Source: a virus. From it: 64,000 nucleotides of DNA. The stretch is taken from positions 1 through 64,000 of the IMG/VR virus record IMGVR_UViG_3300001201_000002; one strand, written 5' to 3'. Shown here piece after piece: positions 1 through 64,000 of the stretch; the first letter of the stretch is position 1, and every line of letters begins with the position of its first letter. The notes beneath the pieces were generated by a model. The model searched no databases and was not told the DNA's origin. It worked only from the letters and a program-made list of their open reading frames with translations. The position numbers were made by a program, and so were the translations under genes.

Positions 1-58
1 TCGAACCTGTAAACGACCGCTTCGTAGACGGGTGCTGTTCCAGTTCAGCTTCCGAAGC
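1..58 (-). tRNA. tRNA-Arg (anticodon ACG), truncated by window edge
   Basis: Reverse complement gives acceptor GCTTCGG, D arm GCTG/CAGC with GG in the loop, and an anticodon arm with 7-nt loop CTACGAA (ACG). The T arm start ACAGGTTCGA then runs off position 1. Confidence 0.6.
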
Positions 59-71
59 ACAAAGATGATTT

Positions 72-147
72 TGGTCAGGGCGGTAGGACTCGAACCTACG
101 ATCTCCGCATTCCAAATGCGGCACTTTACCAGCTAAGCTACGCCCTG
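72..147 (-). tRNA. tRNA-Pro (anticodon UGG), CCA encoded
   Basis: Reverse complement folds as a full cloverleaf: acceptor CAGGGCG/CGCCCTG, D stem GCTT/AAGT, anticodon stem CCGCA/TGCGG with loop TTTGGAA, T arm GTAGG-TTCGAGT-CCTAC, discriminator A plus CCA. Confidence 0.9.
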
Positions 148-692
148 ATAAAGAATTGAGATCGGGTTGAGGGATGTCCTTTATTCATCTTCTGCTCGAA
201 CCCGAAGGTGAGCACGACAGTACCCACCGCTTAAGACGGTTGATAAGGTCGCTGTAGGAGATGAGCTAAAGTTTTCATGGGGCGAGCTCTACAGCCTTAA
301 AACAGCCCCGTCAACCTGTTATTTGCAAAAACAGCCATATTCGACTGATCGCGCCGGGCAACCTTGCAAATCAGGAACAGAATTCCGAAAATACACGCTA
401 GAGCGCAACATCGTCCTATTTACGGGCCAGCGTAAGAACACCCGTCCTGGTTTGAACCAAGAAGAGGAACACCTGTTCTTCCTGGCTCGCTTGACAGGGT
501 TGACCCGAATTTCGTACACATTGCCTCCGGTTTATGACCGTCCAGGGAACTTGCTTGCCCGAAATATATCTATAATGGAATACGTTCACCCATGTTATAG
601 ATAGCCTTTTCTCGCTGAACTACAGCTCGAAAAGCTTTACTTCCGTATCCCTCAGTATCGCTGCGGAGCATCCGGGGATGTCCTTGCTCTGG

Positions 693-705
693 TATCCGGA
701 GGAGT
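693..705 (+). repeat. 13-nt direct repeat TATCCGGAGGAGT, copy 1, in ORF-free leader
   Basis: Identical 13-mer recurs at 855-867. A partial inverted copy (CCTCCGG) lies at about 524-530. Confidence 0.6.
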
Positions 706-854
706 AAAGAAGGGTTTTGTGTTTGTTTTAACAACTCAGGAGTTTAGCTTTCCTTTTTCTCTTCGGTTGTCATTTAGGACACTGCCTCGAAGCAAGCTTC
801 TCGTTGGTCCACATTCCTCCCTCATCGTAAAAGTAAACCGAAATCCTTCGTTAT

Positions 855-867
855 TATCCGGAGGAGT
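855..867 (+). repeat. 13-nt direct repeat TATCCGGAGGAGT, copy 2
   Basis: Identical to 693-705, 162 nt apart. Neither copy is followed by a credible ORF. Confidence 0.6.
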
Positions 868-1261
868 TATAACAAAATCGACTTATAACCATGTAGATCT
901 TTATATGATTGCCCGATCATAGCCTCGACTTATGGCCTGAAAATCATAAAATTTATATTTGAAAACATGATCTAACTACCGAACGTGGCAGTGGATTACA
1001 CTCCCCACCTACACACTCAGAATAGGACCCCCCGGTCTTTTACACCTGTGTCGTTATGTACCCCCATTGATTGGTACACACTGGGTGGCCAGCGTTGCTA
1101 CTGCTTCGCAGCTATTGGACTGTGTATGCAGTAACGGTAACGTAGATCTCTGCCATCATCATGATGTCTTAAAGCAGACGACTGATCGACCTAAGCCTGT
1201 ATGTGTGGACACACAGCATAGTCCTAAAACAAAATCCCATCTCAACCAAGGAGTTAAACCA

Positions 1262-1519
1262 ATGGCATCCATCTTCACATCACTCATCAACACCATCACT
1301 ACCACGTTGGACACAGTCACTGACGTCATGGGCGCAGGACAAGAAACTGTTTCTATGGGAACAGAATTCATCCACAACAGGGCCAAAGCACAGCAGATCA
1401 CAGATCGTGACTCAGTAGCAATGGCAACTACGTTAGAGCTAGAGAACATCCAAGCACAACTGGATGGTAACGAGAAACGTAAAGCTCTGTTCGAAACAAC
1501 TCGCAAGATGTTCGACTAA
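1262..1519 (+). CDS. hypothetical early protein (85 aa)
   Basis: ATG preceded by AGGAG. This is the first credible ORF after the leader. No recognisable motif. Confidence 0.6.
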   Translation: MASIFTSLINTITTTLDTVTDVMGAGQETVSMGTEFIHNRAKAQQITDRDSVAMATTLELENIQAQLDGNEKRKALFETTRKMFD

Positions 1520-1583
1520 ACAACGTCCATTCCACCTAAGGTGGTGTGGGCATATCCCTTAATCAAACCAAAGGACCAACACA

Positions 1584-1691
1584 ATGCTTACACCATCTAT
1601 CACCAACTTCATCTCAACTCACCCTGTTGAGTCCATGATCCTTGGAGCTCTCATTCTAATGGCAGCTCTGTGGGTATGGGAGAACATCTAA
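1584..1691 (+). CDS. small hydrophobic peptide (35 aa)
   Basis: ATG after AAGGA. One predicted TM stretch (MILGALILMAALWVW). Its stop overlaps the next start (TAATG). Confidence 0.45.
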   Translation: MLTPSITNFISTHPVESMILGALILMAALWVWENI

Positions 1692-1849
1692 TGCTTAGCT
1701 TAGGTGAACTCTCACAACTCATCGCAATGATTGAACGCCTCGGTCGTCCTGTGTCACAGCAGGACGCTGAGTTCCTCATCACTGCATCTCCTTCATCTCG
1801 CAACAGCTGGATGATCAATGAACTTCCAACCAATTGGAGCCAACTATGA
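1691..1849 (+). CDS. hypothetical protein (52 aa)
   Basis: TAATG coupling to the upstream ORF and ATGA coupling to the downstream ORF. Confidence 0.45.
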   Translation: MLSLGELSQLIAMIERLGRPVSQQDAEFLITASPSSRNSWMINELPTNWSQL

Positions 1850-2163
1850 ACCGCTTAAACACATTCTATGCTGCCACAGCATTCGCTCTGGTAGCTTCTC
1901 TTGGTACTGACACATCTGCTCAGAACCGCAACTGTGCAATCCATGATACTGTCGTAGAGCGCCTAGCTGACGCCTATGGTGAATCACGTACAGCCATCGC
2001 AATGAACTCTGACACATCAGTGTTGGAGATCTTTGCATCAGATGAGACTGGTACATGGACAATCACTGTAACCAAGGCTGGTGGACTTACCTGTATTGTA
2101 GCAGCTGGTGACAACTATCAGCATGTCGGTGAAGTTCTACCATCAACTGATGATGACGCATAG
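1846..2163 (+). CDS. hypothetical secreted protein (105 aa)
   Basis: N-terminal signal-peptide-like MNRLNTFYAATAFALVASLGTDTSAQ. ATGA overlap with the previous ORF. Confidence 0.6.
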   Translation: MNRLNTFYAATAFALVASLGTDTSAQNRNCAIHDTVVERLADAYGESRTAIAMNSDTSVLEIFASDETGTWTITVTKAGGLTCIVAAGDNYQHVGEVLPSTDDDA

Positions 2164-2166
2164 GTT

Positions 2167-2328
2167 ATGTGGAGCTTCCTTACATTCCTCGCTGTAGTGG
2201 TCATCTTGATCCGCTTTTGGCCTGTCACACTGCTAGTGTTAGGCTTCATTATCGCAACCGTATCACTGGTCATAGCTGCATTCGTAGCTGTGATCTGGTC
2301 CATCTTAGAGTGGGCCGTAAACCGATAG
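2167..2328 (+). CDS. small membrane protein (53 aa)
   Basis: Two hydrophobic helices (FLAVVVILIRFWPVTLLVLGFIIATVSLVIAAFVAVIW). Starts 3 nt after the previous stop. Confidence 0.5.
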   Translation: MWSFLTFLAVVVILIRFWPVTLLVLGFIIATVSLVIAAFVAVIWSILEWAVNR

Positions 2329-2354
2329 CGTAGCAATCAAGCTTCGCTTTTATT
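2328..2354 (+). terminator. hairpin plus T-run
   Basis: GCGTAGC-AATCAA-GCTTCGC (one T:T mismatch) followed by TTTTATT. Confidence 0.45.
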
Positions 2355-2406
2355 GGACAATCATGTCCTTCTGAAACCGTGAATCTCATGAAAGGATCAC
2401 AACACT

Positions 2407-2814
2407 ATGGCACTTACACGTCAAACTCGTCGCTCACTCATCAACGCTTCTGCTTCTAACGACCGTGAGGTCTCAGAATACGATGGTGTGTGGCTGAACA
2501 TCGGTATCAACGTCAAAGACGAAGACACTGGTGAGACCAACTTCATCCGTCTGCCTCTCGGCGTAGCCGTTGCTGACATCGCCAAGAAGAAGCGTACAAT
2601 CCACGCTAACACCTTGCGCGACAATCCCGAATATGCAGCTCGCGTTGCGTATGAGAATGAAATGATCGACCAGATCTGTGCTGCTGCATTGTCAATGGAA
2701 GCTGGTGAATCAATGCCAACTAACACTCTCGATGTTCAACTGTTCAAGAAGAACGAAGAAGTCGAAACAAGTGTCGAAGAAGGCACAAAGCCACAGTTCA
2801 GCCTGTTCGGCTAA
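2407..2814 (+). CDS. hypothetical early protein (135 aa), ends in ..FSLFG
   Basis: RBS AAAGGA upstream. Acidic C-terminal third. The C-terminal LFG resembles the tail of the SSB at 38093-38926. Confidence 0.7.
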   Translation: MALTRQTRRSLINASASNDREVSEYDGVWLNIGINVKDEDTGETNFIRLPLGVAVADIAKKKRTIHANTLRDNPEYAARVAYENEMIDQICAAALSMEAGESMPTNTLDVQLFKKNEEVETSVEEGTKPQFSLFG

Positions 2815-2893
2815 CACCCAACTTAGAGCGTCATTCCCTAACCGGAGTGGCGCTCGAAAGTTCAACTTAGATAGATACTGAGTTGATCTCTTC

Positions 2894-2913
2894 GACGCTT
2901 TGCGTCTTTTACC
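2894..2913 (+). terminator. 5-bp/3-nt-loop hairpin plus TTTTACC (terminator or hairpin promoter candidate)
   Basis: GACGC-TTT-GCGTC followed by TTTTACC. A similar hairpin plus TTTTACACC lies at 1024-1046. Confidence 0.35.
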
Positions 2914-3013
2914 GTGGGTTGTGCCTTTGGCCCATCAACTCGGTGTTCAACATCTGGAAACTAGAAGTTCAACTTTCGTGTTCAATCGACGGGACACGGA
3001 CTGGAGGCCAACT

Positions 3014-3214
3014 ATGGCGACGGAAGACCAGAATAAGCTATCAACAGTCAGATGTACCTTCTCAACTACTGAGGGTGCAACAGTTGGAAAGTTCTATAAA
3101 ACCAAGTGGTTAGGCCATTTGGGTATGCAGGGCGTAGAGACCAACAATGGCACCTTCACACCAATCAAACTCATCCATGCAGTCTATGAAGAGGACAATA
3201 CCAATGAATCATGA
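3014..3214 (+). CDS. hypothetical protein (66 aa)
   Basis: ATG after GGAGG. The longer upstream extension in the ORF track lacks an RBS. Confidence 0.5.
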   Translation: MATEDQNKLSTVRCTFSTTEGATVGKFYKTKWLGHLGMQGVETNNGTFTPIKLIHAVYEEDNTNES

Positions 3215-4004
3215 CGCCCAGAAAAACCTTGAAGAGACCTATTCGAAGTATCAGCTGATGCCGGTGCTTCGCTCTGAATTCGGAGAGATAGTCGAAGGTT
3301 TCGATGACCCAGACTGGGGCAAATTCGTCGTAGATGTGCTGTGTCAGATCTATCTGCATCGCCAAGCAGACGTCACCACAATGGTAGGTGTGCTGTATCC
3401 AGTCCATGGAGAAACACCTCAGATCGTGGCAGACAAATTGCTCGTTGCCGCGGAAGAAGACTACATCGACTTCGATGAGGATCGCCAACGTTTCAGCGTG
3501 ATCTATGACCTCACCGACGATGTCGTCTCGATGCTGGACAAATATCAGTATCCACTGCCGATGATCACACCTCCACTTCCTGTCAAATACAACAACCAGA
3601 CAGGATATGTGACCATCCACAACTCAGTCGTGCTGAACACAGCTGGCAGTGACTACTTCGACGACAAGGACATGTGCCTTGACCACCTGAACCGGGCGAA
3701 CTCTGTTCCGCTCACACTCGACGCTGATGTGATCAAATCACCTGAAGGTCGTTACTCCATGCCCAAGAGAAAATCGGGTGAGGACTTCAACGATTTCCAA
3801 AAACGCCTACGCCAGGCGACCATATTCTATGACACATCTCTCAAAGTCATGGATGAGGTGGCTCAGCTCTCCGATCAGATCTTCCTAACTCATAGGTTCG
3901 ATCGCCGCGGCAGATGCTATAGCTCTGGCTACCACATCAACACACAAGGCACAGACTACAACAAAGCTGTGCTTCAACTCGCAAACAAAGAGGTACTATC
4001 ATGA
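3204..4004 (+). CDS. T7-like RNA polymerase, N-terminal subunit (N4 RNAPII gp15-like, RNAP1)
   Basis: FLTHRFDRRGRCYSSGYHINTQGTDYNKAVLQLA matches the T7 RNAP DxxGR block (DWRGRVYAV..FNPQGNDMTKGLL). At 266 aa it is the size of N4 gp15. Confidence 0.85.
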   Translation: MNHDAQKNLEETYSKYQLMPVLRSEFGEIVEGFDDPDWGKFVVDVLCQIYLHRQADVTTMVGVLYPVHGETPQIVADKLLVAAEEDYIDFDEDRQRFSVIYDLTDDVVSMLDKYQYPLPMITPPLPVKYNNQTGYVTIHNSVVLNTAGSDYFDDKDMCLDHLNRANSVPLTLDADVIKSPEGRYSMPKRKSGEDFNDFQKRLRQATIFYDTSLKVMDEVAQLSDQIFLTHRFDRRGRCYSSGYHINTQGTDYNKAVLQLANKEVLS

Positions 4005-4153
4005 TTAGAGGAATTCTGGAGTGGATCTCCGCATTAATCGACGAGATATTTGTCTGGCTTGTCCGTGCTTTTGGCGCTTGTCTTGGTCTCAAACTGTTCT
4101 TCATGTTTGTTGGCTTCGGTGACCCAATCTTCCTAGAGATGCTAGGGTTATGA
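4001..4153 (+). CDS. small membrane protein (50 aa)
   Basis: ATGA overlap with RNAP1. Hydrophobic core FVWLVRAFGACLGLKLFFMFVGF. Confidence 0.45.
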   Translation: MIRGILEWISALIDEIFVWLVRAFGACLGLKLFFMFVGFGDPIFLEMLGL

Positions 4154-4314
4154 GCCGCAAGCGGTATCTCTACATGAACAAGTGGGGTGTCATCATGATT
4201 GATGGCGCCTCAGCTACAATCGAAGAGTTCTGCAGACTAACCAAGAACACAATCTTATCCATAGATACAGACGGAACTGTATCTGGATGTATCCATGAAT
4301 CAACGGAGAAATGA
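4150..4314 (+). CDS. hypothetical protein (54 aa)
   Basis: ATGA overlap with the previous ORF. Confidence 0.4.
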   Translation: MSRKRYLYMNKWGVIMIDGASATIEEFCRLTKNTILSIDTDGTVSGCIHESTEK

Positions 4315-4315
4315 A

Positions 4316-4705
4316 ATGCTAACCGGTCAACAAATCGAAGCCATGACAACTGAAGAACTGAACCAGTATGCCAGAAAAGAAAATGCCTGTGCGGCATTCA
4401 TGAATTCGTTGCTACCCTCAGGTGTCCAGCCTAGCACTGTGGCATCAACCATCCGCAAAGCTTTTCATAGTGGATGGGAGCAGCGCAAGATTGCTGAGTA
4501 TGAAGCCATGGCGGAAAATGGTGTCGAACCAGCACCCAATCTGGCTTACGTCACTGCGCTGGAAGAATTCATTGTGGAAAATACCTTCGGATCCACCACA
4601 GATGAGATCTACTCAAGCAACAAAGATGATGAGGTATTGGATGATCCTACAGGTCTGATCCTGACTCTCATCAAGAAGAAAGGCTGCAGTTATGCCCAAT
4701 CATAA
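4316..4705 (+). CDS. hypothetical protein (129 aa)
   Basis: ATG 1 nt after the previous stop, GGAGAA upstream. Confidence 0.6.
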   Translation: MLTGQQIEAMTTEELNQYARKENACAAFMNSLLPSGVQPSTVASTIRKAFHSGWEQRKIAEYEAMAENGVEPAPNLAYVTALEEFIVENTFGSTTDEIYSSNKDDEVLDDPTGLILTLIKKKGCSYAQS

Positions 4706-4946
4706 GTTCACTTTCGATGCTCGCCTCAATACCACCATTGAGGTGACTGTCGATGAACTGCTTGACGTCCGTCATGCTCACCCAAGAGCCAAAGAGATCT
4801 TTGAGCGCTTGGTTCTAACTGATCCTGTGACCGGGAAGACTTACGACTTGGACCTTGAAGATGGTCTGGTCGTACTCTCGATCGAAAATGACGACTCACC
4901 AACAGCAATCGAAAGGCTGAATGCAAATGACACTCAGACCCTGTAA
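4692..4946 (+). CDS. hypothetical protein (84 aa)
   Basis: Open frame with a 14-nt overlap on the previous ORF. Confidence 0.55.
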   Translation: MPNHKFTFDARLNTTIEVTVDELLDVRHAHPRAKEIFERLVLTDPVTGKTYDLDLEDGLVVLSIENDDSPTAIERLNANDTQTL

Positions 4947-4966
4947 CCACTGCGGAAGGACACACC

Positions 4967-5206
4967 ATGGGCCTATTGACGAAGACTGCGCAACGTTTGT
5001 TGCGGGGAAAATATCCGAGATTGCTCGCAACTTGGGTACTCCGAGAGGAAATAGAGGAGATGAACCAGACAGTGAAATACCTGTCGGAAGCGAACGACAC
5101 GATCGAGATAATCCTCGAAGCTAATGCTGGTCTAGCAGCCAGGCTCAACCAATCCCACGAATACACGAGATCGCTGATCTCCCAAATCCACGGAGAACTA
5201 CACTAA
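4967..5206 (+). CDS. hypothetical protein (79 aa)
   Basis: RBS GGAAGGA. TAATG coupling to the next ORF. Preferred over the overlapping frame 4921-5124. Confidence 0.5.
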   Translation: MGLLTKTAQRLLRGKYPRLLATWVLREEIEEMNQTVKYLSEANDTIEIILEANAGLAARLNQSHEYTRSLISQIHGELH

Positions 5207-5550
5207 TGGAAGACGCAACACTCAAAGCTGACATCATCCACGACATCGCAATGTATCGGAAACCACTGCCAACTCTGATCGAGATGGCTCTCGACATTGC
5301 GTATGACAACGACATGATCAACCGGGTTCGGCCGGAAAGCCTGTTCCTCACCAAGCTGGCCACATTGTTCAGTGAGCAGCCGATCGTCAGATTGTTATCT
5401 GTTGAGCACTTCTGCTTCAGCTTGTCCGAATCAGAACGCATGGTCATCACTTGTGGCGACCAACAAATGGCACGTGAGCTTGCTCGTGAATTCAGTGACG
5501 CTGGCCTGTTGACCGTATTCCTCAACGCTGTGTTCGAGATGGAACTATGA
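5206..5550 (+). CDS. hypothetical protein (114 aa)
   Basis: Coupled start and stop (TAATG, ATGA). Confidence 0.6.
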   Translation: MEDATLKADIIHDIAMYRKPLPTLIEMALDIAYDNDMINRVRPESLFLTKLATLFSEQPIVRLLSVEHFCFSLSESERMVITCGDQQMARELAREFSDAGLLTVFLNAVFEMEL

Positions 5551-5807
5551 CTGAGATCCCTCAACCAGTCATAGCTGTATCCTATGTCCTCAATTGGCTC
5601 ACCTTCGGGCCAAATGGGGCGACACTGTGCTCGCGGGCATACCACGCTGAACAAGAGGGCTACCGCTCAGGCAAGATCTTCCGTCCAATCTTGGACTGGA
5701 TCTTCAGCCCTCTCGAAACAACACACTGCAGAAAGGCCTACATCAAATGGAAACTGACAATCCTGAAAAACCAAAGATCATGCTCACAGACGGAGCCACA
5801 AGCATAG
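5547..5807 (+). CDS. hypothetical protein (86 aa)
   Basis: ATGA overlap with the previous ORF. Confidence 0.5.
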   Translation: MTEIPQPVIAVSYVLNWLTFGPNGATLCSRAYHAEQEGYRSGKIFRPILDWIFSPLETTHCRKAYIKWKLTILKNQRSCSQTEPQA

Positions 5808-6172
5808 CCAAACAGCTGCTGCACATGAACCTGTCCGATCTTGAAATCAAAATCCTTGCCGAAGACAGGAATTACAGTCCGTATATGCACGGCAGGCAAA
5901 TTGGCAAATCCATGCTTCAACAAAGACTCCACGAAGCAATGCTTGAAAGAATCACCGGAAACAAAATCGACTACGTCGTAATTGACGATGGTCCTTTCAA
6001 AATGGATCGGAGATACTTCCAGAAGTATTACATGCAGGATTGGTCAATTCCAGATTCTGACAACCGTGGTGACCATGATTGGAAGAGAACTGAGTTCAAA
6101 TCTGGACCTACAACTCCACCTTCTGAAGCCAAGCGTGCAAAGCTCAGAGTCAAACGAAAGAAGAAACGATGA
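5747..6172 (+). CDS. hypothetical protein (141 aa) with basic C-terminal tail
   Basis: Ends KRAKLRVKRKKKR. The start is uncertain (ATG 5747 or 5780). Confidence 0.55.
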   Translation: METDNPEKPKIMLTDGATSIAKQLLHMNLSDLEIKILAEDRNYSPYMHGRQIGKSMLQQRLHEAMLERITGNKIDYVVIDDGPFKMDRRYFQKYYMQDWSIPDSDNRGDHDWKRTEFKSGPTTPPSEAKRAKLRVKRKKKR

Positions 6173-6255
6173 CTATAGAGAAACTCTGGTTCGCTGCAGG
6201 AGTGATCGCTCTTTGTTATATCGTCCACTGGTTCGCATCCGGTGTGTCGATATGA
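6169..6255 (+). CDS. tiny membrane peptide (28 aa)
   Basis: ATGA overlaps at both ends. Sequence LWFAAGVIALCYIVHWFASGV. Confidence 0.3.
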   Translation: MTIEKLWFAAGVIALCYIVHWFASGVSI

Positions 6256-6392
6256 ACGTGGTCACGTACTACAGACGTGCCTGCCAAATGTATCCATATT
6301 TCAGCATGTGCCTCACATGTTGGACTGTGGGTCAACCTTGCCGGATCAGGAAGAAATCCCGTAAGTCCTTCAAATGTAAATGTAAAGGATAA
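6252..6392 (+). CDS. small Cys-rich basic protein (46 aa)
   Basis: ATGA coupled. Seven Cys residues, including CLTCW..C and KCKCKG. Confidence 0.35.
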   Translation: MNVVTYYRRACQMYPYFSMCLTCWTVGQPCRIRKKSRKSFKCKCKG

Positions 6393-6396
6393 ACCA

Positions 6397-6651
6397 ATGG
6401 CCCAGATTCTAACCGCAGGAATGACCGATGACGACCGTCGAGCCCAGCTCGAAATGATCACCGAAAATGATGTCAAGCACAACTTGTTCTCGCTAACTCA
6501 GGTATATTGTGCCAAAGATCTATGGCGTTGCAGTGCTGAGACTGCAGAGAAACGACTAAGAAATGGAAGGATGCCAAGTGCCCAAGCTATCTCTCGACAA
6601 CAAGAGCGTGATAATGGAATCGACAGATCGTGGAGTAAACGAGACCAGTGA
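6397..6651 (+). CDS. hypothetical protein (84 aa)
   Basis: ATG after AAAGGA. Confidence 0.5.
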   Translation: MAQILTAGMTDDDRRAQLEMITENDVKHNLFSLTQVYCAKDLWRCSAETAEKRLRNGRMPSAQAISRQQERDNGIDRSWSKRDQ

Positions 6652-6739
6652 GACAATCGCTGAGACAATGCTCAACAATCGTTATATCCTCGAAGAAGAA
6701 TTCGATGATGACGACTTCGATCTATCTTTCCTGAATTAA
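6614..6739 (+). CDS. small acidic protein (41 aa)
   Basis: Fills the gap before RNAP2. Sequence EEEFDDDDFDLSFLN. Weak evidence. Confidence 0.25.
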   Translation: MESTDRGVNETSETIAETMLNNRYILEEEFDDDDFDLSFLN

Positions 6740-6762
6740 AACACCACCAAGGAGCCTCCAAA

Positions 6763-7962
6763 ATGTTCACATCACTTACTGGAACTGAATACCTTAAAGC
6801 TGAAATCGCATGCAAACATGATAAAGCATTCGAGAAAGAAACATGGGAAGAACGACTAAACCATTTCGACTCTTTGGATCTTGATGATCCAATGACATTC
6901 AAGAAGGCCAGCAATCCAATTGGTCTTCGCGCAGCTGTCCATGCTCTCAATGAGGGATTAGCCGGCAAAGAGACTGGCTACATGATCTCACTGGATGCTT
7001 GTTCATCTGGTCTTCAGATCCTCTCGTTGTTGGTTTCCTGCCCGAAATCCTTCGCGCTCTGTGGTGGTAACTCGCAGCAGTGTGTGGACAGCTACACCAC
7101 AATCTACGACTCCATGAACCTTCACGGCGCACTGACTCGAAAGGAAGTCAAGAACGCAATCATGACGTCACTGTATGGCTCAGTGGCTATGCCTGAGATC
7201 ACCTTCGGAGACAACGTCGACCTGTTCTATGACACCATGGAAGAGATGGCACCAGGCGCATGGGACCTTAACCTCGGACTCCAAGAGCTCTGGGAGAAAG
7301 TTCCTGGCTCAACCTACAGCTGGACCATGCCAGACAACTTCCACGCTTGCATCGAAACCAAGGACAAAGAGATGCTCGACTTCAACTTCCTCGGTGAAAG
7401 TTATGCCCTGAAGGTCAAAGTCAACGGACGACCTGAGTTCCATAAAGGCTTGGGCCCGAACCTCATCCACTCAGTGGACGGTATGGTGGTACGTGAGATG
7501 TTCCGTCGTTGTATGTTCAATATCGAATCACGTGACCGTGTCATGTTGGCTCTATCAGCCCACTGGGGTGGTAAATCGACTAACCAACTTAAGACTGCAG
7601 ACGACCGAATGGTCAACTTACTGTGGGATCGTTACATCGAGACTGGCTTCCTGTCAGCTCGTATCCTTGACCATACCACACCTGCCAACATCGGACTTAC
7701 TGATGCTCAGGTGATCGACGATATGATCAACAGTCTGCCGGCAAAGCCATTCGACGTGGTCTCAGTCCATGACTGCTTCCGTGCTCATCCAAACTACGGT
7801 GATGATCTACGGCGCCAGTACAACACCATCTTGGCTGACATCAACGATTCCAAGCTGCTGGGTTACCTCTGCAGCCAAGTCACCAACTCACTTGTTCCAG
7901 TCAAGAAGATCGGTAAGATCAAGCGTGAGACAATCACAGAAGGGAACTATCTCCTCGCCTAA
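6763..7962 (+). CDS. T7-like RNA polymerase, catalytic C-terminal subunit (N4 RNAPII gp16-like, RNAP2)
   Basis: SLDACSSGLQILS corresponds to T7 motif A (DGSCSGIQHFS). KNAIMTSLYGS is motif B. VHDCFRAHP is motif C (HDSF). Confidence 0.9.
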   Translation: MFTSLTGTEYLKAEIACKHDKAFEKETWEERLNHFDSLDLDDPMTFKKASNPIGLRAAVHALNEGLAGKETGYMISLDACSSGLQILSLLVSCPKSFALCGGNSQQCVDSYTTIYDSMNLHGALTRKEVKNAIMTSLYGSVAMPEITFGDNVDLFYDTMEEMAPGAWDLNLGLQELWEKVPGSTYSWTMPDNFHACIETKDKEMLDFNFLGESYALKVKVNGRPEFHKGLGPNLIHSVDGMVVREMFRRCMFNIESRDRVMLALSAHWGGKSTNQLKTADDRMVNLLWDRYIETGFLSARILDHTTPANIGLTDAQVIDDMINSLPAKPFDVVSVHDCFRAHPNYGDDLRRQYNTILADINDSKLLGYLCSQVTNSLVPVKKIGKIKRETITEGNYLLA

Positions 7963-7968
7963 ACAAAT

Positions 7969-8005
7969 CCTCCTTGCACATCCCAGTGCAGGGAGGTAAT
8001 TTTTT
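7969..8005 (+). terminator. rho-independent terminator after RNAP2
   Basis: 11-bp stem CCTCCTTGCAC/GTGCAGGGAGG, loop ATCCCA, then TAATTTTTT. Confidence 0.8.
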
Positions 8006-8074
8006 CTCTATGAAATGCGAAAGGGGCTCCTCAATCAAGAGAAGCCCCACCACAATCAAACAAGGAGGAAACCG

Positions 8075-8281
8075 ATGGCCAATCCACAATCATCGACTCG
8101 CACAGAAAACCATTTTTACACCGACGATGCAAGCAAAATTATCTACTACGGACCAAATAGTCCTGATCAGGATCTCGGGCTAGTATTTCTAGGCAGCTCA
8201 GACAACCCTAAGCCGGCCTCGGCCGCCACTGCTATGTTAAAGGGACAGAAGGGCTGGAAGATCCGTAAACTAGAAGCATAA
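8075..8281 (+). CDS. hypothetical protein (68 aa)
   Basis: Strong RBS AAGGAGG 6 nt upstream of the ATG. Confidence 0.6.
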   Translation: MANPQSSTRTENHFYTDDASKIIYYGPNSPDQDLGLVFLGSSDNPKPASAATAMLKGQKGWKIRKLEA

Positions 8282-8330
8282 ACCTTCTGTTTTGGTTCCG
8301 CTATTCGCGGAGAGACATAGGGAAATTATC

Positions 8331-8585
8331 ATGACAATTGCTTCAACCACAGCCACAGAACTCGAAGAAATTCTACGTGCATACATCGACGAGCAGTCTA
8401 TGCCCATCACCGATGGTATCGACTACGATCTTGGGGACAATCTCCACGACAAATTGGGTCTGGATCAGCTTGATATTCTTGAAATGCTCATGCACCTAGA
8501 AGAACTCTTTACAATCGAAATGCCTGACGATGATTACGTGTCCCTCCAAGACATGATCACTGCAGCTGAGGAACAAATTGGATGA
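8331..8585 (+). CDS. acyl carrier protein homologue lacking the phosphopantetheine Ser (Ser to Gln)
   Basis: KLGLDQLDILEMLMHLEELFTIEMPDDDYVSLQDMI aligns with the ACP core [35 protein letters not shown]. The Ser codon position is CAG at 8466-8468. Confidence 0.75.
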   Translation: MTIASTTATELEEILRAYIDEQSMPITDGIDYDLGDNLHDKLGLDQLDILEMLMHLEELFTIEMPDDDYVSLQDMITAAEEQIG

Positions 8586-8968
8586 GTTCTTCAGCCTCAG
8601 ATGCCTGGTATGTGAAGAAGGGAGGATACTATTATAGACCTAAGGCCCAAGGTTACACTCCTCACATCTGGGAAGCCGGCCGGTTCACCTACGAAGAAGC
8701 CTACAGCCACTCTCACCCTAATGGCCCAGACGGACCAAGAGACGGCATCACCATGGGCAAAACTTCCAATGTTCACATTGGCTTAGGTGGTTGGCTCGAA
8801 CGGGTTCAAGTTCACGAACCAGGTGAAGCACAGACTCCTCCTTCCACATTGGAAGAGTGGTTCTACGTCTCTGACGCCAATGTCATCATCGCGTTCTTCC
8901 GTAATATGGACGACGCATTCACATTCAAACTCGACTACATCAATGGAAAGCTGAACAAATGCCGCTGA
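8582..8968 (+). CDS. hypothetical protein (128 aa)
   Basis: ATGA overlap with the ACP-like gene. Confidence 0.6.
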   Translation: MSSSASDAWYVKKGGYYYRPKAQGYTPHIWEAGRFTYEEAYSHSHPNGPDGPRDGITMGKTSNVHIGLGGWLERVQVHEPGEAQTPPSTLEEWFYVSDANVIIAFFRNMDDAFTFKLDYINGKLNKCR

Positions 8969-10077
8969 AGATACTCACACCCTCGCAAGCGAAAGAGCAC
9001 ATCGTATTTGCACTTCGCTCGATCCCACCTGAGATCCCTTACATTGCCGGAGAGCCTGGTATCGGGAAGACCGACATTCAGAGCCAGGTGGCAGAAGAAT
9101 TCAACCTGAAGCTCATCGTTGAGCACCTGAGCCAGCGTCTCCCTGAAGACCTCACAGGCATGCCACGCATCAATGCCGACACAGGTCGCTCAGAGTATGT
9201 GCCCTTTGGCATTATCCCTCTGGAAGGTGACCCATTGCCTGTGGATGATGACGGCGATGAGATGGAAGGCTGGTTGCTATTCCTCGACGAGCTTGCAGAT
9301 GCAGACGATGCTGTCTGGTCAGCAATCTATCCACTACTCATGGGACGCACAGTCGGCGGCCGTAAGATCCACGACAAAGTTCTGATCAGCGCGGCCGGCA
9401 ACCGGGAAAGCGATGGCGCACTGTCTCGTAAGCTCCCTGACACTCTTGTCACCCGCATGTTGTGCCGTGAAATGCGTGCCTCTCATGAAGACTGGTTGGA
9501 ATGGGCTAAGTCCTCTTCCAAATCAAACGAACGGGTTGTCCAGTTCATAGAGAACAACGCAACCATGTTGCTCTCGACCATGAAACCAGAAGAACGGCAA
9601 GAGCTTCAGGCTTATGAGTCACCACGTGGCTGGGCTAAAGTGATGAATATCGTGAACACCCACGAGCGCATCACCAAGGCAACTGACACCAACGAACTGG
9701 GTATTACCCTGTCTGAGGCTGCAGTCCACAACATCCAGGCTGCCGTAGGTGACTTCGCCTCCAAAGCTTTCGTTGACTTCTACGACAGCTCCACCACCTT
9801 GCCTTCACCATTTGACATCGTGACATCTCCGTCATCGTCGATCGTGCCTCCTACCTCAGTGGGCAAAGCACGTTTGACAACGTCACTGGCTGAATACTTC
9901 CTGCACAACAAGGGCGACTCAATCGTCACAAATGCAATCATGAAGTACATCAACCGTCTGCCGAAAGACAACGGCGGTCAGTTCTTCCAGTTGGTTGAAG
10001 CAGGTCTGGGTCAGATCTCATCTGATCAAGCTCTCTTGAAATCACTCCAGAAGACTCTCGGTCTGGACCTCATCTAA
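8959..10077 (+). CDS. MoxR-type AAA+ ATPase
   Basis: Walker A GEPGIGKT and Walker B LLFLDELADAD. Immediately followed by a VWA partner. Confidence 0.8.
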   Translation: MPLKILTPSQAKEHIVFALRSIPPEIPYIAGEPGIGKTDIQSQVAEEFNLKLIVEHLSQRLPEDLTGMPRINADTGRSEYVPFGIIPLEGDPLPVDDDGDEMEGWLLFLDELADADDAVWSAIYPLLMGRTVGGRKIHDKVLISAAGNRESDGALSRKLPDTLVTRMLCREMRASHEDWLEWAKSSSKSNERVVQFIENNATMLLSTMKPEERQELQAYESPRGWAKVMNIVNTHERITKATDTNELGITLSEAAVHNIQAAVGDFASKAFVDFYDSSTTLPSPFDIVTSPSSSIVPPTSVGKARLTTSLAEYFLHNKGDSIVTNAIMKYINRLPKDNGGQFFQLVEAGLGQISSDQALLKSLQKTLGLDLI

Positions 10078-10086
10078 GGAAACCAC

Positions 10087-11304
10087 ATGCTACCTCCATC
10101 AAGAACCTGGGAAGATGTGAACTTTCGCAAGGAAGTCTACAAAATCATCACCAGCGATAGCCGTTTCGACGGCATGGCATCCTACCTGTCAAGCGTCCAC
10201 ATGTGCTGGTCCTACACGACAGCAAACTCAGTATCAGGCTACGGCTTCATGTTCTTCAATCCCGACTGGTGGGATCTCCTGCCAGAAGAGACACGTAAGA
10301 CTGTGATCTTCCACCATGGCCTGGCACTCCTCTGCCGGCACCGTCAACGCGGAGAAGGCCTGCAGCCTATCGTCTTCGCCCAAGCGAGCCAGAATGTCAT
10401 CAACTTGGTGGCCTCAGACGAAGGTTTCACCGCGGATGGTTGGAACTGGACCTGTGATCATATCTTCACTGGTTCCTCTGTCGAGAACGTCTACACACTT
10501 CTGATGGAGCAGGAAGACTACACTGCTCCTGAAGATCTGTTGGCATCCATCCTCCCAGATGAGATGCTGGAAGACATGATCGAGTCTGTGCTGGACGAAG
10601 ATGGCAAACCAATCGACCTGGAAGACGCCAAAGCAGAAGACGAAATCAACGTTGTGCGTACCGTGGAAAATGGTCCCGGTTACGGCATCGGTTTCGTTGG
10701 AGGCTCAGCTGGTCTTGACCTGAACATCGGTCACCAGGAAGAAATCATCGTGGGAGCCACCTACGAGGAGATCCTGGAGCCTTACACGGACACCGGGGAA
10801 CCACAGATGACAAGGACATATCGTCGTCCTAGCCGTCGCTCAGCTGGTTCAGACTTCATCCTACCGGGACGCATGAAGATCAAAGGGCATCGCCCTGATC
10901 GCATCAAGCACCTGTACCTTCTCTTGGATGTGTCAGGCTCGATCGGCCAGGAACAGGCTCGTCAGTTTAACTACTCAGCCCAAACCATCAAATCGACTTT
11001 GGATCCTGAGATGATGACTGTCATGTTCTTCGACACGCGCATCGTGAAAGAAGTCTCCTTCAAGGACACAGAAAAATATACTCCTCTGAAGGTACGCGCC
11101 GGCGGAGGCACCAACCTCAACCCACCTTACAAGCGTATCGCTGAAATCAACCCAGAATTGGTTATGATCTTCACAGACATGCAAGTGGGAATTCCTGATC
11201 AGCCTGAATGGGACACGATCTGGATGGTGCCTGACAAGCAATGCCCAATCCCGAAAGATCTGTACGGACAGGTCTACCTGATCCCACCACGGGAGAAGGT
11301 CTGA
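10087..11304 (+). CDS. von Willebrand factor A (VWA) domain protein
   Basis: MIDAS motif LLLDVSGSIG in the C-terminal half. Pairs with the upstream MoxR ATPase. Confidence 0.75.
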   Translation: MLPPSRTWEDVNFRKEVYKIITSDSRFDGMASYLSSVHMCWSYTTANSVSGYGFMFFNPDWWDLLPEETRKTVIFHHGLALLCRHRQRGEGLQPIVFAQASQNVINLVASDEGFTADGWNWTCDHIFTGSSVENVYTLLMEQEDYTAPEDLLASILPDEMLEDMIESVLDEDGKPIDLEDAKAEDEINVVRTVENGPGYGIGFVGGSAGLDLNIGHQEEIIVGATYEEILEPYTDTGEPQMTRTYRRPSRRSAGSDFILPGRMKIKGHRPDRIKHLYLLLDVSGSIGQEQARQFNYSAQTIKSTLDPEMMTVMFFDTRIVKEVSFKDTEKYTPLKVRAGGGTNLNPPYKRIAEINPELVMIFTDMQVGIPDQPEWDTIWMVPDKQCPIPKDLYGQVYLIPPREKV

Positions 11305-11486
11305 TGGAAGATTTCTACGCTGCAGTAGGGGAGGGTGCCATATTTATTGGCATCCTCGGCATCTTCTTTGTGTTGATCTGGGTAATGCTCGATTCTGAAT
11401 TCGATCCTATCTCGGCAACCCAAGGGTCCATTGCGTTAACAACTGTGTTTGGTTTCATACTTGGCGCATGGTGGTTCTTCATGTAG
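11304..11486 (+). CDS. small membrane protein (60 aa)
   Basis: Start overlaps the previous stop (TGATG). Two TM helices. Confidence 0.5.
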   Translation: MEDFYAAVGEGAIFIGILGIFFVLIWVMLDSEFDPISATQGSIALTTVFGFILGAWWFFM

Positions 11487-11531
11487 GTAACGGTTATCAG
11501 GAATTCCCTGTTAACCCGAACTGGAGAATAC

Positions 11532-11663
11532 ATGTTTGACTCACTGAAAACTGCCATCAAAGCGTTCATCATCCGTCAACTCCTTGACCTAGTCTTGGAA
11601 GAGCTGGAAGCTGGCCTAACCCCTGAAGTTGAAGCAATTCTGCTTGCTGAAATCAACAAATAG
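11532..11663 (+). CDS. hypothetical protein (43 aa)
   Basis: ATG after GGAGAA. Amphipathic helix. Confidence 0.35.
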   Translation: MFDSLKTAIKAFIIRQLLDLVLEELEAGLTPEVEAILLAEINK

Positions 11664-11672
11664 GATTTCGTC

Positions 11673-11942
11673 ATGAGCCTCAACATTATGGAAACCCTGG
11701 TCAAATTCTTGATCTCACACGACGTTTCGTCTTCGGGCGATGAGCGAGTGATGGCCAATGGTGTTGATTTTGATACTGCCTGTCGCGCGTTTTACGTGGA
11801 TGGGCTGTTGACTTCGATCACCTACATCACAGAGAACGACCAGACAATTACCAAAACTGTCCAACAAGGAACTTACCACCCGACTAAGATTAAACAGGTG
11901 GTTTCACGAGTTGGCACTGGTAACATCATCGGTATGTGGTAA
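11673..11942 (+). CDS. hypothetical protein (89 aa)
   Basis: ATG after TAGGAT. Open frame. Confidence 0.55.
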   Translation: MSLNIMETLVKFLISHDVSSSGDERVMANGVDFDTACRAFYVDGLLTSITYITENDQTITKTVQQGTYHPTKIKQVVSRVGTGNIIGMW

Positions 11943-12014
11943 CTTCACCACAACCATCGACAATTAAGGGCTTCTCATTGATTTGGGGAGCCTTTTCATT
12001 TCAAGGAGCACACT

Positions 12015-12566
12015 ATGATCATCAACGGCAAAAGCTTACTTAAAGCGGCACCCATTCAAAACATGCAGACATCTAAACAGAAGTTTGGAGGAGTCTCCCA
12101 CGGCCTTGCAGAGGCTGGCTACGATATTCGTATTGCACAAACCGTGAAATTCTACCCATCAAATTGGTTTTTCCACTCTGGTATCATGATCACAGGACTA
12201 TCAGATATAACCGAGAAGATGGAGACGTATCGTACCTCTGGGCGTTTCACTCTAGCTTCGGCTATCGAGAAATTCCAAATGCCTAACGATCTCGTCGGAG
12301 TTGTTCATGACAAGTCAACATGGGCACGTCGTGGACTATCCGTGTTCAACACAGTTATTGAACCAGGTTGGAACGGCTACCTTACGCTGGAGTTGGTATT
12401 TCACGGAAATAAGCCTGTTGTAATTGAGGCCGGTCAAGGAATTGCACAAGTCCTTTTCTCTAAGTTAGAGGAGCCAGGAGACTATGGAAACGGGAAGTAC
12501 CAAAACCAAGAAAATAGACCAGTCGAAGCTCGCACTGAGCACCGCACGTTGGATCGTAAAGTCTGA
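12015..12566 (+). CDS. dcd: dCTP deaminase
   Basis: GYDIRI, HDKSTWARRGLSV and EPGWNGYLTLEL blocks typical of the dCTP deaminase/dUTPase trimeric fold. RBS AAGGAG. Confidence 0.85.
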   Translation: MIINGKSLLKAAPIQNMQTSKQKFGGVSHGLAEAGYDIRIAQTVKFYPSNWFFHSGIMITGLSDITEKMETYRTSGRFTLASAIEKFQMPNDLVGVVHDKSTWARRGLSVFNTVIEPGWNGYLTLELVFHGNKPVVIEAGQGIAQVLFSKLEEPGDYGNGKYQNQENRPVEARTEHRTLDRKV

Positions 12567-12744
12567 GACGGTTGCAGCGACCAAACACCTGGTCTACCAC
12601 GGAATCCCTCATCGGATAATTCAGTCGGATGAGGGTTACTGGATCAACGTATCCTGGAAGAACGGAATCACAGCTCCACTTAGCTATCAGGAGCTCGACC
12701 AACTTCCAGACTACCTGATCTATCAACCAAGAGGAAAATCATGA
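12484..12744 (+). CDS. hypothetical protein (86 aa)
   Basis: Open frame overlapping the dcd 3' end by 83 nt. The start is uncertain. Confidence 0.4.
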   Translation: METGSTKTKKIDQSKLALSTARWIVKSETVAATKHLVYHGIPHRIIQSDEGYWINVSWKNGITAPLSYQELDQLPDYLIYQPRGKS

Positions 12745-13211
12745 CTCAACACCCACAAGTGAAGGCGTATAGGCGCCAACGTATGCTTGAGGTTCGGAAG
12801 ATTGTTGCAGAGACAGTTAAGAATGGTGGTCGCGTTGACCAGCTGTCTATTGCTGAAGCTGACGTCCCAAGATACCTCATTGCCCTGCAAGACATGCTGG
12901 ACGATGCAAACACCCGCCATGCTAAGGCGACAGATCACATTCAGAAGAATGCCAATGCTCTGGCTGATACTGAAGAGATGTACCTGTCGGCTATGGCTGA
13001 TTCAGGTAACCAGTTCCTTGCAATGCACGAAGAGATCCTCCGCGCTGAATCCCATGCTGACAACATGGAAGATGAAGCAGTTCGTCTCTCTGAAGGTTGG
13101 AATCGGGCAAATATGGACGTGAACTCTTTGACCATGGAAAACGAGAATTTACAGCGTCGTATAGAAGCACTGCTGTCGACTATCGCTATCCTGTCGGAGG
13201 GTTCCGTATGA
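12741..13211 (+). CDS. hypothetical coiled-coil protein (156 aa)
   Basis: ATGA overlaps at both ends. Heptad-like C-terminal half. Confidence 0.6.
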   Translation: MTQHPQVKAYRRQRMLEVRKIVAETVKNGGRVDQLSIAEADVPRYLIALQDMLDDANTRHAKATDHIQKNANALADTEEMYLSAMADSGNQFLAMHEEILRAESHADNMEDEAVRLSEGWNRANMDVNSLTMENENLQRRIEALLSTIAILSEGSV

Positions 13212-14689
13212 GCGAGTTGCGTGATAAATCACAAACTAAACCTCAGCTACTAATCATCGGTCATGGGCGCCATGGGAAGGACAGCTTTGCTGAACTTCTC
13301 TCGGTCATCTGCGGCCTTCAGTTCACATCCTCCTCACACTTCGTCGGTGAGCGCTGTATCTGGCCTGCTTGGGGCCAAGAGCGTTACGAAACGTTTGAGG
13401 ATTGCTTTGTGGACCGGGTTAACTACCGGAAAACATGGGCAGATTTGATCTCAGCATGGAACACTCCAGACAAGGCTCGCACTGCGCGGACTATGTTCGA
13501 AGAAGGCAACCACATGTATGTCGGCATGCGTCGTAAAGACGAGTTCGATGCTTGCATGGAAATTGACCTGTTTGACCATGTGATCTGGGTGGACGCGGGG
13601 AACCGCTTGCCTCTGGAACCAGCAGACTCAATGGAGATGGTCCGTGAGATGGCTGATCTCTATGTGGACAACAACGGTGCTGAAGGAGCTTTGCTCGATT
13701 ACGCCTTGGCCATACAGAAACACCTCCACGACGAGGGGTTCTATGTGGGATACCATGAGCCAATCATCGAAGAGAAGTCAGAACCTGTGTTCAAAACAGC
13801 TCGCCCAATCGAGAAACCTGAACTTGAAATAGCTGAAGAGCCAGTAGAGAAAGGTGATCGTCTAACTTGGTTCGATGCCCCTGAGGGCGCCACTCCAGTC
13901 CTTGACCACGGGTTTATCCAGGTGAAGGAAGTGATGGGCTCTGATAAGGACATCGCTGACTCTGCTCGTATGAGTTACGGACGCGGCACCAAGACGGTGA
14001 ACAATGACCAAGGTCTGATTAATTATCTTGTTCAGAATCACCATACATCACCACTTGAGATGGGTGAGATCAAGTTCCACATTCGTCTACCGATCTTCAC
14101 CATGCGTCAGTGGGTGCGTCACCGCACAGCTAACCTGAACGAGTATTCAGGACGTTATTCTGAGATGATCCGTCTGTTCTACATTCCTGAATTGGATAAA
14201 ATCATGTATCAGGGCTTGGTCAACAAGCAGATGTCTGGTGAACCATTACCAGAAGAACTAGCCAAGGGAGCTCAAGACGTGATGAGGATAGCTTCTATGG
14301 AAGCGTTCAATGCCTACGAACGTCTGCTCAACGAAATGGATGTATCACGGGAGACTGCCCGCATCGTTCTACCCCTTAACACCTACACAGAGGTGGTCTG
14401 GAAGATGGATGTTAGCAATCTACTAAAGTTCTTGTACTTGCGTGACGACCCACATTCTCAATGGGAGATTCAGGTCTATGCTCGCGAAGTTGCAAAAGCT
14501 GTGAAAGAATACTTCCCTGCAGTTTATGCTGCTTACGAGCGTTCTAAGACACGTGTTTCGTTAAACGAAGATCAGCTTTACGCTCTCATGACGTCAGACA
14601 CATCTCACCTTGGAAAAGGTGAAACTGCTGTGGTTGAAGGCATTGTGAAAAAAATGTTTAAGCGTGCAGCACTTGAAGACTTAGCCTAA
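13208..14689 (+). CDS. thyX: dNMP-kinase-like P-loop domain fused to FAD-dependent thymidylate synthase ThyX
   Basis: C-terminal half carries the ThyX signature RHRTANLNEYSGRYS. The N-terminal ~190 aa has LLIIGHGRHGKDSFAELL (cf. T4 gp1 GVKRSGKDT). Start is at ATGA with GGAGGG upstream. Confidence 0.85.
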   Translation: MSELRDKSQTKPQLLIIGHGRHGKDSFAELLSVICGLQFTSSSHFVGERCIWPAWGQERYETFEDCFVDRVNYRKTWADLISAWNTPDKARTARTMFEEGNHMYVGMRRKDEFDACMEIDLFDHVIWVDAGNRLPLEPADSMEMVREMADLYVDNNGAEGALLDYALAIQKHLHDEGFYVGYHEPIIEEKSEPVFKTARPIEKPELEIAEEPVEKGDRLTWFDAPEGATPVLDHGFIQVKEVMGSDKDIADSARMSYGRGTKTVNNDQGLINYLVQNHHTSPLEMGEIKFHIRLPIFTMRQWVRHRTANLNEYSGRYSEMIRLFYIPELDKIMYQGLVNKQMSGEPLPEELAKGAQDVMRIASMEAFNAYERLLNEMDVSRETARIVLPLNTYTEVVWKMDVSNLLKFLYLRDDPHSQWEIQVYAREVAKAVKEYFPAVYAAYERSKTRVSLNEDQLYALMTSDTSHLGKGETAVVEGIVKKMFKRAALEDLA

Positions 14690-14696
14690 AGAAACG

Positions 14697-14721
14697 AGGA
14701 GGCCCATTAAGTTGGCCTCCT
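14697..14721 (+). terminator. hairpin terminator after thyX
   Basis: 8-bp stem AGGAGGCC/GGCCTCCT. The T-run is weak. Confidence 0.5.
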
Positions 14722-14788
14722 TGACTATTTGGTAATTTTCCTTGTAGATGAGACCTAATCAATCCCAACGGATAAAGGTTTCCACTCC

Positions 14789-15133
14789 ATGGCTCGAAAT
14801 ACCATCCCTACTATCCAGCTGAAGCGTGGGAACACCTTCCGTCTGGACATCTCAGCGACTGATCCAAATGCAGAAAATTTGCCAGTCGATCTCACTGACT
14901 ACGTCATCACCGCCCAATTGCGTTACGGCGACGAATTAGCGGCCGATCTTCAGGTTATCCTGACAGACGTTACCGCTGGTGACTTCTCCCTCTACCTCAA
15001 TGCTTCCTTGGTTCGAGAACTCAAGGTTCGCAAGTATGATGGAGACATCCTGTTTCACACACCGGATGGGACGTTTATCTCTTCCGAATCATTCATTCTC
15101 GATCTGGAAAAAGAGGTGACACGTTTTGCTTAA
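14789..15133 (+). CDS. hypothetical beta-rich protein (114 aa), coupled to tailspike
   Basis: Its own RBS (AAAGG). Overlaps the TTG start of the next gene by 8 nt. Confidence 0.6.
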   Translation: MARNTIPTIQLKRGNTFRLDISATDPNAENLPVDLTDYVITAQLRYGDELAADLQVILTDVTAGDFSLYLNASLVRELKVRKYDGDILFHTPDGTFISSESFILDLEKEVTRFA

Positions 15134-18110
15134 TCTCAACGCAAATTCCAATCCAATCATTTCATTGGCTGTATCACAGCCTGATACGGATGTAGCCTTC
15201 ACCCTCGGTGTAGGCATCAATTCATCGGCTCTCCACTACACTGACCTCGGCACAGGCGGAGCATCATCCCCTCTTCGCAAGGCGACCAACGGTGTCAACC
15301 TGAAAAACCTGGCTGTCCTTGAGACAGAAGCACACGCTCTTGGCGACCTGGCTATGGGTTTTGCAGAGAACATCACCGGTGGATCCGGCCTCGACGTCTA
15401 CTGGGTTTCCCACACTGTTCAGAACGGTGAGCTGCGTGATACGCGCCAGGCTAACGCTCAGGACAATTCAGACTTCGTCTACGGCTCATTCCGCTGGGCG
15501 GTTCAGATGTGCCGTGAGAACAATGGCGGCATCATCCTGTTCGAACCAAAAGGCTTCCACCAACTGTCGATCACGTGGCAAGAAGAGATCCCAAGCAACA
15601 CAACCATCTGGGCACCCAACAAGAACGTGGTCTTCGTGAAGCCTACCCAGGCTACAGCGATCAAACCAGCTGGTTCAAATATCATCATCCGCGGCATCTA
15701 TTTCAAAGACGTCAAAGACCTGCGTTCACACTCCTCTCGTGATGGTATCTATGTTGACCCGAACATCACCAACCTGATGTGGATCGACAGCTGTACCTTC
15801 GAGCAAATTGCTGACGGGTGTATCGACATCAACTCCCTGTCTGAGTTCACTTCCCGCTCTGACATCACGATCTCGAACTGTATCTTCCGTGGTCACGACA
15901 AAACCATGCTGATTGGCTCACTGGCCTGTTACCAGGACACTGAGGACGGTACGGTCTTGCCAACATACTGTGCAACACCTCTTGACGCTCCAGCCCTGCT
16001 CCACGTGACGCTCTACAACAACTACTTTGACCACACCTCTCAGCGTAACGCGAAGGTCCTTGGTCAGACGTTTGTTGACTTCTGCAACAACTTTGTTGGA
16101 TTGGCTCCATTCAGCCGGCCGGATGCGTCTGTAGCCTCAGTCTACGGAACTCACGCTCACATGGGCGCACGTGTCATCTCACGATACAATCACTATGCGT
16201 CATACGCTGGTGACGGCTATCTGGCTGTCGACGGTATTGCTGACGGTGTCTTCTCACCACGGGTGGGCAGTGACCTGGCTGACGCTTCACCGGGTGCCAT
16301 CGTTGAAGAAGGTAACCGTTACGACTCTGGTATCACCTCCACACCAAACCCATTGGAGGCAATCGTCGCTCCAACTTATACGACTCCTTTGGAAATCGTA
16401 CCGGTCAACTCTTTGGAAGAGGTTCTCTCTTCACGTGTTGGTGGATGGAACCACTTCCTACCTTACAACTATGTCGTTCAATCCGAGGCAGACAGCACAG
16501 GCATTTACCCAGATGGTGTGACTCTCCGCGGTGACCTGTACGACCGGACCCAGTTCTTCTCAGTCTTCCAGCCCCTGGATGTGATCCAGCCTATCGGCTC
16601 ACGTCTATCTCTGGAATTGGGAACCAATGTGGTAGCGAACTCAGTTGGTCAGATCGGTGTTGGTAACGACATCGACATCAACATTGCAGCCTACCATGCA
16701 AGTGCTATGGGCCAAGAAATCTACGTTGGAGAACTTGGAGACATGAGCTTCAATGCCGGTCGCGGTATATGGAACAACGTGTCCCAGTCTGTATCTGTTG
16801 GCTCATTCCCTACCATCAACGACGAGAAAGAAGTCCATTATTGGTACGAGGACATGTGGGAAGAGGGTGACCCAGTCCTCACCTATGATAAAGACGCGCC
16901 AGACATCCTCAACAAAGGATATGTCTTCCAGGTTGGTTCAGGTGGATCTACCGGGTCTCGCCGGAATGCTATCGGTGTCAAGAAAGACAGCGGTACAACA
17001 GAGATGCAGTCGATTGCTTACCCACGTGATGGGTCAAAAGACATCGTAGACGGTATTGTACGGCTAGAGGCTGTGTACCACACTCTTCGTACTGAGGGTT
17101 GGGATGATCCAGTCACTCCAGTCTATGAGGATGACATCGAAACCATTCTATACGGCCGTTACCGTGACGTTTATGTAGATGAAGTGTATGTTGAAACTGT
17201 CTATGATGACTTCATGACAGACGGTCTGTTTGTAATGATCACTCCTGCGTCATCAGCAGGTGTTATCACTATCAAGCATGACACTGAAGATGGTAACATC
17301 CGGCTGGCTGGTGAGCAAGACATCATCCTTGACGGATCTAAAGCACACATGTTGCAGTTGTTCTACCAAGCATCTCGTGGATGCTGGACTAATTTCATTG
17401 GAACTGGTACTTCAACGGCTCAATCTGGAACAACACCTCTTGGTGATGTGGACATCACAAGCGTATCGTCCTCTGCTGAATTGCAGAGCATTATTGATGA
17501 TCCAAACTATCACAACAATGACTACAACGACACATTGGTCAAGTGGGCTGCTCAAGAGCCTATGAATAACCTGGTTGCTGACTTTGGTCTCACAAGTCAC
17601 TACGATCTTAATGGTTACAACGCAATTAATGACCTTCAGGACAACCATAATTGGTCTATCACCGATGGAGGAGTAGACAATAACGCCTTAAGTGATACTT
17701 TGACTGTTAACCCAAACTTCGACACTGATATCAATAACTGGAATCCATACAATGGCGGGAATTCAAGTGCTGTATGGGATAACGGTAAGATTGAGGTAAC
17801 TTCAGGCAGCAACGGTCTTGGTTATGAGCAAGGTATCAGCTTGATTGCAGGTAGGGTCTATGTGCTTAGTGCTGAGGTACAAGCAACTGCCACTGGTCCA
17901 TCAATTCTTGGCCTTGTAAACTCGTCTCGGTCTGCGTTTATTAAAACCAGTGAGAACATTAATGTTAGTGATGGCGTGACTAACGTATCGTTTATCTATG
18001 AAAACCCAACCTCCACGAATTACTACCTGTACTTACGGGTCGGTTCTGGATCCGGTCGGGTTGGTGTCTACGACAATATTTATGTGAAGGAGCTTCAGTC
18101 CTTATCTTAA
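15126..18110 (+). CDS. tailspike-like polysaccharide lyase (pectate lyase PL1-type beta-helix plus C-terminal carbohydrate-binding domain)
   Basis: Blocks NIIIRGIYF, DGIYV, MWIDSCTF, DGCIDI, ITISNCIFRGHDKTMLIGS and VTLYNNYFDHTSQRNAKV..FCNNF follow the PL1 pectate lyase order. The C-terminus NPNFDTDINNWNPYNGG...YDNIYVKEL is CBM4/9-like. TTG start after GAGGTGA. Confidence 0.75.
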   Translation: MLNLNANSNPIISLAVSQPDTDVAFTLGVGINSSALHYTDLGTGGASSPLRKATNGVNLKNLAVLETEAHALGDLAMGFAENITGGSGLDVYWVSHTVQNGELRDTRQANAQDNSDFVYGSFRWAVQMCRENNGGIILFEPKGFHQLSITWQEEIPSNTTIWAPNKNVVFVKPTQATAIKPAGSNIIIRGIYFKDVKDLRSHSSRDGIYVDPNITNLMWIDSCTFEQIADGCIDINSLSEFTSRSDITISNCIFRGHDKTMLIGSLACYQDTEDGTVLPTYCATPLDAPALLHVTLYNNYFDHTSQRNAKVLGQTFVDFCNNFVGLAPFSRPDASVASVYGTHAHMGARVISRYNHYASYAGDGYLAVDGIADGVFSPRVGSDLADASPGAIVEEGNRYDSGITSTPNPLEAIVAPTYTTPLEIVPVNSLEEVLSSRVGGWNHFLPYNYVVQSEADSTGIYPDGVTLRGDLYDRTQFFSVFQPLDVIQPIGSRLSLELGTNVVANSVGQIGVGNDIDINIAAYHASAMGQEIYVGELGDMSFNAGRGIWNNVSQSVSVGSFPTINDEKEVHYWYEDMWEEGDPVLTYDKDAPDILNKGYVFQVGSGGSTGSRRNAIGVKKDSGTTEMQSIAYPRDGSKDIVDGIVRLEAVYHTLRTEGWDDPVTPVYEDDIETILYGRYRDVYVDEVYVETVYDDFMTDGLFVMITPASSAGVITIKHDTEDGNIRLAGEQDIILDGSKAHMLQLFYQASRGCWTNFIGTGTSTAQSGTTPLGDVDITSVSSSAELQSIIDDPNYHNNDYNDTLVKWAAQEPMNNLVADFGLTSHYDLNGYNAINDLQDNHNWSITDGGVDNNALSDTLTVNPNFDTDINNWNPYNGGNSSAVWDNGKIEVTSGSNGLGYEQGISLIAGRVYVLSAEVQATATGPSILGLVNSSRSAFIKTSENINVSDGVTNVSFIYENPTSTNYYLYLRVGSGSGRVGVYDNIYVKELQSLS

Positions 18111-18143
18111 TTCCTAAACCATCCTAACAAAGAAAGCCCACTC

Positions 18144-19301
18144 ATGGCAAATCAAATGACCGACACCCAGCGGGAGGCTCTTGAGGCCTACCGCGAACAT
18201 GGTAACAATTATCAAGCAGCTGCAGATGCTCTGAACAAATCCCGCCGAACGATCAGAGAACTGGTTGCAAAAGCCCTGAAGTGGGAAGAAATCTCTGAAT
18301 CACCTGGGCTCGCAAAAGCTCTCCACACCACTGGCCTTGACGGCGCCGTAGTCGAAGGTGGCTGGCGGATTACACAGGAGACTTTACCCGATGGCACTGT
18401 TGTCCGGAACTCTGTCCGATACCGCCTTAAAGGAGTTCAAGACTCAACTCCAATTGATGTTGCACAAGCCATCACTGAAAGCCTCAAAACTGTCATTCCC
18501 ATGGCCCTCATCCAAGGACCGAATGACAAACTCCCCGCAGAAATCTGCAATTTCATTCCGTTGGCCGACCTCCACGTCGGTGGAGAGTACGGAGACCCAG
18601 AATATAAACCCACAGTCATCGCAGCAATCGAACGACTCATCCTCGGACTACCTAAGGCCTCCAAAGCTGTCCTCCTTGACATGGGCGATCTACTCGACGC
18701 AAATGATCACAAAGGTCTGACACCAGCTTCGATGAACGAATGTGACGTCATTCGGGAAAACCATTTGAAGAACACACTAGACGCTTTGGACATCATGCGC
18801 TACGCAGCCACACGGCTTGCTGAGACACACGACGAAGTCGAAGTCCACCTGCTCCGCGGCAACCACGATGAGACGGCCTACATTGGCGTCATGGTTGGCC
18901 TCCACGAGTATTTCCGTGACAACCCACGTGTGAATATCGTCATGACCGACGATGACTTCCGTGTGATCCCATGGGGCAAGTGCGCAGTGTTCCCACACCA
19001 CGGTGACAAAGCCAAGTGGGAAGATCTTAAGTCTGTCTTCTCAGATCAGTTCTGTGACGCATGGGCTGCAGCGAAATACTGGCGCTTCATCTGGACAGCT
19101 CACGTCCACCATGACAAGCAGCGCGAGATGATCGGTGCCGTGGGTGAACACTTCCGGACCCTGGCTGCACCAAACCGCTGGGCCCAACTGAAAGGCCTGT
19201 TCTCACGTGGTGGGATCCAGGCGATTACTCTCCACAAGGAATTCGGTGAGACTGACCGCAAAAAGGTCAATCTGCAACCGCTATTGCTTCAGGACAAGTA
19301 A
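18144..19301 (+). CDS. metallophosphoesterase with N-terminal helix-turn-helix
   Basis: Calcineurin-like motifs ADLHVG, MGDLLDAND, RGNHDE, HHGD and AHVHH. The N-terminal 50 aa is HTH-like (NYQAAADALNKSRRTIRELV). Confidence 0.8.
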   Translation: MANQMTDTQREALEAYREHGNNYQAAADALNKSRRTIRELVAKALKWEEISESPGLAKALHTTGLDGAVVEGGWRITQETLPDGTVVRNSVRYRLKGVQDSTPIDVAQAITESLKTVIPMALIQGPNDKLPAEICNFIPLADLHVGGEYGDPEYKPTVIAAIERLILGLPKASKAVLLDMGDLLDANDHKGLTPASMNECDVIRENHLKNTLDALDIMRYAATRLAETHDEVEVHLLRGNHDETAYIGVMVGLHEYFRDNPRVNIVMTDDDFRVIPWGKCAVFPHHGDKAKWEDLKSVFSDQFCDAWAAAKYWRFIWTAHVHHDKQREMIGAVGEHFRTLAAPNRWAQLKGLFSRGGIQAITLHKEFGETDRKKVNLQPLLLQDK

Positions 19302-19354
19302 TCATGGCATAGAGGTGTCGGGCGCAACTCCTGCGTCCGGCAACCTTAAGGAAA

Positions 19355-19564
19355 ATGCCCATGAAACGTAAACCCTTCCTACCGGACACTCCCGTCCGGT
19401 TGATTGCAACCCCAGCTACTGTTTACACAGTCGTTGACCACCTGATTATCGACGGTGGTGACGAGTTCACAGTGAAGACTCCAGCTGGCGTTGAATCAGT
19501 CGTAGCAGGTTCACTTCTCGAAGTTGATCCAGGCGCGACACCTTCTGACGACTTCCCCTACTAA
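19355..19564 (+). CDS. hypothetical protein (69 aa)
   Basis: RBS AAGGAAA. Confidence 0.55.
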   Translation: MPMKRKPFLPDTPVRLIATPATVYTVVDHLIIDGGDEFTVKTPAGVESVVAGSLLEVDPGATPSDDFPY

Positions 19565-19692
19565 TGCTTGAGTATGGACTCGCCTTCGGGGCGGGCCTCA
19601 TTGTAGGCTGGAACGTACTTCCACAACCAGCTTGGGTCCGAGCGATTTACGTCGCTGCCGAGCTTTGGTGGAACACCTCGAAAGAGGACTAA
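19564..19692 (+). CDS. small membrane peptide (42 aa)
   Basis: Start overlaps the previous stop. Sequence GLAFGAGLIVGW. Confidence 0.35.
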   Translation: MLEYGLAFGAGLIVGWNVLPQPAWVRAIYVAAELWWNTSKED

Positions 19693-19700
19693 CACACAGA

Positions 19701-19738
19701 GGGCGCGGTTCACCCCGCGCCTTTCTCTTTGGTTTTTT
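19701..19738 (+). terminator. rho-independent terminator
   Basis: GGCGCGG-TTCACC-CCGCGCC followed by TTTCTCTTTGGTTTTTT. Confidence 0.8.
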
Positions 19739-19776
19739 AATGCAATCACGCATCCACAACAACCGAGGAGAAACCG

Positions 19777-20001
19777 ATGGGCCTATTTACAGGACAAAAG
19801 ACAGTCGCGGGCGTGATGAGCGCTTTCACAACAGCAATCGCTGATTTGACGACAGTCGAAGAAAACAACACTTCAATCGCACAGAATCTTGATGCTGAGC
19901 GTGAACGTTTGGCAGCCGAATCTGCAGCTGCAACAAACGAAGCACGCAACGCTGCAGCCATCCGTGCGAAGTTGGAAGCAATCGTCAACCCTGACGCCTA
20001 A
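19777..20001 (+). CDS. hypothetical coiled-coil protein (74 aa)
   Basis: RBS GAGGAG. Lies between two terminators. Confidence 0.6.
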   Translation: MGLFTGQKTVAGVMSAFTTAIADLTTVEENNTSIAQNLDAERERLAAESAAATNEARNAAAIRAKLEAIVNPDA

Positions 20002-20012
20002 ATCCATCACCC

Positions 20013-20048
20013 AGAGCTCGTAGGCTAACCCCTGCGAGCTCTTTTTAT
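20013..20048 (+). terminator. rho-independent terminator
   Basis: 12-bp stem AGAGCTCGTAGG/CCTGCGAGCTCT followed by TTTTATT. Confidence 0.75.
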
Positions 20049-20062
20049 TCAAGGAGCTCAAC

Positions 20063-20659
20063 ATGTTCAAAGTCGGAGACGAAGTCCGTCTTAACAAAGG
20101 CTGGACACGTATGGTCGTGATTCAAGTCAAAAACAATGGGGACGTCAAAGCCAAGTACGACTCTGAATCCTACAGCCGGGAACGTCGTGTCTCGGATGAG
20201 GATTTTAAAAACCCCGCTCACGCAACCAACACTTACACCCGCAACCAATCAGGTTTCACAGCCTGGGATGGAGCCAAAGCAACGGAAGTATTCTACAAAA
20301 TGGGTAACCAAACAGCACAATACCGTCTCATCGAAGGTCCTGACGCAGGAACCATCGGCACATACCATGGTATCACTGCCGGCGGCCGGACAATCTTGGA
20401 GTTTCCAAATGGCCATGTGGCCCAATTCCCTGAAAGTGCGATTGAAGAGGTCGTAGACTTCACATTTGAAGTCCGTGGTTTCACAAACCCACGGTATACA
20501 TGCTCTTACCGCCTGCCGGCAGAGGCAACGAAAGTTAAGGTTGGTAACATCCTGATGTCATCTTCTGGCAATCTCTACATCGTCAAGAAGATCCACACAC
20601 GTGATCGGAATCCGAAGAAGACATTCTCCGGCTGCCGCGTCGTCACAGAATCACTATGA
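20063..20659 (+). CDS. hypothetical protein (198 aa) with SH3/DUF2158-like ends
   Basis: RBS AAGGAG. MFKVGDEVRLNKGWTRMVV resembles small YodC/DUF2158 proteins. Similar VKVGNILMSSSGNLYIV near the C-terminus. Confidence 0.65.
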   Translation: MFKVGDEVRLNKGWTRMVVIQVKNNGDVKAKYDSESYSRERRVSDEDFKNPAHATNTYTRNQSGFTAWDGAKATEVFYKMGNQTAQYRLIEGPDAGTIGTYHGITAGGRTILEFPNGHVAQFPESAIEEVVDFTFEVRGFTNPRYTCSYRLPAEATKVKVGNILMSSSGNLYIVKKIHTRDRNPKKTFSGCRVVTESL

Positions 20660-20919
20660 ACATCGTTGAAGTAGAGCTTTCAGGGGCTTCAGCCAAGATC
20701 GGTACACTCACCGAATTTGGCACTATGCAGTTCCTGGAAGCCGCAATGACTACCGAACTGGAAGATGGTCGGGAAGTCGAAATCCTCCGCGGAGCATTCA
20801 ATCCTTGTCACTTCGAAGTCAAAATCGAAGGCGACGATCGGTACATGCGGGTAAACATCGAAGACGTCATGCAGGATGCTGTACGTCAATTGGTCGAGGA
20901 GATCAAAAATGACAAATAA
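20656..20919 (+). CDS. hypothetical protein (87 aa)
   Basis: ATGA overlap. Confidence 0.55.
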   Translation: MNIVEVELSGASAKIGTLTEFGTMQFLEAAMTTELEDGREVEILRGAFNPCHFEVKIEGDDRYMRVNIEDVMQDAVRQLVEEIKNDK

Positions 20920-21835
20920 GTTCAAACCAATGAAACCAGACAATAAGGATTGGGTGCCGGCTAATGTCGAGGCCAACCTTCCATTGCTTGGTTTCACCAA
21001 AGTGGACGGGATCCGCACGGCCATAAATGATGGAGTGGCTCTGTCCAACTCACTGAAGCCTCTGCCTAACAAGCAGCTCCAGGCTTTCGTCCAAGAATAT
21101 GCCCACAAGCTGCAAGGCTGGGACATGGAAGTGGGCGTCGGTCCGATGACTGATGAGTTCTTCTTCAAGAAATCCCATGGTTTCTGTATGAAAGCAGACC
21201 GGGAAGCGGACTTCCACCTCTATGTGTTCGACAAATGGGACATCCCAACCACTCCCTACGTCGAACGTATTGGCCTGCTGGAACAGCTGCAGATGGAATT
21301 CCAGATCCCACGGGTCACCATCCTACCGTTCCGCGTCCTACCTACTATGGATGAGGTCGATTCCTTTGTTGAAGACTTGTTGGAAGAAGGTCACGAAGGT
21401 GCAATCTACCGTCGCCCTGATCGTCCATACAAATATGGCCGGGCAACTCCGAAGTGCGGTGGTATGTATAAGCGCAAGTCTCGCGTTGACACTGAAGTCA
21501 CTATCGTTGGTTTCAATGAACTGATGATCAACAACAACCCAAAGGCTACCAATGAACTTGGCCGGACCCAGCGGTCCACTCACCAAGAGAACCTGGTGCC
21601 AGGCGGGACATTGGGGTCTATCGACGTCGAAGGCTTCTTCGAAGATGGTCGTCCGTTCGCATGCCGTATCGGCGTATTCTCAGGCTTCACCAAAGAAGAT
21701 CTGCAGAACATCTGGGACAAGCGAGATCGCTTTGCAGGTGAGCTGATGAAGATCAAATACATGGGAGTTGGTTCAGACCAGGCCCCACGTACCCCGGTTG
21801 CCCTTGGCTTCCGGAACAAAATCGACATGTCCTGA
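20909..21835 (+). CDS. ATP-dependent DNA ligase
   Basis: Motif I TKVDGIR (KxDGxR), motif IV EGAIYR and motif V LMKIKY. RBS GAGGAG. Confidence 0.8.
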   Translation: MTNKFKPMKPDNKDWVPANVEANLPLLGFTKVDGIRTAINDGVALSNSLKPLPNKQLQAFVQEYAHKLQGWDMEVGVGPMTDEFFFKKSHGFCMKADREADFHLYVFDKWDIPTTPYVERIGLLEQLQMEFQIPRVTILPFRVLPTMDEVDSFVEDLLEEGHEGAIYRRPDRPYKYGRATPKCGGMYKRKSRVDTEVTIVGFNELMINNNPKATNELGRTQRSTHQENLVPGGTLGSIDVEGFFEDGRPFACRIGVFSGFTKEDLQNIWDKRDRFAGELMKIKYMGVGSDQAPRTPVALGFRNKIDMS

Positions 21836-21845
21836 AAGGAAACTG

Positions 21846-22040
21846 ATGACGTCAAAATTCGTAATGCTGAACACCTCAAGTCTGGAGGTCTTGTCCTATG
21901 TGACCGCCCTGGCTGACGAGGCGAAGATGCGCAAAACAAAAGACTTCCAAGCCAATATGAGGATTTTCCTCTGGGAGCGCTACAAACAGATCCTTCGGGC
22001 AACCCCGCCTGGAGTCTTTGAAATGTTCTATCGAGGATAA
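21846..22040 (+). CDS. hypothetical protein (64 aa)
   Basis: ATG after AAAGGAAA. Confidence 0.5.
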   Translation: MTSKFVMLNTSSLEVLSYVTALADEAKMRKTKDFQANMRIFLWERYKQILRATPPGVFEMFYRG

Positions 22041-22045
22041 AACCA

Positions 22046-22735
22046 ATGCGTTATGTGAGATTTAGAGTAGTCGAGGACCAAGAATTCGGAGGTCTCGGCC
22101 TCAAGTTTGCACAGACGCACAAGCTCTGCAATGGCATGTTCACCATTCAGAATGGATTGATCCTCGCCCACGATCTGGTTGAACACCAGCAGGGCCACCA
22201 GAAAATCGGATCCATTGGAGACGAAATGGTGGCCCTCGGTGGATCCTGTTATACCCGCGGTCAGTGGGAGGATGTTAGCCGACGATCCATCTATTCAGCA
22301 GCCGACAGCCTGGCTTCAGATTTAACTGGGCAGATGGCAACACTTTACCTGGAGCAAAACGTTCCGTTCCGGCAGAAGCTGGTCACCTCTCGGGATGAGG
22401 ATCCATCTGGATTCGTCGACTGCGTGATCGAAACAGCCCGTGACTCCTGGAGCAAAAACTATGAATCATACGATCTCGATCATCGTCCAACTCAGGAACG
22501 TGTGGACACTTATCTTGAGGCATGTCGCACATACATGCTTCATGGCGCTAAGCTCGCCCATCGTCGCTATGGTTGTGGCATGTTGGCTAACAACCTCTTC
22601 CGTGAAATCGAAAGAGTAGTCGGAGAAGACCGCATCTCTTTCATGGATTACGAAGGCCAAGAGTTCCTTTTAGGCTATGATTTCAAGCTCAACGTGACCT
22701 TCAGGGAAGACTATCCAGAAGATTATTATTGGTGA
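22046..22735 (+). CDS. hypothetical protein (229 aa)
   Basis: Long open frame with no motif recognised. Confidence 0.65.
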   Translation: MRYVRFRVVEDQEFGGLGLKFAQTHKLCNGMFTIQNGLILAHDLVEHQQGHQKIGSIGDEMVALGGSCYTRGQWEDVSRRSIYSAADSLASDLTGQMATLYLEQNVPFRQKLVTSRDEDPSGFVDCVIETARDSWSKNYESYDLDHRPTQERVDTYLEACRTYMLHGAKLAHRRYGCGMLANNLFREIERVVGEDRISFMDYEGQEFLLGYDFKLNVTFREDYPEDYYW

Positions 22736-22800
22736 TGGCAAAATAGAAACCAATGGTGTAGGTTGCCGGCGTATACAACTAACTCCTATAGGAAAACATC

Positions 22801-24048
22801 ATGGCTAAAACGCGCTTCGTCTATCGCGAACAGGTCCTTCACCAGGGCGTCGTTCGTGAAGTAACATCCATCAAATTCCACAATGCAGATCCATGGGTCT
22901 CTTACGAGCTGACCGGTGTCGCTGATTTTGTGGGTCAAGAAGAACTCACAAAGATCCAACCACAGGAAGTCGACGGTGCTGCTTATGTCAAGGAAGCACT
23001 CATGTTTGCTGACTTGCTTGTCATCACAGGTGACTCAACCTCTGACAACAGCTACAGCGAATCAATCGAATACTTCACCCGCATGTACGGTAAAGTTGGG
23101 ATCGACATCTTTGACAACGCTGCATCTGGTCTGGAAGCTGCTGACTGGGTCGATAACACAGGCAACGCTACTGTGAACGAAGCCATTGCGGCTATTCCCG
23201 GCACCGGTGAAGGTACTGTCTGGCAGTTCTGCTTGGGCATCAACGACGTTGGTTCCGGTGGTGGTATGTTGACTCCTCAGCAACTGGTTGACATCTTCAC
23301 ACCTGGTATCGACGCTGTACTTGCAGCTAAGCCTGATGTGGTCCTGTACTTTGTGCAGCCAACTGCTCTTGCAGACTCAACACGGAATGATGCTCTGAAT
23401 GGGGCTTATGAAATCCTTGAAGATCTCTATGGTGCTTACGTGGTTCCGCTGTATCAGCCAATGCGTGACATCTATGACGCTGCGACTGACAACATCTTCT
23501 ACCAGGACAGCACACACCCGAACAACATCGGGACGATCCGTCAGATCAACATCATCCTGAACCACACTATCCCAGGTGCTTTCGTTTCAGATATGACTCT
23601 TGATCAAGAGCATTACACCGACATCACAGAAATCCTTGTCGATGAAATGGGTCCTTCGGACATCATCGCCGGACGTTACTGGAACTCTTCAGGCAGCCGC
23701 AGCAATAACGCATCCTGGGCCAGCTTTGATGCTCTGCCGGTGAAACTTGGACAGCGTGTTCGGGTCAACCACGGTGGTAACCGTTCGGATCTTCGACTGG
23801 TTTCATCTCCTTTTGATAACGATGGTGGCACGTTTGTCCGTACAATCACAGGCACTGGTGATCCTATTGTCTTTGACATCGCAGATGCAGGGGATGCTGT
23901 TGGTATCAACGTCGATTCGTCTGGGGCATATACAGCCCCTGGCGATGCTTATGCTCGTGTTTACGATCTCGTAAAAGAGAAAGCAGATTCCGATTTGACT
24001 CAAGACGAAATCAATATCGGTTTGACCATGCGTCTTATCGAGGCGTAA
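22801..24048 (+). CDS. SGNH/GDSL-family esterase with extra N- and C-terminal domains
   Basis: Block I VITGDSTSD, block III CLGINDV and block V QDSTHPN. Confidence 0.75.
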   Translation: MAKTRFVYREQVLHQGVVREVTSIKFHNADPWVSYELTGVADFVGQEELTKIQPQEVDGAAYVKEALMFADLLVITGDSTSDNSYSESIEYFTRMYGKVGIDIFDNAASGLEAADWVDNTGNATVNEAIAAIPGTGEGTVWQFCLGINDVGSGGGMLTPQQLVDIFTPGIDAVLAAKPDVVLYFVQPTALADSTRNDALNGAYEILEDLYGAYVVPLYQPMRDIYDAATDNIFYQDSTHPNNIGTIRQINIILNHTIPGAFVSDMTLDQEHYTDITEILVDEMGPSDIIAGRYWNSSGSRSNNASWASFDALPVKLGQRVRVNHGGNRSDLRLVSSPFDNDGGTFVRTITGTGDPIVFDIADAGDAVGINVDSSGAYTAPGDAYARVYDLVKEKADSDLTQDEINIGLTMRLIEA

Positions 24049-24066
24049 ACTAATCCCAACCAATCA

Positions 24067-24100
24067 AAAGGGTCTGCAGGAAACTGTGGGCCCTTTCTTT
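24067..24100 (+). terminator. hairpin terminator/attenuator immediately upstream of the luxI-like gene
   Basis: 8-bp stem AAAGGGTC/GGGCCCTTT (one G:U) followed by CTTTA. The GGAG RBS and ATG of the next gene follow within 12 nt. Confidence 0.5.
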
Positions 24101-24111
24101 ATGGAGCAATC

Positions 24112-24621
24112 ATGTCTTACAAAATAGTGCCGTTCGGCTACCAAGGCCCACTTGTTGATGAAATGTTTTGGGCCCGTAAGCGCCTGTTCGTAGATCGTCT
24201 GAAGTGGGACCTCACTGTTACCGCAGAAGGCTACGAAGTTGACAATTATGACAACTACCGCTGTGAATACCTGATCCTCGGAGAGCCACACGAGGCCTCC
24301 ATGCGCCTGATGCGAATCTCGGATCCTTGCATGACAGTGGAAGCATTCCCTGGACTGTTCGATCGGTCCATGGCTAAAGATCCAGACAACGCAATTGAAG
24401 TCACACGCTTCTGCGTCGACCCTTGGACACCCGGTAAAGCTACTGAACTGTTCCAGGCTGGTCGTGACTGGCTCTACACCACCGAGTTCACGTCATTCGT
24501 GGCCGTCTACACTCCAGCGATGCTGCGGGTCTACAAGCGGGCCGGCTGGATGCCGAACACAATCAACTCAGCTGACAGCCCAGAGGGTAAAATACTCGTA
24601 GGACAGTGGAGTAAGCCATGA
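24112..24621 (+). CDS. luxI: LuxI-family acyl-homoserine-lactone (autoinducer) synthase homologue
   Basis: Family blocks appear in order: RKRLFVDRLKW (R..F.....W), GYEVDNYD (ExDxxD), MRLMRISDPCM (RL..P), IEVTRFCVD (E.[ST]RF.V) and MLRVYKRAGW. Confidence 0.85.
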   Translation: MSYKIVPFGYQGPLVDEMFWARKRLFVDRLKWDLTVTAEGYEVDNYDNYRCEYLILGEPHEASMRLMRISDPCMTVEAFPGLFDRSMAKDPDNAIEVTRFCVDPWTPGKATELFQAGRDWLYTTEFTSFVAVYTPAMLRVYKRAGWMPNTINSADSPEGKILVGQWSKP

Positions 24622-24992
24622 TCGAATTTTCCAAAATCAAAGAGACTTGGCAGTTTGATTTAAGTCAACGTGATGGTGGAATGATTGCTATCATGTGCAA
24701 CGAAGAGGATGATCCTAATTTCCACGCTGTCTACGAGTTACCTATTGATGTCATACAAGAACCAATGACATGGATGGGGATCTACCCTACCTACCTCATT
24801 GATGTTGACGTTGAGGCGTGTGCCGAAAAAGAAATTGATCTTGTGGATCTTCGTGAGTCCATCGAGATTTGGATAGAACAAAACGTCCGAATAGCTTACC
24901 GATATAATCCTTTGGATCGTCGACCAGACTACAATGAGGACACGTACATCCGACAGCGTCACGCTGTTGAATCTTTGGAGGATACGTTGTGA
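24618..24992 (+). CDS. hypothetical acidic protein (124 aa)
   Basis: ATGA overlap with the luxI-like gene. Confidence 0.6.
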   Translation: MIEFSKIKETWQFDLSQRDGGMIAIMCNEEDDPNFHAVYELPIDVIQEPMTWMGIYPTYLIDVDVEACAEKEIDLVDLRESIEIWIEQNVRIAYRYNPLDRRPDYNEDTYIRQRHAVESLEDTL

Positions 24993-25489
24993 TTTACACC
25001 GGTATTGGTTCACGTACCACGCCAGCACCGACTCTCAGAGCCATGATGGCACTCGGTCGGTTCATGGCCAAAGAAGGACACGTTCTACGCTCAGGAGCTG
25101 CCCCAGGCGCTGATACAGCGTTTGAGACGGGTGCTCGTGCAGAGAAAGGTGAGTGCGAGATCTACTTGCCTTACAAGCTTTTTCGTCAGCACCCATCCCT
25201 TCTCTTTGGCGATACAGTTGAAGATCGGAACTTCACTTCTAAGTTCCATCCGAACTGGGCCAACGTAGGATCCCGTGGCCGGGATTATCTGACTCGAAAC
25301 ATGTATCAGATCCTCGGCCGAGATCGACAAACACCAACCCGTTTCATGGTCTGCTGGACAGATGACGGAAAAGTCAAAGGCGGCACAGCCATTGGCATCC
25401 GTATTTGCCAGGAGTACAAAATCCCATTCTTCAATCTTGGTTCCATGAGCTTAGATGAAGCCAACGAGAAAATACAGGATCTGCTATGA
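24989..25489 (+). CDS. SLOG/DprA(Smf)-like Rossmann-fold protein
   Basis: YTGIGSRTTP ... VLRSGAAPGADTAFETGA matches the DprA/SLOG GxGSR...SGxAxGxD pattern. GTG start after GGAGG with a GTGA overlap. Confidence 0.6.
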   Translation: MIYTGIGSRTTPAPTLRAMMALGRFMAKEGHVLRSGAAPGADTAFETGARAEKGECEIYLPYKLFRQHPSLLFGDTVEDRNFTSKFHPNWANVGSRGRDYLTRNMYQILGRDRQTPTRFMVCWTDDGKVKGGTAIGIRICQEYKIPFFNLGSMSLDEANEKIQDLL

Positions 25490-26010
25490 TTAAAGAATTC
25501 ATTATCCGCAAAGCCAAGGCCTTAACACAAAGCCGGGCCCCAGACTTCGCTATCGGCCCAGCCGAAGACCCCTACATGCTTCGTTGGTGGTGGCTGCCGA
25601 GGAATCGCTTCTTCAACGTCTACGTCCATATCATGCGGCATGACGATGACGATCGGGCCCTGCATGACCACCCTTGGCCAAGCCTCAGCCTCTGCGCTCA
25701 AGGTATTCTATTGGAGCATTACAAAGACTCCGATGGTGATGCCCGCAAACGTCTGATCTACGAAGGTGATTGGATTTGGCGCCCAGCATCATTCGCTCAC
25801 CGTTTGGCCGTCTTCTCTGAAGACGAACTGCCAATGACAATCTTCATCACCGGTCCTCGGATCCGTGAGTGGGGCTTCCATTGCCCAAAGGGTTGGCGTC
25901 ATTGGATGGACTTCGTCTCTTCAGACGACAAAGGTGTCATCGGCCGTGGCTGCGGTGAGATGACCGGTCCAAGCAAAGCACCGAAGAGACGTCGAGGTTT
26001 CTTCAAGTAA
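25486..26010 (+). CDS. hypothetical protein with cupin-like HxH..E..H motif
   Basis: LHDHPWPSLSLCAQGILLEHY ... PASFAHRL. ATGA overlap. Basic tail KAPKRRRGFFK. Confidence 0.5.
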   Translation: MIKEFIIRKAKALTQSRAPDFAIGPAEDPYMLRWWWLPRNRFFNVYVHIMRHDDDDRALHDHPWPSLSLCAQGILLEHYKDSDGDARKRLIYEGDWIWRPASFAHRLAVFSEDELPMTIFITGPRIREWGFHCPKGWRHWMDFVSSDDKGVIGRGCGEMTGPSKAPKRRRGFFK

Positions 26011-26032
26011 TTCGAGATGGTCCACACTCGAT

Positions 26033-26073
26033 AAAGAAAGCCCGTGTCACACCAGATGCGGGCTTTCTTTTTT
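26033..26073 (+). terminator. strong rho-independent terminator
   Basis: 12-bp stem AAAGAAAGCCCG/CGGGCTTTCTTT running into a T-run. Confidence 0.85.
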
Positions 26074-26124
26074 CACCAGGGGTGGTATGACAGCCGTCCC
26101 TAACCTCAAAATCAAGGAAAAACT

Positions 26125-28620
26125 ATGGCATTTACACCTTCGCCGTTCCCACAGCCAATCTCATTGGAGATCTGGGATCGCAAATACCGGCTGGTCACAC
26201 CGAACGAAAAGATCCGCGATGATGTGACGGTCCAGGACACCTGGGATCGTATCGCACGGGCAACAGCTTTCGCTAAACGCGAAGTCTACGGTGACCCAAT
26301 CGCAAAACCTGCTGACATCGACCACGAGTACCTGAACAACTTGGCGATCCTTAACGACTTCAATTATCTGCCCGCTGGGCGGATCACAGCTGGTGCCGGC
26401 TCTGGCCGGGAAGTCACACTCTTCAACTGCTACGTCATGGGTACAATCCCCGATGACATGGGCGGCATCTTTGACATGCTCAAAGAAGCAGCGCTGACCA
26501 TGCAGCAGGGTGGTGGTATCGGCTACGATTTCTCACCTATCCGTCCGAGCGGCGCACCAGTCAAAGGTGTGGATGCTGATGCTTCAGGTCCTCTGAGCTT
26601 CATGGATTGTTGGGATGCAATGTGCCGCACTATTATGTCGGCCGGCGCCCGCCGCGGTGCGATGATGGCAACCATGCGGGATGACCACCCTGACATCCTG
26701 AAGTTCATCAAAGCAAAGCGTGAGAAAGGCCGTCTGAACATGTTCAACATGTCAGTGTTGGCTTCTGACGACTTCATGGAAAAAGTCATCATGGACGGGG
26801 ATTGGCCTCTGAAGCACGAAGTTGCACCAGCTAAGCCAGTTCAATACGAAACGGCTATGGGCCAGTTTGTCACTGAGATCGACGGCCGGCACATCTATGA
26901 AGTCGTTCGGGCCCGTGACCTCTGGGATGAGATCATGGAGAACACGTACAACCATGCTGAGCCTGGTGTGTTGTTTGTCAGCCGGATCAACAAGCAGAAC
27001 AACCTATGGTACATTGAAGACATCCAGTCGACCAATCCATGTGGTGAGCAGCCGCTACCTCCGTATGGCGCATGTCTGCTTGGTTCATTGAATCTGTCAC
27101 GCTTTGTGAACGAACCGTTCTCAGCAGTGGCTGAAATTGATTTCACGGGTATTGAAGAAACTGTGAAACAAGCTGTCCGTATGACAGATGCAGTCATCGA
27201 CATCTCTAACTTCCCTCTGGAAGCACAACAGAAAGAGGCGAAGCAGAAGCGTCGTATGGGTCTCGGTGTAACCGGCCTGGCCAACATGCTGCTCATGGCA
27301 AACCTAACCTACGGATCTCAAGATGCCCAGCGCATCACTGAGAAGGTTATGCGAACCATGGCAGAGGCTGCCTACTGGGAGTCTATCCAGCTGGCTCGTG
27401 AGTTTGGCCCATGCCCAGCAGTGACCACCTTCGAGCAGCGTCAGAAGTTCGTAGCATCGGGCTACATGGAGAACATGCCTTCTGCTATGAAGGATGCGAT
27501 CATGCAAGACGGGATCCGGAACACCCACCTAATCTCAATCGCACCTACCGGCACAATCTCTATGTATGCCGGCAACGTCAGCTCTGGTGTCGAGCCAGTC
27601 TTCGCGATGAAATACAATCGCAAGGTTCTGGAAGATGACGGAAAGACTCAGGTCGAGCAGCTTGTCGAAGATTATGGCTACCTGCGCCTTCGTGAATACT
27701 GCGAAGAGACTGGTGCCAACATCGAAGACAAGATGTACCACATGGTCACAGCTCAGACTCTCACTCCCGAGGACCACTTGGTGATGCAGGCGGCTGCTCA
27801 GAAATGGGTGGACTCTTCAATCTCCAAGACAATCAACTGTCCTGAGGACATCTCCTTTGAAGACTTCAAAGAAGTCTACATGCAAGCCTACAACATGGGC
27901 TTGAAGGGGTGTACCACTTACCGTCCAAACGACACTCTAGGTTCAGTCCTGGAAGTCGTTGACGACAAGCCTCATGACGATGATGTCGACGCCTTGGCAT
28001 CAGTTTCTGAGATCTTCGAAGAGCAGGAAAATATGACTCTGGAAGATGCCTTGGGTCCACAAGAACCAGTACCTACGGTGCCAGTTCGTGAGAAAATCCT
28101 GGATGCTCAAGTTTACAAGCTGAAGTGGAAGAACCGGAACTTCTACGTCACGATCTCAAACCAAAAGATCAATGGCGTTCTGTCTCCATTCGAGATCTTC
28201 ATCAACAGTCAAGACATGGAAAACTTCCAATGGATAACGGCTCTGACTCGCATGATGAGTTCAGTGTTCCGTCGTGGCGGAGACATCAGCTTCGTCGTTG
28301 ATGACCTCAAGGCGATCAAAGATCCGAACGGTGGTGAGTTTGTGGAGGGTGGCTACCAGCACTCCTTCATCGCTTACCTTGGGAAGACCATTCAGCTTCA
28401 CCTGAACCGTCTGGACGAAACCCGCATCGAATATTCCGGAACTTACGAACCGATTATCGTTGTGGAGCCTTCTCCGTTGATCTCTGAGATGGAAGAGGAA
28501 ATCCAGGCAGTGCTCAACAAAGCTCCGGACAATGAGTGTCCTGAGTGCGGCGAATACGCAATGGTGAACCGAGGCGGCTGCCCGGTTTGCGACAATTGCG
28601 CCCACTCCAAGTGCGGATAA
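26125..28620 (+). CDS. nrdJ: class II (adenosylcobalamin-dependent) ribonucleotide reductase
   Basis: NPCGEQPLPPYGACLLGSLNLSRF active-site block. C-terminal Zn ribbon CPECGEYAMVNRGGCPVCDNCAHSKCG. 831 aa. Confidence 0.9.
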   Translation: MAFTPSPFPQPISLEIWDRKYRLVTPNEKIRDDVTVQDTWDRIARATAFAKREVYGDPIAKPADIDHEYLNNLAILNDFNYLPAGRITAGAGSGREVTLFNCYVMGTIPDDMGGIFDMLKEAALTMQQGGGIGYDFSPIRPSGAPVKGVDADASGPLSFMDCWDAMCRTIMSAGARRGAMMATMRDDHPDILKFIKAKREKGRLNMFNMSVLASDDFMEKVIMDGDWPLKHEVAPAKPVQYETAMGQFVTEIDGRHIYEVVRARDLWDEIMENTYNHAEPGVLFVSRINKQNNLWYIEDIQSTNPCGEQPLPPYGACLLGSLNLSRFVNEPFSAVAEIDFTGIEETVKQAVRMTDAVIDISNFPLEAQQKEAKQKRRMGLGVTGLANMLLMANLTYGSQDAQRITEKVMRTMAEAAYWESIQLAREFGPCPAVTTFEQRQKFVASGYMENMPSAMKDAIMQDGIRNTHLISIAPTGTISMYAGNVSSGVEPVFAMKYNRKVLEDDGKTQVEQLVEDYGYLRLREYCEETGANIEDKMYHMVTAQTLTPEDHLVMQAAAQKWVDSSISKTINCPEDISFEDFKEVYMQAYNMGLKGCTTYRPNDTLGSVLEVVDDKPHDDDVDALASVSEIFEEQENMTLEDALGPQEPVPTVPVREKILDAQVYKLKWKNRNFYVTISNQKINGVLSPFEIFINSQDMENFQWITALTRMMSSVFRRGGDISFVVDDLKAIKDPNGGEFVEGGYQHSFIAYLGKTIQLHLNRLDETRIEYSGTYEPIIVVEPSPLISEMEEEIQAVLNKAPDNECPECGEYAMVNRGGCPVCDNCAHSKCG

Positions 28621-28666
28621 ACTAAACGGCTGGGCCTTCGGGCCCGGCCACCAACAAGGAATCACT

Positions 28667-29005
28667 ATGACCCACCACATTGACAAACTGGTTGGGGAAC
28701 GCATTAAATCAGTTCGACTGACGCAAGGCCTTTCCCAAGAGGAGCTGGCCTCTAAGATCGGCACCTCATTTCAACAACTACAGAAGTACGAATCGGGCAA
28801 GAACCGGATCAGTGCATCTCGTCTTTTCGATCTGGCTAAAGCCATGGGCATGCCTGTTAGCTACTTCTTTGCTCAGAATTCAAAGACAACCCCACTCCTG
28901 GACAAATCGACTGCCACTCTGGTAGGTCGGTACTCCGAACTTCCACAAGAACGACAGCAGCTCGTTTTCAAACTCATCAAGGAACTCTCCAATGGCAGCA
29001 CTTAA
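28667..29005 (+). CDS. XRE-family HTH transcriptional regulator
   Basis: VGERIKSVRLTQGLSQEELASKIGTSFQQLQKYESGKNRISASRLFDLAKAMG is a canonical HTH_3 domain. Confidence 0.85.
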   Translation: MTHHIDKLVGERIKSVRLTQGLSQEELASKIGTSFQQLQKYESGKNRISASRLFDLAKAMGMPVSYFFAQNSKTTPLLDKSTATLVGRYSELPQERQQLVFKLIKELSNGST

Positions 29006-30266
29006 CGAAGGTCAGCAGGCAGTATTCATGGAAGTGATCGACTTCCTAGACTCTGACGAGCAATTCATGGATGTCAATGGTGGCGCCGGCACTGGCAAGA
29101 CCTTCTTGATCTCCAAGATTGCGGACAACATTCTGCAGCATAAGCCTGCTGGTTCTCCTCTTCACACGGTTGCGATCACTGCAACAACCAACAAAGCAGC
29201 AGCTGTCATCTCGGACGCTATGCCTCACCGGGCCGGCGAGATCGGGACAGTCTACAGCTTCATGAACCTGCGTCTCCAGGATAACTATCAGACTGGTGAA
29301 TCCAAGGTTGTACCTAACCGGAACTTCGAAGTCCACCGCGGCACCCTGTTGATCATCGACGAAGACTCAATGGTCAACGCTGAACTGTTCAAGTGGCTGC
29401 AGCAAGGCTTGGATTCAACCTGCAAAGTCATCTTCGTTGGTGACCGGAATCAGCTCGCACCTGTGAAGGAAGATCTCTCTCCAATCTTCACCCAAGGATA
29501 CCGAACCATCGGCCTAACTCAGCCGGTACGGAACTCTGGGCAGCCTGCGTTGATGGCTCTATGTGAGCAAGCCAAGCAGACAGTCTTGACGGGTGTCTTC
29601 ACACCAATCGTTGAGGTCCCAGGTGTCATCGACATCATTGATGGGCCTCAGATGGAAGGTCTCCTCCAGCGGGAATACACCACTGAGGATCCAGGCAAGC
29701 GTCTACTTTCCTACACAAATCAACGGGTTATCGACTACAACGAATATATCCGTGATCTGCGCGGATACACTGATCCATACGAGATAGGTGAGATCCTCTC
29801 CAACAACCAGTCAGCTGAATTGGCCGGCAAGACTCGCCTCTACACTGACCAGATCGTGGAAGTTGTTTCGATCCAGAAAGACTACATGGACTCGCAAATC
29901 GTCCCTGGCTACGACATCCAAATGATCGACCTCACAGTTCGTGATGTGATGAACGGGACCGAATATTTCGTAACCTGCTTCGCCCTGTCAGAAGACCGCA
30001 AGCAAGCAATGAAGCTTTATGCCGGCGCAAAGAAGTGGGACCGGTACTACAAGATCCGGAATAACTATCCTGATCTTCGCTCGGTCTCAGCATCGACAAC
30101 TCACAAAGCCCAAGGCTCTACCTATGACGAGGTGATTGTCGACTTGGCTGACATTGGTACATGCACAAATTCTGCACAAACAGCGCGGATGCAGTACGTT
30201 GCCTTGTCACGTCCAAAATCTCGGATTTACATCCGTGGGACACTGCCTGATCGTTACTTCGCATGA
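28992..30266 (+). CDS. SF1 (RecD/Dda-like) DNA helicase
   Basis: Walker A GGAGTGKTF, Walker B LLIIDEDSMV and TTHKAQGSTYDEV. Confidence 0.85.
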   Translation: MAALNEGQQAVFMEVIDFLDSDEQFMDVNGGAGTGKTFLISKIADNILQHKPAGSPLHTVAITATTNKAAAVISDAMPHRAGEIGTVYSFMNLRLQDNYQTGESKVVPNRNFEVHRGTLLIIDEDSMVNAELFKWLQQGLDSTCKVIFVGDRNQLAPVKEDLSPIFTQGYRTIGLTQPVRNSGQPALMALCEQAKQTVLTGVFTPIVEVPGVIDIIDGPQMEGLLQREYTTEDPGKRLLSYTNQRVIDYNEYIRDLRGYTDPYEIGEILSNNQSAELAGKTRLYTDQIVEVVSIQKDYMDSQIVPGYDIQMIDLTVRDVMNGTEYFVTCFALSEDRKQAMKLYAGAKKWDRYYKIRNNYPDLRSVSASTTHKAQGSTYDEVIVDLADIGTCTNSAQTARMQYVALSRPKSRIYIRGTLPDRYFA

Positions 30267-30472
30267 AACTAACCCAGGCTCAAAAGAAGTGGCTGACAGC
30301 CCTAAACGAGACTGGTTTCGTGGAGTTCGGATGGTCAATGAGAAATGGTCAACGAAACCGTCCTTTGAGGACTCTTATCCGCTTAGGTCTTGCCGCTGAA
30401 ACCGAAACTCATCCAGATGGTGGGTATTCTTGGGGAGTTATCCCAACACCAGAAGGGAAAGCCTTGTTATGA
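30263..30472 (+). CDS. hypothetical protein (69 aa)
   Basis: ATGA overlaps at both ends. Confidence 0.55.
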   Translation: MKLTQAQKKWLTALNETGFVEFGWSMRNGQRNRPLRTLIRLGLAAETETHPDGGYSWGVIPTPEGKALL

Positions 30473-32454
30473 AATATGAAATCGTAGGCACCACAACACG
30501 AGACCCAGAGATTGCTATCCTGGTTCCCACCATCAAAGTATCGGAGATCAAGAAACACTATTACGACCCGTATCTCAAAGCTTTGGACCGGGATGTGATG
30601 GTCTGCGATCTCTACATCAATGCGGAATACTTCAAGGTCCTCACAAAGCGCAGCAAGACAGACGCTTCGATCGGTGACGTGATCGAGACAGTTATCCCTG
30701 GCTTGTATGCGACCTACGCGCCCCACTATTCACGTGTCTTCTACGATCCTGAGAAAACCAATTCGAAGATCCAGATTGCTATGGAGGCCACGACGAAGTG
30801 GATGGGTGGAGACACCAAGGTCCTTGGGTCTGACATCATCAAGTTCGCTGAATACCCGAACACCGATGCAGAGATTGAAGCCTGGCTTGAGAAGCTGCTC
30901 GACATGGATTGCGATCTGTCCTGTGACATTGAGGGCTTCTCCCTGAAGCACTACGATGCCGGGGTCGGCACGATTACATTCTGCTGGAACGACCATGAGG
31001 GTATTGCCTTTTCAGTCGACTATTTCCCATCTGACGGGCGCGATCCGCTTGTCCACGGGATGAACGTTACCAACCCACGGATCCGTGCAGCCTTGAAGAG
31101 TTTCTTCGAGCGTTTCGCTGAATCCGGCAACAAGATGATCTATCACAACATCTGTTACGACGTATATGTTCTGATTTATCAACTGTTTATGGATCACATC
31201 CTCGACCAAGAGGGTTTACTCTATGGACTCAAGATCTTGTTGGCAAACTGGGATTGTACCCAGTTGATCAGCTATCTGGCGACAAACTCCTGTGCCGGCA
31301 ACGAGCTCAGTCTCAAGGCCCAAGCTCAGGAATACGCTGGCAACTACGCCCAAGAGGACATCAAAGACATCTGTCTGATCCCTGAAGCCGATTTGCTAGA
31401 GTACAACCTGATCGACGGCCTGGCCACATGGTATGTGTTCAACAAAAACCACCCAATCATGGTGGCTGATGATCAAGAAGACATCTACAACCGGATCTTT
31501 AAGCCGGCTGTGGCCGACATCATTCAGATGCAACTGACCGGTATGCCAATCAACATGCCTAAAGTTGTGGCTTTGGATAAGAAGCTTCAGAAAGAATCTG
31601 ATCTGAATGTTCAGCGCATGCTGTCAACCCAGGTGGTTCAGGACTTCGTCTATGAACTCGAAGAACGGGCACTTGCCAAGAAGAACCTGAAGCTGAAGAC
31701 CAAACAGGTTGATCGGTCTGACCTCGGAAAGACCAAAGATCTCGTTGTCGAATTCAACCCCGGCAGCGCAAACCAACTCCAAGATCTGCTCTATTCAGAA
31801 GACTTCCTGGGACTCCCTGTCCTAGATTTGACCAAGAGCAAATTGCCGGCCACTGGCGCCGACACACTTGAGAAACTGAAGAATCACACCGCTGATCCTG
31901 ATGTGCTCAAGTTCTTGGACATCCTGATCGAGTTCAAAGCCTCAGCAATCATCCTATCTACATTCCTGCCGGCCTTCTTGAAGGCAGCACAGGGACCTGA
32001 CGGATGGTGGTATCTCTTCGGGAACTTCAGACTGGGCGGCACTGTGTCTTCACGACTGTCCTCAAACAACCCCAACCTACAGAACATTCCATCCTCTGGT
32101 TCAACCAAGGTCAAGCAACGTTTGGCCAAGATGATCAAGGAATGCTTCGAGCCACCTGATGGGTGGTTGTTCGTTGGACTCGACTTCGACTCTCTCGAAG
32201 ACAAGATCTCTGCGGTAACGACCCGCGATCCTATGAAGATCAAGGTCTACTCAGACGGCTATGATGGTCACTGCCTACGTGCGCTTGCCTACTTTGGTGA
32301 GCACATGCCTGACATTGAGCTGGCGCCCGACGACGCAAAGACTTTCTGCACAGAAGTCGACGGTGAAAAGATCTACTTCCACGCTGAGGAAGAGATCGAC
32401 TACCAAGGGAAGAAGATGACCGGACAGGAATTCTTCGACCTCATCAACTCGTAA
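30469..32454 (+). CDS. family-A DNA polymerase, part 1 (3'-5' exonuclease plus palm motif A)
   Basis: Exo I LSCDIEGFSL, Exo II YHNICYDVYVL, NPNLQNIP and motif A LFVGLDFDSLEDKI. Ends at TAA 32452-32454. Confidence 0.85.
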   Translation: MKYEIVGTTTRDPEIAILVPTIKVSEIKKHYYDPYLKALDRDVMVCDLYINAEYFKVLTKRSKTDASIGDVIETVIPGLYATYAPHYSRVFYDPEKTNSKIQIAMEATTKWMGGDTKVLGSDIIKFAEYPNTDAEIEAWLEKLLDMDCDLSCDIEGFSLKHYDAGVGTITFCWNDHEGIAFSVDYFPSDGRDPLVHGMNVTNPRIRAALKSFFERFAESGNKMIYHNICYDVYVLIYQLFMDHILDQEGLLYGLKILLANWDCTQLISYLATNSCAGNELSLKAQAQEYAGNYAQEDIKDICLIPEADLLEYNLIDGLATWYVFNKNHPIMVADDQEDIYNRIFKPAVADIIQMQLTGMPINMPKVVALDKKLQKESDLNVQRMLSTQVVQDFVYELEERALAKKNLKLKTKQVDRSDLGKTKDLVVEFNPGSANQLQDLLYSEDFLGLPVLDLTKSKLPATGADTLEKLKNHTADPDVLKFLDILIEFKASAIILSTFLPAFLKAAQGPDGWWYLFGNFRLGGTVSSRLSSNNPNLQNIPSSGSTKVKQRLAKMIKECFEPPDGWLFVGLDFDSLEDKISAVTTRDPMKIKVYSDGYDGHCLRALAYFGEHMPDIELAPDDAKTFCTEVDGEKIYFHAEEEIDYQGKKMTGQEFFDLINS

Positions 32455-32463
32455 GGAGACCGT

Positions 32464-33207
32464 ATGCTTAGTTTCACTGAGCCGGTCACAGGTGCCTCAG
32501 AGGTTTCGGCCTCTGAGCACAACGTGGCCAGGGTAAATTCCATCAAGAAAAAGTACAAGCATTGGCGCCAGGAATCGAAAGTTCCTACGTTCGCTCTGAC
32601 GTATGACGGGACCTACATCACTCTGATGAAGAACCTCGGCATGAGTGAGGAGCTGGCCAAGTCAATCGAAGAAAACTACCACAAGCTTTATGCCGTTTCG
32701 GATGCCTGGGTAGCGGATAAGATTGACCAAGCCTCCAGGGATGGGTACATCACCGCTGCATTCGGGCTGAGAGTGCGAACTCCGCTCATGAACCAAGTGG
32801 TAATGGGTACGAGCAAGACACCTCATGAGGCTGCCTCTGAGGGCCGCACAGCGGGTAACGCTCTAGGTCAGTCTTGGTGCATGCTCAACAACCGGGCAGC
32901 ATCTGAGTTCATGGCTCTGGTTCGGTCCGGTGAGCACCGACTGGACATCAAACCATGTGCTCACATCCACGATGCCCAATACTACTTGATCCGCGACAAC
33001 ATGGAGACGTTGATGTACGTCAACACCCATTTGTCTCAAGCGGTTCGCTGGCAAGATGATCCACTGATCGAGAATGAACACATCTCAATGAGTGGGCAGC
33101 TGGAAATCTTCCACCCAACCTGGTGTCACGGATTTGACATCCCTAACGAAACTACCGAAGAGGAAATCGGATGTCTGATCAAAGAACACCTGGAAAGCCT
33201 CAGCTAG
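32464..33207 (+). CDS. family-A DNA polymerase, part 2 (motifs B and C)
   Basis: Motif B RQESKVPTFALTYDG and motif C HIHDAQYY. ATG lies 9 nt after the part-1 stop in the same reading frame. The RBS AAGGAG overlaps that stop. Confidence 0.85.
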   Translation: MLSFTEPVTGASEVSASEHNVARVNSIKKKYKHWRQESKVPTFALTYDGTYITLMKNLGMSEELAKSIEENYHKLYAVSDAWVADKIDQASRDGYITAAFGLRVRTPLMNQVVMGTSKTPHEAASEGRTAGNALGQSWCMLNNRAASEFMALVRSGEHRLDIKPCAHIHDAQYYLIRDNMETLMYVNTHLSQAVRWQDDPLIENEHISMSGQLEIFHPTWCHGFDIPNETTEEEIGCLIKEHLESLS

Positions 33208-33419
33208 ACCCTGAGATCAATGCAGTGGGTTATGCTGTCGTCACGTTTGTAGATGGGGCTGAACCGGAAGAGTCCATCGGATTCTCAAGCTATGTGATCT
33301 CAGATGGGGTCATTACCTTGATCTGGGAGGACTCCACAATCACTTCTGAAGTCACGTATCCTTTGATGCGCGTCGAGAAGATTGATTGCCGTTTCGAGGC
33401 TATTGGTGATGCACAATAA
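33171..33419 (+). CDS. hypothetical protein (82 aa)
   Basis: Open frame overlapping the polymerase end by 37 nt. Confidence 0.45.
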   Translation: MSDQRTPGKPQLDPEINAVGYAVVTFVDGAEPEESIGFSSYVISDGVITLIWEDSTITSEVTYPLMRVEKIDCRFEAIGDAQ

Positions 33420-33723
33420 AGGCAAAATCGTCTATTCTCTAATCCAAGGATGGGATGTGCTCTGGGTCTTTCCAGGGATGACAGAAGCATATTACCACTT
33501 GGATTTGTTCATGGATGAGCATAAACCAGACAACCGATCTCGACGAAACATAGTTCACTATCCTCGTGCGATCATCAAGGTCACTTCTTACGAAAATGAA
33601 CTTAGAGGTCACCGAGGGCCCATCATCTTAGATCCATTCATCCCACATTGGCGTGTGGATCGAGATCTACCTTGGGTCAATCAACACAACGGAAGGTTCG
33701 AATTTCCCGATGAAATATACTAA
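33409..33723 (+). CDS. hypothetical protein (104 aa)
   Basis: ATG overlapping the previous ORF by 11 nt. Confidence 0.5.
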   Translation: MHNKGKIVYSLIQGWDVLWVFPGMTEAYYHLDLFMDEHKPDNRSRRNIVHYPRAIIKVTSYENELRGHRGPIILDPFIPHWRVDRDLPWVNQHNGRFEFPDEIY

Positions 33724-34717
33724 CAACCATGGCATTAATCTGGCTCTTGCTGTCTGGCTTCTCGAAGACGGATACAAGTCAGGCGCTGATGTCGCACCCG
33801 AAGGAGAGTTGATCTCCGCAACCCGACTGATGAAACCAGCCAAGCAGCTTATCTTGAGCCGACAGGTCGATGATTCAACCCAGGAAATGGATGTGACCGA
33901 TATGGTTGCTTCCCGATCCGGTCACGCATTCCACGACTCCATCGAACGGGCTTGGACTGAAGGCAAATGGCAGTCTTCCATGAAGAAGCTAGGGTATCCT
34001 CAGAAGGTCATCGACCGTGTCATGATCAACCCTGAACCAGAAGATCTGGAAGAAGATACAATTCCAGTCTATCTGGAGAAGCGCGGCTTCCGTGAATTCG
34101 AAGATGTGGTCCTGACCGGCCAGATCGACTTTATTATCGGCAAGTCTTACACCGACTTCAAGTCCACATCCACATTTGCCTGGACATCGGGAAACAAGGA
34201 TCAGGATTACATCATCCAAGGTTCCATCTATCGTTGGCTCTTTCCTGATTTGATCAAGAATGACACGATGGAAATCGGATTCATCTTCACAGACTGGGCC
34301 AAGTACCGGACCAAGGATCCCAAATACCCGCAGACCCGCGTCACTCAGCGAGAATTCCCTCTTATGAGCGTCGAGGACACTGAAAAATGGATCAGTGCAA
34401 AGTTGGCAGAGATCCGGACAAACGCTAAAGCCCTCGGTAAAGGTGGACAGCAAGCTATGGCCCGCTGTACTCCGAAGGAACTGTGGCAGTCCGATCCTAG
34501 CTACAAATACTACACCAAGCCTGAGACGGCTAAGGCCGGCGGCCGATGCCAGAAGACATTCGATTCACCAACCGATGCTCAACTTCATCTCAAAGAGAAA
34601 GGCAAAGGGGTAGTGGTGACAATTCCCGGCGAAGTGAAAGCTTGCCCGTTCTGCCCTGCCTTTGCAGTGTGTGAACAACGGAAGGAATACTTCAATGATG
34701 ATGAAACCAGGGTCTGA
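33710..34717 (+). CDS. PD-(D/E)XK (RecB/Cas4-like) nuclease with C-terminal Cys cluster
   Basis: GQIDFIIGKSYTDFKST (D...DxK) plus C-terminal CPFCPAFAVC (CX2CX5C). Confidence 0.65.
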   Translation: MKYTNNHGINLALAVWLLEDGYKSGADVAPEGELISATRLMKPAKQLILSRQVDDSTQEMDVTDMVASRSGHAFHDSIERAWTEGKWQSSMKKLGYPQKVIDRVMINPEPEDLEEDTIPVYLEKRGFREFEDVVLTGQIDFIIGKSYTDFKSTSTFAWTSGNKDQDYIIQGSIYRWLFPDLIKNDTMEIGFIFTDWAKYRTKDPKYPQTRVTQREFPLMSVEDTEKWISAKLAEIRTNAKALGKGGQQAMARCTPKELWQSDPSYKYYTKPETAKAGGRCQKTFDSPTDAQLHLKEKGKGVVVTIPGEVKACPFCPAFAVCEQRKEYFNDDETRV

Positions 34718-34831
34718 TGAAGGACCCAGTTTCTGCCTAGCCATTGTAGTTTTACTTCTTCTCTTTGGTGTGTTTGATTCCCCTGAAAATGGGGAGTCAG
34801 ACGCTAAACCTATAACTGAAAGGACGAAGCC

Positions 34832-37000
34832 GTGACTTCACCTCTATTCAATCTCGAAGCAGCCGTCGAACATGACCACCACCCGGCTATGCAGGATCTC
34901 TGTGATCTTCTGTGCCACCGGACAGGTAATGTTGACGATGGTTTCTTCAAAGCAGAAGTTGCCTACTTCTTGGGTCTGATCCCAAGCTCTATGCGGGCTA
35001 CGATCGACTCAGCTGAACGTGGCACTCTGCCAATCAACATCTACTCCATCGCCTTAGCCACATCTGGTTTCGGTAAGGGCCACTCAGTTGGTATCCTGGA
35101 AGATGTGATCAGTGATTTCCGTGACAAGTTCTCGAACTCCACATTCCAAACCATTGCCGATCAGAGCTTGTTCGACATGGCTGTGGAAATTGCCGCAACC
35201 AAAGGCGGTGACGAGGACGAAGAGCTTAAGCTTCTCGAAGGAGAGTTCAAGCGGGCTGGTGCCCCAGTCTTCACATTCGACTCAGGTACAGGTCCTGCGG
35301 TCAAGCAGTTACGTTACAAGCTTCAGCTGGCCGGCGCCGGGGCGATCAACTTCCAGATGGATGAGATCGGCTCGAATCTCCAGGCCAACACTGAAGTTAT
35401 CAACACACTCTTGGAACTCTACGACCAAGGTAAGATCAAAACCAAGCTGGTCAAATCGACTGGTGACAACGAACGTGGTGCAGATCTTGTGGCCCAAACT
35501 CCAGCCAACGTGCTGATGTTCGGTACGACACACAAGCTGTTTGACGGCTCAAAGATTGAGGAGGAATTCTTCTCATTCCTAGAGACCGGATACGCACGTC
35601 GTTGCTTCTTTGGTGTTGGCAAACCCAGCACAGTGAAGGGTGAGATCAACCGGGAAGATGTTTACAAGAGCCTGGTTTCAACCAATCGGTCGATGGCACA
35701 GGAAAAGTGGAAGGTCCAATTGGCCAAGTTCGCTGATCCGCGCTTCTTCAACCGTAAAATCTCAGTATCTGATGCGGTGGGCATTGAGCTCATCGGTTAT
35801 CGCCTGTTCTGCGAGCAACAAGCAGGTGAACTTCCTGAGCACGAAGTTATCCGTAAGGCCGAATGGTCTCACCGGTACTTCAAAGCTTTGAAGCTGGCAG
35901 GTGTTTACGCCTTCCTGGACGATTCAGATGAGATTACTCTCCGCAACCTCTATCAGGCTGTCCGCCTAACCGAGGAATCCGGTGAGAGCTTCCAAAAGAT
36001 GTTGAAGCGTGAGCGTAACTTTGTGCGCTTGGCTAAATACATCGCGACCACACCTGGCGAGCTGACTCACGCTGACCTGGTTGATGACGTCCCGTTCTAC
36101 CCAAACTCAGCTAATCCACGTCGTGAGATGATGGATCTAGCGATGGCTTGGGCGGTGCAGAACCATGTTGTGATCAAGAAGAAAGTCACTCAGAATGTTG
36201 AGTTCTTCTCTGGTTCAACCCTGCAGGAGACCGATCTCAGCCGGATGCGTTTCAGCTACTCTGACCAAATGGCCCATGATTATGAGCCAGCGGTTCAACC
36301 TTTCGATAAAATGCCGAATCTGCTTGCTGCAGATGACATGCACTGGTGTAACCACCAATTCGAAAAGGAACACCGTCGGGAAGAGAACGTCATCCCTGGG
36401 TTCAACATGATTGTCATCGACGTTGATGGCGATTGCCCACTGTCAGTGGTTCATGAGCTGATGAAGGACTACACTTTCATCACGGCTACGACGAAGCGTC
36501 ACACCGAAGAGGAAAACCGCTTCCGTCTGATCCTGCCCATGAACTATGAGCTGCACTTGGACAAAGAAGAGTACAAAGAGTTCATGGACTCTGTGCTTCT
36601 CTGGCTTCCCTTTGACTCTGACAAGGCTGCAAACCAACGGTCCAAGAAATGGATGACGCTGGAAGGCAGCGAGGTAAAGCTCCACCGTGGGCCGAGCCTG
36701 ATCAACGTCTTGCCCTTTATTCCAAAGACAAAATCTAACGCTGAATTCCGAGAACGTATTGTCGATCTTGGTAATCTCGACCATATTGAGCGTTGGTTCT
36801 TGAACAACATGGATGAGGGTGGCCGGAATAACAACCTCCTGAACTTTGCAATGATGCTGAAGGATGCCGGTGCTGACTTTGATCTGATTACGGACAAAGT
36901 GAAGACGATCAACAAGCAATCAGCTTCCCCACTAAAAGAGGAAGAGATCGAAACCACGATCTTAAAATCTGTGGGACAAAAAATGGATGAGGCCATATAG
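34832..37000 (+). CDS. putative DNA primase (N4-type replication protein)
   Basis: GTG start after AAAGGA. NMIVIDVDGD (DxD, prim-pol-like) in the C-terminal third. Size and position between nuclease and Sak4-like ATPase match the N4 replication module. Confidence 0.5.
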   Translation: MTSPLFNLEAAVEHDHHPAMQDLCDLLCHRTGNVDDGFFKAEVAYFLGLIPSSMRATIDSAERGTLPINIYSIALATSGFGKGHSVGILEDVISDFRDKFSNSTFQTIADQSLFDMAVEIAATKGGDEDEELKLLEGEFKRAGAPVFTFDSGTGPAVKQLRYKLQLAGAGAINFQMDEIGSNLQANTEVINTLLELYDQGKIKTKLVKSTGDNERGADLVAQTPANVLMFGTTHKLFDGSKIEEEFFSFLETGYARRCFFGVGKPSTVKGEINREDVYKSLVSTNRSMAQEKWKVQLAKFADPRFFNRKISVSDAVGIELIGYRLFCEQQAGELPEHEVIRKAEWSHRYFKALKLAGVYAFLDDSDEITLRNLYQAVRLTEESGESFQKMLKRERNFVRLAKYIATTPGELTHADLVDDVPFYPNSANPRREMMDLAMAWAVQNHVVIKKKVTQNVEFFSGSTLQETDLSRMRFSYSDQMAHDYEPAVQPFDKMPNLLAADDMHWCNHQFEKEHRREENVIPGFNMIVIDVDGDCPLSVVHELMKDYTFITATTKRHTEEENRFRLILPMNYELHLDKEEYKEFMDSVLLWLPFDSDKAANQRSKKWMTLEGSEVKLHRGPSLINVLPFIPKTKSNAEFRERIVDLGNLDHIERWFLNNMDEGGRNNNLLNFAMMLKDAGADFDLITDKVKTINKQSASPLKEEEIETTILKSVGQKMDEAI

Positions 37001-37025
37001 GCCTTTTCACAACCAAGGAGACAGT

Positions 37026-37274
37026 ATGTCTGAAACCCAATCCACCATTCTGAACCCTGGCCGAGACCAGGTAAAGAACCTCGTGGGACAGGCCTTAGAG
37101 GATGCAGAGGAGCCGGCTCAGTGCTTCGCTGACATCCTCATGGCTATGTGTCAGATCGGTCATATGGCTGATGTTGATATGAATAACCTGGATGACATGA
37201 TCAAGAAAGCGATGCCTGGTGCTATCGTGGCCGGCAACCATGTCATGGAAATTTTGGAGAAAACCCATGAGTGA
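37026..37274 (+). CDS. hypothetical protein (82 aa)
   Basis: RBS AAGGAG. Confidence 0.6.
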   Translation: MSETQSTILNPGRDQVKNLVGQALEDAEEPAQCFADILMAMCQIGHMADVDMNNLDDMIKKAMPGAIVAGNHVMEILEKTHE

Positions 37275-38034
37275 TACGGCCGAAAGCCCAAAAAGCCTTC
37301 TAATCTGCGGAGAGACCGGCCACGGTAAATCTGCTTCTTTGATGGCTATCGCTGACCGCGAAGATGTCTTGTATCTAAACTGTGAATCAGGCAAGCCTCT
37401 TCCGTTCAAAAACAAGTTCAAGAAGATCACAATCACCGATCCGGTGGACATCTTGGACTATCTCGATCAAATGATCGACGAACCAGAAGAGAATCCTTTC
37501 AACATTGTCATCGTCGACACAGTGTCCTTCATGATGGACCTGTACGAAGCTGAGCATGTCATTGGTGCATCTGACACCCAGAAAGCCTGGGGTGAATATG
37601 GACAGTTCTTCCCTGCTCTTATGAACAAGACTGCGAAGATCAATGCCTTCTTCATCTTCCTGGGTCACCTGGATTCGTTCCTCGACGAGGATGAAGGTAT
37701 CGTCAAGCACTCTGTGCCTGTCAAAGGTGCCATGAAGAAGAAGGGTATTGAGTCCCGCTTCACAACCGTTGTTTATGTCAAGAAGATGAAAATCAAAGAC
37801 ATCGACAAAGGCCTGAAGGCACTTGGTGCTGAAAGAAGTGCCCTCCTGAACGTCACTCCTAAAGAGGACGCCAAGGGGTACAAGCACGTCTTCCTCACCG
37901 ATTCGGATAAGTCGACCATTGGCGGCCGGATCCGCACTCCTCTCGGGATGTTCTCAGATGACGAGCTCTACATCGACAATGATGCTGCTCACATCCTCAA
38001 ACGCCTAGAGGAATACTACGCCGAAGAAGAGTAA
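37267..38034 (+). CDS. RecA-fold P-loop ATPase (AAA_24/Sak4-like)
   Basis: Walker A LLICGETGHGKSAS, LYLNCESG and Walker B IVIVDTVSFMMD. Confidence 0.7.
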   Translation: MSDTAESPKSLLICGETGHGKSASLMAIADREDVLYLNCESGKPLPFKNKFKKITITDPVDILDYLDQMIDEPEENPFNIVIVDTVSFMMDLYEAEHVIGASDTQKAWGEYGQFFPALMNKTAKINAFFIFLGHLDSFLDEDEGIVKHSVPVKGAMKKKGIESRFTTVVYVKKMKIKDIDKGLKALGAERSALLNVTPKEDAKGYKHVFLTDSDKSTIGGRIRTPLGMFSDDELYIDNDAAHILKRLEEYYAEEE

Positions 38035-38092
38035 ACACTTTCTCTTTTTGGTTATCCACCATCAAACAATCCACAATTCAAGGAACTACCCA

Positions 38093-38926
38093 ATGTCAAA
38101 CCGTTTTAAGAACGCAGACGTAGCCGTCGATGATAAGGTCGAAACAGACTTTGTTGCAGGCGCATCCCTTCTCGACACAGACATTTATCCTGCGACGATT
38201 AAAGCCGCATACGAGGTGCCTTCTGCTTCATCTCAAGCGATCATGATCCACTACATCCTGGTTATTAACAGCAAAGAGTATCGCTTCAGCAATTGCATCA
38301 TCTCCGGCAAAGGCGTCCCAACTTACGGCACAGGCAAGGATAAGAAAAACCTACCTGGCTTCACTCAGTTGAACTCCCTGACCATGCTCGCACTGGGCAC
38401 CGAAGTGGGCGATACTGAAGTCGAAGAGCTGACTCTGAAGTTGTACGACTACGACGCAAAAGCTGAAGTTCCAAAGGCAGTTAACTGCTACTCGGATCTC
38501 CACGGTGTTGAAGTTCTGGTTGCGATTCAGAAGCAAACTGTCGACAAGACGAAGAAAGATGATTCGACCGGCAAATACGAGCCAACTGGCGAAACACGTG
38601 ATGAAAACGAGATCGTTAAATTCTTCCCTGCGTCAGCTGCTGTAACCATCTCTGAAGTTGCTCAGAAGATCAAATCTCTTGGCGGTACTCTGGATGAAGT
38701 CCTTGCTGAAGACCAAATGGGTGATGCTGTTGCGGCGATGATCCCTGACGACTTCGAAGGCGAAATGTTCCTCGGAACCTACGCTGAGAAGTGGTTGGAC
38801 AACAACAAAGGCCAAGTCTACAACCGTGCTAAAGGTGCCGGCAAAGCTGGATCAGGTAAGTCTTTCGGTAAGAAAGCTTCTGACTCCGATGGTGAAGACA
38901 AGCCTAAGAAGAAGCTCTTCGGCTAA
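38093..38926 (+). CDS. N4 gp45-type single-stranded DNA-binding protein (putative)
   Basis: 277 aa. Synteny: directly after the Sak4-like ATPase and last in the replication module. Gly/Lys-rich tail ends KKKLFG. No motif-level proof. Confidence 0.5.
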   Translation: MSNRFKNADVAVDDKVETDFVAGASLLDTDIYPATIKAAYEVPSASSQAIMIHYILVINSKEYRFSNCIISGKGVPTYGTGKDKKNLPGFTQLNSLTMLALGTEVGDTEVEELTLKLYDYDAKAEVPKAVNCYSDLHGVEVLVAIQKQTVDKTKKDDSTGKYEPTGETRDENEIVKFFPASAAVTISEVAQKIKSLGGTLDEVLAEDQMGDAVAAMIPDDFEGEMFLGTYAEKWLDNNKGQVYNRAKGAGKAGSGKSFGKKASDSDGEDKPKKKLFG

Positions 38927-38973
38927 GTTACTGGTTGCCTAATCAACAACCAGGTGTGGGAGTTCCGATATAT

Positions 38974-39930
38974 ATGGAAGACGGTGAAGTCATCTTTACA
39001 ATGACGGATCCGCCGACCATACGTTCAAACCCGACCCAACGAGCCCATAGCATCAGCCTTCCTATGCGGATCCAAACATCCTCTAAGAAGCAAACCGCGC
39101 TCAACCTGAACGTCTATCGGAACCTCCACCACCGTTCTCATCATGCTCTGAAGAAGAAATTCGAGAAGCTGGCAACGGACCTTCTGGGGGACATCCCTCC
39201 AATGGGGCGAATCAGACTGCATTACTCAGTCTGCCCACAAACCAGACGCAGACTTGACATCATGAATGTGTGCTCAGTCATCGACAAGTATTTCTCGGAC
39301 GCTCTAACAGAGAACGGGATAATCGAAGACGATGATTACACCCATCTCGACTTTGTCTCTTGTGGTTTTGGTGGCTTAGCCCCGAAAGAACATGTCCTCG
39401 TGACAATCACTGAAATCGAAGAAAGAGATCCAATGAAACTTGCAATGACTGCTGAGCTTGGTGCCGAAGACATCAAGGAAGCCATCGCGAATTATGTTAG
39501 CACAAAGGTGGACCAAGAAGTGTCTCCATCTGATGTTGTTATGAATAACGCTAACAGCGCGACTGTGACCGTGGGCGATGCTCCGGCCGCTACAACCACC
39601 CCTGCTCCGAAGCGTAAGCGTCGGACCAAAGAAGAAATTGCTGCTGACAAAGCAGCAGAAAAGGCTGCCAATGAACCCGATGCTGACGAGACTGTTGAGA
39701 GTGGCAGTGACGGCGATGGCACAGGATCTGGTAACGACACAGAAACGACAACTCAGCCTACCGAAACAACGGAAGCCGACCCCGCCCCAGCGGAGGATAA
39801 GCAGCCAAAAAACGATTCAGCGGAATCGACCGCGGAATCCTCAAAGACTGACGGTCCAGCCGAAGTCGTCGAAGAACCTGCTGAAGCTCCCGTGAAGAAA
39901 AAGCGGAAGTCTTCCATCTTTGACCAATAA
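38974..39930 (+). CDS. rusA: RusA-family Holliday junction resolvase with ~160-aa acidic disordered C-terminal extension
   Basis: PQTRRRLDIMNVCSVIDKYFSDALTENGIIEDDDYT and VLVTITEI match the RusA blocks (RRRDLDN..K...DAL.....DD..V ; L.ITI.E). The tail is rich in E/D/T/A/P. Confidence 0.7.
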   Translation: MEDGEVIFTMTDPPTIRSNPTQRAHSISLPMRIQTSSKKQTALNLNVYRNLHHRSHHALKKKFEKLATDLLGDIPPMGRIRLHYSVCPQTRRRLDIMNVCSVIDKYFSDALTENGIIEDDDYTHLDFVSCGFGGLAPKEHVLVTITEIEERDPMKLAMTAELGAEDIKEAIANYVSTKVDQEVSPSDVVMNNANSATVTVGDAPAATTTPAPKRKRRTKEEIAADKAAEKAANEPDADETVESGSDGDGTGSGNDTETTTQPTETTEADPAPAEDKQPKNDSAESTAESSKTDGPAEVVEEPAEAPVKKKRKSSIFDQ

Positions 39931-40111
39931 AGAATTGTTCAAGTGGGCGAGCTATGCTTGTCTGCTTGGCTGTCTTTCAGTTGGTGTTCTCGTTGTAGGA
40001 ATCCTGATCGGATTCGTCCTCACACTGTTGACCCCAGTGCTCATAGTTTTCACGGGACTATGGGTCTGGCGGTTCATTAATGTGGACCCTGACGAGACAC
40101 CAACTGAATAA
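39920..40111 (+). CDS. small membrane protein (63 aa)
   Basis: TTG start. Two TM helices (YACLLGCLSVGVLVVGILIGFVLTLLTPVLIVFTGLWVW). Confidence 0.45.
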   Translation: MTNKELFKWASYACLLGCLSVGVLVVGILIGFVLTLLTPVLIVFTGLWVWRFINVDPDETPTE

Positions 40112-40329
40112 CGACTTCAGCTCCATTTGATCGAAGCCGGTAGGATTGCAAATCCGAAAGAAGCGAAAGATTGGACAGAAGGCCGGTGACCTGAATTGGC
40201 GTTAAACAGGTGACGTGGGAGAGACCTCAACTATTTTTTCAAAGGAAGTGGCGCACTGTGAATCCGTAGTCGACCGGGGCACCGGTGGTGAGGGTTGCAA
40301 CTGTTTGGACTCGTATTTCCTGTCAGTCG

Positions 40330-40649
40330 ACGGGCAGATCTCACTGGTTCGGATAAGTGCTTAGCGCGGTATGGAAGGACCATGCAGGTAGCTCAATGAG
40401 AGCCTTCCTTTGAAAAGATAGTTTTTTGAGTCGCCCTGGCGGTCCGCGGAGGACCGGTATTTGCCAGAATGCGAGCAAGAGGAGACTGGCATCCCTCTTA
40501 GGACCAGGGCCTCACAATAAGCTATCTTCCATGCGGGTTCATGGTGAGTGTAACCGGTGCAAGCCCGGTCAGTTTCCATTGCGGTTGCTGCCTGACGTAG
40601 GTCAGATTAAGACTTAAAACTGCGGGTTCAAATCCCGTCGCCCGTACCA
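40330..40649 (+). ncRNA. structured RNA with tRNA-like 3' domain (tmRNA-like architecture; function unknown)
   Basis: T arm GCGGG-TTCAAAT-CCCGT (40622-40638). Acceptor 3' strand CGCCCGT plus A plus CCA (40639-40649) pairs with ACGGGCA (40330-40336; 6 of 7 bp). Closing helix 40354-40364 with 40607-40616. H-type pseudoknot GCCAG/CTGGC interleaved with AAGAGG/CCTCTT (40463-40499). No credible ORF. Confidence 0.5.
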
Positions 40650-40671
40650 ATTTCAACCAAGGAGCAAACAA

Positions 40672-41427
40672 ATGACACCGAATCAACTTTCCCGTAAGGT
40701 ACTGGAAACACTGAACCAATTGAACAAGTCAGGCACCGTCCTGGCTATGGCCTCCGGCATGGAGACTGCTGTTGTGGTTCGTGAACGCAAAGACCTGAAC
40801 GATCAAACTTCCACCGTTAATGTCATGAGCATTCCGTCCTTCGTGGCCGAGCACATGATGAACCAGGAGTACATCACACCTACAGTAAACCCAGGCCGGG
40901 TTGTTCGTCTTGTGATCTCTCCAGAAGGACGTCAGGCAATCCCACGTTTGACAGCTGATCAAGAGAACCTGGCTTCCTCTCTCACAGAGAAGAGCCCTGA
41001 TGAGGTTCCAATGAACATGCGCTACGTTGCGGATGACAGCCCAATCGTAGGCCTGGCTCGTCGCCGTGGTCCAGATGGCAACCACTTCCTCTCACCTGAA
41101 GAGGTAGCGGCTGGTGACCGGTTCCGCGAAGACTTCCAACTCAGCGAGACTGATAAGTTCATTGCTGAGAACTGGGCCGAGCAGCTCTTGGACACTGAAG
41201 TCCCTGCAGGTGTGGTGATGGCCCGATCTCGTCTTCTTGGTGTTCTCAATGACCTTGGGCCCGACCTGGCTGAGCTAACAATCACTGTGCTTGGTTTGAA
41301 TCAAGGTTTGGAGAAGACTGAAAAGGATTTCGGCTGGTCTGCACGATCTGCCAAGATTGTACTCCGCATCGCACTACGTCGGATGATCACCTACTACGAT
41401 CAGAATCCTAACGCTTTGATCGGATAA
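40672..41427 (+). CDS. putative DNA-binding regulator with sigma-70 region-4-like C-terminal HTH
   Basis: RBS AAGGAG. C-terminus LGLNQGLEKTEKDFGWSARSAKIVLRIALRRM resembles sigma region 4 (..s.gTVKsRL.RAl..L). Last gene of the rightward arm. Confidence 0.45.
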   Translation: MTPNQLSRKVLETLNQLNKSGTVLAMASGMETAVVVRERKDLNDQTSTVNVMSIPSFVAEHMMNQEYITPTVNPGRVVRLVISPEGRQAIPRLTADQENLASSLTEKSPDEVPMNMRYVADDSPIVGLARRRGPDGNHFLSPEEVAAGDRFREDFQLSETDKFIAENWAEQLLDTEVPAGVVMARSRLLGVLNDLGPDLAELTITVLGLNQGLEKTEKDFGWSARSAKIVLRIALRRMITYYDQNPNALIG

Positions 41428-41433
41428 AGAATC

Positions 41434-41471
41434 TCACCGGGGGTTTCCCTTCCCCCCGTTTACCCCGGTGA
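41434..41471 (+). other. 9-bp hairpin after last rightward gene
   Basis: TCACCGGGG ... CCCCGGTGA. No T-run. Confidence 0.5.
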
Positions 41472-41668
41472 TGAGTATCGGCTTGCTAGGTCGAGAAATA
41501 AAACATCAGCAATGGGACCCGATTGTCCAGCTCCTTCAATCGCCTCCCTAAAGTCCTCACGTCATGTTCAGAGTCGCCACAGCGCGATACCACTGTCAGG
41601 GGGCATCCCATTCTAATACATCAAGCGATAATGCGTTCACATTCCCTTTGGTCAGGCGCTTGATGTTA

Positions 41669-41711
41669 GGTCCGGTCAATACAGGCTATCACTGTCTGAT
41701 ACGACCGGACC
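41669..41711. other. perfect 9-bp inverted repeat with 25-nt loop in convergent intergenic region
   Basis: GGTCCGGTC (41669-41677) / GACCGGACC (41703-41711). Confidence 0.6.
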
Positions 41712-41893
41712 ACCTAATTCTAATTGTCATGAAAGTCAGACCTATCTTCATGGGTTGAGACTCCACGACAATCGTACCGTCGGTCACACCGGCACAGATG
41801 ACCCGTTTTAATCGGGTGGCGTAGTACGTGAAAAGAAGGGATTCGACCCGATTAATTATCGTCACGGCAAACGAAGCATTAGTGCTTACATCG

Positions 41894-41954
41894 AAAAGAG
41901 CCCACACCTTGGATGGTCAGCAATCATCCTCAGAACGGTGTGGGCTCTTTTTTA
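41894..41954. terminator. bidirectional rho-independent terminator between convergent arms
   Basis: 15-bp stem AAAAGAGCCCACACC/GGTGTGGGCTCTTTT with A-run and T-run flanks. Lies 3 nt downstream of the vRNAP stop. Confidence 0.85.
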
Positions 41955-41956
41955 GC

Positions 41957-44900
41957 TCAATCCTTCGCCCAGTCGATCAAGTTAATCCATGGGTTGAGAT
42001 CTGGGGCGCCAAAGAGCATGTCTGAGCCTAATGAGTAGTCCAAACGACCATCCGCCGCCACAGAGAGCAAGTTGTCGTCTACGGGCGAGCCCACGTCCTC
42101 AGCCAGGCCACCAGTGATCAGAGCACCCACAGGATTGTTCTGCAAGGTCTTCAAACCAATCTTCATGATCCGGATCTTAAACGCAAGGAACCAAGATCCA
42201 CCCATAGACTCCAAGTAGGAACGTGTGCGGCCCGGCAATACGGAGAAGTTCACAAACTCTTCGTTCACCTCTTGCATCGCTTCATCGTGAGTCTTGCCTT
42301 GCTCAACCATGTGATCGTAATAGATGGCCTTCGCAATGAAATCACCATACTGGACCGACTTGTTCGCAGCCTTGTAGATAGGCGTGTCACGGCTCACCAG
42401 AGCGTATTTGGCGACTGTCTGTAGTTTTCCTGGCAAACGATCCAGTTGACCCTCGACGTAGTCCACAATACCTCCGCCAGTTAGCTCTTTGTCCATCTCA
42501 GTGATACCCTCGGAGATGTTCTTGTAAGCACCGGCTGCAACCAATGGAGCGATACTCATACGAGCGTTTTGATCCCAAACAGCCTGACGCTGCTTCTGCA
42601 GGATCTTCACTTGGTTCTTGTCTGTACCGGCCAGCTGGATACGTGCATTGAGTTCGATAATCTTGGTCACGTTCTCGTTGTACTGCTCGATCTCAACTAA
42701 CTTGGCGCGTGTGCCCTTAACGATGGATTTAACTCCGACACCACGAGTCGCCAACTGCAACATGTTAGCCTGAGCGTTCATGAATGGGACAACCAAGGAA
42801 CGAACAACAATCAAATCTTTCGCACTAGAGATGACGCCCTGAGTACCTTCTTCAATCTGGCTGAGTATAGGGATGGCCTTATCCCCTAGCAGTGCTTTAG
42901 CGGTGGCACGAACTGTTGTCTGTACTCCCTCTGGGAGGCGTGTCTTTCCGGACCACACATCAACGATTGAAGGTTCACGGTATCCTGTGGTCAAATTGAC
43001 CATATCCTTGCGGATCATGAACCCACCTTCTTCACCGAAGATCTCTTCGATCATCAAACGAGTCTCAGGAGAAATCACGTTCCAGCTGTCTGCGAAGATC
43101 GGATCATCTGACTTGCTCATATCAACGAACAGGCCATCAGTGCCTTCCTCACGGTTGTCGTAGATGTCTTTGACAGCCTGGATAAGCTCAGCGTTGTATT
43201 TACGTGCGAACTGCTCTTCAGCCTGGCGACCGGCCCATGCACCAACCATGAGAGCCAGGTTAGAGCGAGGAGCTGTGTATGCCTCTTTTAGATCAGGGTT
43301 CAGCGCTCGCTCATAACCAATGACACCATCAGCATCGAATACTGGGATCAGGACTTCTTTATCATCAGATACGTCACCCAACTGCTCAAGCTTAGATGTG
43401 ATGGTTTGAACCGATGCAGCATCGTTAATGTAGCCGGATGTGGTCCCATTCACAGACTGTCCCGTATCAGCATCAACACCACGGTATGAAGCCTGAACCG
43501 ATTGGATAACTCCCTGGGAATACATACCGCCCTGTTTTACGGTCGTTGCATAGTACCCGTAGGTGTTTGAAGAAAAATCCAGATCCGCGGATGCGTCAGC
43601 AACCCGTGTGAAACCTTTGCGAACCAGACTATCCATGTCTTTATCGTTACGGATGACAAGCTGGGCTCCACCAGAACCTTGATCAGGAATGAAGCCTTTG
43701 TATCCATTCATCTGGGCTTCTGTAGAGACAAGACCCTTTGTAATTTTGTCCTCTTCCTGACGGTTAAGGCCTTGCATGTAGACAACCAGAGCAGAAACAC
43801 CATCGGGATCTGCGTTGTAAAGGTCGACAATCTCCTGCTTAGCCTCGACCGACTGCCCCTGCAGAGCATACAGAGAGATGAGCTGGTCGATCTCAGCAGT
43901 CATGTTCGCATCGAACTCAGTTGTGATCTTGTTGATCGCGTATGCGTTCTTCAGCATCTGGTGACCGGCGCCATTCCCATTCATGAAGTTGGCCAGCTGT
44001 TGAGCCTTAGTCAGAACGAAGTCCGCACCGTCCTTGGAATAGTTGGCTACGATCGCTTTCTCAGCAGCTTCGATCTTCTTGGTTAGACGAGCCTCGCTCA
44101 TAACCAGACCAAGAGAAGCATTTGGGTTGTTCACATCGAACAAAGCCGCAAAGTCAGTCTTGCCTAGAACAGCGTGCATTGTTTTCCACTGATCTGCAGT
44201 TGGCTTGTTCTCGAAAGCACCTGCCAGAATGTTAGGCAGATCTTCACGGAAAGCCTGGCGCACAGAAGAAACCGCATAGTTGGTACGGTCGAGCAGAGCA
44301 ACAACGCTGGAGTTGATGGAGTCTGTGCCAACAACCTCTGTGACGAACTCACGGATTGGAACGAAGTGATCGAGAGCCTGTCCGAAGTGTGTGACATCTT
44401 TCAGACCTTTGGCAGCCAGCTTGCTACGATCCTCGGTCAAGAATGAAGAAGCTAGAGCAACAGAACCGGTCACCGCTTGTACCAGTGCGTTTGCATCTTC
44501 GTCTTTCATCTTGCGGTCAAACTCAGACGCCCGGCCGGCCAATAGATCCATGGCTCCGGAAGTTGCTTTGTTCGCACGGTTGATGTTGCTCATCAGGCCT
44601 TTCAGAAGGCTGTACTCTTTGTCACCTTCCTGGATGATCAGCTCTTCAGCCGCAGAACCGTCTGCAGTGTCGATTGAACCAAGGACCTTAGCCATCAGCT
44701 TAGATGTGGTCGCCTCAAGGAAACCATCCAGATTGCCGTCATAGATTGGAGACTCAGGTTCAGGCAACTTGTCCAGAGCAGCGCGGAAGCCGTTAGATGT
44801 CTGAGACAGAGCCAACAGAACAGCGACAGCGTCTGACACGTCTTCATCGTTGCTTGTGTTGCCGAACATGTCCATGACAGTCTGGAAGCGCTCAGCAGAG

Positions 44901-47900
44901 TTCACAGAACCAAACATGTTAGGGCTCAGGTTAGCTGACACGTGTTCAAACATCTTGTGCAGTGCGACACCTGAAGTTGGATCGAGACGCATCTCAGTGG
45001 CCAACACAGTGTGGATCGCCATGAATGTCTGCTTCTGGTATTCGCTCATTGAGAAGCCACCAAAGTCAAGATCACGAACCAGTGACTTAGAAGAGGCCAC
45101 GTAACGGATCAGCTGATCTTGATCGACAGTCCCATCAGTTACAGAGTTGTCCAACCGTTCACGAACAAGGTCGATCCAGAAGTTAGAGAAACGCTTAGCT
45201 GCATCAGAGACTCCGTCGCCCGATCCATCGTTTCCATCACCACCATTCCCGTTGCCGCCTTGGCCCAACATACGAGTGTTGAACAGGATGTTTGAGAACA
45301 TGTCACGTGGGACAGCTCCACCCAGTACCCGGCTGATTAGGGCAATGACTTTCTTGGTCAGTGTCTGTGTTTCGGTCGCCTTCGTCTTGTTGATCAGGTC
45401 TTGGTTTGACAGGTTCCAAGCCATGAATTCGTTCAGAGCAACTGCTTTGCTCATCGCAGTTCCAGAGTTCTGGTTCAACAGGATAGAGGCAGACGCTTTG
45501 TTCGCAGCAGCCTGCAGCTCAGGAGACTCTTTAGAGAAGTCCATGCCCATAAACTCATTCATAAGCAGCTCAAGGCGCTCGACCGCTTCATCACGGTTGC
45601 CCTCATAGTGAGCCAGAACCTTACCGAATGTCGCCAAGTGGACCAGTTCGTGGGACATGGTCTCAGCGTTGTTGTTGACCATGAAGATCACGTTGTTCTC
45701 AACATCGTACATGCCGTTCGCATCGACCAGAGTTTGGCCGTCAGTTGCGAAGTTCTCACGACGGTAGTCTTGAAGCATATCCAAAGGACCGGTCACCACA
45801 CGAGCACCCTCAGGGATCTCTGAGCGAATTGCTTTCAGAACCTGACGGATCTCTGCAGATTTGGTTGACTTCAGAAGAGCATCAATAACAGTCGTCGCCG
45901 GAGCAACGCCCACTGTGTTGAATTCACCTTCCACAGCTTCACCTACTGGAGTGTCTGACTCCATGCCGATGTCAGTCTCATTGTTGAAGACTGCGTCTGG
46001 AACGTTGTTGATCTCACGACGGATCATGTGGTTGATCTGGGCCAAGTCCGCTTCACCTTCGCCGCGGGTGTATGCAGAATTTGAGCCACCCATGTGATCG
46101 ACGGAGACTGGGATGTTCTTGAATGCCGCCTTACGTGCTTGGTTCTGTTTGTGCATTTCTTGCACAGCTTCCAGCAGTTCTTGAGCATTCAGAGCAGTTA
46201 CGCTGGTCTTGTCCGCAGCCTCTTTAGTAGCAGCAAATGCCGCTTCCAGGAGATCGCTATCGTCACCGACAGACTCAAGGAATGTGGAGAAGTCAGCTTC
46301 TACGTCTGCCAGGACATCACGGTCCCAGTTCTGCATCACAGCTTCGTTGATCTGGTTTGCATAGCTAAAGACTTTATTGATAGGCATGTCGATCCCGTCA
46401 AAGACAGGAAGCGTATCAGTCGGCGCATTGTCTGCAGAATAGATCGTGTTCATCATCATCGCGTCACCACGACCGATTGACAAATATGGGATCACCTTGA
46501 CACCGGCCAGTGCCGGCTGAGCCATAGTCGCAGGCATACGAAGAGCACCGTCCATTGTGGAAGAGAGCTCGATGTTTGAGGCAGCAGGTTCGAATGAACC
46601 AACAGCAAGGGTCTGTGTGCCGTTGGAGTAAGTCGGAGCATAGGCCCGCAGTTCACGAACAAGGTTGTTGTAGTCGCGGTTGCTCAGCTCAGAGATGATA
46701 CCCTTGCCTTGCTTGTTGCGACGTAGCTTGCCTTCTGATGCACGCTTCTCAGCCAGCTCTTCCAAACGACGCTGGAACAGGGCTTGCAAGAAGTTGGTCT
46801 GGACATTGGTCAAGAATACCAGAGCATCGTTCACGTTTGTGATCTTATCACCGATCACCTTCTTAGCAGTGGTCGACAGGATGTCACCAAGGCCTTTGGT
46901 TACAGTGTCTTCGAAGCGCTTCATTGACTCTCCGTCGAGGAAAGTAGAACGCCAGTCTTCACCCTTCACGAGTGTCTCACCGAAGATCGTTTTGAAGTCC
47001 TCAGCTAGGTTTGGATAACCAAGGAATGAGGCAGCATCTTGGCCCGCTGGGACCTTCAACATCTGCTCATAGAACTCAAGGACCATGTCCTGAGCGATGC
47101 CGGCAGCCACACCACGAACCCCAGATCCGTAGACAGTCTTGGTCATCGGAGACTTGGATGTGGAACGTGTCATCTCGTATTGGCCGTCTGAGATCTTCAG
47201 GTCACCGAATGCCGCAGAGAAACGAGCCACCGCATGGAGCATAGCTTTTTCGTTACCCTTAGCGTTGCCGATCCGTGTTGCCAGTTCACGCTGGGCTGTC
47301 TTGGATGTCACTTCGTAAAGGTCAACCTCACCCTGAGTGAATAGTTCATTCAGAGTTCCCTCAGTTGTGCCGAGGAAGAAACCAACACGCTGGAAGTTCT
47401 CAAAATCAGACTGGGTCAATTCACCTTGGCCGAAGTTGCTCATCATGTTGGCTGGGCCATCAGTCTTACCGTCAAGCTCGAAGCTCATGGTTGTGTTGAA
47501 CTCAGCCTCTGTGCCTTTGGCTACTGCAAAGCGATACTGAGCGACTGCAACCACAGCAGAGATCTCAGCCATTTCAGCAGTGCCGATAGCTTCACCGAAT
47601 GCCACGCTGTCAATCTCACCGGTCTCAACCCACTGTTGGGCTAGATCAGTTGCCTCACCGAAGCGCTCATTGAAAGCAGCCTCTACGTTTTCAAGGATCA
47701 TCTTATGGTCTTGGTTCTCAACTTTGAACAGATCTGCAGCCTGAGCCACAGTCAACCAGAACGCATCTTTGTCAGCCTGGTTTGTCATGTCCAATGTGGA
47801 GTGAGTCGGTGTCACCATCGCACGAAGGATCTTGTTGTTCTGAGGGTTGATGCCCTTGAACTGATGACGGCCAACTTTAGAGATGCCGACCGGGTAGTAA

Positions 47901-50900
47901 ACCGGAACAGCTTCATCTGAGTTCTGGCCATTGATTGCATCAACCAAAGCCATCGCATCTTCAAAGTCACGCTCGATAGACAGGTTCTTGCCTGTGATCG
48001 AAGCCTTTAATGGGTGCCCATCAGAGAGGTCTGTAGCATCGCGGAAACCAAGAACGTTATTGAGGACAGGGAAACCGAGAGCAGAAACAAAACCAGATAC
48101 GCCTTCGCTAATGAAGTGAGGAGTGTCCTGCATGCGCTTGAGAGCAGCTTTCTCGATTCCTGAGAGCGGTACTGACGAGCGGTTTTGATTGCTGCTAGTC
48201 GTTGCGATAGGTGTTCCGATTGACGGTCCATTGGTATCCTCCGGAGCTACAAGCTTAGCAACAGAGTCACGGGCTTCAAGGCCGATCTTCTCCTGCATCT
48301 TCTTCAGTCGTTCGATGTTGATCGTCTTGGCAGTCACCAACTTGCCATCTTTACGGACAGGCAGATCAGTCATTTCGATAAGACCGATGTCTGCAGATAC
48401 AGAAATCAGTTCCTTGACCAGAGACTCCACAGCACCACGGGAGTTGATGATTGGGGCGTCCTTGGCTTCTGTCATGTTCCAGATCTTCAGAACAGAGCGA
48501 GCCACTGACTCAGATACCTGGCGAGGAGAAACACCAAACATCAGGTCACGCATATTCTGGTCTGTCAGGTCTGAGAAGTTCACACCCATATCTTCCAGAG
48601 TATCGTCCATCAGGGCAGGGTCTGTAGCGCGAGCAGAGCTCATCCAGTCGATCAGTGCAACAGTTGCCATGGACAACAGAGCCGGGTCGTACTGGCCTGT
48701 CTCAGGGTTCACAAACATGGTGTTTTTGTACTGACGGATCGCTGTAGGGTCGACGGAGTCAGATGCCAAAGCTTCAGCCACAGTGTGGTTCTTGTCGAAC
48801 TTCACAGTCTTCAGACGTTGGTTCATACGCACGGAGATTGGACGCAGGAGAGCCTTAGCAATCTGCTTGTATTCAGGGCTTTGAACCTTCCCAATCAGAG
48901 AAGCACCATCAGTGTAATCGACCTCAGCACCAGTTGGTGTGAAGGAGTCTTGGAAGATCTGAGGCAGCTCATATGTATCACGGTCTGATACAACTTCTTG
49001 AGCAGCAGCATCCTCTTCAGCTGTTATCGCCTCCTCAGTCGCATCCGCCGCTGGCGCGTCAGAAGCTTCTTCGATCGCCTCTGGTGCCGTTGTGTTGTCT
49101 GGCTCTACTTCTGTTTCTTGGACTTCTTGTTTTCCGTCCGAATTCGTTTCTGTGTTGCTTTCGTTTTCTGCAACCGGGTCAGTGCTTTCTTCTTGTAGTG
49201 TCGGGCCTTCATTTGTGTTCTCGATGTTCAGGGCTGGTACTGCAACCTCACCAGCAGGAAATAGTTCAGGGAATGTGCGAGCCAAGGTGTTGTAGACGTT
49301 GGCAGCTGCACGAGCATCATTCTCAACCTCTTGAGCAAACCTGACACCATTCAATTTGTGGCCTTGATAGGTTACCGGGCGAGCAGATCCAGCTTCACCA
49401 GGGTTGACCATCTTACGGCCTTTGAGGCTTAGAGAGCGGAATGATTGCTGAGTACCCTTACCTTTAGAGTCTGCTTCAGCAGCAGATCGAGACAAGGCAT
49501 CAGTCTTGTTTGTCATGTGCTCAACGAACTTGGCGAATTCAGATGCCACTTCAGCGACTGGAACCAAAACACCATCAGATCCGCTGACTTCTTTAGTCTC
49601 AGACTGGGCACCTACAAAAATGTCCGCAGCAAAGTCATTGATTGACCGAGCACCTGCAAAACCACCCACCTGGATGGAGCGTGAAGCGTCTTCGATCTTC
49701 ATTTCTGGCTTCAGACGATTAGGGTTTGCTTGGTATGCTGGCTTTTGGCTCAGAGCAACACGTTCGTTATTGGAGATCTCAACTTGCTGACCCATGTGAT
49801 TGTTTACAGTGGTCGCAATTTCAGATGCCGCACGAAGAAGCTTTACTTCCTCGTCAGAGACAGTGCCGGCAGGTTGCTTGAGGATCTTGTTCACAAACGA
49901 AGGATTGACGTTAGCTGGGTTGACCTTGGCAACCTCAACAGCAGAACCGATCTCTGTGTCGTTCAGTTCTGTGTTTTCGCTTTGGGTCTCATTTAGGTTT
50001 GTGTTCTCGAATTCGCTACGAACAAATGTCGTTGCTTCTTGGCTGTATGCCTTTACCGCGGCGCCGGCAGCTTTGACTTTGTCGACGACTTTTCCTGCAG
50101 TGGTGCGAGTTGAGATGCTTTCTCCTTTGGATGGGGCATTACCAAACAAATCAGGGAAAGCACGGATGCTGTTTACACCGCTCTTCTTGACGTTCCCGTC
50201 GATGATGACAGGAGTCCCATCAGCAGTCGTACCGGCATTTTCAATTGTCGCATCATCCCACAACAGACCGTCTTTCTGGACAACTGCAGCGATAGGATCA
50301 GACTCAGCTTGAGTGGAGATTGTCTGTACTTTAGGCATGACTTCCACGATCAGGTTTCCTACCCGTTGGCGAGCAATAGGCTTCAAAACATTGGGGTGAT
50401 CCAGGTAGCCTTCCTGATACTCTTCCCCGATACGAATAACGACGTCAGGGTCAGATGTGCCCATAACAACACGGCTTTGTCCGCCACCAAGCTTCTCGGT
50501 GATCGCGTATCCAGCCTCATTCAACAGAGCCTCGACATTCCCCAGATCAGGAGAAGCCGCGATTGTCTGTGCAGTTGCATCGTTGGTTTCTTGATTGAAA
50601 GCAGAACCAGCTTCACTTACTTCAGCGTTACTTTGGCCAGCAGATGCACCAACCATCTCACTGAACTCAGGAGAAACAGGCTGAGGTGTCTCAGGAGAGT
50701 ATGTCTCGATACCAGGAGTGACTGTCTCTGTGGTTTGGCTTAGACGCACCGCTGGTATCTTATCCGCAGCTGCCTTGATGATTCCAGGAACTGAACTGAG
50801 AGCATTGATCCCAGTGCCACCAACACGAGCCACTTGGCCCGGTCCAGCAAGGACACCAGCCATACCAGCTCCACCAATGGCACCAGTTGCGATTTGCTCA

Positions 50901-52171
50901 CCAACACTTTCAGCCAAAAGCTGTGAAGGATCCACTTGGTTCTGAATTGCTACGTTCTGGTTGAACTGAGCTGAACCACCTTGGAGACCTTCTTCCAGAG
51001 CCTGCTTACCAAGCTCGGAGAACTGATCGACCATGTTACCACGCATTGTGGTGATAGGAGCAGCGTTGAATTTGCCGGCCCCTGTCGCCAGTGTCAGGGC
51101 AGCAGCTGTAGGGAATTGACGATGGAAGGCTTCCAAACCAGCAGAAGCAGCGACCAACTCTTGAGCACGGGCAGGATCCATCCCACCGTCGATGAATTCA
51201 ATGAACTCAGGAGAGCCCATCATGTCATCAAAAGAACGGCCCATCACTGCGTTGACAGTGTCCGTGTAAGCACCTGAGGCTTCTGAAGCACCAACACCTG
51301 CAGCGACACCCGCTGACGTGATGAACTTCTGGCCAGTAGAAAGAGGATCAACACCGAGTGCATCTGAAAGACGTGTGGCCAGTTTACCTGTCCCAGCGGC
51401 AATTTTAGCTGAAGGCCCTAATGAACCAAGAGCCTGAGCAATAGTGTCAGTGACCAGAGCACCGTCGGAAAGAATGCGCTCACCAGTGTTCAGAGTGTCA
51501 CGACCAATACGGGCAACTGAAGCCATAAACTCAGAACCACCTTCGGCAACATCCCGCTCATACTGGGCAAGAGAGTCGGCCGCATCCAGTTGAGCTTCTA
51601 CGTTAGATAGGTTCTGACGGTCGAGGAATTCCTGAGATTTTTGATCATTCAACCAGTTGGTTGCAATATCTGTGCCTTGCGCGATAACAACAGAACCACG
51701 TTGAAGGAGTTCGTTCTTCGTATCCACACCTGCGGCAATTTCATCATTGACAGCAGAGCCTACAACATCGCGGATGTTATTACCTGACCCGGCAGCCGCA
51801 AGAGCTGTTGAAGCAAGGCCACCTACCATAGAAGTCAGGCCGCCCAATGCACCGAGAGCTACATCACCAGCTTGTTGGCCAGTTGTACGTTGCGCATCTT
51901 GAACACGACGCTGTTCTGTAAGTTCCTGAGAGATGTTTCCACGTTGGTTTGCAATCTGTTCGCCATACTTAGCGACGAGCTGACCATGTGTCATTTCAAG
52001 AAGATCACGTCCCAATCCTTCTTCGGTCAGGTCATTGCCTTCACGAGAGGAAACAGCAAGCTGCTCTACCAGCGGAGACCCAGACGACAAAGCTTCCGCC
52101 AAGGTATCACTTGGGGAAGCTTCTAGGAACGCTGGATCACGCAGTGGCGAATTCAGGTACGTGTCTGACAT
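41957..52171 (-). CDS. virion-encapsidated RNA polymerase (N4 gp50-like vRNAP), 3404 aa
   Basis: Giant ORF with a central T7-like RNAP domain. SKVGRHQFKGINPQNNK is the DxxGR-type block. FELDGKTDGP is motif A (~47471). TRSTSKSPMTKTVYGSG is motif B (~47121-47171). LPVFDGIDM is motif C (~46388-46405). Confidence 0.95.
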   Translation of the reverse strand: MSDTYLNSPLRDPAFLEASPSDTLAEALSSGSPLVEQLAVSSREGNDLTEEGLGRDLLEMTHGQLVAKYGEQIANQRGNISQELTEQRRVQDAQRTTGQQAGDVALGALGGLTSMVGGLASTALAAAGSGNNIRDVVGSAVNDEIAAGVDTKNELLQRGSVVIAQGTDIATNWLNDQKSQEFLDRQNLSNVEAQLDAADSLAQYERDVAEGGSEFMASVARIGRDTLNTGERILSDGALVTDTIAQALGSLGPSAKIAAGTGKLATRLSDALGVDPLSTGQKFITSAGVAAGVGASEASGAYTDTVNAVMGRSFDDMMGSPEFIEFIDGGMDPARAQELVAASAGLEAFHRQFPTAAALTLATGAGKFNAAPITTMRGNMVDQFSELGKQALEEGLQGGSAQFNQNVAIQNQVDPSQLLAESVGEQIATGAIGGAGMAGVLAGPGQVARVGGTGINALSSVPGIIKAAADKIPAVRLSQTTETVTPGIETYSPETPQPVSPEFSEMVGASAGQSNAEVSEAGSAFNQETNDATAQTIAASPDLGNVEALLNEAGYAITEKLGGGQSRVVMGTSDPDVVIRIGEEYQEGYLDHPNVLKPIARQRVGNLIVEVMPKVQTISTQAESDPIAAVVQKDGLLWDDATIENAGTTADGTPVIIDGNVKKSGVNSIRAFPDLFGNAPSKGESISTRTTAGKVVDKVKAAGAAVKAYSQEATTFVRSEFENTNLNETQSENTELNDTEIGSAVEVAKVNPANVNPSFVNKILKQPAGTVSDEEVKLLRAASEIATTVNNHMGQQVEISNNERVALSQKPAYQANPNRLKPEMKIEDASRSIQVGGFAGARSINDFAADIFVGAQSETKEVSGSDGVLVPVAEVASEFAKFVEHMTNKTDALSRSAAEADSKGKGTQQSFRSLSLKGRKMVNPGEAGSARPVTYQGHKLNGVRFAQEVENDARAAANVYNTLARTFPELFPAGEVAVPALNIENTNEGPTLQEESTDPVAENESNTETNSDGKQEVQETEVEPDNTTAPEAIEEASDAPAADATEEAITAEEDAAAQEVVSDRDTYELPQIFQDSFTPTGAEVDYTDGASLIGKVQSPEYKQIAKALLRPISVRMNQRLKTVKFDKNHTVAEALASDSVDPTAIRQYKNTMFVNPETGQYDPALLSMATVALIDWMSSARATDPALMDDTLEDMGVNFSDLTDQNMRDLMFGVSPRQVSESVARSVLKIWNMTEAKDAPIINSRGAVESLVKELISVSADIGLIEMTDLPVRKDGKLVTAKTINIERLKKMQEKIGLEARDSVAKLVAPEDTNGPSIGTPIATTSSNQNRSSVPLSGIEKAALKRMQDTPHFISEGVSGFVSALGFPVLNNVLGFRDATDLSDGHPLKASITGKNLSIERDFEDAMALVDAINGQNSDEAVPVYYPVGISKVGRHQFKGINPQNNKILRAMVTPTHSTLDMTNQADKDAFWLTVAQAADLFKVENQDHKMILENVEAAFNERFGEATDLAQQWVETGEIDSVAFGEAIGTAEMAEISAVVAVAQYRFAVAKGTEAEFNTTMSFELDGKTDGPANMMSNFGQGELTQSDFENFQRVGFFLGTTEGTLNELFTQGEVDLYEVTSKTAQRELATRIGNAKGNEKAMLHAVARFSAAFGDLKISDGQYEMTRSTSKSPMTKTVYGSGVRGVAAGIAQDMVLEFYEQMLKVPAGQDAASFLGYPNLAEDFKTIFGETLVKGEDWRSTFLDGESMKRFEDTVTKGLGDILSTTAKKVIGDKITNVNDALVFLTNVQTNFLQALFQRRLEELAEKRASEGKLRRNKQGKGIISELSNRDYNNLVRELRAYAPTYSNGTQTLAVGSFEPAASNIELSSTMDGALRMPATMAQPALAGVKVIPYLSIGRGDAMMMNTIYSADNAPTDTLPVFDGIDMPINKVFSYANQINEAVMQNWDRDVLADVEADFSTFLESVGDDSDLLEAAFAATKEAADKTSVTALNAQELLEAVQEMHKQNQARKAAFKNIPVSVDHMGGSNSAYTRGEGEADLAQINHMIRREINNVPDAVFNNETDIGMESDTPVGEAVEGEFNTVGVAPATTVIDALLKSTKSAEIRQVLKAIRSEIPEGARVVTGPLDMLQDYRRENFATDGQTLVDANGMYDVENNVIFMVNNNAETMSHELVHLATFGKVLAHYEGNRDEAVERLELLMNEFMGMDFSKESPELQAAANKASASILLNQNSGTAMSKAVALNEFMAWNLSNQDLINKTKATETQTLTKKVIALISRVLGGAVPRDMFSNILFNTRMLGQGGNGNGGDGNDGSGDGVSDAAKRFSNFWIDLVRERLDNSVTDGTVDQDQLIRYVASSKSLVRDLDFGGFSMSEYQKQTFMAIHTVLATEMRLDPTSGVALHKMFEHVSANLSPNMFGSVNSAERFQTVMDMFGNTSNDEDVSDAVAVLLALSQTSNGFRAALDKLPEPESPIYDGNLDGFLEATTSKLMAKVLGSIDTADGSAAEELIIQEGDKEYSLLKGLMSNINRANKATSGAMDLLAGRASEFDRKMKDEDANALVQAVTGSVALASSFLTEDRSKLAAKGLKDVTHFGQALDHFVPIREFVTEVVGTDSINSSVVALLDRTNYAVSSVRQAFREDLPNILAGAFENKPTADQWKTMHAVLGKTDFAALFDVNNPNASLGLVMSEARLTKKIEAAEKAIVANYSKDGADFVLTKAQQLANFMNGNGAGHQMLKNAYAINKITTEFDANMTAEIDQLISLYALQGQSVEAKQEIVDLYNADPDGVSALVVYMQGLNRQEEDKITKGLVSTEAQMNGYKGFIPDQGSGGAQLVIRNDKDMDSLVRKGFTRVADASADLDFSSNTYGYYATTVKQGGMYSQGVIQSVQASYRGVDADTGQSVNGTTSGYINDAASVQTITSKLEQLGDVSDDKEVLIPVFDADGVIGYERALNPDLKEAYTAPRSNLALMVGAWAGRQAEEQFARKYNAELIQAVKDIYDNREEGTDGLFVDMSKSDDPIFADSWNVISPETRLMIEEIFGEEGGFMIRKDMVNLTTGYREPSIVDVWSGKTRLPEGVQTTVRATAKALLGDKAIPILSQIEEGTQGVISSAKDLIVVRSLVVPFMNAQANMLQLATRGVGVKSIVKGTRAKLVEIEQYNENVTKIIELNARIQLAGTDKNQVKILQKQRQAVWDQNARMSIAPLVAAGAYKNISEGITEMDKELTGGGIVDYVEGQLDRLPGKLQTVAKYALVSRDTPIYKAANKSVQYGDFIAKAIYYDHMVEQGKTHDEAMQEVNEEFVNFSVLPGRTRSYLESMGGSWFLAFKIRIMKIGLKTLQNNPVGALITGGLAEDVGSPVDDNLLSVAADGRLDYSLGSDMLFGAPDLNPWINLIDWAKD

Positions 52172-52206
52172 GTTTGGAGATCCTCAGAGTTGTTCTGAGG
52201 ACCCTC

Positions 52207-54246
52207 TTACCCTGTCATTGTCGAAATGAGAAGCGATTTCTCACGATCAGTCAATGTTTGATCACGTTCAATCTCAGTTCGCATGTCTTCAATGGCGCGG
52301 AAGTAGTCTGCAGAGTCCGGATCACCGATCTGACGGAGACGTGCGGCCATCCCATTCCCCTGCATATATGTGCGCAACTTTTGCTGTGCTTCCTGTGGAG
52401 TGATACCATTCAGAGACTGATCCTTGAGTTGGTTCACTTGGTTTTGCAGTTGTTGACGACGTGCCGGATCAGTGGCTTTCGCCAGTTGAGTTTGGGCAGC
52501 AGAGATCTGAAGCTGAATAGACTGTGACCGAGCATCACGAGTTTGCTGCTGAACCAGAGCACCTTCATAAGCCCGCATGCCCTCAGGACCGACAGTCTCG
52601 TTAAGGTAGGCCACAACATCATCAGGATTGAACCGCTTGTCACGACGGTTAGTGCCCCATGGGTCGCGCTTGAACTCATCAGCCATAGCCGCTGCAGCCA
52701 TCGCAGGAGTAACCCCGGCAGACTCAGCAATCGTGTTGATGTGACGACGAAGTTGGTTGTCATCCACGTTCTCACCAAAGAGACCGAACACGTATGTGCG
52801 AGGATCTTCGCCATCTGAGCCAAGACCAAGATCTTCGATAAGGCCATTTGTTGGATCATCACCGTAGCGTTCAGCAGTGTTGAGCAGACGGGTCTGCGGT
52901 AGAGCGTCAATCTCACGTTGACGAGTACGCGCATCAGAGTCAGCCTGAGCCTGTAGAAGAGGATCAGCTTCAACCTGAGGAGCAAGAATTCCACCTAGAG
53001 GACCAGCAGCTGCTTGTTCAGAAGCAGATACGGCAGCTAATTGCTGAGTAGGTGTCAGGTTGGAATCATTGATGATCGAGTTAGCCAGGCCGGCAGTCGA
53101 TGTAACATCCGGAGACTGGATACCTGCAAGGATCGAACCAGCTTGAGCATCAGCAACACGAGCCGCTTCGGCAGTGTCAATCTGTGCCTGGCCCCGATCT
53201 TGTGCAGCATTTACACCGTTCACGATAGCGTTTACGTCTTCGATAGTCATGGTTGAGTTTGAAGCCACAGCTTGCATCAGAGCGGCAGCGGCCGGAGACT
53301 GAGCACCATTGCTTGTGATAGGTGCGGAACCAGAACGAAGATATGCAGCAGAGCGAGAGTCTTGGTGTTCTTGAGCAGGACGCAGGAAGTTACGGACGAT
53401 TGCTGCACCAGCTTCGCCTGCATTCGATGTGTTGAAAATGGCCTGAGCCGCAGCACTTTCAGATCCACCGAGCTCTTCCATCATGAAGTCCAGCTGGTTG
53501 TCGATGGAATAATCGTTGCCGTATTTGGCTTCGAACGCATCACGACGAGCACCTGTCAGTTGATATAGGCCTTTGCCGAAAGTACCGTGGACGTTGGCTT
53601 CTGCCTCAGTGATGTCTACGTTGAAACCAGACTCATCTTGGAAGTTCATCATAAACCCTTGAGCCACGTGCTCAGGAATACCACGAGCCAGGAGACCATC
53701 GTAAACCTGGGTCTGAACTTCACCTTGAGGAACGTTGTAGCCATTCTGTTGACCTGAAGCGACAGCATTCGCATAAGCAGGAGTCAGGGCAGCCAGTTCA
53801 TCACGACGTTGGTTGCCATATGCCCAATCAGCGGCTGTACGGCTTTCTCCGGCCAGAGCCAGGTCTGTTGAGACATTGGTTCGACGAGTGTTAGCACCAG
53901 TCAGAGCCGTGTTAGCTCGTGTCTGATCTACATCTGCACGGCCTTGCGCGTAACCGATGACGTTGTCACGCAATCCCAGAACATGGGCCCGCATATCGTC
54001 AGAAAGGTTCGCATTTGCAAGGTCGGCAGTTGAGAGAAAATCAGCCAAACCAGCTTCATCCTGAATACCAGCAATCTCCCCAAGGAGAGCAGCATCGCCT
54101 TTTGATTGTTGACCTTCTTGGTACTTTTCAAGAAGCCCACCAGCTGCGGAAATACCACGGTCAAATGACGCGCCTGCTTGTGCCAGCATATTACCGGCAG
54201 CACTCATGTTAGGTGCGGCGACTTGTTCGATTGTTAGACGTGCCAT
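52207..54246 (-). CDS. internal virion protein with phage tail-lysozyme (peptidoglycan hydrolase) domain
   Basis: GFMMNFQDESGFNVDITE..GKGLYQLTGARRDAFEAKYG...QLDFMMEEL...FLRPA matches the Phage_lysozyme2-type block. Confidence 0.65.
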   Translation of the reverse strand: MARLTIEQVAAPNMSAAGNMLAQAGASFDRGISAAGGLLEKYQEGQQSKGDAALLGEIAGIQDEAGLADFLSTADLANANLSDDMRAHVLGLRDNVIGYAQGRADVDQTRANTALTGANTRRTNVSTDLALAGESRTAADWAYGNQRRDELAALTPAYANAVASGQQNGYNVPQGEVQTQVYDGLLARGIPEHVAQGFMMNFQDESGFNVDITEAEANVHGTFGKGLYQLTGARRDAFEAKYGNDYSIDNQLDFMMEELGGSESAAAQAIFNTSNAGEAGAAIVRNFLRPAQEHQDSRSAAYLRSGSAPITSNGAQSPAAAALMQAVASNSTMTIEDVNAIVNGVNAAQDRGQAQIDTAEAARVADAQAGSILAGIQSPDVTSTAGLANSIINDSNLTPTQQLAAVSASEQAAAGPLGGILAPQVEADPLLQAQADSDARTRQREIDALPQTRLLNTAERYGDDPTNGLIEDLGLGSDGEDPRTYVFGLFGENVDDNQLRRHINTIAESAGVTPAMAAAAMADEFKRDPWGTNRRDKRFNPDDVVAYLNETVGPEGMRAYEGALVQQQTRDARSQSIQLQISAAQTQLAKATDPARRQQLQNQVNQLKDQSLNGITPQEAQQKLRTYMQGNGMAARLRQIGDPDSADYFRAIEDMRTEIERDQTLTDREKSLLISTMTG

Positions 54247-54258
54247 GTGACGGTCTCC

Positions 54259-54693
54259 TTAAAGGCTGCGCTCTTCGATGATCTTGTTTGTCTCTGCTTC
54301 GCTTGCGCCATTGTAAGCACCACGTGAGCGGATACGATCTTCGAGAGCTGAGTTGTATGTTGAACGCTGGTCGTTCAAGTTGTTCTCGTAGGCTCGTTTG
54401 TTCAGGTTGAATGTCTTCTTAGCCATCTTCTGTTGCTGGAAACTGTTCCATAGTGAACCAAGAGTCTGAATGGCTCCAAGCCCGATCTGAGCACCACCAC
54501 CTTCTTGCCAGAAGCCTGGGTTGGTATTCGTAGCAGCACCAGCAGCCGCAGTCGTGCCAGGGGTTGCGATAGGAGCCATATTGGCCCCGGCATTCGGAGC
54601 ATTGATGCCCGTAGATTGAATTGGAGCCATAGCTTGTTGGGCTACAGCGTTATCGGCAGTCTGGCCACCGAAGAGATTCCCTAGATTAAACAT
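54259..54693 (-). CDS. Gly/Ala/Asn-rich virion protein (144 aa)
   Basis: Late-operon position. Low-complexity N-terminal half. Confidence 0.6.
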   Translation of the reverse strand: MFNLGNLFGGQTADNAVAQQAMAPIQSTGINAPNAGANMAPIATPGTTAAAGAATNTNPGFWQEGGGAQIGLGAIQTLGSLWNSFQQQKMAKKTFNLNKRAYENNLNDQRSTYNSALEDRIRSRGAYNGASEAETNKIIEERSL

Positions 54694-54707
54694 GTGTTCC
54701 CTTTCGA

Positions 54708-57419
54708 TTAGGTAGGAAGTTGAAGGTTGAGTTCTGCAAAGTCTGAAACCATCGTTAGCGTAATGTCCACAACTTCCGATCCGGTCATCGTGGTACGGTG
54801 GATGAATTCGTCGAGACTCTCCGGCACATAGCTTCCAGTCCCTGACCCATTGCCAGCTGAAACATCTGTAAGCTGCATTGGATCAAAAGACAAACCGTTA
54901 TTTCCACCAAGTTCAGCAATCATCTCGGCAATCTTGTCCATCTCTTCCTTGTTCTCTTGTCCAAGAACTTCAAGTTGCTCGTTGAGATCTGCGATGTCTG
55001 CTTGGACGAACCCATTGTAACCATTGGCTAAAGCTGAGCTCATGGCCAACAAATTCTTGGGCGTCATAGCCGTAGTCATGTTGAAATTGTTGAATCCACC
55101 GGAAGCACCGAAGGTGATTGCAAAAGAAATGATTGCTCCGATAATAGAGCCCCACTTCTCACCAAAGACGTTGGTTGTTACCTCCGTAACGACTCCGGTC
55201 AATACGATCGCCGCCAGAGCATTTGACACAGCCCCGGCTAGGATTGCTGCCGTTCCAGAGAAACCGAGTGAGGCTCCAACCGCGGCATTCGCACCGAACA
55301 GGCCAGACGCCCCTGACATTGCAGCTGGGTTGATCAGCACTGAGACTACCAGAACCAGTACGATGATCAGAAGCATGCCCAAGAATCGTTGATACCATCG
55401 TTGCACCGTTACCTTGTAAGAGTTGAAGATTAGGAACGTGTTCGACAAGGCCAGCTGAGTTGAATCAACCAGGCTCATGGCACGTAGAGTAGGGTCGTGA
55501 AGCGGGATAAGGAAGCCAGAAGTCTCATCGTCATCCAGGGCCTCATGAAACGAGATGTGGACGTACTTCCCTTGGTAGATGAAGTTCCGGTGAGTTAGCC
55601 CGTAAACAGTCAGCCGCTTGTAAGTTGTGTCACTGGTTTGCCAAAAGACAAGAGTCTTCTCGATCTCGTGTGGAGTTGTGGAACCATTGACCACCTCATC
55701 CCACTCAAAGGTTCCATCCTTCTCGATCCAGACCTCACCGGTCGTAGCCCCTGGCTTGCCTTCCCCAGAGAAGAATTCCTCATCAATCGACACCCATGTG
55801 ATCCGGTTGTCGAAGTTAGGTAGACGGGCATCTGCACTCTTCAGATTGAGAGTTGTCGTTTCTGGTTCAACCAACTGAGGAACAGGCGGTGCAGTGGTGT
55901 TATATCGTGGATGTGAGGAGTCGCTTTGGGCAGCAACCCACTCATCATAATCAGCGACGTCAGCATCGTATGTGGCAACATCCGAGATGAAACCAGCCAT
56001 ATAAGTCCCGTTGGTGTTCTGATATGGGATCATGCCTTCCAGGAAGCTGTAGATGTACTTCAGGCCGGCATTTTCTGTGGTGTTCAGAGAAGCTCCGTAT
56101 GCGATGTAGCAATAGTCGATGTCACCCAGATCTTCGTTATCTTCGACCTGTTCAACCAACTCATCAAAAGAGTTCCCTGAGGACGCTCGCTTGTAGGCAG
56201 CCTTACTTTCCTCGTAGAGACCATTGCCTGTGTCATCGTCGAAGTCCTCATCAAAGATGGAAACGTTGTTCAACCGAACAGGGATGAACGGATAAAATTC
56301 AGCACTTGACGCGGCACTGGCATCTTCCTCAGCCAAAGCATCCAAAGTAGCGTTTCCTGTGCCGATCTCATAGATGAAGATCTGCTGCCCACCGACAACC
56401 TTACCGTTGATCGTATCCTGGGTGTCGATCCGGTAATCGTAGATTGGATCCAAGTGATCACCATCACGCTCAGTGACAACAGTCTCAGTCACTCCACCAC
56501 CAATGTCGTTGTATTCTGTGGTTGTAGAGATCCGATCGACTTCATGGCGCCGCTCAAAGATATGGATAAAGGTCTCAACGTTCTTGGTTTGAGCATCCCC
56601 AGTGTCACCGTTCCCGGCATAGACCGTGTTGGAGAATACCTCTTCAATACCGTTGAAGTCTTCTAAGTCGATCTCTGAAGTTGTTGTGGGCCCATCCTGA
56701 GGGGTTGAGTCTGAATAGGTCTTGGTGACCGTTTCATCGTAGCTCAGAATAAAGGATTCAATCCCTGTGTTAGAGATCGAGTCGCTGGAATACCCTGTTG
56801 TGTCAGGTAGACTGGCAAAGTCCACATCTTCAACCAAGGTGCCTGTCTCCAGGTCCTGGGTCTCTGAAGGCAGAGTGTGCTTGAAATACGCAACGACGTA
56901 CTTCTTGTTCGCATCATATGAACCAGCAGGGACAACATCAGTCGAGGCATCGTCGTACTGAATGATGAACTCATGGTTGTCCAGATCATATTCTGAGCTG
57001 TAATCGGTGTTGAACTTGTCTGGCTCATTCTCAAGGATCCACTCCTCCACAAAGTAGGTGAAGTCTCCGTCGGAGAGTGTGGCCTGGCCCATCTGAACTT
57101 CCATGCCTGCAGGGTCTGCTGGAATAGGAATGTGAGGTTTAACCACATGAGGATCAACAGGGAGGGCCCGTTGAACTGAAAGATCTGGAAGCCCTGCTGC
57201 ATTGTTGCGCTTGGCCCAATTCATAAAGGACCGCTGACGAATGCCCGGTCCACTTAGCAGGTTGTTGACAATCGCCTCACCGAGGTACTGATTGCCGGGT
57301 GACATGATCGTAGAGAAGATTGTGGACTTGATGTAGCTCACACGATCAGCTTCATCCCCGGCCAGGTTATAGACCGAGGATGCTACCGAAATCGTCTTCT
57401 TCTTTGAAAAGAAACCCAT
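54708..57419 (-). CDS. large virion protein (903 aa) with C-terminal transmembrane segments
   Basis: Hydrophobic stretches FLGMLLIIVLVLVVSVLI and AAILAGAVSNALAAIVLTGVV. Late structural operon. Confidence 0.65.
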   Translation of the reverse strand: MGFFSKKKTISVASSVYNLAGDEADRVSYIKSTIFSTIMSPGNQYLGEAIVNNLLSGPGIRQRSFMNWAKRNNAAGLPDLSVQRALPVDPHVVKPHIPIPADPAGMEVQMGQATLSDGDFTYFVEEWILENEPDKFNTDYSSEYDLDNHEFIIQYDDASTDVVPAGSYDANKKYVVAYFKHTLPSETQDLETGTLVEDVDFASLPDTTGYSSDSISNTGIESFILSYDETVTKTYSDSTPQDGPTTTSEIDLEDFNGIEEVFSNTVYAGNGDTGDAQTKNVETFIHIFERRHEVDRISTTTEYNDIGGGVTETVVTERDGDHLDPIYDYRIDTQDTINGKVVGGQQIFIYEIGTGNATLDALAEEDASAASSAEFYPFIPVRLNNVSIFDEDFDDDTGNGLYEESKAAYKRASSGNSFDELVEQVEDNEDLGDIDYCYIAYGASLNTTENAGLKYIYSFLEGMIPYQNTNGTYMAGFISDVATYDADVADYDEWVAAQSDSSHPRYNTTAPPVPQLVEPETTTLNLKSADARLPNFDNRITWVSIDEEFFSGEGKPGATTGEVWIEKDGTFEWDEVVNGSTTPHEIEKTLVFWQTSDTTYKRLTVYGLTHRNFIYQGKYVHISFHEALDDDETSGFLIPLHDPTLRAMSLVDSTQLALSNTFLIFNSYKVTVQRWYQRFLGMLLIIVLVLVVSVLINPAAMSGASGLFGANAAVGASLGFSGTAAILAGAVSNALAAIVLTGVVTEVTTNVFGEKWGSIIGAIISFAITFGASGGFNNFNMTTAMTPKNLLAMSSALANGYNGFVQADIADLNEQLEVLGQENKEEMDKIAEMIAELGGNNGLSFDPMQLTDVSAGNGSGTGSYVPESLDEFIHRTTMTGSEVVDITLTMVSDFAELNLQLPT

Positions 57420-57422
57420 GGT

Positions 57423-58619
57423 TTATGTCAGGTTGTTCTCTGAGCGCAAGTTAGTCAGAACAGCGTTGATGTTTGTCTCATTCAACTGTGCAGGAGGCGA
57501 GATACCTTCATCCAAAGACTTCTGAGTGATCCACGCATCGAACCACATCTTCGCAGCCTTCTGCTTACCATCCTTGACGAATGAGTCGATTTGCTGGGTG
57601 TAGAGGTCCTTCTGTTTCCCAACAGAACCAGTCACGATAGTGGAACCATCTGAGCGAGTATCCAGAGTCTTGGCACGCTCAGCCTCACGTTGTTCTTTGA
57701 CCAGATCCAGCTGAACAGGAAGAACCTGAGACACATTGAAGGTCTTGCTGGCGATGTCTTGATCGAGAGAGTCTTTCTGACGTCCAACCATACCTGTAAC
57801 AGGAGCACCATCCACACGGGTGTCGAGTGTCTGAGCACGTTGAACTTCAGCCTGCTCTTCGTACAAGTGAACCTTGGCTTCTTCTTGATCACGTGTGAAC
57901 GGTAGGATCTCACGGTGAGTGTATTCGTTGATGGCGGCCTCTGCCGGCAATACCCGATCAGCCTGAAGCTTGTTAATAGCAACAGTCGACGGGAGAACCT
58001 GCATACGGTTATACTGGGTGACAGCCAGCTCAGCAGGCATTGTGTAATCAACCTGGAACCGGGCTCCATCAGTCTCTGCACGAATTCCGTGGTGACGAGC
58101 CTCAGCGTTGGCAATTTCCATCTTGGTTAGAGCATACTGAGCACTTGAGTTGTGCATGTCGAACTGCATCTTAGCAGCTTCAGCCTTTGCACGTTCCAGC
58201 TCTACGTTAGCTTGAACCACACCGATCTCAGCAACTCGTGCTTCCATCTGTGCTTTGATTGCATCCCAGCGGGCTTGGTCTTTTGATAGCAGAAACTGAA
58301 CAGAGGTCGAAAGGACCCCTTGAATCATCTGCGCATAAATCTGTGCGTAATTGTCTCCGGTGATCCGACCACCTTTGAACTCTCGCTCCAGGTGTAGGTC
58401 AATAGCACACATCAGTTGGTCGAATGTGCCCTCACCTTCCAGATCAACTTCCGTCAGATCTTCTAGGGAGATTGTCGCGATGTCACCGTAAAGATCGGAC
58501 TCATCGTCCTTGGTGTAGGTGTAAGCATCCCCAGACAAATCCAATGCGGGGATGGTTACAAAATCCTCAGTCAGAGAGAGGTGCAGCTCGTTTGCTAGTT
58601 CATCAATAGTATCGGGCAT
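57423..58619 (-). CDS. virion structural protein (398 aa)
   Basis: Late operon, 3-nt gap to the neighbour. Coiled-coil-rich. Confidence 0.6.
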   Translation of the reverse strand: MPDTIDELANELHLSLTEDFVTIPALDLSGDAYTYTKDDESDLYGDIATISLEDLTEVDLEGEGTFDQLMCAIDLHLEREFKGGRITGDNYAQIYAQMIQGVLSTSVQFLLSKDQARWDAIKAQMEARVAEIGVVQANVELERAKAEAAKMQFDMHNSSAQYALTKMEIANAEARHHGIRAETDGARFQVDYTMPAELAVTQYNRMQVLPSTVAINKLQADRVLPAEAAINEYTHREILPFTRDQEEAKVHLYEEQAEVQRAQTLDTRVDGAPVTGMVGRQKDSLDQDIASKTFNVSQVLPVQLDLVKEQREAERAKTLDTRSDGSTIVTGSVGKQKDLYTQQIDSFVKDGKQKAAKMWFDAWITQKSLDEGISPPAQLNETNINAVLTNLRSENNLT

Positions 58620-58639
58620 AATGCACCTCTCTCTTTAGT

Positions 58640-59386
58640 TTAGGCTACGGACTTGTCGATTGTGCCGGCAGCGCGTTGGTGTGCAGCAAGCTCAGCCATT
58701 TCTTCCTTCGTCAAATCAGGAAGATATTCGATCTGGTACTTGTTGACGTATTTGGTTGAATACTTCTTCACACCAAACTTGCCACCTTTGATCTCACGAC
58801 GCAAGACGAACTTCTGGTTCTTCATCTGCTTCAGGATGATCGCAGGAACGTGCCAGCCATTCTCGCTCGCTTCGCCAAACGGAACGAACTTCGAGACCTT
58901 GCCGGTATACTTGTTCACCGCAGTGATCAAAGCACCTTCCAGCTGAGCTTCTGAAGGGTCAACGTTTGTGATGTTCACACGAACCAAACGAAGAGCTTGA
59001 GCACGGATTACCTGACGGCGAAGAGCTGGGTCGGCAACTTTCTTCGGATCCATCTTCAGGAGCTCTTCAATTGAAGGACCTGCAGGGATCGCCTTAGCGA
59101 CTTCGATAGGCTCATCGTCTGCACCGCCGAGGATGTCATCCATCAGGTTAGCAGCATCGACAGTCGGTGTCGCTTGAACTGTAGGAGTTTCAGTTGGCGC
59201 CGGAGGAGTTGATTCTTCAATCTTAGCTTTCATGGCTTCGAAGATCTTCTCTTTCAGCTTAGGAGCACCGGTGTTGCCGGAGAATGTCAGACCCAGGTCT
59301 GTAGCTGTGCCGCGGAGAACTTCAATGTCTTCGATCAGTTCAACTGTGGCAATTACTTCTTGGGGAGATGTGGAGTTGATGTCCAT
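58640..59386 (-). CDS. virion structural protein (248 aa)
   Basis: ATG at 59386 downstream of the MCP terminator. The upstream TTG extension would run into the hairpin. Confidence 0.6.
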   Translation of the reverse strand: MDINSTSPQEVIATVELIEDIEVLRGTATDLGLTFSGNTGAPKLKEKIFEAMKAKIEESTPPAPTETPTVQATPTVDAANLMDDILGGADDEPIEVAKAIPAGPSIEELLKMDPKKVADPALRRQVIRAQALRLVRVNITNVDPSEAQLEGALITAVNKYTGKVSKFVPFGEASENGWHVPAIILKQMKNQKFVLRREIKGGKFGVKKYSTKYVNKYQIEYLPDLTKEEMAELAAHQRAAGTIDKSVA

Positions 59387-59415
59387 GGTTTGATACTTTC
59401 TGATTACGGTTGGTA

Positions 59416-59441
59416 GCAAAAAGGGCCCCGAAGGGCCCCTT
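59416..59441 (-). terminator. rho-independent terminator after major capsid gene
   Basis: Minus strand reads GGGCCC-TTCG-GGGCCC followed by TTTTT. Confidence 0.8.
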
Positions 59442-59463
59442 CTATTTATCTATGCCCTAAGTT

Positions 59464-60663
59464 TTACTCAGGTGCAACAGTCTTGACAAGACCAATGCGC
59501 TCAGGACGAAGAGCGATGAAGCCGTGGTAGAAGGTGATGGATGTGAAACCCTGCTTCCCGTATGGGTCGTGGATCGTAGCCATCGCCTCGCCAGGCTTCT
59601 TCATGATGATCTTGAACTTCTGCTTGGCGCCTTTCTTGCCAGAGTTCTGCAGACCAACTGTAGCGAACGATTCGTCGCCAACGACAAGCATTGGGAAGAT
59701 GTCGTATTTGCTGTTGGTTTCAGCATAACCTGGGTTTGTAGTGACGTCATCACCAGCACCAGCCCACTTCATCATGTTTGGAACAACAACGATGCGGAAG
59801 TCACCGACTGCACCGATTTCGCCGTTCATGACAGTTGAAGCATCAGCGTACTTGCGAACTGGGATGAATGCAGCCTGCTCGGTAGAACCGATAGTCTGGA
59901 CCATGTTCTCGACAGTGGTCTGAAGCTCAGAACCAATGTAGAGGATGCGAGCTGCGTTAACAGTCGCAGTGTCGGTCATCTTCGAACCTTTGATGATAGT
60001 CGTTTTCTTTGGAGTACGGTTGTCATCCAGAGTAATCGACAGCTTCTTCAGGTCAGAATAAGTCACGACAGATGGGTCAGCACCTTCGCCAGTGATCTCG
60101 TCGTCGGCAGTCGCAACACCAGTGTAAACAACTGTACCAGCTGCGGACAGCAGGTCGATCTGAAGAAGGTCTTCAGTCAGTTCGTTCGCACCAGCAACCA
60201 TCTCACGAGACATGTGGCCGTAAAGCTCAGAGTCCGTATCGAAAGTCAGCGAGTCTTCGGTAAAGTCAGTGAAGAAGCCGTGCTCTTGGAGAGTGCCGGA
60301 GCGCTCAATACGAGTAAAGCCAACGCGGTTCACGCGCCCACCGTTTTCCTGCATGACAGGCATCTTAGACGAGATTGTACCCACGTCTGTAGATGAACCG
60401 TAGATGTTACCGCCAGCGTAAGTTACGCCGTCAGCATCGAGACCTTGGTCGTTGACGTTGCGGTCATCGAGCAAAGGAACGTAGTAGTAGACTTTCAGCT
60501 CTTTACCGTAGTGCATCGGCATAGAACGAACGTCAGCCAATGGGCTGAAGAACATCTGCTCAGCAGCGTCGATAAGAGACTTGCGGTCCCAGTAGTGAGT
60601 GTTGAACTGGCCACCAACAGAAGATGGTGTGCCGCCTGCGGGGTCGTTATAAACTTGAGCCAT
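59464..60663 (-). CDS. major capsid protein (N4 gp56-like)
   Basis: 399 aa. Followed by its own terminator and lies three genes downstream of the portal, as in N4. RBS present. Confidence 0.8.
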   Translation of the reverse strand: MAQVYNDPAGGTPSSVGGQFNTHYWDRKSLIDAAEQMFFSPLADVRSMPMHYGKELKVYYYVPLLDDRNVNDQGLDADGVTYAGGNIYGSSTDVGTISSKMPVMQENGGRVNRVGFTRIERSGTLQEHGFFTDFTEDSLTFDTDSELYGHMSREMVAGANELTEDLLQIDLLSAAGTVVYTGVATADDEITGEGADPSVVTYSDLKKLSITLDDNRTPKKTTIIKGSKMTDTATVNAARILYIGSELQTTVENMVQTIGSTEQAAFIPVRKYADASTVMNGEIGAVGDFRIVVVPNMMKWAGAGDDVTTNPGYAETNSKYDIFPMLVVGDESFATVGLQNSGKKGAKQKFKIIMKKPGEAMATIHDPYGKQGFTSITFYHGFIALRPERIGLVKTVAPE

Positions 60664-60701
60664 GAGAGTGTATCCTTTTCAAACTTCTCAGGTGGACTCT
60701 C

Positions 60702-61925
60702 TTAACTGGGTGGTGCGAGCTTCATGAACTCTTCATCACTCAGATCGGAGTAATCCGGTACGGTGGGAGCTGCTTCTTTCTTAGCAGCGGGTTTGGGGTT
60801 TGAAGAGAGGTTTGGATTGGGTTGCTCAGTCTTCGGCTTAGGAGCGACCTTCCGAGTGCCAGTGTCGATTGGCGCTTGCGCCGCAGGAGTGGACTTAGGG
60901 GCAGAACTTGTCAAAATGCCGCCAATGTTTTCCATCGCATTGCTTACTTGAGTGTAAGCCTGTAAGAAGGGTACATCGGTTAGGAAACCGAGGACACGTT
61001 GGCGTTCAACTTCTGCTTTAATCTTCGAATAATCGCTGGTTCCAGCTGTGTCAACAGCAGATTTTTGATCCAGCAGGGTACTGAAGATAGCGGGCTGTTC
61101 GTAAAGAGCGTTTTTAGAGTCTTCATCCCAACCAGCATTCATGTCAGCAATTAGCTCTTTGCCGCCGTCTGCTTCAAGGGTTGCAGTGATCGCATCTTTG
61201 AACGCAATGCCTTTCTCATCGGCACTGTAGACCTTGTTTCCATCGTAGGTCGCATCCTTGGATACGTCGATGTCAAGCGGGTCAATCCCCTTATCTTTAA
61301 GTAGTTTCTGGATCGCAGCCGGGTCACCTTTGAGGACAGCATCCTGAGCACGTAGTGGCTTCATTTCCTGCATACGACGAGAATAGTTCGCACCCATTTG
61401 CATGAGGCGAATTGCTTCCGCGGCAGTCTTGACTTGGAAATCCTTGCCATCTGCTTTGAAAGGTTTTGTGATCTCGTCATAGAAGGCAGTGGCTTCCGCA
61501 ACTTTGGCATCGTCGACTTTAGGCTTGTCTTCTTTCTTCGCCTTGTCTTTCGCCTCTTCAGCTGGGTTGTCCTCTGGCTTCTCTTCTACAGGTGCGGGAT
61601 CTTCTTCGGCCGTCTCAGTTCCTTCCTCTGCGGCCGGAGCTGATTCTTCGGAGCCTGGTTGTTCAACAACTGGCTCTTCCTCGGCAACTTCCGCGTCTGG
61701 ATCGGCCTCTGGAGCTGGGTCCTCTTCAGGTGCTGGAGTGCCATCGTCGTCGCCTGCAGTTTCATCGACAGGAGTAGGATCTTCAACGACGGGTTCATTT
61801 GTCACCTCTTCTTCCGCAACTGGCTCTTCCTGCATCATCAAAGATTCGATCTGATCAGGAGTCAGCGCATTTACTTCGTCATCGGACAGAGCGTCCAAAT
61901 CAATTGGAGTATTTTCATCAGCCAT
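60702..61925 (-). CDS. acidic Pro/Glu-rich protein (407 aa), scaffold-like
   Basis: The N-terminal 150 aa is E/P/A/D low complexity. Located between portal and capsid genes. Confidence 0.55.
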   Translation of the reverse strand: MADENTPIDLDALSDDEVNALTPDQIESLMMQEEPVAEEEVTNEPVVEDPTPVDETAGDDDGTPAPEEDPAPEADPDAEVAEEEPVVEQPGSEESAPAAEEGTETAEEDPAPVEEKPEDNPAEEAKDKAKKEDKPKVDDAKVAEATAFYDEITKPFKADGKDFQVKTAAEAIRLMQMGANYSRRMQEMKPLRAQDAVLKGDPAAIQKLLKDKGIDPLDIDVSKDATYDGNKVYSADEKGIAFKDAITATLEADGGKELIADMNAGWDEDSKNALYEQPAIFSTLLDQKSAVDTAGTSDYSKIKAEVERQRVLGFLTDVPFLQAYTQVSNAMENIGGILTSSAPKSTPAAQAPIDTGTRKVAPKPKTEQPNPNLSSNPKPAAKKEAAPTVPDYSDLSDEEFMKLAPPS

Positions 61926-61929
61926 TACT

Positions 61930-62325
61930 TTATTCCTCCTCAGCTTGAGCAGCCATGGCTTCAGCGTATGCTTCTTCCAGACCTTCGAGTTGATCGGCAG
62001 CCATCTGACCTTTTTGAACGGCCAGGGATAGGAATGTGTTCAGAGAACCAATGGACTTCAGATCTTTGACGACTTCGTCAGCCTCTTTATCAGTAAGCTT
62101 ACCAGAAACCAACAGACCAGCGAGACGTTGAGGCTCAGTGCCCATGTATCCTTTATGGATCACCGTCTGGAAGTCTTCATTGTGGAATAGACGTTCTGCA
62201 GCCTTTGCAATCTCTATCGTACTATTACAGGCCTCCCGCAGTTCCTGAAGTTCGTCGTAAGAGATTCCAACCTCTTGATGAACCGCATCGTCGCCATCAA
62301 AGCCTTCGTATAGTTGTGTCATCAA
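61930..62325 (-). CDS. hypothetical head-module protein (131 aa)
   Basis: 4-nt gap to the neighbour. Late operon. Confidence 0.6.
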   Translation of the reverse strand: MMTQLYEGFDGDDAVHQEVGISYDELQELREACNSTIEIAKAAERLFHNEDFQTVIHKGYMGTEPQRLAGLLVSGKLTDKEADEVVKDLKSIGSLNTFLSLAVQKGQMAADQLEGLEEAYAEAMAAQAEEE

Positions 62326-62377
62326 AGTATCCTTTATGAGTTGATGATATGATAGTAGTGGTCGTGTCTTGCCCTAT

Positions 62378-64000
62378 TTATTGTGGAAGGGCAAGAGGTA
62401 GTTGCTGCTGAATTGGCGCCATTGGGGAATTAACTGGCGGAAATACCGGAGTAGGAGCCGCCTGACGACGGTCAGCTTCCTCTGTGAGTTCGTTAAATCC
62501 GACCGCTGCTTCGATCTGACCCGCAGGAGTTTCCCCGGCAAGTAGGCCTTTTGTGACCTCCAAGTTCCGGTTACCGCGTGCTTGTGCGCCTGCTGCTTCA
62601 ATTGCTTGCTGGTGCTTCGTACCATTCGCAACCATTTCGGACTCGACGGATGTCGCTTGAGCTTCTGCCTGAGCTTTGGCAGCACGTGCATTCTCGTATG
62701 CGATCTCAGCTTGAAGCTTCTCGATCTCCAACTGTTGGATCTTCTGCTGCATTGGATCAGGTTCTGGGCGATAGTTCCGGATCTGTTGAGCCAAGTGAGG
62801 CATACGCTTAAGATCAGCGATCTCAGCAAGAACGACACCACGTAGACCGGGATCCATATCTGGGCCCACAGTCTGAAGGATCATCCCGAGATCATTTGCT
62901 TTGGTCTCGTCGATCTGTGCAGTGGAGATGTCCACTTTCAGGTCATAGTTGCCGGCAAGCTCAGAGCGTTTGATCTCAACGAATTCCTCGTCGGTGACCC
63001 GAACGATTTCAGTCTCCTCCAGGAAGAAGACGTTCATTGTCAGGATCTTATCCGCTACGTGCTTCATACCCTCAGCAAGACGACGCAGGATACTCATCTC
63101 ACGTTGGCCGGCAGCGTCAATCGCACCAGAGATACCACGAGCAACTTGGCCGTAAGCTTCACCGGAGATACCCGCGGAGAATGACTTAACGCCAGATAGG
63201 CCTTCTGCTTCTTGGTTCTGGGATGCGGCAATCTGCAGTGCGGAGTTAGGGATCTCCGGATATTCCATTTGCTGGATTGCTTGCTTCGGATCAGAGTTCG
63301 GGTTGTATTCGAAGTCTTCCCCATTGAGGAAGCGCTTACGGTTTACCGGATCCAGGAAGCCTTTAGCAAATGCAGTCTGAGCGTTAGCAGAGCGACCAAG
63401 AAGGTCGATCATACCACGAGTGACAGCACCCAAGATACGCTGGTTATCCTGAAGGATTGAAGCATCTGCCTCACCAAAGGATGAACCAAGGATAGGCATA
63501 TATGGAACCAAGACGAAAGGAGGACGACGATCTGGGAACGGGTTCTCAGTCATCTGGATGATTGTATCACCAACCCATGTGACCACAACTGGCACCAGAA
63601 CACCGTCATCGTGAATGTCGTATTCACCCCAGTATTCATAGATGAGTGTTTTGGTCTTGTCGCTGTTGGTGCGAGAGTCTGTAATAGGAGTCGAAGACTT
63701 GTGGTCAGGATCACCAGCTGTTGCTTTGATAGCGTTGGCGCCCCAGTTGACCTTATCCAGGTTCTTGTAGATGCCGCGCTTTGTGAGTTCAGACTTCGTC
63801 GACTCGTAGGTGTGAACCATGTAAGAAGCTTCTTCCCAGTTGCCGTCGCAAGATGGGTCAATGAAGAAGTTCTCTACGTCGATGATTTTGACAGAAGGCT
63901 GGTTGAATGTGATCTTGTCTTGAACCTCGTCTTCATAGCCAGTCTGTTCAGCACGCACAGTGATACCATGCTCCATGGTGTATTCCACAGAGGCACGCAG
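62378..64000 (-). CDS. portal protein (N4 gp59-like), N-terminus beyond window
   Basis: The frame stays open to the window edge (no stop in 63989-64000). Size and position relative to the capsid gene fit a portal. Confidence 0.65.
   Translation of the reverse strand: MRASVEYTMEHGITVRAEQTGYEDEVQDKITFNQPSVKIIDVENFFIDPSCDGNWEEASYMVHTYESTKSELTKRGIYKNLDKVNWGANAIKATAGDPDHKSSTPITDSRTNSDKTKTLIYEYWGEYDIHDDGVLVPVVVTWVGDTIIQMTENPFPDRRPPFVLVPYMPILGSSFGEADASILQDNQRILGAVTRGMIDLLGRSANAQTAFAKGFLDPVNRKRFLNGEDFEYNPNSDPKQAIQQMEYPEIPNSALQIAASQNQEAEGLSGVKSFSAGISGEAYGQVARGISGAIDAAGQREMSILRRLAEGMKHVADKILTMNVFFLEETEIVRVTDEEFVEIKRSELAGNYDLKVDISTAQIDETKANDLGMILQTVGPDMDPGLRGVVLAEIADLKRMPHLAQQIRNYRPEPDPMQQKIQQLEIEKLQAEIAYENARAAKAQAEAQATSVESEMVANGTKHQQAIEAAGAQARGNRNLEVTKGLLAGETPAGQIEAAVGFNELTEEADRRQAAPTPVFPPVNSPMAPIQQQLPLALPQ

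Follow-up and report, generated by a model that had tools for sequence, protein, structure and literature searches.

What kind of RNA, if any, does a phage encode in a gap that contains no protein gene and closes with what looks like the end of a tRNA? The window, as we call the whole stretch of DNA that was analysed (64,000 nt of the IMG/VR record IMGVR_UViG_3300001201_000002), derives from a marine N4-like phage of Rhodovirinae-like character. Its + strand carries genes for a primase (34832–37000), for a Sak4-like protein and SSB, and for a RusA-like protein (38935–39930), followed by a small membrane ORF (39920–40111). The gene for the 3404 aa virion RNA polymerase (vRNAP) lies on the − strand (41957–52171) and converges on this unit. 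Among cultured phages, the closest relatives are Rhodovirinae roseophages (RusA identity ~40%), in which only one or two small ORFs separate the RusA gene from the polymerase gene. As the cultured relatives have neither at this locus, the gap of 560 bp and the gene for a 251 aa protein that follows it represent extra material.

The original prediction assigned positions 40330–40649 to a structured RNA of ~320 nt with the architecture of a one-piece tmRNA, placed in a gap without a credible ORF. The statement about the gap is correct. Neither the ORF list nor a comparison with the homologous locus L013 yielded a credible or conserved ORF in 40112–40671, and a hidden protein gene was rejected because tblastx alignments of the window with L013 show frame switching and in-frame stops. 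The gap is non-coding.

In considering what the gap might encode instead, we made use of the corresponding loci of related phages. The closer relatives (L013–L022) are metagenomic contigs reached by protein look-ups through homologues of the RusA-like protein, and 80 more N4-like loci came from an alignment-based scan of IMG/VR. The closer relatives all carry 570–1040 bp of non-coding DNA at the same place, and the 251 aa gene is present in none of them. Pairwise comparison revealed that their gaps are mosaics of shared blocks in varied combinations, some of the blocks being 90–95% identical even though the RusA proteins of the phages concerned share only ~55% identity. The slot occupied by these blocks begins after the RusA gene or the small membrane ORF and reaches to where the convergent vRNAP gene ends. 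In more distant N4-like phages this slot is filled by tRNA arrays (L093, L094 and L096) or by atypical tRNA-like genes of ~100 nt (L032 and L038), and L015 and L020 carry a tRNA-Lys(UUU) there. In the window, a hairpin module termed block A, three domains termed D1, D2 and D3, and the modules within 41428–41953 together constitute a mosaic array of ~1–1.1 kb.

No DNA homologue of 40100–40700 was found in cultured phages, and 41428–41960 gave a single 54 nt match there. Searches of IMG/VR with exact DNA patterns returned no homologue, one scan giving chance matches to ordinary tRNAs only. Exact patterns likewise matched nothing in GTDB genomes or in JGI metagenomes, and the JGI search did not recover the source contig itself either. 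Four extra relatives from Logan/ENA carry matches to the C-domain or the E block, two of the modules located downstream of the gap, and have no match to D1, D2 or D3. Literature searches covering these sequences and the tRNA-like elements of N4-like roseophages were likewise negative. When the window and five related loci were compared with Rfam 15, including its YrlA, GOLLD, ROOL and group I/II intron families, there was no match at gathering score, and no relevant match at E ≤ 5–10.

The first module of the array, ahead of D1, is the conserved hairpin of block A (40171–40234, + strand). It is ~90% identical to its counterparts in L016/L018 and 81–85% identical to those in L013 and L050/L052, even though the neighbouring RusA proteins are only ~55% identical. 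Block A and D1 are separated in L013 by an inserted tRNA-like module.

D1 (40237–40415, + strand) is a multi-helix junction that is defined by its homologues, an RNAalifold consensus and compensatory changes. Homologues of window positions 40231–40427 are present in L013, L047/L048 and L051, with a reduced form in L019, and D1 occurs in four to five lineages. The consensus comprises a closing helix P1 of 12–15 bp (40237–48/40404–15), an invariant GCGC/GCGC helix P2 (40251–54/40364–67), a conserved two-tier hairpin P3 (40261–65/40292–96, with an inner helix at 40273–77/40282–86), and the hairpins P5 (40369–74/40380–85) and P6 (40391–94/40400–03). The family as a whole can be defined by P1, the GCGC/GCGC P2, a conserved B hairpin, a variable arm, P5, P6, and the invariant sequences GUGGCGCACUGUGAA and CUUAGCGCGG. 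Block B is 90–95% identical across lineages with proteins of ~55% identity. The P1 strands read UUUGAUGAGCUG and CAGCUCAUUCAAA in L051, compared with CAAAGGAAG and CUUCCUUUG in the window.

In a four-sequence alignment, the 43 pairs of D1 are formed in 98.8% of 170 cells, and 13 of them have changed on both sides. None of 500 shuffles reached these values and controls in which the partner strand was slid were 35–47% paired, although the shuffle statistics for D1 (four or five related sequences) and for D2 (two) are inflated by the phylogenetic signal that such few, related sequences share. Several G–U pairs are invariant (for example, columns 32–71 and 150–164 of alignment A2) and would become A–C mismatches if the other strand were read, which identifies D1 as an RNA made from the + strand. 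A covariance model of D1 (R1) scores the window, which is among the sequences used to build it, at 211 bits over positions 1–201. Its independent match is L019, at 64 bits, and among the 91 sources searched its matches are confined to the D1 lineages. A pattern scan for D1 recovered only the same IMG/VR contigs, and produced no match in GTDB genomes.

The part of D1 that differs among phages is the variable arm (40297–40362, + strand), which is located at the same position in each of four lineages but has an unrelated sequence in each. In all four lineages the arm is closed at its base. The arm in the window folds locally (−23 kcal/mol), with CCUGUC pairing to GACGGG. It contains three elements on which the tmRNA-like model depends, namely the proposed 5′ acceptor strand ACGGGCA (40330–36), the proposed D-loop ACTGGTTCGGA (40343–53), and the 5′ strand of the helix proposed to replace the anticodon arm (the ‘P2’ of that model, 40354–64).

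D2 (40416–40527, + strand; aligned with L013 6444–6578) is a rod that carries a hairpin and an H-type pseudoknot. Specifically, the rod consists of helices R1 (40416–24/40519–27), R2 (40427–30/40511–14) and R3 (GCCCTGG/CCAGGGC, 40433–39/40504–10), and it encloses the hairpin H1 (40440–45/40451–56) and the pseudoknot stems S1 (40463–67/40486–90) and S2 (40477–82/40494–99). All of these helices pair in both the window and L013, the sole relative that shares D2. In this two-sequence comparison 37 of 37 proposed pairs form in both RNAs, and nine of the 37 are compensatory, including four of the six pairs of S2. For example, R3 is GCCCUGG/CCAGGGC in the window and AUCUUGG/CCAGGAU in L013, whereas stem 1 of the pseudoknot changes from GCCAG/CUGGC to GCUAG/CUAGC and stem 2 from AAGAGG/CCUCUU to CACUUG/CAGGUG. 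Because these changes preserve both the pseudoknot and the long GCCCTGG/CCAGGGC helix, we conclude that these two elements, which had been recognized in the window before any relative was consulted, are real.

The patterns of change in D1 and D2 also bear on whether conservation of the locus resides in DNA rather than in RNA, for instance in a replication origin, promoters for phage polymerases or recombination hotspots. The locus is a recombination mosaic flanked by converging transcription units, and N4-type polymerases use hairpin promoters, all of which would suit a DNA element. However, compensatory changes maintain a pseudoknot and helices whose strands are 170 nt apart, the many conserved G–U pairs denote a strand-specific structure, and domains of 110–180 nt far exceed the dimensions of hairpin promoters. 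We therefore consider a DNA-level element very improbable.

D3 (40532–40649, + strand, ~118 nt) is a tRNA-like, CCA-ended module delineated by its sequence and by thermodynamic folding. As originally described, it ends in a T arm (GCGGG-TTCAAAT-CCCGT, 40622–40638, with the stem at 40622–26/40634–38), a 7 nt 3′ strand (CGCCCGT), a discriminator base (A40646) and an encoded CCA (40647–49). A search of both strands of the 64 kb window for this class of motif (a 5 bp stem, a TTCRANN loop, 7 nt, N and CCA) identified only D3 and a genuine tRNA-Pro. The 3′ strands of the two are alike, with CGCCCGT-A-CCA in D3 and CGCCCTG-A-CCA in the phage’s own tRNA-Pro.

The 5′ side of D3 is less well defined. 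In the predicted fold, a local acceptor-like stem (UGCGGGU/GCCCGUA, 40532–38/40640–46) closes two hairpins (40553–57/40565–69 and 40592–96/40601–05) and the T arm. This cloverleaf-like closure appears both when D3 is folded alone and when D1 and D2 are enforced. The local stem includes two G–U pairs, compared with the six Watson–Crick pairs available with the distant strand ACGGGCA. A second register, in which G40533 would pair with U40645 and A73 would be free, is predicted to be equally possible. Because no homologue of D3 was found, either with DNA patterns in IMG/VR or by comparison with the loci of the relatives, its fold, including the closing 5′ strand, is a thermodynamic prediction only. 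The Rfam tRNA model (RF00005) aligns with D3 through the T arm and the 3′ strand alone, with a score of 21.4 bits against a threshold of 29. Given this score, the lack of D and anticodon arms, and the absence of a default ARAGORN call, D3 was rejected as a tRNA. It was also rejected as a divergent C-domain, since a profile of five C-domains matches nothing in 40100–40700. Another T-arm module, T1, is present in relatives (L013 ~6139–6275, ending in GCGACCA, and L015/L020). Inspection of T1 by eye shows compensatory changes in the T stem and in the preceding hairpin; the automatic alignment of T1 modules is out of register.

Taken together, positions 40237–40649 specify a conserved, structured non-coding RNA on the + strand, composed of three independent domains. 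How does this organization compare with the proposed tmRNA-like molecule spanning 40330–40649, which would either carry out trans-translation or, by mimicry, titrate SmpB, AlaRS or EF-Tu? Several of its components exist. The T arm, the 7 nt strand, A73 and CCA are real, and there is a genuine pseudoknot inside. ACGGGCA can form six Watson–Crick pairs with the 3′ strand, it is accompanied by CUGGUUCGGA, which we take to resemble the tmRNA 5′ motif, and a 9 bp bulged helix flanks both. In addition, the two ends pair with each other when the 320 nt piece is folded in isolation (z = −2.27).

The long-range pairings, which are the features that would make these components into a tmRNA, fare poorly on closer examination. 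The complementarity of ACGGGCA is at chance level, as other T arms in these loci find zero to eight 7-mer partners with at least six Watson–Crick pairs per 670 nt. The bulged helix (40354–64/40607–16) ranks 313th among 438 sliding windows and is equalled by 88% of shuffles. Both 5′ strands, and the D-loop-like sequence between them, reside in the variable arm of D1, in whose place every homologue has an unrelated hairpin, so the 5′ half of the closure is conserved in none of them. Pairing of variable-arm bases with 40607–40645 would, moreover, cross P1 and P2 of D1. For 40230–40655, the computed energies are −159.6 kcal/mol with D1 and D2 enforced, −161.5 kcal/mol for the free MFE structure and −142.4 kcal/mol for the tmRNA-like closure combined with D2, which puts this closure at a disadvantage of ~17 kcal/mol relative to the domain model. 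The 5′ boundary at 40330 is likewise misplaced: the acceptor and bulged-helix strands lie inside a domain that is supported by covariation and begins ~95 bases upstream, at 40237.

Other hallmarks of tmRNA point in the same direction. Pair 3:70 is G–C (G40332–C40643 in the pairing originally proposed) rather than G–U, and no tag-like frame exists, the only frame from GCC at 40433 reading ALAVRGGPVFARMRARGDWHPS followed by a stop; both discrepancies had already been recorded in the original prediction. The A-rich ‘resume’ context noted there is not single stranded, because the A-rich run is the 3′ strand of D1 P1 and the GCC that follows begins a 5′ strand of the D2 rod (R1–R3), where pairing is supported by covariation. 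Scans with ARAGORN and with tmRNA models, which had been suggested as a check, detected no tmRNA at default, relaxed, gathering-score or E ≤ 10 settings. With default settings ARAGORN reported only the tRNA-Pro, and with relaxed settings it gave no one-piece tmRNA and nonsense permuted calls at ps50. No Rfam 15 family reaches its gathering score in the region. With the cutoff relaxed to E ≤ 10 (700 nt), Rfam lists a tRNA half-match of 21 bits, a twister-sister match of 20.5 bits and nothing else of relevance; no tmRNA family is listed, in a search where a same-clan match weaker than the tRNA match (E 0.079) would be suppressed. Furthermore, the likely hosts of this phage are Rhodobacterales, which use two-piece tmRNA. 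A two-piece (permuted) tmRNA was also considered for L013 and was rejected, as inspection by eye revealed no downstream strand complementary to the 3′ acceptor of T1. The region is not a tmRNA, and we give almost no credence to a tmRNA-like molecule of any function. What survives of the original prediction is a structured RNA that includes a pseudoknot and a CCA-ended tRNA-like module; its tmRNA architecture and tRNA-like closure do not.

The gene that follows D3 (40672–41427, + strand) raises a separate possibility. It has a ribosome binding site (AAGGAG, 40660–65) ~10–11 nt past the CCA of D3 and an ATG 22 nt past it, and encodes a 251 aa protein with a DUF6456 domain (Pfam, E 1e-36) that is ~40% identical to residues ~103–358 of Rhodobacterales proteins of ~370 aa. 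The DUF6456 family corresponds to GafA, an activator of gene transfer agents (PMC9638019), and work in Caulobacter has established GafZ as a transcription antiterminator (PMC11150451). Judged by its sequence, the C-terminal part retained by the 251 aa protein corresponds to GafZ. The proximity of D3 to the ATG, and the lack of a listed terminator-like site between them, could indicate that the region is a cis-regulatory 5′ leader of the GafZ-like gene, for example one that is riboswitch-like or controlled by processing. Yet D1 and D2 are present in relatives that have no GafZ-like gene, and this gene is absent from the locus in all relatives examined. The array also resumes downstream of the gene, which for this reason appears to have been inserted into a pre-existing RNA array. 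Homologues of host gafA leave the upstream sequence unexplained, and a decayed N-terminal domain of a host gafA-like gene was rejected because tblastn gave only noise upstream of 40672. The gene thus looks like a host-derived insertion, and we judge a leader function improbable. A more limited proposal, offered originally as a fallback, is that a tRNA-like element is processed just upstream of the next gene, and this is compatible with our findings.

Downstream of the GafZ-like gene, the first conserved structured module is the C-domain (41451–41627, + strand). It was delimited by nhmmer matches in L013, L015/L020, L016/L017, L045 and L106 and by an eight-sequence RNAalifold consensus; the C-domain of L047 was placed by blastn between relatives and by alignments rather than by a match to the window, and brings the lineage groups other than the window to six. 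The consensus includes 23 pairs, 12 of which are compensatory (the pair at columns 106–151 is C–G in four sequences and A–U in the other four), as well as conserved G–U pairs. Blocks D and E (41719–41860, + strand) are modules shared with L016, L017, L019, L020 and L107. The array ends with a long G+C-rich hairpin flanked by runs of A and T (41894–41953), and equivalent hairpins hold the same place in L016, L017 and L019. From its sequence and position, this hairpin is likely to terminate transcription in both directions, that of the + strand unit and that of the convergent vRNAP gene. It was not listed in a consensus terminator scan of 39800–42100, where its loop of ~30 nt exceeds the limit of 3–8 nt.

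The same scan detected no sigma-70-like promoter on the + strand and no terminator-like site within the gap. Weak + strand terminator-like sites were listed at 39939–39969, in the small membrane ORF, and at 40755 and 40888, in the GafZ-like gene, for a total of four terminator-like sites where 2.1 were expected from shuffles. This was a crude consensus match that, for promoters, covered sigma-70-like sites rather than the middle promoters of N4-type phages. For this reason, and given the terminator-like site at 39939–39969 upstream of the array, the modules could have promoters of their own.

The explanation that we favour, with a probability of roughly 0.6 for the whole, is that the locus is a modular array rather than a tmRNA, co-transcribed as a tail that is processed at its tRNA-like modules. 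The array would form the 3′ end of transcripts of the replication (middle) operon. D3 and T1 may each represent a tRNA-derived minihelix of acceptor stem and T arm that is recognized by host tRNA-processing enzymes, with RNase P acting on the 5′ side and 3′ trimming and the CCA-adding enzyme on the 3′ side. Cutting at these modules could free or stabilize the folded domains, whose CCA end would be protected, and in this phage it might also separate them from the mRNA of the GafZ-like gene.

The main rival to this explanation is that the modules, D3 above all, are not mere elements for processing or stability but trans-acting decoys that soak up a host factor. Candidate targets are an anticodon nuclease or other defence nuclease, a tRNA-modifying enzyme, an aminoacyl-tRNA synthetase, EF-Tu and the CCA enzyme. 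Phage tRNAs are known counter-defence tools, and tRNA genes occupy the same slot in other N4-like phages, among them the tRNA-Lys(UUU) gene of L015/L020. The junctions of D1 and the C-domain are also highly conserved (90–95% in block B), which suggests a specific binding partner, and the mosaic shuffling resembles the turnover of accessory and counter-defence loci. On the other hand, D3 has no arm resembling an anticodon arm, and neither YrlA nor any other tRNA-mimic family of Rfam matches it. We view a decoy role as unlikely, though still worth weighing.

There is also a broader and tentative proposal, which we hold at rather less than even odds. D1, D2 and the C-domain may be undescribed classes of structured phage RNA that are shuffled as cassettes in an RNA island of ~1 kb, and this island may have taken over the tRNA slot of a marine N4-like clade. 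The strongly conserved junctions would then be binding sites for specific factors of the host or the phage, as in a counter-defence decoy, or else catalytic cores, and the tRNA-like modules would serve as punctuation that releases the cassettes.

A phage-borne mimic of the trans-translation machinery would have been striking, but the tmRNA reading fails. The locus offers, more modestly, several RNA folds, supported by covariation and without a counterpart in Rfam, that fill the tRNA slot of marine N4-like roseophages as interchangeable cassettes. For RNA-motif research, D1, D2 and the C-domain provide concrete, testable models, and for phage biology the array is a candidate accessory locus, based on RNA, in an abundant group of marine phages. 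The presence of a GafZ-like antiterminator gene in a virulent phage is a separate lead, pointing to possible interference with the control of gene transfer agents or with host RNA polymerase.

Several known systems share some of the characteristics of this array. Like tmRNA (SsrA; RF00023 and the permuted alpha, beta and cyano families), the region extends over a few hundred nucleotides and includes a T arm with a canonical T loop, a 7 nt 3′ strand, A73, CCA and an H-type pseudoknot, and its 5′ sequence is reminiscent of the D-loop analogue of tmRNA. It differs in matching neither the covariance models nor ARAGORN, in having G3–C70 in place of G3–U70, in lacking a tag frame and a single-stranded resume site, and in a long-range closure that is unsupported and conflicts with covarying helices. 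Moreover, relatives carry its domains separately, as independent modules. Twister-sister ribozymes (RF02681) bear a local resemblance, as the hairpin CCGGUGCAAGCCCGG at 40554–40568 fits the conserved hairpin of that family. The match to the whole model (40496–40599; 20.5 bits, E 0.096) falls short of the gathering threshold (34), the nucleotides of the internal loop are unmatched so that only the hairpin loop fits, and the alignment requires 40500–40515 to form helices that contradict the covariation-supported rod of D2; this assignment was therefore rejected.

GOLLD and ROOL RNAs are similar to the array in being phage-borne, in having multiple domains and a length of several hundred nucleotides, and in residing beside tRNAs or replacing them. 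The region has no Rfam match to either, and consists of smaller, shuffled modules rather than one large fold. The tRNA islands of phages are also comparable, and the tRNA cluster of phage T4 likewise encodes stable RNAs. The array occupies the slot of N4-like tRNA arrays, and D3 has the T arm, the acceptor 3′ strand, the A and the CCA of a tRNA, but it is ~118 nt long, lacks D and anticodon arms and is fused to domains that are not tRNAs.

Finally, plant RNA viruses carry tRNA-like 3′ structures preceded by pseudoknot domains, and MALAT1/mascRNA uses a tRNA-like signal for 3′-end processing. These elements function in RNA genomes or eukaryotic lncRNAs, whereas the phage element is internal to an operon of a DNA phage; similarity to them in sequence or model was neither found nor expected. 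The shared feature is the arrangement, in which a pseudoknotted domain is followed by a CCA-type tRNA-like end that host tRNA enzymes could recognize, and by analogy a role in 3′-end definition and stability is plausible for the phage RNA.

No module in the array is more widespread than the C-domain, which in the window lies 3′ of the inserted GafZ-like gene on the plus strand (41451-41627). Representatives are present in the related phage loci L013 (6600-6762), L020 (4092-4240), L016 (6322-6462), L017 (2928-3078), L047 (5396-5530), L045 (5325-5460) and L106 (4172-4320). Its elements are the invariant hairpin CCGGCUUGCUAGGUCGG, AUAAAACAUCAG and a long-range helix of the form GUCCU(C/A)...(G/U)GGGC, in which one pair is C-G in four sequences and A-U in four. 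A search of Rfam with the C-domain returned no match. Blocks A and B, which are non-coding (window 40171-40300; L016 6183-6245; L019 5469-5542), are 90-95% identical between phages, whereas the flanking RusA proteins are only ~55% identical. The RNA modules are either more strongly constrained than the surrounding genes or of more recent exchange.

Several relatives carry tRNAs or tRNA-like genes in the same region. The second tRNA-like module, T1 (L013 6139-6275; L015 about 6410-6530; L020 4313-4437), contains the UUUCCUAGGAA hairpin, a 7-8-bp hairpin with the loop ..GCGCA.. and a T arm that reads GAGG/CCUC in some cases and UUGGG/CCCAA in others. In L013, T1 ends in GCGACCA and the multi-helix junction D1 follows directly. 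Other tRNA-like genes of ~100 nt (L032 5186-5283, also L029 and L043; L038 5226-5330) occupy the array slot 3′ of RusA; their acceptor stem, D arm and T arm are normal, the middle is oversized, and ARAGORN made no call on them. The array of one lineage is headed by tRNA-Lys(UUU) (L015 5947-6025; L020 3859-3938). Host anticodon nucleases frequently target tRNA-Lys.

Upstream of the array, the RusA-like gene is overlapped at its end by a small hydrophobic ORF with the conserved motif ...P(I/V)LIVFTGLW(I/V)W... (window 39920-40111, plus strand; L013 5850-6025; also L016, L019, L021 and L022); this arrangement is shared by the window and most of its close relatives. The gene caller missed the ORF in several of these relatives (L013, L016, L019, L021), and the L017 copy appears degraded.

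The GafZ-like gene (40672-41427, plus strand; DUF6456), carried here by a virulent N4-like phage, was not found at this locus in any other phage compared. Chromosomal proteins of Yoonia/Loktanella are ~40% identical to its product, and the next closest sequences in a protein database of 5.8 billion clusters are bacterial. The product corresponds to GafA, an activator of gene-transfer-agent (GTA) clusters (PMC9638019), without the N-terminal DNA-binding domain; GafZ is an antiterminator acting on such clusters (PMC11150451). A possible role of the phage protein is to redirect the RNA polymerase of the host or to trigger the host GTA.

The CCA-ended module D3 (3′ end at 40639-40649, plus strand) and tRNA-Pro(UGG) (72-147, minus strand) have nearly identical 3′ ends, CGCCCGT-A-CCA and CGCCCTG-A-CCA respectively, with CCA encoded in both; by this resemblance D3 may have originated from a tRNA gene. 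A twister-sister ribozyme was rejected as an assignment: the model match (40496-40599; 20.5 bits, E 0.096) is below threshold, and apart from one hairpin the model fits poorly to the sequence and is at odds with the pseudoknotted rod D2. That hairpin, CCGGUGCAAGCCCGG (40554-40568), has exactly the sequence of the hairpin conserved among twister-sister ribozymes.
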